IMG/VR virus record: IMGVR_UViG_3300023173_000036
Span: 1 to 40,529 of that record
DNA from: a virus
Lineage: Duplodnaviria; Caudoviricetes
DNA: 40,529 bases
Strand: one strand, 5' to 3'
In this document: one piece after another, positions 1 through 40,529 of the stretch
Numbering within the stretch: the first letter of the stretch is position 1
How the letters are laid out: each line of letters begins with the position of its first letter
Notes under the pieces: generated by a model
What the model was told of the DNA's origin: nothing
Database searches by the model: none
The model's input: the letters and a program-made list of their open reading frames with translations, nothing else
Position numbers and translations under genes: made by a program

Positions 1-7
1 AAAGTTA

Positions 8-35
8 TTGACATTAGTTTCAGAGTCTATACACT
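8..35 (+). promoter_or_regulatory. sigma70-type early promoter
   Basis: TTGACA (8-13), 16-bp spacer, TACACT (30-35) at the left end, facing the early genes. Confidence 0.75.
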
Positions 36-41
36 GGGTAC

Positions 42-315
42 TTATAGAGCAGCTACTCTTAAACAAAGCAACCTCAGACCTCTGGTGGGTTTATAGTTAA
101 GGGTAACACCACTTCAATACACCAGCGTTAGCAACTAAAGAAGCTAGCGAAAAAGTTAGATCAACCTAAACTACTGTTAGTACAGTGGCGGAGATAGCTG
201 AAAGTTAGTAACTTTAGAAACTAGCCGAATACACGATCCTTCGGAAGCAAGTCTTTAGCAGAAACCTTGAAGTAGCCACTGGAACGCGTCCTACATGGTA
301 GCATGGTTGATCATC
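42..315 (+). ncRNA. candidate structured non-coding RNA / early leader
   Basis: No ORF in the track; complementary segments 82-87/120-125, 126-132/143-149, 159-166/305-312, 171-180/291-301, 183-189/275-281, plus 135-141/252-258 and 111-117/267-273. Confidence 0.5.
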
Positions 316-330
316 TTCTTTACTCTTTAC

Positions 331-360
331 TTATGGCTACTGTCTTTGTAGTGGTCATAA
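331..360 (+). promoter_or_regulatory. intergenic hairpin, possible RNase III processing site
   Basis: TTATGGCTACT...AGTGGTCATAA stem with G-U pairs and no U-tract, upstream of the first gene. Confidence 0.45.
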
Positions 361-387
361 CTAAACAGTAATTAAGAGGAAAATAAG

Positions 388-882
388 ATGAGTAAAGTTA
401 AGTTTAATTACAAAGCAGTAACAGCCGACAAAGTAGATCAGCTAATAGCTAACGCTGTTAAGTCAGTCGATACTATGCAAAAGCAAATCCAATATGCCTC
501 TGTAGCTGTTCTACTACATGCTAAGAAACATGGTGACTACTCCAAAGCTAATGACCTAGTGAAGGCATTAGGCAAAGGTGTACGAGCTAAAGCACTGGTA
601 GAATTCTTCGTTAAGTACGGTGGTCTATCAGTAGGCTCAGAAAGTGAAGGTTTTACAGCTTGGAAGGGCAAAGAAGCTATTGACATTGAAGGAGCTAAAG
701 AGCAACCGTGGTGGGAGCTAAAGCCTGAACCAGTGTTTAAAGGTTTCGATCTACATGAGCAGATTGCTAACCTAGTGGCTAAAGCCGAGAAGATGCAGAT
801 AGAGGCAGCTAATGATCCCGCTAAAGCTAAGCTAATCTCAGTTAGCAAAGAAGATCTAAGCAAGCTAAAAGCTATTGCATAA
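388..882 (+). CDS. early hypothetical protein (164 aa)
   Basis: AGAGG RBS upstream; first gene after the early promoter. Confidence 0.85.
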   Translation: MSKVKFNYKAVTADKVDQLIANAVKSVDTMQKQIQYASVAVLLHAKKHGDYSKANDLVKALGKGVRAKALVEFFVKYGGLSVGSESEGFTAWKGKEAIDIEGAKEQPWWELKPEPVFKGFDLHEQIANLVAKAEKMQIEAANDPAKAKLISVSKEDLSKLKAIA

Positions 883-891
883 GGGGTCTTT

Positions 892-948
892 ATGAACTTC
901 TTACTCGGCTATGTGCTACTAATGCTAGCTTTCACACTAGCCTTGTAA
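892..948 (+). CDS. 18-aa hydrophobic peptide (MNFLLGYVLLMLAFTLAL)
   Basis: Translated by hand; AAGGGG RBS upstream; entirely hydrophobic. Confidence 0.4.
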   Translation: MNFLLGYVLLMLAFTLAL

Positions 949-993
949 TACTTATGACTAGGCACTTTAAGGAGTGTCTAGCAATAAGTGTTA
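946..993 (+). promoter_or_regulatory. long intergenic hairpin, possible RNase III processing site
   Basis: TAATACTTAT-GA-CTAGGCACT / AGTGTCTAG-CA-ATAAGTGTTA stem with an internal loop. Confidence 0.5.
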
Positions 994-1015
994 TTATATA
1001 CAGGAGTAACCAAGA

Positions 1016-1093
1016 ATGGATAGTCTTACTAAAGAAACAGCTAAGATAGTAGTGTTGTCTATTATCTTAGTGGCTATTATGACAGTTTGGTAA
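1016..1093 (+). CDS. 25-aa single-TM peptide (MDSLTKETAKIVVLSIILVAIMTVW)
   Basis: Translated by hand; CAGGAG RBS. Confidence 0.55.
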   Translation: MDSLTKETAKIVVLSIILVAIMTVW

Positions 1094-1108
1094 CTAAGGA
1101 GTATCTAA

Positions 1109-1291
1109 ATGGATACAATAATTCTAGTAGCATTACTGGCGGTAGTGTCTTTGCCTATTGGTGATTCTACTGCTTATCTTATCAACAAATATCTGGATAA
1201 GGCTTTCCCTCATGATTCAGGTACAGTAGCAGCAACTAGTCTAGCATGGTTTACCATCTTAGTTCTTTGTTGTGTACCTGCTTCTCTCTAA
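1109..1291 (+). CDS. small membrane protein (60 aa)
   Basis: TAAGGAG RBS; two hydrophobic segments. Confidence 0.7.
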   Translation: MDTIILVALLAVVSLPIGDSTAYLINKYLDKAFPHDSGTVAATSLAWFTILVLCCVPASL

Positions 1292-1320
1292 CTACTTTGT
1301 AAGTTAAGGAAGATAAGACA

Positions 1321-1452
1321 ATGTTAAAAGTAGTAAGATCACCAGCTAAGGTGGCTTGGCATGTAAGTTACAATGGTATAGTAGTAGATGTTCAACCAAC
1401 AAAGAAGTTAGCTCAAGACTCAGCTAGCTTTCTTAAGTCTAAATACTTGTAA
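1321..1452 (+). CDS. 43-aa early hypothetical protein (MLKVVRSPAKVAWHVSYNG...)
   Basis: Translated by hand; TAAGGAG RBS; fills the gap between neighbours. Confidence 0.7.
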   Translation: MLKVVRSPAKVAWHVSYNGIVVDVQPTKKLAQDSASFLKSKYL

Positions 1453-1462
1453 GGAGAATATC

Positions 1463-2125
1463 ATGGAAAAAGACTGGTTTAGTGACCTAACACTGACCAT
1501 TGACAATGACAAAAAGCTGCTAGATACGGTTATTAACGCCTATATAGATATGTTAACTGGCGGTAGTCCTGTAAGTTTCAAGACTTTAATAGTTAGGGCT
1601 GGATACCCACGTAACAGAACTGTCTCAGAAACCCTATACTCAGATGTATCTTTTCACTACCTAATGAAAGTATTAATAGACCATTCTGATAGGGTAGATC
1701 CGTCTAGTATTGTTTTACTGACAACTACCAGTCCACGATACCACCTATTCCGTAAAGCTCTGTCAGTAACTGCTCACGTAATTGACTACCCTAGTCACGT
1801 ATTAGAGCATTACAAAGTGTTCCCTAATCAAGACACTGAAAAAACAACTAACCTAGAATGTATCCAACAAGGAGAAATCCCTATGTTTTCTACCGATTCA
1901 TCTAAAGCTTTCGACAAAGTAACTGGCTATACTGTCTATGGTATTGATACTCAGAAGCTAACTGAGGCACAAGCTATTGAGGCTATCAACAAAGTCAACC
2001 TTGAAATTGATAACTTGGAGTCTGTACAGGTAGAGTCTAAGCGTATCACTAACATGGTGTCTGACCTTAAGAAGCAGAAAGCAGAGATTGTTAAGCTTTT
2101 AGATTCTGGTAAGTTAGCATCATGA
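1463..2125 (+). CDS. early hypothetical protein with C-terminal coiled coil; possible internal in-frame start at 1883
   Basis: TAAGGAG RBS; second AAGGAG before ATG 1883. Confidence 0.8.
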   Translation: MEKDWFSDLTLTIDNDKKLLDTVINAYIDMLTGGSPVSFKTLIVRAGYPRNRTVSETLYSDVSFHYLMKVLIDHSDRVDPSSIVLLTTTSPRYHLFRKALSVTAHVIDYPSHVLEHYKVFPNQDTEKTTNLECIQQGEIPMFSTDSSKAFDKVTGYTVYGIDTQKLTEAQAIEAINKVNLEIDNLESVQVESKRITNMVSDLKKQKAEIVKLLDSGKLAS

Positions 2126-2271
2126 GTGATGAAACAATAACTAGCATTATCTTAGCGATAGTGCTACTGGTATGCTCAGGTATAGCGTTAGCCTCTGAGG
2201 TTATCACTGTACCTTTGTGTGATCTTGATTGTAAAGCTAAGGCTATGAGCCTAGAAACTAAGGAGTTGTGA
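2122..2271 (+). CDS. 49-aa protein with signal-peptide/TM N-terminus
   Basis: ATGA overlap with the upstream stop; MSDETITSIILAIVLLVCSGIALA-SE. Confidence 0.6.
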   Translation: MSDETITSIILAIVLLVCSGIALASEVITVPLCDLDCKAKAMSLETKEL

Positions 2272-2273
2272 TT

Positions 2274-2717
2274 ATGTACAAAGTAGGTGACAAAGTTAGA
2301 GTAGTAAAAACTGGATGGGGTTGTGGTGACGAGCACTTAGGAAGAGAAGTAACTATTATTGAAACAGGGGGCTATAATGGTGAAGTAGGATACAAAGTAA
2401 GTCCTGCCATTGGGAACAGCCTTACAGGAGTATACGATGGGTTTATTGGTGGGAAAACCTTTGAACTGGTAAAACCTGCGTACCCTAACCCCCCTCACAA
2501 ACATGCTGAGCTAATCAAGGCATGGGCTGATGGTGCTGAGATTCAATACTTTAATAATAAGGAGTGGGTAGATAAGAAGTCTCCTAATTGGTGGGAAGAT
2601 AATACTTACCGTATCAAACCTTCTGAACCTACTCCTAAAGAGTTAGCAGAACAACAACTCAAAGAGTTAGAAGCTAAAGTGGAAGAACTTAAGGCCACTA
2701 TCCAAAATTTAGACTAA
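2274..2717 (+). CDS. hypothetical protein (N-terminal KVGDKVRV SH3-like motif; KHAELIKAWADGAEIQ domain)
   Basis: TAAGGAG RBS favours ATG 2274; motifs common in small phage proteins. Confidence 0.8.
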   Translation: MYKVGDKVRVVKTGWGCGDEHLGREVTIIETGGYNGEVGYKVSPAIGNSLTGVYDGFIGGKTFELVKPAYPNPPHKHAELIKAWADGAEIQYFNNKEWVDKKSPNWWEDNTYRIKPSEPTPKELAEQQLKELEAKVEELKATIQNLD

Positions 2718-2732
2718 TAACTCAGAAGCTCT

Positions 2733-2776
2733 GTAAGGCTCCCTAAGCAGTACCTAGTAGGGTAGCCTTACTTTTC
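2733..2776 (+). terminator. hairpin followed by U-tract (early terminator or processing site)
   Basis: GTAAGGCT...AGCCTTAC followed by TTTT. Confidence 0.5.
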
Positions 2777-2845
2777 CCTATAAAACCCTGTAGTAAGCTC
2801 TCATGAGCTAGAAAAGGCTAATATTAATGTAAGAAGAGGTAAGTT

Positions 2846-4081
2846 ATGGACTATCGTGCTAGTATCCCTGAAATTGTAGAGTATATTGAAGAGTATACAA
2901 AGGAGAATTTCTCTAAGTATTATCCAGAAGCTAAGAAAGTGGTAGAGGTTGCTCTTGACGAAAGGGGGGTTAGGAGTAAGATTAGCCACCACACTGATAT
3001 TGGTTCTCACTCCATGGACAACGAGCTCTTCTGGAAAGAATTGTTAGGTGACCGTGAAGTTAGCTACATGAAAGACCTAAGAAATGAGGACTTACTGCGG
3101 TTGATGTGTAACAATGAAGGTAGTCTCTTAGATATTATGGTCAAGAATGTTACCGAAGACCCTAATAAGTTTATACTATCCGCTCTTTACTCCCAACCTA
3201 GCAGGATGTATGGCTTCTTCAGGCTCACTAATGGTACTGGTGGTGGTTGGGGAAACATCAAAGATTCTCGTTGTACTCTTAGCTTCTACCTAAAGCTATG
3301 TATTCAAGAAGGAGGATTAGTAGCTCCTAAGATCGATCTATTTTTTGAGAACTATTCCCCTGCTGGTGGGTACAAAGAAGAGGTTCGTGAGATAGAGCTA
3401 GTACGTAACCCTATGAAGCTAGGTCGTTGGTTAAGATCAGTAGGGTTCACTGAGTATGAGGTTACTAATCTATCTAAACATGTAAGCTTTAAGCCTAAGC
3501 AGTTTGAGATGTTCATCACTGATCACTACATTCCTGAGTGTTATATTCAGCTGTCAGAGGATCAGAACCTAGACAGCTGCATGTCTAAGACTTCTGGGTG
3601 CTATGAGCTAGAGAGTGATGAACACCCTACCATGGCTTATGAGGATAGTGACTGCTTACTGTTACTGATCAAGGATTGTTCTAGCAATAAAGAGTTCCCT
3701 TATGTAGCTAGGTCTATCGGCTCTAAGCTGAACAGCGGGTATGTCAATAAGTATGGACTAGAAATTATCAGCTTTACGGACTTCGACATTAACTATGAAG
3801 ATCTACTAGACCATGAGCTGTCTTATAACACTACTTGTAATGGCGATGTACTACTACCTTACCTTGACAGTTGTACTAATTTTGTCAGTATTGATCATAG
3901 TAAAGAATCTGTCATTATTGATGGTGGTAGCTACTATGGCTGTATTGACTCAGGGGTAGGGGTTAAAAGTACAACAGAGTGTGATAATTGTGGAGAAGAG
4001 GTAGAGAGGGAGGACATTTACTGGGTAGATGGAGTAGGTGATTGTTGCTACGACTGCTACTGTAACAGTGACGATGACTAA
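2846..4081 (+). CDS. hypothetical protein with C-terminal Cys-rich zinc-binding-like tail (411 aa)
   Basis: GAGG RBS; DSCMS and PYLD segments; CDNC...CCYDCYC C-terminus. Confidence 0.8.
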   Translation: MDYRASIPEIVEYIEEYTKENFSKYYPEAKKVVEVALDERGVRSKISHHTDIGSHSMDNELFWKELLGDREVSYMKDLRNEDLLRLMCNNEGSLLDIMVKNVTEDPNKFILSALYSQPSRMYGFFRLTNGTGGGWGNIKDSRCTLSFYLKLCIQEGGLVAPKIDLFFENYSPAGGYKEEVREIELVRNPMKLGRWLRSVGFTEYEVTNLSKHVSFKPKQFEMFITDHYIPECYIQLSEDQNLDSCMSKTSGCYELESDEHPTMAYEDSDCLLLLIKDCSSNKEFPYVARSIGSKLNSGYVNKYGLEIISFTDFDINYEDLLDHELSYNTTCNGDVLLPYLDSCTNFVSIDHSKESVIIDGGSYYGCIDSGVGVKSTTECDNCGEEVEREDIYWVDGVGDCCYDCYCNSDDD

Positions 4082-4161
4082 GGAGTAGCACTAGGTTAGT
4101 TACTAAGGAGTAATATCAGAAGTAAGTAAGGAGTATTTCTACTTTCTTACCCTACTCCTTA
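4079..4161. repeat. three direct TAAGGAGTA repeats plus one inverted copy
   Basis: TAAGGAGTA at 4079, 4104 and 4127; TACTCCTTA at 4153-4161. Confidence 0.85.
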
Positions 4162-4184
4162 AGCTATTCCTTAAGATAGTAATA

Positions 4185-4213
4185 ATTATAGCATAAATTT
4201 AAGAAGAAGTAAA
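4185..4213 (-). promoter_or_regulatory. sigma70-type promoter antisense to the early genes
   Basis: Minus strand TTTACT-17 bp-TATAAT with extended -10 TG; spacer nearly identical to the promoter at 25858-25886. Confidence 0.65.
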
Positions 4214-4248
4214 CAATTAACAAGAAAATAATTCAGGAGAGTAGTATT

Positions 4249-5208
4249 ATGCTAACATTAACCCTTAAAAAGATCCTCAGTTATGCCAGATGTCATGGTT
4301 CATCAAGTGAGTACGACTTTGTAACTCAATACCTACAGCCTATGATTAAGCAGCTAGGGTACTCCTTTACTACTGACTCTATGGGTAATCACTACGTTAA
4401 AGTTAATGATGACCCTATCTTATTTGTAGCACACATTGACACCTGTCATACTATGGAGGCTACAGTAGTTCAGGTTCTAGAAGAGAAGAACTACTACCAT
4501 GTAGCGAACAAACAGGTAGGGTGTTTAGGTGCTGATGATGGGGTAGGAATCTACACTAACTTACGAATGATACAAGCAGGTGTAGGAGGTACTTATCTCT
4601 TCACAGTAGGAGAAGAGAAAGGCTTGATTGGTGCTAGCTTTATTGCTGACACAATGCAAGAGTGGCTATCTTCCTTCTTAATGTGTGTAGAAGTAGACAG
4701 AGCTGGTGAGTATGAGATCATCACACACCAAGCTACTGGTAAAGGTGCTAGCGATGAGTTTGCTGAGGCACTAGCTGATGAGCTAGACATGGGGCACTTA
4801 CCTTCTAACGAGGGGGTCTTTACTGACAATTCAGAGTTTAATACCTTTATCCCTGAGTGTGTGAATGTAGCAGCAGGTTATATACACCAGCATACAGCTA
4901 GTGAGAAGGTTAACTTTGTATACGTTGAGAAGCTAGTTGATCAACTCCTCAAGGTTAATTGGTTAGACCTGCCAGTAGTACGAGAAGTAACTGACTGTGA
5001 CCATGGTTGGGGATTATCTGAGTGGTATGGTAACGCTTACGATACAGATGACGTAGGAGTAGACACAGAAGGCTACCCAGTAGCTAATGAGTGGGATGAT
5101 TATGTGAAGTATGTTGAAGCTAATATTGAGAAGGTGGTATACTACTTACATCTTCACAACACTAGTGTCAAAGACATTGAACATTACTGGAAAGAGGGGG
5201 AGATTTAG
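4249..5208 (+). CDS. M28/M20-like zinc peptidase
   Basis: Metal-ligand motifs AHIDT, GADD, GEE, EVDR, FTD and HQHT. Confidence 0.85.
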   Translation: MLTLTLKKILSYARCHGSSSEYDFVTQYLQPMIKQLGYSFTTDSMGNHYVKVNDDPILFVAHIDTCHTMEATVVQVLEEKNYYHVANKQVGCLGADDGVGIYTNLRMIQAGVGGTYLFTVGEEKGLIGASFIADTMQEWLSSFLMCVEVDRAGEYEIITHQATGKGASDEFAEALADELDMGHLPSNEGVFTDNSEFNTFIPECVNVAAGYIHQHTASEKVNFVYVEKLVDQLLKVNWLDLPVVREVTDCDHGWGLSEWYGNAYDTDDVGVDTEGYPVANEWDDYVKYVEANIEKVVYYLHLHNTSVKDIEHYWKEGEI

Positions 5209-5209
5209 A

Positions 5210-5317
5210 ATGCAAACTAAGTTAGAGTTATTGAAAGACTACGGCTCAGAAAAAACCATAGAAACCATTATTGCTGAAATGCAGGATGATTGTCGTCTTA
5301 TGTTGGGGGTGAGCTAA
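5210..5317 (+). CDS. 35-aa hypothetical protein (MQTKLELL...)
   Basis: GGGGAG RBS; abuts both neighbours. Confidence 0.5.
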   Translation: MQTKLELLKDYGSEKTIETIIAEMQDDCRLMLGVS

Positions 5318-5649
5318 TGCCTTGCAGATCAGATTACATGGAACCTACTGCTAGAGAGCGAGAGAACAAGCGAGTAGCAGGTTTCTTATACGAGGTAGGT
5401 TTACGCCCTGAGTACAAACAAGTAGGCCAATATGGAGTTCAAGAGGGCTTAGACAGTCTTACTGCTCTACTATGTACTTGGTGTAAAGCCAACGATGTTA
5501 CTACTAAATCTCTAGAGTTACAAATCTGGTGGAGAGATCACAAGAGGAGTGATGAAGCTAGAGAAAGACGAGAGCAGAAACTATCTGGCAATGTTACTGT
5601 CAATGTAGATAACCTCTACCAAACTTACAGACAAATGCTTAAGGAGTAG
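5317..5649 (+). CDS. hypothetical protein (MPCRSDY... start)
   Basis: TAATG coupling with the upstream stop. Confidence 0.75.
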   Translation: MPCRSDYMEPTARERENKRVAGFLYEVGLRPEYKQVGQYGVQEGLDSLTALLCTWCKANDVTTKSLELQIWWRDHKRSDEARERREQKLSGNVTVNVDNLYQTYRQMLKE

Positions 5650-5651
5650 AT

Positions 5652-5837
5652 ATGTCACAAGCAGGTAGCAGTATCACACCTGAACATTGGGAGAAGGCTA
5701 AGCAACTAGAGGATAATCTAGCTAAAGGTAAAGGCTTCTCTACTTATAAGAAGTATGCAAGACACAGACAAGGTAAGAAACTAACCTTTGAAGTGGACAC
5801 TCATGTTAATGTTAATGTTAATGTACAGGAGAATTAA
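5652..5837 (+). CDS. hypothetical protein (61 aa)
   Basis: TAAGGAG RBS; tight packing. Confidence 0.7.
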   Translation: MSQAGSSITPEHWEKAKQLEDNLAKGKGFSTYKKYARHRQGKKLTFEVDTHVNVNVNVQEN

Positions 5838-5839
5838 GT

Positions 5840-6529
5840 GTGGACAACTATTCGATTATTGACTTTATTGACTACTTCACTAGCTACTATTACGCTATTG
5901 TACCTAGTGTTCTTCTCTTACTCAGCGTACTATTTGCTTTTCTTGATGGGGCTAGGGTTTGGTTGTTGGGTTGGGTGGATGACTTCGAAACTACATACAA
6001 GTCTGTCTTCGTCCCTTGGCTAGAATCTATATTTTTTACACCTATCAAAGTGCCAAAACTTAAAGGTGCATTGAACTGCACTGATAGCTATTATGGAAAA
6101 GAAAAGCAGACTTACAAAGTAGGGCAGGTTCTTAAAGGTTCTAGCTCTTCTGCGTATCACGTAAGAGTAGGAGGTTACTGGAGATACTTGGTATTTACCA
6201 ACAAAGAAGATGCACTAGCTGTAAGTGCTTATGTTAAAACTCTTAAATCTTCTGAAGTAACAAAGTTAGCTAGGGACCCTGACAAATTTTTCAGCAATGA
6301 GCCTAAGAAACCAGATACACACGTTACATTCCTATACCTAACCTTTGTGCTATTTGTTTTGTTCCTAGTGTTACTTGCTTACAAACTACTTCCTACCCTA
6401 ACAGTTGTAACAGTAACTACAATAGCTAGTGCCTTTGTAGTCCGTAAGGTAGTTCGTATTGGTAAGAAGTTAAAGGCTCACATCTCTGACCCAGATGCAC
6501 ATAAAGTTAAGGAGGAAGTAAGTGAGTAA
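5840..6529 (+). CDS. membrane protein (229 aa)
   Basis: CAGGAG RBS, GTG start; N- and C-terminal TM segments. Confidence 0.75.
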   Translation: MDNYSIIDFIDYFTSYYYAIVPSVLLLLSVLFAFLDGARVWLLGWVDDFETTYKSVFVPWLESIFFTPIKVPKLKGALNCTDSYYGKEKQTYKVGQVLKGSSSSAYHVRVGGYWRYLVFTNKEDALAVSAYVKTLKSSEVTKLARDPDKFFSNEPKKPDTHVTFLYLTFVLFVLFLVLLAYKLLPTLTVVTVTTIASAFVVRKVVRIGKKLKAHISDPDAHKVKEEVSE

Positions 6530-8255
6530 ACTCAAGATTGTAGGTGATACAGCCTGCCCTGAGTGTACTGCTAGAGGTGGGGATCGTACTGGTAACCACA
6601 TGCTCATCTTCGAGAACAAAGAAGGTGAGAGGTTTGGCAAGTGTACTAGGGGTAGCTGTGGATTCTACATTGCACCTAAAGACTTTGACCCAGATAAGTA
6701 CAAGGCAGCTAAGCGTACAGAGAAAACACCTGAACAGTGTGATGCTGAGCTAGCTGAACTACTTGACTGTCCTTTCAAGAAGTTAGAATCACGTAACATT
6801 AAGGAGGCTGTATGCGAAAGGTTTGGAGTTAGGGTAGGGCTTGACCCTGTTAATGGGCAAGAGGTTACTACGCACTTGTACCCTAAGTATAGAGATGGCA
6901 AGCTAGTGTCTTACAAACTGCGTAACCTAGTTCCTAAGTTCTTCTACTCTCTTGGACACAAAGCTACTGACTGTGATCTGTTTGGGTTAGAGCAAGCCAA
7001 GAAGTCTGATGTAGGTAATCAATACCTATGGGTAGTAGAGGATGAGCTTAGTGCTATGTCCTGCTACCAAGTATTAGATGAGTACAGTAAGACGACTAAC
7101 AAGCCAGCAGTGGTTGGGCTACCTGATGGTACTGGTAGTATCTCTCGTGCTTTAGGTGAGCAACTGGACTGGGTTAACACCTTCAAGAATGTAGTCTTTG
7201 TAATGGATGGTGACAAGGCAGGGAAGAAAGCAGTAGAGGAAGGGCTTAAGCTAGTACCTCATGCTTTAGTTGTTGAGTTACCACCATTAAAGAACAAGAA
7301 GGAAGGTGTAGATCCTAATGACTACTTGATGAATGGTAAAGGTAGAGAACTGTTTAACTTCTTACTGTTCAGACAAGAAGCTCCTAAGATTGAAGGACTA
7401 GTTAGTGTACTTGATTGCTTAGATGAAGCACTAGAACCACCTGAGTATGGTGCTAGTTCTCCTTGGCCTGAGTTAGACAAGCTAACCTTTGGTCAAAGAA
7501 CTAAGGAGATAGTAGCAGTAGGTGGTGGAGTAGGTTGTGGTAAGACCCTTATGGCTCACATGTTAGCTGCTTGGAACTGGGAGCAACATGGTAGAGCTGG
7601 CTTCTGTGTGATGCTTGAGGAGAACAACGGTGATACTGTTAAGAACATAGCAGGTAAGATCGATGAAGTCCCTTACCATAGACCAGACTTTGACTTTGAT
7701 GTTGAGAAGTTAAGAGGTACAGCTACGAAGTTAAATGATGGTGTACACTTATGGAAGTCTTCAATCAATCAGAACATCCGTTATAACTTTGATAAGATTG
7801 AGCAAGCCATCCGATACCATGCTGCTGTTAATAATATCAAGGACGTATACTTTGATAACATTACTGCTGCTACTCAGCACTTAACTCCTAGTGAGATTAA
7901 CACTGAGGTAGGTAGGATTGCTATGACACTAGCAGGATTGGCTGATGAGCTAGACCTACAGATCTTTATCTTCTCTCACCTTAACACTCCTAGCTCTGGC
8001 CCTAGTCATGAGGAAGGAGGGGAAGTTAAGGAGTTCCAGTTCACTGGATCGAGAGCACTGATGAGGTGGTGTCAAGTTATCATAGGCTTCGAACGTAACA
8101 AGCAAGCTGAAGGTGACACTAAGCATGAGAGTAGAATCAGACTACTCAAGCAACGTAAGTATGGAACTACTGGTGTGGTAGATACACAGTATGTACCTAG
8201 TACTGGTATGTTAATTGAAAGACCTAAGGTCGAAGAAAAGAATGAGGAGTTTTAA
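6522..8255 (+). CDS. DNA primase/helicase (T7 gp4-like)
   Basis: N-terminal CPEC zinc finger; TOPRIM (VEDE, DGDKAG, DPND); Walker A GGVGCGKT; SF4 motifs FSHL, FTGS and KQRKYG. Confidence 0.95.
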   Translation: MSKLKIVGDTACPECTARGGDRTGNHMLIFENKEGERFGKCTRGSCGFYIAPKDFDPDKYKAAKRTEKTPEQCDAELAELLDCPFKKLESRNIKEAVCERFGVRVGLDPVNGQEVTTHLYPKYRDGKLVSYKLRNLVPKFFYSLGHKATDCDLFGLEQAKKSDVGNQYLWVVEDELSAMSCYQVLDEYSKTTNKPAVVGLPDGTGSISRALGEQLDWVNTFKNVVFVMDGDKAGKKAVEEGLKLVPHALVVELPPLKNKKEGVDPNDYLMNGKGRELFNFLLFRQEAPKIEGLVSVLDCLDEALEPPEYGASSPWPELDKLTFGQRTKEIVAVGGGVGCGKTLMAHMLAAWNWEQHGRAGFCVMLEENNGDTVKNIAGKIDEVPYHRPDFDFDVEKLRGTATKLNDGVHLWKSSINQNIRYNFDKIEQAIRYHAAVNNIKDVYFDNITAATQHLTPSEINTEVGRIAMTLAGLADELDLQIFIFSHLNTPSSGPSHEEGGEVKEFQFTGSRALMRWCQVIIGFERNKQAEGDTKHESRIRLLKQRKYGTTGVVDTQYVPSTGMLIERPKVEEKNEEF

Positions 8256-8257
8256 TT

Positions 8258-8464
8258 ATGAGTAATAAATTTGTAAGCTTTAGTCGTAAACATATGGAAG
8301 GGGATGATCAGAAGATGATCTTACCTGCTGCTGTAATTGCAGAAGTTAACATTGCACTAGACAGTAGCGTATGGCTTAAGTATTGGGATGTTAAACTCCA
8401 AGAGTACAAGAGCTTCCCAGTAGCAGAAACCTTTAATGAGATGCAGAAAAAGTTAGGAGCTTAG
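8258..8464 (+). CDS. hypothetical protein
   Basis: GAGGAG RBS; tight packing. Confidence 0.7.
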   Translation: MSNKFVSFSRKHMEGDDQKMILPAAVIAEVNIALDSSVWLKYWDVKLQEYKSFPVAETFNEMQKKLGA

Positions 8465-8465
8465 T

Positions 8466-8666
8466 ATGGAACCAGCTACAATTGCTTTCCTTATCTTCGC
8501 AGGATACCCCTTACTTCAAGATGCCTATGACTTCTGGTTCACTGATGAGCCAGTAGCCAAGGAGTGTTGGACTCAGACCAAGAAGGATCCTGTAATCTAT
8601 CAGTGGTTAGAGTGTAAGCCTGACCAAGAAGTAAAGGTACTACCTTCCAAAACTAAAGTAGGGTAA
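8466..8666 (+). CDS. hypothetical protein with hydrophobic N-terminus
   Basis: AGGAG RBS; tight packing. Confidence 0.7.
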   Translation: MEPATIAFLIFAGYPLLQDAYDFWFTDEPVAKECWTQTKKDPVIYQWLECKPDQEVKVLPSKTKVG

Positions 8667-8671
8667 TCCAA

Positions 8672-9196
8672 GTGAGTAAGACAGTAGTCTTCGATATTGA
8701 AACTGATGGATTCCTAGATGTGTTAACCCTAATGTCAGTGGCTTGGACATATTGTATTGAAGAGGGTGAGTGGATAGAGTGGAGAGAGTGGGAAGTTGAT
8801 AAGCTAGTCGAGTACCTTAACACTAGCACTAGACTAGTGGCTCACAATGGCATAGCTTTCGATTCTCCTGCTGTTGAGAAGATTACTTCTACCCCTATTA
8901 CTTCTCCTATCTTTGATACAATGGTAGCTAGTAGAGCACTTAACCCTGATAGGTACGGAGGCCATAGCCTAAAGGCTTGGGGTATACGGTTAGGAATCCT
9001 TAAAGGTTCTGTTGGAGAAGACGGAGATGAAGACATCGAAGAAGTATATGGTGTCTACACTCCTGAGTTAAGTGAGTACTGTAAGCAGGATGTGGTTGTA
9101 ACAGTGGCACTCTTCAACAGGTTAACTGAATCAATGAGTCCTGAAGCTATCGACTTAGACCCTATCAATTGGGAGGAGTACAAATGCAAGACATGA
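8672..9196 (+). CDS. 3'-5' exonuclease subunit of a split family A DNA polymerase
   Basis: ExoI FDIETDG, ExoII HNGIAFD, HSLKAWG, ExoIII YCKQDV. Confidence 0.93.
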   Translation: MSKTVVFDIETDGFLDVLTLMSVAWTYCIEEGEWIEWREWEVDKLVEYLNTSTRLVAHNGIAFDSPAVEKITSTPITSPIFDTMVASRALNPDRYGGHSLKAWGIRLGILKGSVGEDGDEDIEEVYGVYTPELSEYCKQDVVVTVALFNRLTESMSPEAIDLDPINWEEYKCKT

Positions 9197-10674
9197 ACCT
9201 CCCTATGTGGTGTGAGACTCAAGTCGCTAGCATCATGTCTAAGCAGGAGATACATGGAGTTAACTTTGATAAGCGCAAGGCTAGCTTCTTAGTTCACCAA
9301 CTGACTGAGGAGATTCTAAAGGTAGATCTTGAGGCTGTACCTCAACTTCCTAAGATGAAGAACGTAGCTGATGCCTACAAGAAACCTTTCCTTAAGAGTG
9401 GCAAGCTAGCTCATTGGCCTAAGTTATACTGTGAAGCTCACGGCATACCTGAGGAGTGGGTAGGTGGCCCATTCAGTAGAGTCTGGTACACTGATTTTGA
9501 CATGGGTAAGACTGACCTAGTTAAGCGTGTACTAATCGACCACGGTTGGAAACCTACTGAGTGGAACACTAAGAAGTTAGTTGGCCTAGACAATGCAGCA
9601 GAGTGGGTAGATAACTACATCACTAAGAACTTAGTAGAAGACAAGTCAGCTAACTTCAAAGACCTGAGGCTTAAGGAGATGAACTACAATGGTGTCCGTA
9701 ACAGGAAATCCTTAGCTAAGTTCATGCTTAACCAAAGGTACATACCTACTTCTCCTAAGATTACTGAGGACTCTTTGAAGTCAGTAAGTGGTAGTGTCGG
9801 TGGTCTGGTTATGAAGCGAGTAGTCTTGTCTCATAGACGATCACTGACCAAAGGTTTGCTAGATAAGCTCAGACCTGATGGTAAGTTAGGTGCAGGGTGT
9901 AACCCTTGTGCTACCCCTACATTCAGGGCTAACTACAAGGTAGTAGTTAACATCCCTGCTGCTAGGTCAGTGTATGGTAAGCAGTTACGTAGCTTGTTCA
10001 TACCTGACAATGAAGACCATGTATTCCTAGGCTCTGATGCTGCTGGCTTAGAAGCTAGGATGCTATGCCATTACATGAATGATCCTAACTATACGGACAT
10101 CTTGCTTAATGGTGACATCCATAGCTACAACCAAGAGCTAGCAGGTCTACCTACTAGGGATCATGCTAAAACTTTCTTCTACGCTTTCCTATATGGAGCT
10201 GGTGACGCTAACCTAGGAGCACAAGTAGGAGGAGGTAAGAAGGAAGGTGCTGAGATGAGAGCTAACTTTCTTAATGGATTGCCTAAGCTGGATAACCTTA
10301 TTAACAGGTTGACTAATGAGGCTAGTTCTGGTAAGATTGTTGGCCTAGATGGTAGGACTCTCCACATGAGGAAAGGGTGGGATGGTCTACCTGAAACACA
10401 CAAAGCTCTTAACACTCTCCTTCAATCTGCTGGTGCTATTGTAATGAAGTACGGTATGATCTTCTTAGATCATTGGGTAAGGCAAGCACAGTTAGAAGCT
10501 CATCAAGTAATCTGGATGCACGATGAGGTACAGTGGTCAGTACACAAAAAAGACCTAGAAGAGATGGAACTCTTCGCTAATAACTATGTCAGAGTAGCAG
10601 GTGAATTCTTAAACATGAATGTACCACTAGCTTCTGACGCTATGATTGGTAATAACTGGTATCAAACACACTAA
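9184..10674 (+). CDS. family A DNA polymerase, polymerase subunit
   Basis: Motif A DAAGLEAR, motif B RDHAKTFFYAFLYGAG, motif C MHDEVQ; GGAGGAG RBS favours ATG 9184. Confidence 0.95.
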   Translation: MQDMNLPMWCETQVASIMSKQEIHGVNFDKRKASFLVHQLTEEILKVDLEAVPQLPKMKNVADAYKKPFLKSGKLAHWPKLYCEAHGIPEEWVGGPFSRVWYTDFDMGKTDLVKRVLIDHGWKPTEWNTKKLVGLDNAAEWVDNYITKNLVEDKSANFKDLRLKEMNYNGVRNRKSLAKFMLNQRYIPTSPKITEDSLKSVSGSVGGLVMKRVVLSHRRSLTKGLLDKLRPDGKLGAGCNPCATPTFRANYKVVVNIPAARSVYGKQLRSLFIPDNEDHVFLGSDAAGLEARMLCHYMNDPNYTDILLNGDIHSYNQELAGLPTRDHAKTFFYAFLYGAGDANLGAQVGGGKKEGAEMRANFLNGLPKLDNLINRLTNEASSGKIVGLDGRTLHMRKGWDGLPETHKALNTLLQSAGAIVMKYGMIFLDHWVRQAQLEAHQVIWMHDEVQWSVHKKDLEEMELFANNYVRVAGEFLNMNVPLASDAMIGNNWYQTH

Positions 10675-10689
10675 AAAGGTATTTTAAAT

Positions 10690-11352
10690 ATGGCTAAGAT
10701 CGCACAAGCAGGTTCAGCAAATAAGAAAGTCTACTCTCTAATCCCAACTGATGAGTACGAAGCACGTCTAGTTAGTTTTGTATTGATTGGTGTTCAGAAG
10801 CAACGACCATTCAAAGGTACACCTAAACCTGATGCACTAGTAGCTAAGATTAGTTATGAACTAATTGGTGAGACAGTAACAGTCACAGATGGTGAAGGTA
10901 ATGAGGAGACTAAGCCAGCTATTGTCTTCCAAGATGTAGTAGTACCTGCTGCTGGTGTTACCCGTGGTCACATGTTCAACCTACTGCAAGCAACCACTGG
11001 TGACAAAGAAACCTATGATGACACTGACAAGTATGCTGACCTTATCGGTATGCCAGTAAGTCTACAGGTAGGTAGCTACACTGGTAAACAGGATGGAGTA
11101 GAGCGTAACTGTATCAATGCAGTTAACCCTATCCCTAAGAAGTACCGTGATGGTGTAGAGGATAGCACAGTAGATACCCTCTTCTTCTGCTGCTATGATG
11201 ACAGTGAGTCAGCTAAGGAGAAGTATGCAGGACTAGGTAACTTCCTACAAGGTAAGCTAGCAGAAGCTAGTGACAAGGACTTCCTACCGTGTATCACACA
11301 GGAGTGGCCTACTGAGAAACCTGCTGATGATGACGATGAAAAAGAATTCTAA
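10690..11352 (+). CDS. putative single-stranded DNA-binding protein
   Basis: Follows the polymerase; beta-rich; acidic tail ending in Phe (DDDDEKEF) as in T7 gp2.5. Confidence 0.6.
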   Translation: MAKIAQAGSANKKVYSLIPTDEYEARLVSFVLIGVQKQRPFKGTPKPDALVAKISYELIGETVTVTDGEGNEETKPAIVFQDVVVPAAGVTRGHMFNLLQATTGDKETYDDTDKYADLIGMPVSLQVGSYTGKQDGVERNCINAVNPIPKKYRDGVEDSTVDTLFFCCYDDSESAKEKYAGLGNFLQGKLAEASDKDFLPCITQEWPTEKPADDDDEKEF

Positions 11353-11362
11353 TCAACAGGGT

Positions 11363-11395
11363 GGGGCTAGCAATAGCCCCTTACTTTTCTTCTTC
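11363..11395 (+). terminator. intrinsic terminator
   Basis: GGGGCTA-GCAA-TAGCCCC then T-rich tract. Confidence 0.75.
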
Positions 11396-11413
11396 TAAAA
11401 TAAGAGGTATTAC

Positions 11414-11689
11414 ATGGTTAAATTTCCACACGTAAAATCACAACTGCCACTAATGATGGACAACCCTGATCCTGATTCTCCTCTTGATGTACAAGTAGGA
11501 GGTGGTCACTACAAAGATCTACCTATCCAACCTATTGAGTACATCTACAAGAACAACCTTAACTTCTTACAAGGTAACATTGTTAAGTATGCTACTCGTT
11601 ACAAAGACAAGAATGGTAAGGAGGATCTTGAGAAGGTTATCCACTATGCTCAACTACTGATTGCTATGGAGTACTCAGATGATAGCTAA
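11414..11689 (+). CDS. DUF3310 / T7 gp1.7-like nucleotide kinase family protein
   Basis: QVGGGHY, IQPIEYI, GNIVKY..R...KNG.EDLEK. Confidence 0.85.
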   Translation: MVKFPHVKSQLPLMMDNPDPDSPLDVQVGGGHYKDLPIQPIEYIYKNNLNFLQGNIVKYATRYKDKNGKEDLEKVIHYAQLLIAMEYSDDS

Positions 11690-12542
11690 CATTGATGGTG
11701 ATATACTTACCTACTCTGTTGGCTCATTCACTAATGATCACCCCTTCCTTAAAGATCAAGAAGGTAAACCTTTACAGATGCCAGTAAGTACTGAAGCTAT
11801 CAAAGGGTTAGTTGATGATGAGATTAGGAAGATAGTAGAAGGTGCTGAGTGTACTGACTACCGTATCTTCTTGAGTGGTAATAATAACTACAGAGTAGAG
11901 GTAGCTACTACCTATCCTTACAAAGGCAACAGGGATGGGTTAGAGAAACCTTACCACTGGCAAACAGTACGTGATTACCTAGAGTCCATAGCTTACAACA
12001 TTTCTCCTGACAATGAAGCTGATGATGAGTTAGCTAATGCACAGACTGAAGACACTGTACTCTGCTCACTAGACAAAGATCTACTCATGGTAGTAGGTTG
12101 GCACTACAATTGGAGGAAAGAGGAGAAGCGTTATGTGTCAGACACAGAGGGCTACTATTGGTTCATGTATCAACTTCTGGTTGGTGACTGGTCTACCGAT
12201 GCAATCCTTGGCTGTGCTAAACTTGTTGAGAAAGTCTATGGCCCTAAAGCTAAGAAAGCTGGACAGACTTACACAAGACGTGAAGGTGTCGGCCCTAAGA
12301 AAGCTGAAGAGATACTCAATGTCGAACCTAGTGAGATGCTAGACAAAGTAGTAGCTGCTTACAAGGCTGAATTTGGTACTGACTGGTTAGACAAACTTAA
12401 TGAAATGGGTGCACTGCTGCACATGGGAGGACATAAAGATGACCACTGGAACTACGAAAGACAAACAAACCACACTAGAGAAAGTGGACGATACTGTTTT
12501 CAACAGATCAGTACCTCTGATTCTGAAGCAGATTGTTTCTAA
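11679..12542 (+). CDS. 5'-3' exonuclease (T7 gp6-like)
   Basis: IDGDIL, YKGNR, EADD, SLDKDL, GD.STD.I.G, GVGPKKA; GGAG RBS favours ATG 11679. Confidence 0.92.
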   Translation: MIANIDGDILTYSVGSFTNDHPFLKDQEGKPLQMPVSTEAIKGLVDDEIRKIVEGAECTDYRIFLSGNNNYRVEVATTYPYKGNRDGLEKPYHWQTVRDYLESIAYNISPDNEADDELANAQTEDTVLCSLDKDLLMVVGWHYNWRKEEKRYVSDTEGYYWFMYQLLVGDWSTDAILGCAKLVEKVYGPKAKKAGQTYTRREGVGPKKAEEILNVEPSEMLDKVVAAYKAEFGTDWLDKLNEMGALLHMGGHKDDHWNYERQTNHTRESGRYCFQQISTSDSEADCF

Positions 12543-12645
12543 GGTTAACGAACTAGTGGATAAGTATAATGAGCAAGAAGCGATGGTACAAAGCAAGACC
12601 CGTAGTACAAAAGGTAACAAGCGAACAAACGGGACTGACGTATGA
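12439..12645 (+). CDS. 68-aa protein overlapping both the exonuclease and endonuclease genes
   Basis: GGGAGG RBS 8 nt before ATG 12439; amphipathic helix LKQIVSKVNELVDKYN. Confidence 0.55.
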   Translation: MTTGTTKDKQTTLEKVDDTVFNRSVPLILKQIVSKVNELVDKYNEQEAMVQSKTRSTKGNKRTNGTDV

Positions 12646-13009
12646 CTCACTGTTAGAGTGTGAACTACACGAAGGGGTGCTTAAAGATTTTGATAAGCAC
12701 CCTTACACTATTGACTACACGGTCTCCCATAAATACCATCCTGACTTCTGTAATGATAAGCTAGTCATTGAGTGCAAGGGGTTCTTCCAAGATTCCTCTG
12801 AAGCTAGGAAGTATAAAGAGATACGTAAAGAGCTAACTGACAAAGAGTTAGTATTTATATTTGAGAAGCCTGATACCCCTCTACCTTGGGCTACCAAGCG
12901 TAAGGATGGTACTCGAATGACCCACAAAGAGTGGGCTGAGTACAATGGGTTCAGAGCTTATGGCAAAGATGTAACACTTGAGGAACTAACTAATGTTAAC
13001 TATGAATGA
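12569..13009 (+). CDS. endonuclease I / Holliday junction resolvase (T7 gp3-like)
   Basis: YDSLLE, YHPDF, IECKGFF PD-(D/E)xK core; EWAEYNGF. Confidence 0.9.
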   Translation: MSKKRWYKARPVVQKVTSEQTGLTYDSLLECELHEGVLKDFDKHPYTIDYTVSHKYHPDFCNDKLVIECKGFFQDSSEARKYKEIRKELTDKELVFIFEKPDTPLPWATKRKDGTRMTHKEWAEYNGFRAYGKDVTLEELTNVNYE

Positions 13010-13301
13010 TTACCAAGCTAGAGCTTTAGCTACTGCTCTGTACAAAGATCCTCTCTATCCCCTTCTTGCTTTAGGTGAAGAGGTTGGAGAACTACAAGGA
13101 AAGTTTGCTAAGTTCTATCGGGGTGACAAGGAGCTAGTAGAAGCTGACATTAAGAAGGAAGCAGGGGATATCCTCTGGCAACTATCAGCCTTCTGCTATG
13201 AGCAAGGTTGGAGCTTAGAAGATGTAGCACAAACTAATCTTGATAAACTTGCTGATCGTAAAGCTAGGCAAGTGTTGCGTGGTGATGGGGATAACCGATG
13301 A
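12993..13301 (+). CDS. MazG-like nucleotide pyrophosphohydrolase
   Basis: EEVGE...KKEAGDILW...NLDKLADR..R.VLRGDGDNR. Confidence 0.9.
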   Translation: MLTMNDYQARALATALYKDPLYPLLALGEEVGELQGKFAKFYRGDKELVEADIKKEAGDILWQLSAFCYEQGWSLEDVAQTNLDKLADRKARQVLRGDGDNR

Positions 13302-13393
13302 GTGACAAAGATTGCAACTGTACAGACTGGGGAGAGGTAACTTTCTGGACTGGTGTAACAATAGTGCTAGTGGTTAATATAATCTGGGGATAG
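13298..13393 (+). CDS. 31-aa single-TM peptide
   Basis: ATGA coupling; MSDKDCNCTDWGEVTFWTGVTIVLVVNIIWG. Confidence 0.5.
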   Translation: MSDKDCNCTDWGEVTFWTGVTIVLVVNIIWG

Positions 13394-13395
13394 GA

Positions 13396-14400
13396 ATGAC
13401 AGACATAACTGTAGAATTAATTGATAACAAACAAGATGATCTAACTGTAGTCAATGCAGCTAGGGTTAGTTTTGATAAAGAAAGTAAAGAGTTTACCTAC
13501 CGAGAGGAAGTACCTAAAGGTAGTGATGAGGGGCTAGTAAACTATCTAGCTGCCCATGACCATTGGACTCCCTTCTCTCATGTACGAGAAACATTTACTT
13601 TACCTGCCAAGTATTTTAGAGGAGGCCTCCTACCAGAGACTTATACAGGTATGGTATGTAAGGTAGATGCTGAGTCCAAAAACATGATTAAGGTTAGGCA
13701 TTCCCTTTGGGGCTGGGCGAAGTTACTTATCTCAAGTAAAGTTGTAGATCCTGCATCCACCCTAATTGGCAACATGCTTGTTGATCGTTACCCTGTGTCT
13801 GCTAGAGCCTGTGGCCTATTGAGGAAACAAGCACAGCTATCAGCTATTGACGCCAACGTAGCTCTTGTTACAGAAGACACTGACCCTGACTACGTAGATG
13901 TAACTCTCCGAGAGACTGTACCTATCTTCGTAGCTAGGCAACGGTTCAAACACATGGTAGGCTTTACTTACAATGAGGTTAGCCGTAGGTATGTAGATGA
14001 TGCACCCACCTTTTATGTACCTGATACATGGCGTAGTCGTCCCGATGGTAGCGTAAAGCAGGGGAGTGGTGATGACTTCACCGGCTACTTCTGGACAGAG
14101 GAGGAAGCCTGCGTAGACAGGACTTTGGAAGAAGTTTACGAAGGCCATCTAGATGCCTGTTTAGATTTTTACACAGAGATGATTGAAAAGGGCATAGCGC
14201 CCGAACTGGCTAGGATAGTGTTACCTCAGAGTATGATGACTTCTTACTATGTAACAGGCTCCCTGTCTGCCTTTGCTCGTATGGTTAAGCAACGTAAAGA
14301 TCCACATGCTCAGAAGGAGATACAAGATCTAGCTAACAAAGTAGACAATGTAATCTCAGAACTACACCCTAACCTTTGGAAAGAATCACTAGGAAATTAG
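13396..14400 (+). CDS. thyX: flavin-dependent thymidylate synthase
   Basis: VVNAARVSF, HWTPFSH, PIFVARQRFKH...NEVSRRY, ELARIVLPQS, HAQKEI. Confidence 0.93.
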   Translation: MTDITVELIDNKQDDLTVVNAARVSFDKESKEFTYREEVPKGSDEGLVNYLAAHDHWTPFSHVRETFTLPAKYFRGGLLPETYTGMVCKVDAESKNMIKVRHSLWGWAKLLISSKVVDPASTLIGNMLVDRYPVSARACGLLRKQAQLSAIDANVALVTEDTDPDYVDVTLRETVPIFVARQRFKHMVGFTYNEVSRRYVDDAPTFYVPDTWRSRPDGSVKQGSGDDFTGYFWTEEEACVDRTLEEVYEGHLDACLDFYTEMIEKGIAPELARIVLPQSMMTSYYVTGSLSAFARMVKQRKDPHAQKEIQDLANKVDNVISELHPNLWKESLGN

Positions 14401-14401
14401 T

Positions 14402-14680
14402 ATGAAGATTTATGTAGTAGTAGAGAACGGTACACCATTAATGCTAACAGAAGATCGTGACATAGCTATCAAGACACTAGCACTTGGAGCTATGGCAGGA
14501 CAAACTATGAACTTATCAGTAGTTACTGACTTCATTACTAAAGCTGCTGATGGAGATACAATCGATGAAGCTATTGAAGGGTCTAGAAAGCTTGACCCTG
14601 AGTTAGTAGATGATGCCTTATCTCAAGTACGTGAGCAAGTAGATCAACTAGACCCTATCGAGTTAAAGGTGGTACACTAA
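14402..14680 (+). CDS. hypothetical protein
   Basis: Tight packing; AGGA RBS. Confidence 0.75.
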   Translation: MKIYVVVENGTPLMLTEDRDIAIKTLALGAMAGQTMNLSVVTDFITKAADGDTIDEAIEGSRKLDPELVDDALSQVREQVDQLDPIELKVVH

Positions 14681-14838
14681 TGGCTGGTAAAACTAGTAGG
14701 AATTATCTCAATAGAACTAAAGCTTCCCGTGAAGTTATGGCATTACGATGGACACTAGGCTTTAGTAAATGTGAGAAAGAAAAGGAAGAAGCTCGTAAGA
14801 AACTGGTCGAGCTAGGAGAGATCAAAGAGGAGAAGTAG
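14680..14838 (+). CDS. 52-aa basic protein (MAGKTSRNYLNRTK...)
   Basis: Translated by hand; TAATG coupling; fills the gap exactly. Confidence 0.65.
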   Translation: MAGKTSRNYLNRTKASREVMALRWTLGFSKCEKEKEEARKKLVELGEIKEEK

Positions 14839-15153
14839 ATGTACTACTCAGCGATTGTAGATCCAGATAGCACTAATGAGGTAGAGCTAGGAGAGACAGA
14901 TGTTCTAGTTGCTATCTCTGAAGCTTACAACATTGACCTAACCATAATCAAAGAACCTAGTGATGAGCTTCTTACTTTTGCTATTGAACAAGGTGCTATC
15001 CGTACACCAGTAGTAATGGCTGGTAAGAAGGTAGTAGGTTGGGGAGATGATGCAGTAATTAACCTGATCAAACACCACAAGAAGTATCCACACGTAGAGT
15101 ACTTAGGTGCTAGACACTATGATAATACCTATGCTAAGAGGTTAGCTGAATGA
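14839..15153 (+). CDS. glutaredoxin-fold-like protein lacking cysteines
   Basis: GAIRTPVVMAGKKVVGW resembles the Grx/NrdH cis-Pro region; no Cys. Confidence 0.5.
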   Translation: MYYSAIVDPDSTNEVELGETDVLVAISEAYNIDLTIIKEPSDELLTFAIEQGAIRTPVVMAGKKVVGWGDDAVINLIKHHKKYPHVEYLGARHYDNTYAKRLAE

Positions 15154-15929
15154 AGATAGTAGTTATCCCTGATACACAGGTTAAACCTAACACACCAACT
15201 AACCACATCTTAGCTGCTGGTAAGTACATCGTAAGGCATAGGCCTGATGTCGTAGTAGTGATAGGTGATTGGTGGGATATGGAGTCTCTGTCTAGGTTCT
15301 CTACTAAGAAGAAGGTAGAAGGTCAGAGAGTTCAGGAGGATCTTAAGGCAGGTGAAGATGCTATGGATCTTTTCTTATGCCCTCTTAAGTCTCTTCAGCT
15401 TAAACAGAAGATTCAGAAGAAGAGAGTGTATAAACCTAGACTAGTCTTCTGTGTAGGTAACCATGATCCACAGGTACGTATCCCTAGGTACATCGATGAC
15501 AACCCTGTAATGGAAGGTATGTTCTCAGGGGATTGGACTAATGAGTACCTTGAACGCTGTGGCTTTGAGGTACACCAGTTCCTAGAGATCGTAGAGATTG
15601 AAGGTATTAGATTCTCTCACTACTTCCAGAACTCACACTCTGCTACTAAGTCTCCTCTTGGTGGACAGATTGATACAATGATTAAGAATGCTGGCTTCTC
15701 CTTTGTACAAGGACATACTCAAGGTATGAAGATGGGTAAGCATTACTTAGGGGATGGAACTAAGAGGTTAGGTATTGTAGCTGGTAGCTTCTATCAGCAT
15801 GAAGAAGATTACATGGGTGCTCAGGGTAACAACCATTGGAGAGGTATCATCCAGCTTAATGAAGTTGCTGATGGTAGTGCTGACATCTGTGAACTAAGCT
15901 TGAATTATTTATTGGAGAAGTATCTATGA
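15150..15929 (+). CDS. calcineurin-like metallophosphoesterase
   Basis: IPDTQ, IGDWWD, VGNHD, FSH, QGHTQ. Confidence 0.9.
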   Translation: MKIVVIPDTQVKPNTPTNHILAAGKYIVRHRPDVVVVIGDWWDMESLSRFSTKKKVEGQRVQEDLKAGEDAMDLFLCPLKSLQLKQKIQKKRVYKPRLVFCVGNHDPQVRIPRYIDDNPVMEGMFSGDWTNEYLERCGFEVHQFLEIVEIEGIRFSHYFQNSHSATKSPLGGQIDTMIKNAGFSFVQGHTQGMKMGKHYLGDGTKRLGIVAGSFYQHEEDYMGAQGNNHWRGIIQLNEVADGSADICELSLNYLLEKYL

Positions 15930-16138
15930 AGCTATTCACCGCTAACTGGTGTATCAACTGTAAATCAGTAAAGCGTTTGCTAGATGAGAAAGGTATTGAG
16001 GTTGACATGGTTGATCTAGATGAGAAGCCAGAGTTAGCACAAGAGGCAGGGGTGAGAAGTATCCCTGCTCTTCAAGACTCCGAAGGTAACTTACACGTAG
16101 GTGTAAGTGCTATCGTAAAAGCAGTAGTAGGTAAGTAA
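15926..16138 (+). CDS. glutaredoxin/thioredoxin (NrdH-like)
   Basis: WCINC active site and VRSIP; directly upstream of RNR. Confidence 0.9.
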   Translation: MKLFTANWCINCKSVKRLLDEKGIEVDMVDLDEKPELAQEAGVRSIPALQDSEGNLHVGVSAIVKAVVGK

Positions 16139-16139
16139 T

Positions 16140-17123
16140 ATGATCCAGTGCAGAACTCCTAAGAAGACTCCAACAGTAGACTATCCAGCTATTGTTCAAG
16201 CTATTGAAGCACAACAACATATCTTCTGGTTACCAACTGAACCTAAGGTAGAGAAAGATTTACACTGTATTAAGACTGAGCTAACTCCTGCTGAGTATCA
16301 TGGAGTTCTCACTACTCTTAAACTGTTTACTCTTTATGAGATCGTAGCAGGCAATGAATACTGGGGTGGTAAGTTTAAGCGGTTGTTCCCTCGCTATGAG
16401 TTCCAAAGATTAGGGGCATGCTACTCTGACGTAGAGCTTAACATCCACTCCCCTTTCTACCAACGAGTAGATGAACTACTTGGACTTAACACAGATGAGT
16501 TCTACTCTTCCTTTACTGATGACCCTATCCTTAAGTCCCGTATGGATTTCTTAGATGAAGCAGTAGGAAGTGACAATGCTGCTTACTCAGTAGGTGTATT
16601 CAGTATGGTAGAAGGAGCTATCCTCTACTCATCCTTTGCTTTCCTTATGCACTTCCAGATGGCAGGTAAGAACCTACTACCTAACATACATGCTGGTCTA
16701 ACCTTCAGTGTTAAGGACGAGAACCTACACTCTGAGACTGGTGCTTATGTGTACCGTACTATGGTTAAGGAGATGCAGGATAACAATGAGTTAACTGACA
16801 GTAGCTTACAGAAGCTAGAAGAGAAGTTATACCAAGCAGCCTCTCAGATTAGAGAGCATGAGTATCGTATCATTGAGATGGTATTCTCTGAAGGTAGTAT
16901 CAAAGGTATTACTGAAACTCAGATGAAGAACTTTGTAGATAGCCGTATTGATCTATGCCTAGAGAACTTAGGTTTGGATAAAGTATACAAGCCTAGCTAC
17001 AACCCTATCGCTAACTGGTTCTATGATATGATTGGGGGAGATAGACAGCATGACTTCTTCTACACTATAGACTCTTCTTATAATCGTAACTGGACTAAAT
17101 CATCATTTGTTTGGAGTAATTAA
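16140..17123 (+). CDS. nrdB: class I ribonucleotide reductase beta subunit
   Basis: FWLPTE, E.NIH...Y, VEGAILYSSF, DENLH, DFF. Confidence 0.93.
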   Translation: MIQCRTPKKTPTVDYPAIVQAIEAQQHIFWLPTEPKVEKDLHCIKTELTPAEYHGVLTTLKLFTLYEIVAGNEYWGGKFKRLFPRYEFQRLGACYSDVELNIHSPFYQRVDELLGLNTDEFYSSFTDDPILKSRMDFLDEAVGSDNAAYSVGVFSMVEGAILYSSFAFLMHFQMAGKNLLPNIHAGLTFSVKDENLHSETGAYVYRTMVKEMQDNNELTDSSLQKLEEKLYQAASQIREHEYRIIEMVFSEGSIKGITETQMKNFVDSRIDLCLENLGLDKVYKPSYNPIANWFYDMIGGDRQHDFFYTIDSSYNRNWTKSSFVWSN

Positions 17124-18817
17124 TGAGTGAACTTTTTGAAGAGCTATCACAAGAGCGTAAGGAATTACAAGAAAGTGGTAAGCTACCTGCTTGGTTTACA
17201 ACGATGGGCTGGCAAGCATTCAAGTCGAAGTACCTGTACCAAGCAGAAACCTATGAAGAACAGATAGACCGTATTGTCGAGACAGTAGCTAAGTATGCAC
17301 ACACTAAGCAAGACTACTTGAAGGTACGATGGAAAGAACTCTTCATGAATAACCACGCTTACTTAGCTACACCTGTACTAGCTAACACTGGTACAAATAG
17401 AGGCATGAGTGTCTCGTGTTCAGGTGGTTACATTGGTGATTCTATCTACGACTTTGGTCAAGCTAGACTGGAAGGCTCAGTACTAAGTCAAGAAGGTTTT
17501 GGTACTTCTTCTTACTTAGGGGCTATCCGTGAGAGAGGTACACCAATCAGTAGAGGTGGGAAAGCTAATGGAGTAGAACCAGTCTTTGATGACATGGTGA
17601 CTATGGCTCAGAAGGTGTCACAAGGTGGTACTCGTAGAGGTGCATGGGCTGGCTACTTACCACTGGAACATGGTGACTTCTGGGAGACTTCTAACTATGT
17701 TAAGAACTTCCCTGATGGTGCTAACGTAGGGTGGAACATCTACGATTCTACTATTGAGAAGTTAGAAGAGGGAGACTCAGACATAGTAAGTAGGTGGCAA
17801 GAAACTCTATACACTAAATGTATCACTGGTAGAGGTTACTACTTCTTCCCTGATAAAGTTAATCGAGCAGCACCTCAGATGTATAAAGATCATGGGTTAA
17901 GCTGTAAGGCTAGTAACCTGTGTACTGAGATTGCTCTACACTCTGATGAAGACCACACCTTCACTTGTGTAATCTCAGGAATGGTAGCTTCTACTTGGGA
18001 TGAGTGGAAAGATACAGATGCTGTCTACTGTATGACTATCTTCTTAGACTGCCTAGTGTCTGAGTTCCTAGTACAAGCCCGTAATGTTAAGGGGTTAGAG
18101 AAAGCAGTAAGATGTACAGAGAAGGGTAGAGCTATTGGTCTAGGAGTATCAGGCTTCCATTCTCTATTCCAGAAGAAGATGTACCCTTGGTCTTCTATGG
18201 AAGCTTACCTTCTGAATGTAGAGATTGCTAAGCACCTACATGATGAGACACTTAAAGCTAGTCAGTGGATGGCTAGTGAGTGGGGTGAACCAGAGTGGTG
18301 TGTAGGGTATGGAGTACGTAACACTCACCGTACTGCTTATGCACCTAATGTTACTAGCTCACTAATCTTTGGTAGTGAGAGTCAAGGATGTACACCTTGG
18401 TATGGTAACGTGTTCAATGAAGGTGGAGCTGCTGGTGGTATGTTCCGTGTTAACCCTGAGTTTATCAAGGTACTTAAGAAGCATGGTAAGTATACACCTG
18501 AAATCTTAAAGCAAGTACTTAGTGATAACGGTAGTGCTCAAGGGTTAGGCTTCTTGTCTGACTTAGAGAAGGAAGTATTTAAGACTGCCTTTGAAATTAA
18601 CCAGCTTGACATACTTAAACTAGCAGCAGCTAGACAGAAGTATACTTGTCAGGCTCAATCTATTAACCTGTTCTTTGATGCTGATGAATCTGAAGAGTAT
18701 ATCGCTATGGTACACAAGGAAGCTTTCTTAGATGAGAGTATCCATAGTCTGTACTATATGAGGAGTAAGGCAGGAGTCCAAGCAAGCAAAGGGGACTGTG
18801 AGAACTGTGCATCTTAG
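17123..18817 (+). CDS. nrdA: class I ribonucleotide reductase alpha subunit (compact, no ATP cone seen)
   Basis: ATPVLAN, VSC, SNLCTEI, FTC, APNVTSS, LYYMR, C-terminal CENC. Confidence 0.95.
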   Translation: MSELFEELSQERKELQESGKLPAWFTTMGWQAFKSKYLYQAETYEEQIDRIVETVAKYAHTKQDYLKVRWKELFMNNHAYLATPVLANTGTNRGMSVSCSGGYIGDSIYDFGQARLEGSVLSQEGFGTSSYLGAIRERGTPISRGGKANGVEPVFDDMVTMAQKVSQGGTRRGAWAGYLPLEHGDFWETSNYVKNFPDGANVGWNIYDSTIEKLEEGDSDIVSRWQETLYTKCITGRGYYFFPDKVNRAAPQMYKDHGLSCKASNLCTEIALHSDEDHTFTCVISGMVASTWDEWKDTDAVYCMTIFLDCLVSEFLVQARNVKGLEKAVRCTEKGRAIGLGVSGFHSLFQKKMYPWSSMEAYLLNVEIAKHLHDETLKASQWMASEWGEPEWCVGYGVRNTHRTAYAPNVTSSLIFGSESQGCTPWYGNVFNEGGAAGGMFRVNPEFIKVLKKHGKYTPEILKQVLSDNGSAQGLGFLSDLEKEVFKTAFEINQLDILKLAAARQKYTCQAQSINLFFDADESEEYIAMVHKEAFLDESIHSLYYMRSKAGVQASKGDCENCAS

Positions 18818-18826
18818 GAGGTGCTT

Positions 18827-18937
18827 ATGGCTAAAGCTATGTTAGCTTTTATGGTAGTGGTAGTAGTGATGCTAGCAATTCATGACTGGTGGGTATTAGG
18901 GGGAGGTAGGAAGAAGTGGTGGGACTACTTAGAGTAG
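18827..18937 (+). CDS. 36-aa membrane peptide
   Basis: AGGAGG RBS; MAKAMLAFMVVVVVMLAIHDWWVLGGGRKKWWDYLE. Confidence 0.6.
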   Translation: MAKAMLAFMVVVVVMLAIHDWWVLGGGRKKWWDYLE

Positions 18938-18953
18938 GGGATTAACCCTACTC
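18932..18953. terminator. hairpin where the two genome arms converge
   Basis: GAGTAGGG-GATTAA-CCCTACTC; contains both convergent stop codons. Confidence 0.6.
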
Positions 18954-19304
18954 CTTAATTACATTCTTAACACCAGTGTGTAGCTCTAGGATAACTACAC
19001 GCTGGGTAAGAGTATTAATCTTAACGTAATGTTTAGCTAACTGTTTCCTTTGTTCAAGATCTTCCCTCTGGAAACTATCAGAAATATCCTGTATAGCCTC
19101 AATGAATCTCATCTCAGCTTCATTCTGCTTCTGTTCAATCCTCTCTAAATTACTGATAGCTGAAAATACTTTCTCTCTATACTTAGCTAGTTCAGTACTC
19201 ATCTCTACTTGATGACTTAAACTCCAACCCATCAAGCCAATCTGTATAGCAAGTAAGGCTGAGCATAGCCAACCTACAACTGCTGCATCAACCTTACCGT
19301 TCAT
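18948..19304 (-). CDS. N-terminal TM + coiled-coil protein (possible lysis accessory)
   Basis: Hydrophobic N-terminus then heptad pattern; AGGAG RBS. Confidence 0.65.
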   Translation of the reverse strand: MNGKVDAAVVGWLCSALLAIQIGLMGWSLSHQVEMSTELAKYREKVFSAISNLERIEQKQNEAEMRFIEAIQDISDSFQREDLEQRKQLAKHYVKINTLTQRVVILELHTGVKNVIKE

Positions 19305-19312
19305 GCTAACTC

Positions 19313-19825
19313 CTATTCAAAGAAGACATATTGTGAATCATACTGTACAGAATTACTACCATTGTTATCATTCTGTAGTACGAATGTGTAATCCAATTCT
19401 GGAGCAAGTATCATAAAGGGTAGCTCTAATCCTGAACCCCCTTTGTTAGAGGATGACTCGTCTACTACTACTTGAAATAGCTGAGTAGCTCCTGTTAAAT
19501 CAATGCTACCTCCACTTCCTGATAATGCAACCTCTACTTCTCCTTGGAAAGGTTTATCCGATAGTCGATTAACATTTACAGGAAGAGAAATAGGAATTCC
19601 TCCCGTAATAACACCTCCCTCATATACAGTAACCGTAAAGTTACCTGACCAAGCTGTAGTTGATAAGTTAAACTTAGCAGTCTGCGATAGGTTAACTGCT
19701 GAGAAAAGACTCTCGCCTGTAGCTAGTGATAGGTTACCATGGTTACGAAAGAGGTTACCCTGTACTAGAGCAACCCTTTCATCTGTGTAGAAGAAGTCCT
19801 TTTCAATAGTGGTTAAGTTAGGCAT
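19313..19825 (-). CDS. hypothetical beta-rich virion protein
   Basis: GAGGAG RBS; end of the structural arm. Confidence 0.65.
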   Translation of the reverse strand: MPNLTTIEKDFFYTDERVALVQGNLFRNHGNLSLATGESLFSAVNLSQTAKFNLSTTAWSGNFTVTVYEGGVITGGIPISLPVNVNRLSDKPFQGEVEVALSGSGGSIDLTGATQLFQVVVDESSSNKGGSGLELPFMILAPELDYTFVLQNDNNGSNSVQYDSQYVFFE

Positions 19826-19851
19826 CTATTCTCCTCTTGTTGCCTGTGACA

Positions 19852-22800
19852 TTATAAACCTAGTTCATCTCTCCAACCCCTAGCACTAGTTCCTACTGAG
19901 GCGAAGGCCATATCAGCTAAGTATTGTGATAGATCCATCTCACCACTGGCTAGCTTAGCTGCATTCTGAGAAGTAAGTGATACCATATCGCTAGCCATAT
20001 GAGCACCTACACCGAAGAAGCTACTGTGAGGACTATCCCCATATTCATGTGAGTTAATAGCTTCACCAAACGCTTGAATAGATCTAGGAGTTACATACCT
20101 AAAGATGGAACTCATCACTAATTCTGTAGGATCTCTATCTAACTCTCTTCCACTTACTGCATCTCTTAAACTTATCTGCATAGAACCTACTAAGGCAATA
20201 CCACCTAAGATGAATAACCCATCAATAACATCTGAAGGTGCACTCTTAAGCTTGTTACCTAGCAAAGGAAGAACAGAGTTAGTAAAGATAGTAGGGTAAC
20301 TCTGTAGTTGGGAGAACAACCATAGGTGTTGGTTACTCATCCACAAAGGTCTATCACTAAAGGTAGGACTAGGAGCTACCTTACGGTTGAACTGGTAGAT
20401 AGCATCAGCCATAGCTTTGTTCTTAACTGCTTGAGGTGCACCAGAGTTAGGAAGTAGAGCATCCCTAGCTTGACCAACAATACCTAGCTCAGTAAGTCGT
20501 TGGTTAGCTCTCATAGCCTCACCACTACCTTGGAACTTAGCATTGTTAACTAGGTCTAGATCTTTAGTAACTTGTAGCCTAGTTGCTTCTGCTCCTACTT
20601 CTCTTACAAAGTGAGTCCAGTAAGATAGACCAGTCATCTTAAAGAAACCCCTAGTTACTTTAGCTGCCCTAGTTCCAATGTTAGGATCAGCAAGTCTAGC
20701 CATCATTAAGCTATCAGCAGTGTTAATAGACTGACCAGCCATACTCATCTGAGTAGCGTTAGTCTGCCAGCTCTCACTTGGGCCTCTAAGCATAGCTCTA
20801 CGTACTAGGTTAACACCAGCTCTGTTCATAACACTAAGAGTAGACTGTACCATAGAACTCATATCAGTTCTCATAGCTACGTTAAAGATCTCAGTAAGAG
20901 AACCTAGAGTTACTAGTGGTAATGCTGCCATAGTAGAACCAGTCTTAGCTACAGTAGAGATCTTCCTAGCAGTAGGGTTCTGGATGGTACGGTAAGTGTT
21001 ATCGTAAGCATCTACCATGTCATAGAAGGTAGAGACTTCATTAGCAGTTAGGGTAGGGTTACCACTTCCAGCTAACTCGGCTTGAGTCTCAAGGATTAAA
21101 CGGTTAAGCTTCTCACCATTCTTACCTAGCATATCAGCACCAGCAATACGATGAGCTACCCCTTCCCCATAGTCAGCGATAGACTCTAGTGCAAACCTAC
21201 CTTTGTTCTCTCCTACTGACCACTTGTTATAGAAGTCCTGCCCTACATTCCATCTACGTTGTCCCTCTAAGTTACCAGAGATGTTACCTACTCTAGTAGA
21301 ACCTAGCTCTCCTCCTCTTACTTCTCCTCCGGTAACCTTATCTATCATGCTAGCTTCTAGCTTAGTAAGATCTTCCCCACCTTCTAACTTAGTAATAGCA
21401 GAAGTAAGTTTAGAGAAGTCACCAGTCTCTAACTGTTCTACGTATCTATCTACTTGAGCATTAAGAGTAGCTTCATCAGGAGTTCTACCTCTCTCAGCTA
21501 GTTGAGATCTTAGGTCAGACTTAAACTCATCAAGGTTGTTCTTGATATTATCCACATCCATTCTGCTAGGGATGTAGTCTTCAACTATTCTAGATTCAGG
21601 AAGTAGTTTAGCTTTCACACCCCTATCAGCTAGGTTAGCTAAGTGATCTCGTAATGCTTTAGCACTACCACTGTCCTTACCTGCTGTGTAATCCTCTACT
21701 AGTTTATCTTCCCAACCTTTACCATATTCTTTCTGAGCTTGCTTATATACTTGCTCTCTGTCGTAGTTAATCTCATTACGTAACTTAGACTGTACACCGG
21801 TAAGGTCATCACCTAATGGATCATTAAAGATCCTAACCAAGTCTTGACCAGCAGCAGCTCTTGTAGCTTTAGGTGCAATAGAAGAAGTAATCTGTCCAGT
21901 GAACCAGTCATGAAGTCCACCTAACACCCCTAAGCTTCTCTCCTTCTGGAAAGATTGTGGAGCTTCTGGCATTACTACATTCTTAAGATTCTTATGCTTG
22001 ATGTAACCTGACACTGAACCTAGAGGAGCACCACCTAGTACACCTAAAGCAGCAGACTCTTTCATACGATTGTAGAAGTCATCATAGTCAATGTCTACAT
22101 CAGCAACAGAGTGAGCACCAGCCTCTAGTAAAGCAGTAGAAGTAGTAGCCATACCTGAGCTTAACACTGTAGCTTTAGCAGCTTCCTGTGCTACTGATGC
22201 TGATACACCACTACTGACTAGACCTTTCTCTAACTCAGCTTGTACCTTATCTGCTCCCTCCTTCTCAACCATCTTCTTAACAGTTTCTTTGAAGAAAGGA
22301 GAAGCTAGTTTAGAGATACCAACTGTATCCAAAGCAGTAAGACCACCAGCTAATGCTGCTCCACCAGCTCCTAGTGTAGCTTCCTCACCACCTACTTCCT
22401 TGATTCTGGATTGTACAGCACCTACGTTAAGAGGGGCAGACACAGCAGCTACACCCACTCCTGCACCTACTGGGCCACCTACTAAGAAGCCTGTACCAGC
22501 AGCAGTAAGATAAGCAGCAGTGTCAGCTAATAGACTACCAGCACTAGTGGTAGCCCATGACACATAGTCTCCTAAAGCTTCAGCATCCTTAAACTCAATA
22601 GGAGCACCGTACTTAGCTGCCTCTTCTAGATTAGTAATCCTACCTTCTTTACCCCATTCAGCTAGACCTTCCCAGTCAGTAGCTTCACCAATAGCTTCAG
22701 CAGCAGAGTAAAGGTTAGATTGGAATTGTTCTACTCCTCTACCTACACCTGAACTAAAAGTATTAGGGTCTACGGCTCTAGGAGCGAAAGGGTTACCCCC

Positions 22801-22854
22801 TTGCATACCAGCAAAAGGGTTAGCACTATTAGTGTTTGCAAAAGGGTTAGCCAT
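19852..22854 (-). CDS. large internal virion / DNA ejection protein (1000 aa)
   Basis: Size, position, Gly/Ala-rich hydrophobic segments and N-terminal NPF repeats. Confidence 0.75.
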   Translation of the reverse strand: MANPFANTNSANPFAGMQGGNPFAPRAVDPNTFSSGVGRGVEQFQSNLYSAAEAIGEATDWEGLAEWGKEGRITNLEEAAKYGAPIEFKDAEALGDYVSWATTSAGSLLADTAAYLTAAGTGFLVGGPVGAGVGVAAVSAPLNVGAVQSRIKEVGGEEATLGAGGAALAGGLTALDTVGISKLASPFFKETVKKMVEKEGADKVQAELEKGLVSSGVSASVAQEAAKATVLSSGMATTSTALLEAGAHSVADVDIDYDDFYNRMKESAALGVLGGAPLGSVSGYIKHKNLKNVVMPEAPQSFQKERSLGVLGGLHDWFTGQITSSIAPKATRAAAGQDLVRIFNDPLGDDLTGVQSKLRNEINYDREQVYKQAQKEYGKGWEDKLVEDYTAGKDSGSAKALRDHLANLADRGVKAKLLPESRIVEDYIPSRMDVDNIKNNLDEFKSDLRSQLAERGRTPDEATLNAQVDRYVEQLETGDFSKLTSAITKLEGGEDLTKLEASMIDKVTGGEVRGGELGSTRVGNISGNLEGQRRWNVGQDFYNKWSVGENKGRFALESIADYGEGVAHRIAGADMLGKNGEKLNRLILETQAELAGSGNPTLTANEVSTFYDMVDAYDNTYRTIQNPTARKISTVAKTGSTMAALPLVTLGSLTEIFNVAMRTDMSSMVQSTLSVMNRAGVNLVRRAMLRGPSESWQTNATQMSMAGQSINTADSLMMARLADPNIGTRAAKVTRGFFKMTGLSYWTHFVREVGAEATRLQVTKDLDLVNNAKFQGSGEAMRANQRLTELGIVGQARDALLPNSGAPQAVKNKAMADAIYQFNRKVAPSPTFSDRPLWMSNQHLWLFSQLQSYPTIFTNSVLPLLGNKLKSAPSDVIDGLFILGGIALVGSMQISLRDAVSGRELDRDPTELVMSSIFRYVTPRSIQAFGEAINSHEYGDSPHSSFFGVGAHMASDMVSLTSQNAAKLASGEMDLSQYLADMAFASVGTSARGWRDELGL

Positions 22855-22857
22855 TCA

Positions 22858-23985
22858 TTACTCCTGAGATTGACCTAGGAATTGCTGGAAGGACATAGGT
22901 TGTTGCCCTTGACTAGCAGCATTCCTCACGTAGTTCTTATAAGGGGTTACTTGTTCATTTAAAGCTTTAAGTACTTCCTCAGGACTAGCATCCATTACCC
23001 AGTTACCTAAGGCATCACCTAAGGCTTCTCGTAATGTAGAGTCTTGAGACAAGTTCTCTAAAGCAGAAGGACTAGGAGTAGACTGATCTACGATCTTGGC
23101 TACATCACTAGGTTTAAGTTGTGGTTGCTGGGCTTGTTGGTTAGCTCGTATGGTAGTAGCAGCTAGACCAGCAGCTCTATCCTTAGCGTTCTCCTCTGCT
23201 TGCTGTTCCATACCATACATACCTTGGTATAGACCTAGAGTACCTCTAGCAATATCCCCAGCAGTATTAGAGTAGCCTTTACTCTTAGCCCATGCAGTAG
23301 CAGCAGTACCAATTAAGGCAGCTTTAGTAGAAGGAGATAGACCAGACCAAGTGTCAGCAGTAAACTTAGCAGCACCCATTAACATGTTGCCTGCTTGGTT
23401 AACTAAGTCCATTAACCCTAAGTCATCTTCTGGTGTACCAGTCTCAATGATCTGCTTAGCTGACTGTTCTGCTCTCTTACCTACTTGTAAAGCTTGGTAA
23501 TCCTGAGCTTGTTGTAGCTGTGTGTCTGCTTGTTGCTGTAGTTCAGGGATAGGAGTAAGGCCAATGCCTTGGCCAGTTAAGTTCTCCTGTCCACTCATAA
23601 TAGCTTCGTTAGCTTGTACTGGATCTACTAGTACCATCTCACCACTAGGGGTAGGGAGGTAACCTGTATCAGCTTGGATAGGTTGATCAATGTTACCAAT
23701 CCTATCTGCTACCTGATCAAAGCCCATAGGTACAGGAGCACTACCAATGTTACCTACTCGGTTAGTAACTTGGTCGAAACCCATAGGAGTGTCTATGATA
23801 GTAGGACTAGGCATCTCCCCCATAGGGATAGGTTCAGGGGCCATAGTAGATATAGAAGAAGGAGAACTAGCGTTGATCCAACTATCTTCTAGCTGAGCCT
23901 CTGACGCTAAGTCTCCTACTCTATCTGCCATCATGTCTAGCCCAAAGATACCTTGAGCATTCTGAAAGATTTTCTCTTGTGCCAT
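22858..23985 (-). CDS. internal virion / ejection protein
   Basis: Low-complexity Q/A/G/P-rich sequence; position in the podovirus ejection module. Confidence 0.65.
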   Translation of the reverse strand: MAQEKIFQNAQGIFGLDMMADRVGDLASEAQLEDSWINASSPSSISTMAPEPIPMGEMPSPTIIDTPMGFDQVTNRVGNIGSAPVPMGFDQVADRIGNIDQPIQADTGYLPTPSGEMVLVDPVQANEAIMSGQENLTGQGIGLTPIPELQQQADTQLQQAQDYQALQVGKRAEQSAKQIIETGTPEDDLGLMDLVNQAGNMLMGAAKFTADTWSGLSPSTKAALIGTAATAWAKSKGYSNTAGDIARGTLGLYQGMYGMEQQAEENAKDRAAGLAATTIRANQQAQQPQLKPSDVAKIVDQSTPSPSALENLSQDSTLREALGDALGNWVMDASPEEVLKALNEQVTPYKNYVRNAASQGQQPMSFQQFLGQSQE

Positions 23986-23995
23986 TATCTACTCC

Positions 23996-24607
23996 TTAGA
24001 AAATACCACTGGTTAGTAGGCGACCACCAGCATACATGCCTAACCCGATAGGCCCACCTACCGCGGCTGCTGTACCTGCACCTGCTAGCTCAGAGGCTAT
24101 ACCAGCAGTCTTAGCATCTACACCTAGTGCCTCTAACCCTTCTTTACCAGCAAGTCTAGCACCTGTACCAGCTAATCCAGCAGCACCAGCTCCTAACCCA
24201 CTAGCACTATCTACAGCAGCTTCAGTACCAGCCTCAGCTACTGCTTGTCCACCTTGAGCCATAGCTTCTGAACCTACAGCAGTGGATGTATCAGAGAAGA
24301 TAGAAGCAGCAGTGTTACCAAAAGGATTACCAGTACTTACCATCTCACCTGTGAAAGGAGAAGTCATAGTATCTACTGTGGGAGCAGCAGCATTACTACC
24401 ACCCCAGTCATAAAGGATACTACCACTACCTCTACCTGCTTCTTGCATAACAGCAGTAGGGACTTTACCTAGGAATCCACCTACTTCTGCTTTCATAGCA
24501 TTAGCTTCTTGTTGGATATTACCTAAGTTCTTCTGAGTAAGTTGCTTAAGTCTATTGCGAACAGGAGAAGTAGAGCTACCTGCAACAGACGTATTGTAAT
24601 AAGACAT
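23996..24607 (-). CDS. internal virion / ejection protein (Gly/Ala-rich)
   Basis: GA-rich hydrophobic C-terminus; position. Confidence 0.65.
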   Translation of the reverse strand: MSYYNTSVAGSSTSPVRNRLKQLTQKNLGNIQQEANAMKAEVGGFLGKVPTAVMQEAGRGSGSILYDWGGSNAAAPTVDTMTSPFTGEMVSTGNPFGNTAASIFSDTSTAVGSEAMAQGGQAVAEAGTEAAVDSASGLGAGAAGLAGTGARLAGKEGLEALGVDAKTAGIASELAGAGTAAAVGGPIGLGMYAGGRLLTSGIF

Positions 24608-25308
24608 TACTTACCTCCTTGCTGAGAGGTAACACCCCAACCACCCATATCAACATTAAGTAGATCACGGATAGCTGTAAGCTCTTGTAAGTCAGCAGAA
24701 GATTCATACTGCCAACGGTTGAATAGATCATCAAGTACTGCTTGTTGTTCTCTCTGACTACCACCAGCAGCATACTCTAGACCAGAAGTAAGATTACCAA
24801 GGTTAGCAATAGCACCCTGCTGGTTAGCTTGCCAGTTTCCATAATCCTGAAACCTAAGCTGAGAAGCAAGGTCACTGATATCCTCAGTAGCTCCACGCAT
24901 AGCAACACCTTCTGCAATACCATGTCGAGTACTCCCAAATTGACCAGCTTGTCCTGCTGCATCACCAATACTAGTTAGGATATTCTCTTGTAAGTTACGA
25001 GTAATATCACCAGAAGCAGCATCAATAACTGATTGTAGTTGTGGGTTGTTAGGATCATAAGGAGCTAGTGTAGATTCTAGTCCACCAATAGCAGACTCTA
25101 GTGCTCCACCTTCCCCTGTTAACCTGTTAAACAATTGTTCTTGTTGTGGACTCCAACCTGCATAAGTCTCCTGACCTCCTGCAAAGTTTGGATCAACCAG
25201 TCCACCATCTGTACCTATTTGTCTAGTAAGTAGGTCTCGATAGTTACCCCACTCTTGGGATTGGGCTGGTGTCCATGATTCGTTAGACTGACCTCCGCCA
25301 TCTGACAT
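24607..25308 (-). CDS. DNA ejection / pilot-like protein
   Basis: AGQAGQFGSTRHGIAEG segment typical of podovirus pilot proteins; ends GGK. Confidence 0.65.
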   Translation of the reverse strand: MSDGGGQSNESWTPAQSQEWGNYRDLLTRQIGTDGGLVDPNFAGGQETYAGWSPQQEQLFNRLTGEGGALESAIGGLESTLAPYDPNNPQLQSVIDAASGDITRNLQENILTSIGDAAGQAGQFGSTRHGIAEGVAMRGATEDISDLASQLRFQDYGNWQANQQGAIANLGNLTSGLEYAAGGSQREQQAVLDDLFNRWQYESSADLQELTAIRDLLNVDMGGWGVTSQQGGK

Positions 25309-25310
25309 AG

Positions 25311-25739
25311 CTATAACCTCTTAATTAGTTTAGTATGTTGCACCTCATAACCTTTAGCCAACCTAGCATGAGCTGGTCTAGCTAAGATAGCTAGTGCATC
25401 AAAGTTTAAATCCTTAGCTAGATCTTCTACTTCACTGAACACAGTATCTATTACTGTTGCTAGTGTCTTAAGATCCCAAGGAGTATTGTCATTCTTAAAT
25501 CCTGCTGTATGTGTAACCTGTAGTAGTCTAGCTGTAGCAGTAGTTATTACTTCGGTTACAAAGAGTAGCTTACCTTCTGATCCAGTCCATAACCATAGCT
25601 GTACTTTGTCTTCCATAAGTCTACGGTATAGATTCTCTACTGTCTCAAAGTTAATTGTAGTATCCCAGAACTGGTGTAAGGAGGCAAGTAAGGAGGGAGC
25701 TTCATCAGCTATAGTAGAAGTGGGTATATGTCTAATCAT
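25311..25739 (-). CDS. hypothetical protein, possibly GNAT-like
   Basis: Lies between the nozzle and ejection genes, where podoviruses often carry a GNAT-like gene. Confidence 0.55.
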   Translation of the reverse strand: MIRHIPTSTIADEAPSLLASLHQFWDTTINFETVENLYRRLMEDKVQLWLWTGSEGKLLFVTEVITTATARLLQVTHTAGFKNDNTPWDLKTLATVIDTVFSEVEDLAKDLNFDALAILARPAHARLAKGYEVQHTKLIKRL

Positions 25740-25751
25740 TGTCGTTACCCC

Positions 25752-25849
25752 TAAGAAGTAGTGTTTAAGTTAGTTTTAAGAAGTAGAGTAAGAAAGTAGA
25801 AGACTTCTTATCTTAACTTCTTAAGTTAATCTTAATGCTACTCCTTAAG
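25752..25849. repeat. TAAG(A/G)AGT repeat / inverted-repeat element
   Basis: TAAGAAGTAG at 25752 and 25777; ACTTCTTA at 25803; CTACTCCTTAAG near 25839. Confidence 0.75.
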
Positions 25850-25857
25850 AGTATTTG

Positions 25858-25886
25858 AGTTTAGCATATTTTAAGAAGAAAGTCAA
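25858..25886 (-). promoter_or_regulatory. sigma70-type promoter for the ejection-protein genes
   Basis: Minus strand TTGACT-17 bp-TAAACT with extended -10 TG. Confidence 0.75.
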
Positions 25887-25894
25887 CAGTAAGA

Positions 25895-26182
25895 TTAAAC
25901 TATTTTAGTCCAACCAGTGGATTTGTATACATATAAACCTTCTCCTCCTCCTGTAGGGTTCCAACCTACACCATCAGCATAAGCTACTAATCCTACAGTA
26001 ACTCTTTCAGGTGCTTCAGTAAGAGGAGGATACTGATGTTCCAGTGAACTAATAGCTTGAGATACTCTCTGAAACTCCTCATACATCCAGCGAATGTAAG
26101 GACTAATCTCAGGAGTTATCTGCTCACGATTAGGAGGTACAGAAGCTACATATCGAGTAGAACTAGATTGTACTGCCATCAC
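25895..26182 (-). CDS. small tail-associated protein
   Basis: Follows the nozzle gene; YADGVGWNP.GGGEGLYVY. Confidence 0.65.
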   Translation of the reverse strand: MMAVQSSSTRYVASVPPNREQITPEISPYIRWMYEEFQRVSQAISSLEHQYPPLTEAPERVTVGLVAYADGVGWNPTGGGEGLYVYKSTGWTKIV

Positions 26183-27720
26183 TTACCTCCCTCAGTTGTA
26201 TACTGAATAGTGAAACTCTCAATCAGTGGTAAGGCTGTACCTGAGTTACCACTAAGCCTGAAGCTAATGTATCGTCCCTGCCCCCTTAGGTAATGTCTGA
26301 ACTTACCAACAGAGTACGTAGTAGGAGTCTTCCAGCTTACACCATCACCAGAGTTATACTGACTGCCTACCCTTACAGAGATAGTTCCTTCACCTGCAAT
26401 GTTAGGTGTCATACTGTTCAAGTACTTAACCTTGGTCAAATCTCCTAAGGAAGCAGAGAGTTTCTCTAGTACCCACTCATAGGTTTGTCCATCAAACAAA
26501 GAAGAGTTGTCTACTTGATAGACAGCAGTGTCTTCCTTACTAGCCATCACAATAGATGAGTTAGCAGGAGAGTAAGCATTAGCATCCCAGTGTAATGATC
26601 CTAGATCCCATGATACATTCCTACCAGTGTTCCATACTTCATCTTCCTTAGGATCTACAATAGCTGTAGTAGCGTGTGCCAGATTAGGTAAGTCTCTGGT
26701 ACTCCATGTGTTGTATACCCAGTTCCAGACAAGAGCAGTGTTACATGAACCATTAACACTGTTGTCATCAGGGTAGCAGATCCATATCTCCTTCTCTTCT
26801 GGGTTACTTACAGTGAACACATTCTGATAGAAGTCTTGGTTTAAACTACGGAAGAATAGATCCTTAACTTTCTTATCAGCAATAGAAGAATCTTGGATAC
26901 CATCATGAATGTAGATGTCATCAAAGTCTACTACAAAGTGTTTACCTTCAAACTGGCTAACACACTCTCTGGATAACATTCCTCTATCTTCAAAGATCTT
27001 AGCAAAAGAAAAGACATAGATCCCCCCAATGAATTGACAAGAGTAGACAGAATCAGTCTTGTAGATAATCAATTGATCTCTAAGCTGAGAAGCATCTACG
27101 AGCTCCCCATCTGTATCAGCCAATGCTAGTTGACCAGCTTGAGTAGTAGGATCAGTAACATCCCAACTAGGAGGTTCTACACCTACATCAGCCGGATCAC
27201 TCCACCTTAAACTAAGGGGTAAGGATTGACCAGACTCCTCGATGTTAAGGGCAAACAAGTAGTTCTTGAAACCCCTGAAAGTTTTAGCTTTGAAGTTAGC
27301 TGGTAAGTTAACAGAGTCTTTAAAGTCAGCATCAGCTACTTCTTTGACTTGTAACCTGTCTGACTCGTTGTTAAAGTATAAGCAACTGTTAAGAGCAGTG
27401 CTACTCCATCCAGCATCTACAGCATAGTTACCACCTGATGTACGAGTAACATCCTCCCATAATCCATTAGAGTTCTTATAAAGTTTACCACTTCCTGCTA
27501 CATAGATCTCAGGGGTATCATTCTGGATAAGACCTCTTACATGTTCAGGGTTAACAGGAGGTGGGTCAAAGACTCTAGAGTGTCCTTGTACAGGAGTAAG
27601 TCTCCCTGACTTCAACCTTAAGTTATGGATAGTGGAGAACTGATTATTCTCAAGATCCACAGCAGGGAGATCAGCTACTAGCCCACCTGATACTGAGATA
27701 GGCATATTCAGATAAGCCAT
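26179..27720 (-). CDS. tail nozzle / packaged-DNA stabilisation protein (P22 gp10-like)
   Basis: ~510 aa beta-propeller-like sequence; LRWSD...W motif; position. Confidence 0.8.
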   Translation of the reverse strand: MAYLNMPISVSGGLVADLPAVDLENNQFSTIHNLRLKSGRLTPVQGHSRVFDPPPVNPEHVRGLIQNDTPEIYVAGSGKLYKNSNGLWEDVTRTSGGNYAVDAGWSSTALNSCLYFNNESDRLQVKEVADADFKDSVNLPANFKAKTFRGFKNYLFALNIEESGQSLPLSLRWSDPADVGVEPPSWDVTDPTTQAGQLALADTDGELVDASQLRDQLIIYKTDSVYSCQFIGGIYVFSFAKIFEDRGMLSRECVSQFEGKHFVVDFDDIYIHDGIQDSSIADKKVKDLFFRSLNQDFYQNVFTVSNPEEKEIWICYPDDNSVNGSCNTALVWNWVYNTWSTRDLPNLAHATTAIVDPKEDEVWNTGRNVSWDLGSLHWDANAYSPANSSIVMASKEDTAVYQVDNSSLFDGQTYEWVLEKLSASLGDLTKVKYLNSMTPNIAGEGTISVRVGSQYNSGDGVSWKTPTTYSVGKFRHYLRGQGRYISFRLSGNSGTALPLIESFTIQYTTEGGK

Positions 27721-27730
27721 AAGTAGCTCC

Positions 27731-28381
27731 TTAAGTTTTCATAATGTAAGCAATAGCATAGTAAGGAGGGATGTTATCACCACTACCATCGAAGGTAATG
27801 TTGTGACTGTGCCCTTGTCCTCCACCTACATAACTAGTCAGTGGTGAATCATCAGATGATACAAGGCCACTACCTACAATACGGTTAGCAGTAGGGCCAG
27901 CAGTAGAAGTCCCATACTTAGTAGCATAAGCATTACAAGAACCACCTTGGTGTTGGTGATTAGGCATCTGGTTTACTGTGAGTGTGTGAGACTCAGTAAC
28001 AGTAGGGTGAGGGATATCAGCACTACCCCCAGTAGTGTTGACGTTATAACTACCACCAGTGTCTCCTGTAGCGGCTACTATAAATTTACCTCTTAGGTCA
28101 GGAGTACCAGCAGTGCCATCACACAATGTCCAACCATCTGGGATATTAGCTACTAACCCAGACCACATAGAGATAAGTCCAGTAGGTATGAAGTTAGTAG
28201 GATCAGTTGTTAAGTTAAGTTGAGCAGGAGTAGCTGTCACTGCTCCATCAATGTTAGGGAAGGAGTTGAGCAATGTCTTCTTAATCAGACGTATATGATC
28301 ATCCCCTTGCCTACGAGTATCAGTTCCAGTAGGGTTAGTTGCTACCAGATCATCAATGTATGTACCTGACTCTAATGGCAT
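27731..28381 (-). CDS. short tail fibre protein with tail-collar domain
   Basis: GDDHIRLIK N-terminal anchor; IPDGWTLCDG..TPDLRGKF collar; PPYYAIAYIMK. Confidence 0.85.
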   Translation of the reverse strand: MPLESGTYIDDLVATNPTGTDTRRQGDDHIRLIKKTLLNSFPNIDGAVTATPAQLNLTTDPTNFIPTGLISMWSGLVANIPDGWTLCDGTAGTPDLRGKFIVAATGDTGGSYNVNTTGGSADIPHPTVTESHTLTVNQMPNHQHQGGSCNAYATKYGTSTAGPTANRIVGSGLVSSDDSPLTSYVGGGQGHSHNITFDGSGDNIPPYYAIAYIMKT

Positions 28382-28391
28382 AGGTTACTCC

Positions 28392-28550
28392 TTAGCCTAA
28401 GAAAACTTTAGAAGCAGTCTCTACTTCCTTCACAATCTTATCATCAATCTTGGTCTCAGTAAGCTTAGCTAATTCTTTAAGTACTTTAACAGTAACATTG
28501 ATTAGTAAACCACGGACTACAGGCATCTTTAGTAAAGTTAGAAAGTTCAT
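28392..28550 (-). CDS. 52-aa protein, holin candidate
   Basis: Translated by hand: MNFLTLLKMPVVRGLLINVTVKVLKELAKLTETKIDDKIVKEVETASKVFLG; AGGT RBS. Confidence 0.55.
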   Translation of the reverse strand: MNFLTLLKMPVVRGLLINVTVKVLKELAKLTETKIDDKIVKEVETASKVFLG

Positions 28551-28559
28551 ATTGGTTAC

Positions 28560-29063
28560 CTATTTAGGATAGTTAGTTTTAATTGACTGGATAGTGTCAA
28601 CCCAAGTGGTAGTACCTTCTACCTGATCATGGTATTGCATATCCAGTTGTTCTTCTTTAGAAGGATAAGCAGCAGCTCTTAGCTTAGAATAGTTAATCTT
28701 CTTCCAAGATTCTACTGATTCAGGGACATAGATCTTTTCTTCTACAGGTTCAGTTGGTTCAGTAGGAAGTATAGCATCTGGATCCCCTTTAGCTTCATAC
28801 TCAGCTAGGGCTAAGTCGTAGTTGTCTTTAGACAGTAGGTATTGGTCGAAGGCTACTAAGTACTCTAAGTCACTAACCTTTTGTAAGTATTCTTGATAAG
28901 TGATAAACTTACTAATGAAAGTATCTACTAGCTCAGATCTCTTACCTTTGTGCTTGTTGATTACAGCAAAGACAGTAGCTTCAGTTACTACTTCAGGAGC
29001 CACTAAGGACTCCTGTTGAGTATCTAAGGAAGTTTCCTGTACAGGGGTTTCCTCAGGTGTCAT
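28560..29063 (-). CDS. tail fibre assembly / chaperone-like protein
   Basis: Directly downstream of the fibre; RAAAYPSKEEQLDMQYHD...W...IK..YPK. Confidence 0.7.
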   Translation of the reverse strand: MTPEETPVQETSLDTQQESLVAPEVVTEATVFAVINKHKGKRSELVDTFISKFITYQEYLQKVSDLEYLVAFDQYLLSKDNYDLALAEYEAKGDPDAILPTEPTEPVEEKIYVPESVESWKKINYSKLRAAAYPSKEEQLDMQYHDQVEGTTTWVDTIQSIKTNYPK

Positions 29064-29074
29064 TTATAAATCTC

Positions 29075-32000
29075 CTATTTAGTGTTTCTAACCCAGCCTA
29101 GAGGTTTAGCTCCACGTTGGTTGAACTTAGTAATCGTGTTACCATTAAGGTCAGTACCAGAAGTAACACCATCCACAATATCAATAAGGTTATCATCACC
29201 CCATCCGTTGCCGTCCCATGCCATAAAATGAGGAACTCCATTCTCCCATAGAATAAGATCATTATGTTTCGACCACCTTGGATCACTTAGAGGTACTCCT
29301 ATAGTGGCGGAACTTATATTTTTCCAATAACCTCGGAATCGTCCATCTGTCACATGATACCAAGTGTTAATAGTCCACCCTGTGTAAGTTTCTGGCTGAT
29401 TCTCAAACTCAGTACCATTATCCAACGAGAAATCCCACACCATCTCCTTACCTTTGTAATCAATGAACAGTTGTCCGTTGATCTCGGTTAGGGTTGAGAG
29501 TGCTTTTAGTGCCGTTGGCTGGGTTGACGGGGGAGAAGGTAAGTTAGTAGCTCCATGCTCAGGATACCAACCAACTGCGGCTGGAAATTTCACGGTATCT
29601 GGTTGGATTTTATAACTAATTAACGCTTGGTTTTCATACAACGGTGTTTGTGTGCTTCCCTGTAAAACCTTACCTATTGTTGATTCAGATAAGATGTTAC
29701 CTTGTTGTGGTAGCTGTGGCATACCTAACCATACATCACCAATACCCTCATTACCCTTGTAAACCACTGCATTATCAGCAGCCTCGGTCAGGTAGGCGTG
29801 GGCTGTGTAATCTTGTATAAAGACCACTCCTGTAGAAAGACTGGTAGTATACGCATTTAAGGTTGTATTGAACGTTGGAGGGTAAGAAGGGTCACTTGTC
29901 CAACTACCTCCATTGTCTGCGGTATATACAGGGTTGTACACTGTACCTACTGTTTTTCTGGTAAATGAGTAGGTTTGAGAAGTCCCATCAGGAATCACAG
30001 GAATCCAATTACCTAACCAACCATTAGCAAGATCAGGTGTTGCAAGGATATTAGCAGGATCACCTATGACATCAGTTTGTAGGAACTCTCCTGAGACTTG
30101 GTTGTTGGTAGGTGCTGATAAAACTGCGTGGTAACTTTTAGCACTATCTCTAACGTATGTACCATCAGACACATCCCAACCAACATAAGTATCAGGAGAT
30201 ATACTAGTCACTGTCGCGGCAGTAATTACTATAGCCCCTGCATCTACTACAGATATTGTATCACCAAGTGATATACCTGTGGTGTCTGGTGTCTGCCATA
30301 TTGTTGAAGCAGCATTAAAACTTGTAGCGGGTTGTAGCTGTACGGTAGTAAATTCTAACTTCTGCAAGCCACGCTCTTCACCATTCTTAAAGCGAGCATC
30401 CTTCTCACCTAGAGCTTCTTCACGAGTAATACCCCAAGCACTTAACCGTAGGTCATCAACACCACCCTGACCATCTGCGTAGATAGCATCGTAGTAGCGT
30501 CCGTCTGGTCTGCCTGAATTTCCACTTGCAATGAAACCAAACCAATCGACCACCTTACTTGGTACTGTAGCAGGGGCAATATCGAAACAATCAGCTTTAC
30601 TAGTGATAGTTGGTGCATCGGTCTTTTCGTACCAATACTTCTTGCCGTTGTAGTCAGACTGCCGCTTAAAGAAGCTACAACCCATACTGTTAAACGATGG
30701 GTGGTACGCTCCTTGGTTGAGTCTACTTACAACACCCAGAACCAAGAAGTAGCATTCACCGTTGACTGCTATGTTATCGTTTGTTGCACTGACCCTAGCT
30801 GCATATACACCTCTATGGTGCTCACCTGTATAGGTTAAGTCTGGATTCTCACTAACGTACCCGTTAAGGTAATCTACATCTAGACTAGTCACTGTGTCAC
30901 GAGTGCCTTGTGGCATGACGTAAGCATACGCATCACTGCTCAACGTAGATGTTTTAGCAACATCAGTATTTAACCACTTGCCATTACCCGCACCCGCAAT
31001 AGTACGCTGTCTGATTCTCCGTTGAACCAAACGTCCATCATCTAGGTAATACAGGTTGTTATCTGGGTCACTCAACATGGCCTTCTGTGCTGACTCGCTG
31101 GACATCCAGAAGTTAACCCCTAGACCTTTAGAGGTAGTGTCACCATCAAACACGGCATAGTAGCTGTCAGGACGGTTAGAATTGCTAGTTGCAATACCAT
31201 TCATGGTTGCAGCTTGTGATTGGATAAGACCGTTAGGGTAGATGTAAGGATTAGCCAGACTGACTTCTTCTAAGTATGCTTCTAGACCGAACAAGTCTTC
31301 TCGTTCAGCGACTACTTTGTTGGTAGCAGTCTCCGCAGCAAAGGCAGTAGCAGAATCAGCATGTTGGACAATAGTACCCGTAGCACTGTCATAGGTGACT
31401 GTACCGTCTGGGGCATCAGAGAATTTGAACTTGTTAGGAGTTGAAGTAGATGAACTATTGATACCATCCAGTACTGTTAGTACACCAGCCATGTTTACAA
31501 CAGGTCGCTCAGTTTTAGAATCACCTATAGCAGAAGCACCTGCTCTTCCCAAAAAGACTTGTTGTACATCAGTAGAGTTAGTCCACATACCTTCGTTGAC
31601 AACTCCCAATACATCCCCGCTCTCAGCTAAATGCTTACCAAAATGAACCATGCCAGAAGCAGCATACTGTTCATTGTTCTGCTTACGGTTAGCTTCAAAC
31701 ACTAGCCCTGATCCAGCCTTAACAGCCAGAGCAGCAGTCAAATCAGTTTGGTCAGTTAGTGTACCACCAATACCTCCCCACTCTAATCCTACAGCAGCAC
31801 TAGCCTTAGCAGCCCAATGTTTAGCAGAGTACTTACCTGTCTCTACTTGTACATCTTCGTCTTCTTCAGCCCATTGTTCAGCTTTATTCTCAGAAGCAAG
31901 AGATTCAGCAGCACTTGTAGCACTTGCACTGGCAGAGTTAGCACTATCAGTAGCACTTACACCAGCGTCAATAGAGGATTGTTGTGCAGTACTAGAAGCT

Positions 32001-32251
32001 TGTTCAGCAGAGATACGTGCAGTCTCAGCTTGATCAGCAGATAGTTGAGCAGCACTAGCAGAGTTACTAGCACTAGCAGCATCAGCCATAGCACTTGAAG
32101 CACTAGTAGCAGCATTAGATTCAGATTGAGCAGCAGCAGTCTCACTAGCTTCAGCGTTAGTAGCTGCCTCTTCTGCCCTCTCTACATAGTAGTCTAGGTT
32201 CTCACGGATAACAGTAGATGTACCGTAAAAGCCAGCAGTCTTGTCAGTCAT
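29075..32251 (-). CDS. long tail fibre / receptor-binding protein (1058 aa)
   Basis: Ala/Ser-rich coiled N-terminus, YSAKHWA and WGGIGGTLTDQTDL fibre motifs, long beta-rich body. Confidence 0.85.
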   Translation of the reverse strand: MTDKTAGFYGTSTVIRENLDYYVERAEEAATNAEASETAAAQSESNAATSASSAMADAASASNSASAAQLSADQAETARISAEQASSTAQQSSIDAGVSATDSANSASASATSAAESLASENKAEQWAEEDEDVQVETGKYSAKHWAAKASAAVGLEWGGIGGTLTDQTDLTAALAVKAGSGLVFEANRKQNNEQYAASGMVHFGKHLAESGDVLGVVNEGMWTNSTDVQQVFLGRAGASAIGDSKTERPVVNMAGVLTVLDGINSSSTSTPNKFKFSDAPDGTVTYDSATGTIVQHADSATAFAAETATNKVVAEREDLFGLEAYLEEVSLANPYIYPNGLIQSQAATMNGIATSNSNRPDSYYAVFDGDTTSKGLGVNFWMSSESAQKAMLSDPDNNLYYLDDGRLVQRRIRQRTIAGAGNGKWLNTDVAKTSTLSSDAYAYVMPQGTRDTVTSLDVDYLNGYVSENPDLTYTGEHHRGVYAARVSATNDNIAVNGECYFLVLGVVSRLNQGAYHPSFNSMGCSFFKRQSDYNGKKYWYEKTDAPTITSKADCFDIAPATVPSKVVDWFGFIASGNSGRPDGRYYDAIYADGQGGVDDLRLSAWGITREEALGEKDARFKNGEERGLQKLEFTTVQLQPATSFNAASTIWQTPDTTGISLGDTISVVDAGAIVITAATVTSISPDTYVGWDVSDGTYVRDSAKSYHAVLSAPTNNQVSGEFLQTDVIGDPANILATPDLANGWLGNWIPVIPDGTSQTYSFTRKTVGTVYNPVYTADNGGSWTSDPSYPPTFNTTLNAYTTSLSTGVVFIQDYTAHAYLTEAADNAVVYKGNEGIGDVWLGMPQLPQQGNILSESTIGKVLQGSTQTPLYENQALISYKIQPDTVKFPAAVGWYPEHGATNLPSPPSTQPTALKALSTLTEINGQLFIDYKGKEMVWDFSLDNGTEFENQPETYTGWTINTWYHVTDGRFRGYWKNISSATIGVPLSDPRWSKHNDLILWENGVPHFMAWDGNGWGDDNLIDIVDGVTSGTDLNGNTITKFNQRGAKPLGWVRNTK

Positions 32252-32904
32252 TAGAAGTAAGCTCCTTCATCATTCATTGAGGGTAACACAGATAAAGTAG
32301 AACCACTCATCTCTGCTTCTGCTTGCATCTCTATTAGATTAACCTTAGCTTGGTTGTAAAGTCTCTCGTAGTAAGAAGCTCGTTCCTCGTTAAAGGTGTA
32401 TTGGTGTAAGAACATAAGTGCACCAAAGAGATAGACAGTAGGCATTACCGCTAACACAAAGTTAATTTGATTAGGGTCTACTGATTCTAGCTCGATAAGG
32501 CTAGGGATGACAGCGTAGTAAGTAAGGAAGATTTCTACATCTTGTCCTACGTTAGGGGCAAAGATGAAAGAACCATAATCTCTTTCGAAGTAAGCTGGTA
32601 CTCCTACGTCTTGGAAGTTACCACCTAAAGTTACAGCTTCGTTAGGTTTACGTAGAACTGGCTTAAGGTTACCTTTTGTGTCTAACACTTTAAGGTGCTT
32701 AGCTTTAAGATAATCAAATGGGATTACTGCTTCCCCTGCACTATCAGTTAGGAGGGTAGTTTTGATTTCATTAGCAGGTAAGAAGAAGTCCTGCTTGTAG
32801 TCTTGTTCAGTTAAGAATATAAAGTGGTTAAGCTGTGTATCATCAATATCATCTCGCTCTGACCACAGTTTGATCTGATCTCTAAGCTCAGCCAGATTCT
32901 GCAT
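32251..32904 (-). CDS. head-tail adaptor / tail tubular protein A-like
   Basis: ~210 aa; P.VYLFGAL motif; downstream of the capsid gene. Confidence 0.75.
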   Translation of the reverse strand: MQNLAELRDQIKLWSERDDIDDTQLNHFIFLTEQDYKQDFFLPANEIKTTLLTDSAGEAVIPFDYLKAKHLKVLDTKGNLKPVLRKPNEAVTLGGNFQDVGVPAYFERDYGSFIFAPNVGQDVEIFLTYYAVIPSLIELESVDPNQINFVLAVMPTVYLFGALMFLHQYTFNEERASYYERLYNQAKVNLIEMQAEAEMSGSTLSVLPSMNDEGAYF

Positions 32905-32912
32905 GTTAACCT

Positions 32913-33278
32913 CTATTTATTAATCTTGTTCCCTTCCTTAACAATATCAGTAGAGGAGATAGCTCCTTCCCAAACCCTAAGTGCTTGGAACTCATTACTG
33001 TTAAGGCGGATAGCTAACTTACGAGCTAGCTCAGGGTCTTTGTTGTGTCTACCTTGTAGGTAAGCTAGCTTGTCTCCTGCATCTTCTAATCCCCATTGCA
33101 TGAAGAGTACTTGAGGGATTCTAGCTACATGCTTACCAAAAGATTTATTACCACCATCTACTTTCTTTAACTGTTCGACTTGGTCTACTTGTACCTGACA
33201 GTCTTGAGAGTGATGAGTAATAAGTTTGTTACCTTCTAACTTAGAAGCAAAGTCGATGTCGTAATTACGCTTACTCAT
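32913..33278 (-). CDS. hypothetical morphogenesis protein
   Basis: GAGG RBS; KHVARIP motif; follows the capsid gene. Confidence 0.75.
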   Translation of the reverse strand: MSKRNYDIDFASKLEGNKLITHHSQDCQVQVDQVEQLKKVDGGNKSFGKHVARIPQVLFMQWGLEDAGDKLAYLQGRHNKDPELARKLAIRLNSNEFQALRVWEGAISSTDIVKEGNKINK

Positions 33279-33293
33279 TATTATACCTCTGAT

Positions 33294-33322
33294 AAAGAAA
33301 AAGCTAGCCCCGAAGGACTAGC
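33294..33322 (-). terminator. intrinsic terminator after the major capsid gene
   Basis: Minus strand GCTAGTCC-TTCG-GGGCTAGC-TTTTT. Confidence 0.88.
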
Positions 33323-33345
33323 AATTCCAGATAGGGATCACCCCC

Positions 33346-34299
33346 TTATGCTTGCACACCGTAGAATGCAAAGTGAGCTTTCTCGTTGTTAACCTTAAGG
33401 CCACATTCAACAAGCATTTGCTCACGATCAGAGTCACCAACTTTAGCAAGTGGGTTAGTCTCGAAGCTACGTAGATACTTCATAGACGCAAACTCTGGGT
33501 CAATACCAAAGATAGTATTCGCTTCGATGTCTCGACAAGGGATCATCTCAACAGTACCAAACTCAGATACATACACATCTACGTGAGCGTGTACAACAGT
33601 ATCAGAGTCAGTAGCTCGAACATTGTCTGCTCGACCAGTGAAGCCATTAGCAGTACGCTTAATAGCTGCTGGCATGAACATCTTAGTAGGACGAGCACCA
33701 TTCTCCCAAGAAGCTTGTAGGCGATCTTGTAGAGCAGTCTCAGTCAGGGAGTAAAGAGTACCAGCAGTTGGGACGTCTGAACCATCACCAGTAGGAGCAG
33801 CACCACCTACACCAACAGTAACATTGGTAGCAATGTAAGAGGCCAAGTTACCAGTAAGGCGAGCAGTAGAATCATTACCTGCTTGCTTAGCTTGGTGGAT
33901 ACCAGTAATTACTGCTTCCAAATCCTTACGTAGCTCAACACCTTTCTTAAGACGTTGGTAGTCTAGCTCGTTACCACGACCTGCTGAGTTTAGTGCATGA
34001 GATGTACCAGTTACACCATACACTTTGTCAGAGATCTGATGGTAGTTGTTAAGGCGAGTGGTAGCTGTCAATGCACCTGCTGATGCATCCTCACCTTCAA
34101 TCTTAGCATTGTTAGGATTAGGTGTTTCCAATCCATCGACCTGCCAATCGAATTGAGTGTTGCCACCACCTTCTCCGTCAGTACCGATAGCGGTAAGTAC
34201 AGGAGTTTCGGTAGGGTCAATGTTGTAGATCATATCAGATAGATCTTCACGAGTACCGTTGATCTCGTGTGAAGCGAACATATTTGCGCGTTTAGCCAT
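33346..34299 (-). CDS. major capsid protein (DUF5309 / LUZ24-like)
   Basis: GTREDLSDMIYNIDPTETP, NNYHQIS, AGRGNELDYQ, LAKVGDS. Confidence 0.93.
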   Translation of the reverse strand: MAKRANMFASHEINGTREDLSDMIYNIDPTETPVLTAIGTDGEGGGNTQFDWQVDGLETPNPNNAKIEGEDASAGALTATTRLNNYHQISDKVYGVTGTSHALNSAGRGNELDYQRLKKGVELRKDLEAVITGIHQAKQAGNDSTARLTGNLASYIATNVTVGVGGAAPTGDGSDVPTAGTLYSLTETALQDRLQASWENGARPTKMFMPAAIKRTANGFTGRADNVRATDSDTVVHAHVDVYVSEFGTVEMIPCRDIEANTIFGIDPEFASMKYLRSFETNPLAKVGDSDREQMLVECGLKVNNEKAHFAFYGVQA

Positions 34300-34304
34300 A
34301 GTGT

Positions 34305-35270
34305 TTAGTTTCCTTTTCTAGCTTGCATAAGTGCTTGTGCATCTTTGATTGAACCTGTACGATTGAACTGGGCTTCTAGTTCTGCTATCTTCTTAGTGTT
34401 AGCATTGAACTGTCGTTCCCCTTGACCAGCCTTCATTACCTTAGGTACTTTACGCTTGATCTTCTTGTTCAGTACAGACTTTTTCTTAAGTTGTAGTTCG
34501 TCAAACTGTTTAGCTTTATCAACTAGTTCAGCCATCTTATGATGAGCGAACATAGACATGTCTTCGAATCCAGCATCAGACAAGTAGGACTTTAGCTCCT
34601 CGCGTTTAGTGTCCCAGTCTTCATACTGTACTCGTAGTAAGTCTTGTTGCTCATTCCAGTAAGCTTCGAATTGAGCCTGCTGCGTTTGCTGTTGAAGCTG
34701 TTGTGCTTGCTGGTTCATCTGAGCTTGGTGGTTGATAGTCTGTTGTAGTTGAAGTAGACGGTAGTGTAGATCACGCTTCTGCCCCTCATCAGTAGTACGT
34801 TGATACTCTTGTTGAAGTTGGGTGTACTGTCGTTGTTCTGCACTAACGTTTTGAGCTAGAGCTTGGTTTAGTTGTTCAAGCTTACCTTGATACTCAGCCT
34901 CTAAGTCTTTAGCTCGCTTAGCATCAGCTTGACGTTTACGTGTATAGTCATTGTGTCGAAGGTAACCTTTGTGAAGTTCCTCAGTGGTAACTTCTACTGT
35001 TTCACCATCTACCTCAATCTCCCATACATCATCTTCCTCAGAGTCTTCTGATTCTTCACCTTCCTCTTCCAGATCGTCATCTTCAGATTCTAGTTCTTCC
35101 TCTTCATACTCCTCAGATTCAAGAGTATCTTCATACTCCTGATCCACAACTTCGTCTACACTAACATTATCAAGTTGTTCAGTCTCCTGAGCTTGTTCAC
35201 GATTAGCGGCTAGTTGTGCAACAGCCTGATCAATTGTCAGTCCTGCATTAGGGTTGTTGACATCAGACAT
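34305..35270 (-). CDS. capsid scaffolding protein
   Basis: Acidic N-terminus; EVDGETVEVT.EEL.KGY....DYTRK; Q-rich coiled coil. Confidence 0.9.
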   Translation of the reverse strand: MSDVNNPNAGLTIDQAVAQLAANREQAQETEQLDNVSVDEVVDQEYEDTLESEEYEEEELESEDDDLEEEGEESEDSEEDDVWEIEVDGETVEVTTEELHKGYLRHNDYTRKRQADAKRAKDLEAEYQGKLEQLNQALAQNVSAEQRQYTQLQQEYQRTTDEGQKRDLHYRLLQLQQTINHQAQMNQQAQQLQQQTQQAQFEAYWNEQQDLLRVQYEDWDTKREELKSYLSDAGFEDMSMFAHHKMAELVDKAKQFDELQLKKKSVLNKKIKRKVPKVMKAGQGERQFNANTKKIAELEAQFNRTGSIKDAQALMQARKGN

Positions 35271-35293
35271 AATAAAACTCCTAGTTGTCGTTG

Positions 35294-35515
35294 TTACTCA
35301 TCATAGTTGTTGTTAGGGATTTCTACTTCTTTGTAAAGTTCAGAAGCAGCTCTAACTCTTAGTAGTTGGACAGAGTGGTAAAGGAAGTAAAGATCTTCCC
35401 TTTCCTTAGTTTCATCCATCCTCGTATTAACAATACTAGTTTGAAGAGTAGATTCTACATCATCCATCCACTCATTAAACTTCTTAAAGGTTACGATGTC
35501 GTTATCTTTACTCAT
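35294..35515 (-). CDS. small hypothetical protein between portal and scaffold (73 aa)
   Basis: AAGGA RBS favours ATG 35515 (MSKDND). Confidence 0.75.
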   Translation of the reverse strand: MSKDNDIVTFKKFNEWMDDVESTLQTSIVNTRMDETKEREDLYFLYHSVQLLRVRAASELYKEVEIPNNNYDE

Positions 35516-35536
35516 AGTTGTTATCCTTGTAGTTAG

Positions 35537-35562
35537 AAAAAGGGCTACCCCGAAGAGTAGCC
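35537..35562 (-). terminator. intrinsic terminator after the portal gene
   Basis: Minus strand GGCTACTC-TTCG-GGGTAGCC-CTTTTT. Confidence 0.8.
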
Positions 35563-35581
35563 AAGAGCGTAACGACAACGC

Positions 35582-37681
35582 TTAACTGTTAGCGAGATCA
35601 CCATCACGCGGATTAGGTACGTTGGTATCACCAATAGAAACTCTACGACCTTGCTCTAGTTCCATCTGTAACTCAGCAATGTTAGTAGCGTACTTAAGTT
35701 CGTACTCAGCTCTATCAATGTCTACCTTCTGTTGGTCAATGTCTAACTCTCGTTCCTTAACTGCTGCTTCCCTATTCCTTACAGCAATCTCTTCACGTTT
35801 AATTGCTGCTTCTTCCTGAGCTTTCTTAGCTTCCAGTTCTAGCTTCTGTTGCTCTAGTTGAAGCTTAATCTGTTCAGGAGTAGGCTGTGCTCTCTTCTGT
35901 TCTAGTGCAGCTTGAGCTTGCTTAGACTCAGGAGAGTTAGGGTTAAGCCAGAATAGGTGAGGCTCATCAAAGCCAGAGTTCTTAGTTATCGCTACTAAGG
36001 AATTGTAGACAGTCTCATAATCAAACAAAATACCTTCCATTCCTTGTTGAGCTAAAGAAGTAGTAAGGTTAAGCATCATCTGTGAAGCCATTACCTTCTC
36101 TGCTACCTTACCATCACCAATACCAGCTACAGGAGTAATACGATAATCCTTACGCCAGTGAGTAGGGTTAGTAGTAACAAAGTCACCTCGTACTTGGAAC
36201 ATAACCTCTTGATCTTGGTGAAGAAGAGTTAGCTTGTAAATGTTCCTAAACAGTTTAGAGAAGGAGTGAGCTAGCACTCTAGCAATCAACTCTTGCTTCT
36301 GTTCTGCTGCTGACATGACATCAGCTACTGCACTACCAGCTTGGTTACTATGTAAGATGCTAGAATCCATTCCTCTAGTTGTCTTGGAGATACCAGTACG
36401 GTTATCTTTTAGAGTATCTAAGTACTCTAACATAGTAAAGTTTTCAGTAGGCAAAGCAGGTGTATCTAACTGCTTGATAGCTCCTGCCATCTTAGTTCGG
36501 ATTACTCCACCTAACCTATTGTTAAGCAGATCATCCATATTAACCTGACCTTCTAACACTTCGTATCTACCATTGTTCATGGTGTACATGTTATCTAGTA
36601 GGTTACGCAGTAATGAAGTCTTGATCTTCTGAATGTCTTTCAGTTGATCATACATACTCAACCCATAGAACTTGTGAGCAATAATGTGAGTACGGAAGTC
36701 AGTGAATAGTGGCTCATCGTAACGTTCATTAAGCAGTAGGTTACCATCTGCTACTACTACTCGTCTTCGTTCAGCGATACCATCACCATCGAAGTCTACT
36801 AATGTAACACCTTCGATTACTTCTACTTTCTCCTGACTATCTTCCTGAGGCCAAGAGACTGTACCTGTTCCTTGGAATTGAGCATTGTCGTAAGAGTTAC
36901 GTGCTCGTGTAATAGAGTTACCATTACCACCAGATAACCAAGTAGTGTTAGTTGCATCTAACCCTTGTACCATCTCAGCATCGTAGCCCATAGATACTAG
37001 CTCTGACCTAGACACTAGCCTACGGTGTCCAACGAAGCTAGCTTCATCTACTGTTGCTGACCAAGTATCAATGATGAACTCTTCAGGTGGGATAGCTTCT
37101 ACCATCAACTCCTTGCACACTACCTGACGACTAATCTCAATATCGTAAGTACCTTCTGGTAATGCAGTTTGAGCTAGGAGTTCTACTCCGTCCTCTAGTA
37201 AGATAAGAGCAATCTGGTCTTGTGATAGGCCTGAGAAACTATCAAACTCTACTTTGATCTTCTCTTGGTAGTAGTGCTTCATGATACCATTCTTAGCTAA
37301 GAGGGAGTCTTGAATCACTGAGTAAGTGTTAAGGAAGCCATCGTTCTTAACATTGTATAAGTAATTACAGTAGTCTTGTGCTTGCTTAGCTACTTCAATG
37401 TCGTCCTTAGTTTCAGGTACGAACTGAACTACTTCTTTGCCTCCTGCGAAGATACGCATCAATGAAGGCATTAGCCAATCTACTGCATCTGCTACGTCCT
37501 TAGACACTACTGAAGATCTACCTTGGATCTCATTCCCTAAGGGTTCTCCATAGTAATACTTAATAGACTTTTCAATCTGTCCTGAAAGCTTAGATTGTTG
37601 ATAGTCTAAACCTTCTGTAACATAACTATCAATGACAGTAAGTAGATCCTCTTCTGTCATAGGTTTCAATTCATCTGCCAT
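35582..37681 (-). CDS. portal protein (P22/LUZ24-like)
   Basis: YYYGEP.GNE..GRS.VVS.DV, IPPEEF; long C-terminal coiled-coil barrel. Confidence 0.93.
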   Translation of the reverse strand: MADELKPMTEEDLLTVIDSYVTEGLDYQQSKLSGQIEKSIKYYYGEPLGNEIQGRSSVVSKDVADAVDWLMPSLMRIFAGGKEVVQFVPETKDDIEVAKQAQDYCNYLYNVKNDGFLNTYSVIQDSLLAKNGIMKHYYQEKIKVEFDSFSGLSQDQIALILLEDGVELLAQTALPEGTYDIEISRQVVCKELMVEAIPPEEFIIDTWSATVDEASFVGHRRLVSRSELVSMGYDAEMVQGLDATNTTWLSGGNGNSITRARNSYDNAQFQGTGTVSWPQEDSQEKVEVIEGVTLVDFDGDGIAERRRVVVADGNLLLNERYDEPLFTDFRTHIIAHKFYGLSMYDQLKDIQKIKTSLLRNLLDNMYTMNNGRYEVLEGQVNMDDLLNNRLGGVIRTKMAGAIKQLDTPALPTENFTMLEYLDTLKDNRTGISKTTRGMDSSILHSNQAGSAVADVMSAAEQKQELIARVLAHSFSKLFRNIYKLTLLHQDQEVMFQVRGDFVTTNPTHWRKDYRITPVAGIGDGKVAEKVMASQMMLNLTTSLAQQGMEGILFDYETVYNSLVAITKNSGFDEPHLFWLNPNSPESKQAQAALEQKRAQPTPEQIKLQLEQQKLELEAKKAQEEAAIKREEIAVRNREAAVKERELDIDQQKVDIDRAEYELKYATNIAELQMELEQGRRVSIGDTNVPNPRDGDLANS

Positions 37682-37707
37682 AGATAATTCCTGTTGTATT
37701 TATGAGG

Positions 37708-37735
37708 ATTATAACATATAAAAGTAAATTGTCAA
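37708..37735 (-). promoter_or_regulatory. consensus sigma70 promoter for the portal gene
   Basis: Minus strand TTGACA-16 bp-TATAAT with extended -10 TG. Confidence 0.85.
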
Positions 37736-37740
37736 CCCTG

Positions 37741-39198
37741 CTAAACTACTCCTTGCCAATGTACTGGTTCCCAATTAGGATCATCCCATGTCTGGTTACC
37801 AATCTGGCCTGTAGTTCCAAACCTGTCTAAGCTTAGGAAAGCATAACGACTAGCACTGATCATGTCATCATCTAGTGCTATAACCTTACCGTTGTCTCTG
37901 TGGTAGGTTGCTTTCTCTTGTAACCATTTACGACAAGTGGAGAAGACTTTTAACTTCCCTTCCTGCATCTTAGTAAGCATCCAATGTAGTCCATACTCCA
38001 CTGAATTACCACCGGATTTACCATCTGAGGAAGGTGGATTAGAAAAGGTATGAGGTAGTGCATGGATTCCTTGAGCCTCGTATAGTTTAATGAACTGCTT
38101 ACCACTTCCACCAGCATCATGCTTAAAGGCATCATGGGGGAACTGACAAGGGATTGTATCTCCACCCATAGCTCTAATACCAACAGCATGCATTGGGATA
38201 GTTTGCTTACGTTCAGAGTACTCATCAATCAAGTAGTAAGTATTGTTAGCTGGATCTTTAGTTACCATAGCTGCACCGTTAGGGTGATCAAACCCTAGGT
38301 CAATACCTATCAGCTTAACCCAGTGGCTAGGGATCTCGAAAGGATCAACTATAATATCATCATCAGCAATAGGGAAGATTACACCTGAACCTAGTGATGG
38401 TACACCCTTACTCCTCATCTCTCTTTCCATAGGAGAGTACACTGAGAGTAGCTGCTCTTTGGTAGCTTCATCCAAGTGAGGAGCATCATCCCAGCTAGCA
38501 GTAATCATGAACTGTCCATTCTTAATGTCATTCATGAAGTCATTTACTAGAGGAGTAAGTCCATGCTCAGGAGTAAAGGTCATGTAGGTGATACCATTAG
38601 TGGTAGCAGTACGAGTAATACACTGGGTAAATACATCCTGAGGACATTCCTCATCTAGCCAGATTAAATCAATAGCTGTCCCCATGAACTTGTCTTGGGA
38701 CATCTCATAAGACTTAAAGGTTAGGATGCTTTGTCCACCACTGACATGCTTAACTACTACTGACTCTATTGCATTAGGTGTACCTACTTTGTTTACTGTA
38801 CGTACAATACAATCCAAAGGGATAGCAGCAGAACCCCATGCACTAGGGTCTACTGGATTCCCTAGGAGTTCTGCTTGAAGGATATCACGAGTCGTTACTG
38901 TAGAGATACCAGCAGCCCAAGCCATGATAGGTTTATCAAACTTATAACCATCCCACCAATCTGGATATAAGCCAGTAAGGTGACAAGCCATAATGAAAGC
39001 ACCAGTGTAGGTCTTACCACACCGGTTACCTGTCATAGCTAGTAGCTGCTTGTTATCTGAAGATGCAGTGATGAACTCAGATTGCCAACCATAAGGACTG
39101 AAGTAGTTGATCTTATTGAATCTCTTATGGTCTTCGTGAGCTTTAAGTAGAGCGATAGCTTGCTCTAGCTCATCAGTAGTTAGGTTATCTAAGTCCAT
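37741..39198 (-). CDS. terL: terminase large subunit
   Basis: Walker A GNRCGKT, Walker B IWLDEE, TFTP, nuclease GIDLGFDHP and DDMISA. Confidence 0.96.
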   Translation of the reverse strand: MDLDNLTTDELEQAIALLKAHEDHKRFNKINYFSPYGWQSEFITASSDNKQLLAMTGNRCGKTYTGAFIMACHLTGLYPDWWDGYKFDKPIMAWAAGISTVTTRDILQAELLGNPVDPSAWGSAAIPLDCIVRTVNKVGTPNAIESVVVKHVSGGQSILTFKSYEMSQDKFMGTAIDLIWLDEECPQDVFTQCITRTATTNGITYMTFTPEHGLTPLVNDFMNDIKNGQFMITASWDDAPHLDEATKEQLLSVYSPMEREMRSKGVPSLGSGVIFPIADDDIIVDPFEIPSHWVKLIGIDLGFDHPNGAAMVTKDPANNTYYLIDEYSERKQTIPMHAVGIRAMGGDTIPCQFPHDAFKHDAGGSGKQFIKLYEAQGIHALPHTFSNPPSSDGKSGGNSVEYGLHWMLTKMQEGKLKVFSTCRKWLQEKATYHRDNGKVIALDDDMISASRYAFLSLDRFGTTGQIGNQTWDDPNWEPVHWQGVV

Positions 39199-39215
39199 AC
39201 AAATACTCCTGTGTG

Positions 39216-39758
39216 TTATGCTAGTGAGAGGTACTTCTGACGGTAGCTGTCAGTCTGGTCTCTGTGCTTACCAGTACGCCAACCCTTACCACCATGCCAT
39301 ACTGCTGCTGCTTCTAGTGGATCACAGTCACAGGATTCGTAGATCACACGGAGGATAGCCTCTTGAGCTGAAGTAAGGAGTCCCTTCCACTGATCAGGGT
39401 AACCTAGTGTACCACCATAGTCGAAGTCATTAAGGAAAGAAGTATTACAGCAGTAGCCATAGTGCTTAGCAAACTCCTTACCTTTCTCATATCTCTCACC
39501 ACCCTCCTCATACCTAGCACGATCACTACCACCAATCTGTAGGGATACCATCTGTCTAGTTACCATTTCCTTGAGAGCAGTCTTCTCTTGCTTAGTTAGC
39601 TTATCGTTATCAATGTAGTCTAGTGCTAGTCCCTTAGTTACTTGATAAGGGCCATAAGCAGAAGAACCTTGAGCTAACTGAGTACGTATAAAAGGATCTT
39701 TAAGGTTACCAGTTTCTATCTTCTTAATAATAGATTTGAACTTATCAAAGCCAGACAT
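39216..39758 (-). CDS. lysozyme/transglycosylase-fold protein, probable endolysin
   Basis: IETG catalytic Glu, SSAYGPYQVT, AAAVWHGG; sits between terS and terL like the LUZ24/PaP3 lysozyme; TAATG coupling gives start 39758. Confidence 0.7.
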   Translation of the reverse strand: MSGFDKFKSIIKKIETGNLKDPFIRTQLAQGSSAYGPYQVTKGLALDYIDNDKLTKQEKTALKEMVTRQMVSLQIGGSDRARYEEGGERYEKGKEFAKHYGYCCNTSFLNDFDYGGTLGYPDQWKGLLTSAQEAILRVIYESCDCDPLEAAAVWHGGKGWRTGKHRDQTDSYRQKYLSLA

Positions 39759-39976
39759 TAGTCCCAACCCTCCATGTCAGTGTTAACGTAGAAAGTAGAC
39801 TCTCCTTGCTGATCGAACATCTGGTCTACTGGTAATTCAGGATCTTCTGGCTCCTGTGTGTTAGGTTCAGTCTCTACTGGTGAGTCTAGATCAGCATGAC
39901 ACTCAGGGCATACCTCTATGTCATCCCACCACTCTGCTGTACATTCTGGACAAGTAATCATTCTACTCTCCATCAA
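39758..39976 (-). CDS. small zinc-ribbon protein with acidic tail
   Basis: CPEC-x10-CPEC. Confidence 0.7.
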   Translation of the reverse strand: MMESRMITCPECTAEWWDDIEVCPECHADLDSPVETEPNTQEPEDPELPVDQMFDQQGESTFYVNTDMEGWD

Positions 39977-40391
39977 TCATAATATCTGGGTTACTGGTAA
40001 GAAGTTCTTTAAGCTGTGCCTTAAGATCTTCCTGTGACTTAGGAGATTCCTCATTAATCTGAATCCTAGTCTGCTTATCAAAGCCTCCTCGGTCTAGGAT
40101 CTCTAAGCTAGCTTTAACCCTAGCTGTCTCACTCTTCCCATTAACCATGATCTCAGCAAGAGTCTTAAGTGCTAATGGTACTTTGTTCTGTAGGTGTAGC
40201 TGTACTTCTCGTACAATAGCTACCTGATGCTTCTTAAAGAAGTTGTATGCATTAGAAGCAGTAGGACAACTGTATCCTGCTGCTGCATAAGATTCAGTCT
40301 TGTTAGCACCATTAACCCAAGCTTCAGCAAACTTACTGATCCTCTCTTCAATGGTAGTATCTTTGACTGAGGCTAGTTTTACTACTGACAT
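39963..40391 (-). CDS. terS: terminase small subunit
   Basis: N-terminal HTH (NKTESYAAAGYS), ARVKASLEILDRGG; first gene of the late arm. Confidence 0.8.
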   Translation of the reverse strand: MSVVKLASVKDTTIEERISKFAEAWVNGANKTESYAAAGYSCPTASNAYNFFKKHQVAIVREVQLHLQNKVPLALKTLAEIMVNGKSETARVKASLEILDRGGFDKQTRIQINEESPKSQEDLKAQLKELLTSNPDIMIDGE

Positions 40392-40449
40392 AGCTTCGCC
40401 CTCTGGTGTTGTGTTGTTAGTAACCTTAGTGCTAGTGTCGTTGTTAACT

Positions 40450-40489
40450 TAAGGAGTCTTCTTCTTCTATCTACTACTTCTACTCCTTA
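40450..40489. repeat. TAAGGAGT...ACTCCTTA inverted repeat with strand-asymmetric loop
   Basis: Third copy of the element at 4127 and 25777. Confidence 0.75.
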
Positions 40490-40518
40490 TCCTTTCAGGC
40501 TAGCCTAAGAAGTTTTTG

Positions 40519-40529
40519 AGTTTACCATA
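40519..40529 (-). promoter_or_regulatory. extended -10 of a late promoter; -35 lies outside the window
   Basis: Minus strand TATGGTAAACTCAAA matches TATGCTAAACTCAAA of the 25858 promoter. Confidence 0.55.

Follow-up and report, generated by a model that had tools for sequence, protein, structure and literature searches.

A gene-free early leader with a predicted RNase III hairpin in a LUZ24/tf-like salt-marsh podophage

Cleavage of a phage early message by RNase III can activate translation, as at the T7 site R0.3 with its translational effect. T7 early transcripts are cut by RNase III at five stem signals, one of them a 49-nt stem, and a single cut can leave a 3′ hairpin that stabilises the RNA (PMC3867540, PMC8708148). 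A gene-less early unit has been mapped in LUZ24, in which transcripts from five early promoters share one end (998), where no terminator is predicted; the unit TU007 (657–998, 341 nt) contains no gene (PMC10914365, Table S5). That paper lists ncRNAs only up to 250 nt, so that TU007 is not among them, assigns no function to the unit, and gives a similar gene-less unit of 522 nt for LUZ19. By eye, the LUZ24 sequence at 657–998 (locus L114) carries several UCCCUA-like repeats, and its homologues occur at 85–95% in 16 records. Large, gene-free and possibly pseudoknotted RNAs are further represented by ROOL, GOLLD, OLE and the raiA motif, which the leader described here resembles in these respects; those families rest on extensive covariation, of which none is seen here, and this leader has no Rfam match.

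The leader opens the early genes of an uncultured salt-marsh phage, analysed here as a stretch of 40,529 nt (IMG/VR record IMGVR_UViG_3300023173_000036; hereafter the window). The phage is a LUZ24/tf-like podophage, whose TerL shares 62% identity with its counterpart in Pseudomonas phage tf and 58% with the LUZ24 protein. Between a sigma70-type promoter, from which we infer a transcription start near 42, and the first early gene lies a gene-free stretch of ~340 bases (Table 1). The first-pass annotation had described it as lacking a gene, and indeed no ORF of at least 30 aa lies between 100 and 388. Similar to TU007, the leader belongs to this phage lineage, has a comparable length and fills the same slot, which begins at the final sigma70 promoter, stops shortly ahead of the first gene and lies near a phrog_1448-type gene; in both, several promoters precede one 3′ end, a predicted one here, behind a long hairpin without a predicted terminator. 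The two differ in that they share neither sequence likeness nor topology. The T7 early region (PMC8708148, PMC3867540) likewise has a leader driven by a host promoter, an imperfect hairpin of ~50 nt before a ribosome-binding site and more hairpins between early genes (R1.1 and others), whereas for the leader here folding predicts a long closed domain that may include pseudoknots, and its cleavage is a prediction only. By analogy, the leader may work like the early leaders of T7 and LUZ24.

Table 1 Features of the leader and its surroundings, in window coordinates
Feature	Position	Strand	Remarks
Sigma70-type promoter, TTGACA-16-TACACT	8..35	+	scores 10/12; second of two near-identical 36-nt promoter repeats
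BoxA-like 12-mer	54..65	+	10/12, two mismatches (one in core) to the consensus; inside the 40-nt motif shared with 1.204.O
P1 stem	82-87/120-125 (82..125)	+	loop holds PK1 segment 111-117; pair probability ~0.37 in 42-390
P2 hairpin	126-132/143-149 (126..149)	+	7 bp, one G-U; pair probability ~0.91
P3	159-166/305-312	+	pair probability ~0.91 in 42-390
P4	171-180/291-301	+	pair probability ~0.51 in 42-390
P5	183-189/275-281	+	pair probability ~0.61 in 42-390
Domain enclosed by P3, P4 and P5	159..312	+	complementarity and folding
Proposed pseudoknot targets (PK2 252-258, PK1 267-273)	252..273	+	complementarity; unproven
Long imperfect 3′ hairpin	314..380	+	27 pairs in all, core 331-360; without U-tract; predicted RNase III site
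First early gene, phrog_1448 family	388..882	+	product 25% identical to LUZ24 gp2
Sister intergenic hairpin	945..994	+	21 pairs; after the first gene; predicted second processing site

The leader had been placed at the left end of the genome and called the first transcript of the phage, and neither description holds. The window starts at an assembly break in a repeated promoter, and an identical contig (L001) places 1527 extra bases upstream, between the last and first base of the window. Position 1 of the window therefore does not mark an end of the genome, and "first transcript" is wrong; in addition, a second promoter copy lies 300 nt earlier and RNA contigs cover L001 1234–1333, upstream of both copies. 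Longer transcripts therefore probably enter from further left, unless that upstream RNA cover is antisense. The two 36-nt promoter repeats flank a 300-nt cassette (L001 1298–1633, directly upstream of window position 1) that holds a promoter copy, a hairpin and, as read from the letters, an ORF of 51 codons; the cassette is missing in L007 and L035, and forms with and without it were found in the same DNA runs. GCGC is nearly missing from the whole window (3 copies versus 79 expected), likely reflecting restriction-site avoidance, and AGCT, TAGC and CTAG are two- to three-fold over-represented.

We read the locus as a gene-free early leader that host RNase III releases at the 3′ hairpin, leaving a folded RNA. 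We put the chances of this explanation at about even, and favour it because the hairpin has no U-tract, pairs with the Shine-Dalgarno sequence, has a sister after the first gene and parallels the T7 signals. The first-pass annotation had suggested that a hairpin at 331–360 could release the RNA; a strong hairpin fitting an RNase III-type site is present there, while its cleavage stays a prediction. The 13-bp core (331–343/348–360) stands out from shuffled sequences (z −4.6, 1/200 shuffles), and the base of the hairpin pairs with the Shine-Dalgarno sequence of the next gene (374–380). RNase III signals between early genes are expected to have ~20 or more pairs, and the hairpin has 20 at 321–370 and 27 at 314–380; since such sites are degenerate, no sequence test proves one. 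A search for intrinsic terminators gave 0 terminator-like sites in 1–2500, and no U-run follows the 3′ hairpin. The sister hairpin has a 12-nt motif in common with it, and these are the only two plus-strand copies of the motif in 40.5 kb. In folding calculations, the Shine-Dalgarno sequence is unpaired with a probability of 0.11–0.12 in the intact leader and of 0.56–0.94 when the RNA starts at 335–361.

In the mechanism that we propose, host RNase III would cut the leader off the message at the 3′ hairpin. The cut would unmask the ribosome-binding site of the first gene and thereby activate its translation. A folded RNA of ~300 bases would remain and likely accumulate, with the long-range helices P3–P5 possibly protecting the released fragment. 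A 7-mer at 54 recurs at 321 (54–62, 321–328, 372–378), and each of its copies could base-pair with the Shine-Dalgarno region. Vibrio phage 1.204.O has a comparable duplication in which two differences compensate each other; on this single example, the arrangement is a possible switch.

The stretch is present in 14 salt-marsh runs of 2018, perhaps from one campaign, nine of which are RNA runs. Six of these nine and two of the five DNA-type runs were examined, the first four having been chosen as partial holders. In three metatranscriptomes the leader contig was 9–11 times deeper than that of the next gene (X11, 89.6/8.9; X12, 100.3/9.5; X13, 34.9/3.8), a step that is a weak hint, since contig depth cannot rank genes or give strand, ends or level. 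Next-gene contigs begin at window positions 374 (X11), 356 (X12) and 384 (X13). Leader contigs end variously, at 301 with adapter (X11), 247 (X12) and 382 (X13), and also at 315. Among the DNA runs, X10 and also X3, from which the window may derive, span the junction evenly in one contig (depth 19.1 and 18.1). Run X14 covers the leader only, and missing cover elsewhere was not counted as evidence. No variant in 42–390 was found in the 8 runs, and 13/13 copies compared were 100% identical.

Several observations run against release by RNase III: factor-dependent premature termination would yield an identical depth step, the leader contig ends differ between runs, and two of the six RNA runs (X1 and X7) bridge the leader–gene junction in single long contigs. 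The bridging contigs likewise count against the earlier suggestion that a separate RNA is made, whereas transcription and over-representation of the leader, weak as contig evidence, and the 341-nt parallel in LUZ24 speak for it. Collectively, these data indicate that the stretch is probably transcribed as a gene-free RNA of ~300–340 nt separate from the mRNA.

The fold of the leader was then compared with shuffled sequences. All seven complementarities listed in the first-pass annotation (7/7) are present at their coordinates, and the minimum free energy (MFE) structure of 78–315 contains P1, P2, P3, P4 and P5. Overall folding is no better than in shuffles, which also weighs against the RNase III reading: the MFE of 42–365 has z −0.15 (47/100 shuffles equally good), and the domain 159–312 has z −0.95. 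Watson–Crick stems of at least 7 bp number 5 versus 2.2 expected (19/300 shuffles), again not beyond chance. Only P1+P2, taken alone (z −2.6, 3/200 shuffles), and the 3′ hairpin stand out in stability. The candidate had been presented as a compact pseudoknotted RNA, and pseudoknot-aware packing did not rise above chance (−87.8 versus −84.5 ± 6.0 in shuffles, 79/300 of which match).

These values bear on a simpler explanation, which we consider rather unlikely, that the stretch is an ordinary spacer whose helices are mostly fortuitous and that the step in depth reflects promoter-proximal polarity or premature termination. Consistent with a spacer, z is near 0 for 42–315 and 159–312, and self-complementary words abound in the genome (TAGC 347 and AGCT 419 versus ~150 expected). 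Additionally, in LUZ24, tf and UFV-P2 gaps of 300–560 nt separate the first gene from the nearest early promoter before it, and in all close relatives examined the gap sequences are unrelated to that of the window. A spacer would not lead one to expect the conserved motifs carried by several other leaders, nor the nesting of P3, P4 and P5 together with complements to both loops, which is uncommon. Across phages the slot is usually not random, because 9/20 other leaders reach a folding z of −3 or below, versus −1.5 here (30 shuffles each), and several carry conserved motifs.

In the proposed topology, two adjacent hairpins both pair their loops over 7 bp into a closed domain. With 7-bp pseudoknots it occurs in 35/9423 shuffles, 2/291 tiles of the same genome and 1/25 other leaders, and with 6-bp pseudoknots in 322/9423 shuffles; the descriptor was drawn after the structure had been seen, so the significance is overstated. 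Both PK1 segments (111–117 and 267–273) are unpaired in the MFE structure of 78–315, indicating that PK1 is compatible with the nested leader fold as modelled. PK2 would pair a segment in the P2 loop (135–141) with 252–258, which a competing local helix occupies in the same structure, and PK2 is doubtful in this model. With the four pseudoknot segments kept open, the nested fold has −49.1 kcal/mol, and the PK duplexes add −5.6 and −5.1, versus a free MFE of −57.5, with loop costs left uncounted. Modelled in this way, the pseudoknotted and free folds are nearly equal in energy, and the pseudoknotted fold is possible, not preferred. The double pseudoknot is thus unproven in our models, neither supported nor refuted, and its topology is missing from the nearest candidate relative.

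A trans-acting RNA with a compact double-pseudoknot fold, matured by the RNase III cut and capturing a host protein or a defence system as decoy or sponge, seems unlikely to us, if worth considering. The decoy and sponge roles are speculative; a folded RNA acting in trans is suggested by the rarity of the topology, the closeness in energy of the pseudoknotted fold to the MFE with loop costs uncounted, the roughly ten-fold depth step, and a strongly covarying pseudoknot motif that other phages keep in this slot (described below). Against it stand the post hoc descriptor, the local helix competing with PK2, the candidate relative without the topology, and searches that found neither a homologue nor covariation.

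The leader was not recognised as a known family in the first-pass annotation; an Rfam 15 search was empty within 42–314 at E up to 10. No model in Rfam 15, including ROOL, GOLLD, OLE, raiA, known ribozymes and tmRNA, reached its gathering threshold, and the best match, of an miRNA model to the 3′ hairpin, stayed below threshold (25.5 bits versus 52). No homologue was found by blastn of 1–600 and 44–90 against 50,697 phage records. Searches with the protein of the first gene returned identical copies and 3 loci at 38–47% in viral contigs, 3 identical and 18 at 35–51% in metagenomes, and none in genomes. Terminase and primase as anchors gave three relatives at 72–77%, all ending before the leader region. 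Two close protein relatives are 85% and 64% identical. DNA-pattern searches matched only this phage and 1.204.O, and 33 other loci were judged unrelated. L140 was rejected as a leader relative after inspection of its sequence, and the likeness of L043 (alignment z 3.9) was unconvincing, its matches being scattered. A single-sequence model of 155–315 found only itself in 42 loci with filters and 11 without, with nothing else below E 0.3. None of these searches yielded a homologue usable for covariation. A literature search, whose cover excluded subscription papers and bioRxiv supplements, found no description of the leader RNA or of the GCUGA motif discussed below.

The best candidate relative is the leader of Vibrio phage 1.204.O (MG592574.1; L003 1965–2323), which is alike in slot and length and shares a 40-nt 5′ motif with the leader here. 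It gave the best global alignment of 24 leaders (z 4.5, 0/300), and its outline is similar, with a pair of 5′ hairpins, a domain of nested helices and a hairpin at the 3′ end; its own fold has z −3.2. The two leaders differ past the 5′ motif, where likeness is weak (local 557/1000, global 6/1000). By structure profile 1.204.O ranks only 5th of 24, and it shows no pseudoknot topology even with 5-bp helices.

Part of the shared 5′ motif resembles boxA. The boxA consensus, a put-like two-hairpin arrangement and the hammerhead core (CUGANGA, stem II, GAAA) served as reference patterns. The leader might be a cis-acting antitermination element, in which the boxA-like site and the two adjacent hairpins would make host RNA polymerase processive across the early genes, an idea that we hold to be decidedly improbable. 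The boxA-like 12-mer does lie ~12 nt after the inferred start, and perfect boxA occurs in 4/28 loci, each time at the left end and on the plus strand. However, the window holds 8 equally good matches versus 8.06 expected, the 1.204.O copy of the motif has lost the U-run while a better boxA lies elsewhere in that phage, and a ten-fold fall in depth past the leader is not what processivity would suggest. The perfect sites lie just after early promoters at podophage left ends (L002 2343, L005 2055, L119 561, L122 965), and near matches occur in L003, L116, L117, L121 and L123.

Leaders of other phages contain a different element, a pseudoknot motif of ~85 nt composed of GCUGA, a 6-bp stem, GAG and two hairpins. 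It sits in early leaders of Drulisvirus-like, Melnykvirinae and Vibrio phages (L005 2647–2730, L032 1038–1120, L030 1176–1253, L047 613–687, L002 2729–2818, L059/L054/L071 about 537–620, L120 1094–1176, L119 1177–1261, L122 1627–1711 and L123 3186–3265). Both sides change in 16/19 pairs across 9 sequences, with the structure drawn from the same 9 sequences, four of them close kin and one helix out of register. A model of the motif (R1) finds four leaders outside its training set, those of Ahp1, PP2, fHe-Yen3-01 and Spp16, and the motif has no match in Rfam. Searched against the leader here, the model gave nothing at E up to 10 with filters off, except 3.1 bits on the promoter; a permuted match in the window, suspected by eye, failed the model test. 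The GCUGA motif is better supported than the leader's own pseudoknot and is present in cultured phages. The leader thus belongs to no Rfam family, nor to the GCUGA motif. IME180 and GP100 share by eye yet another leader motif with conserved blocks (L117 ~1000–1200, L118 ~1145–1330), unrelated to the leader of the window.

Hammerhead-like cores lie before early genes in tf, SCYZ1, UFV-P2, LUZ24 and GP100 (L113 ~1105–1132 and 2699; L115 ~1225–1255 and 2805; L116 1167 and 3282; L114 2415; L118 573–644), with the Rfam threshold reached only for GP100. An unrecognised self-cleaving ribozyme that releases the leader in place of the hammerheads of relatives is extremely unlikely in our judgement. It would fit the cores that directly precede the first gene in UFV-P2 and, as judged by eye, those at this place in tf and SCYZ1, as well as the Rfam type II hammerhead at the left end of GP100. 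The long hairpin already explains release, however, and the ribozyme reading offered in the first-pass annotation finds no Rfam ribozyme family matching and no hammerhead core in the window.

The protein of the first early gene has a confident predicted fold (pLDDT 94) with no clear structural match, and its sequence look-alikes are all hypothetical; the absent match indicates neither novelty nor function. The phrog_1448 family is widespread, with 1236 representatives at 50% identity, and most often takes first or second place among the early genes. A suspected link to an H-NS degrading factor was dropped, as the literature search found no supporting publication.

Taken together, the leader RNA is real, uncatalogued and probably expressed, and its pseudoknot is unproven. 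A broader proposal, which we regard as doubtful, is that the early leader of T7-like and LUZ24-like podophages is a slot for swappable structured RNAs that are matured by RNase III or by hammerheads and act in trans as infection begins; here the slot would hold a host-protein decoy of ~300 nt, with two 5′ loops docked into a three-helix domain and some ten-fold more abundant than the adjacent mRNA. Podophage early leaders are usually treated as promoter spacers, and across phages this slot holds unrelated folded RNAs, namely the covarying pseudoknot motif, hammerheads, boxA sites and the leader here. If the released fragments are only processing by-products, the finding is ordinary. If they act in trans, they would form an overlooked class of immediate-early phage effectors, and such action is testable in the cultured phages LUZ24, Ahp1, PP2 and 1.204.O.
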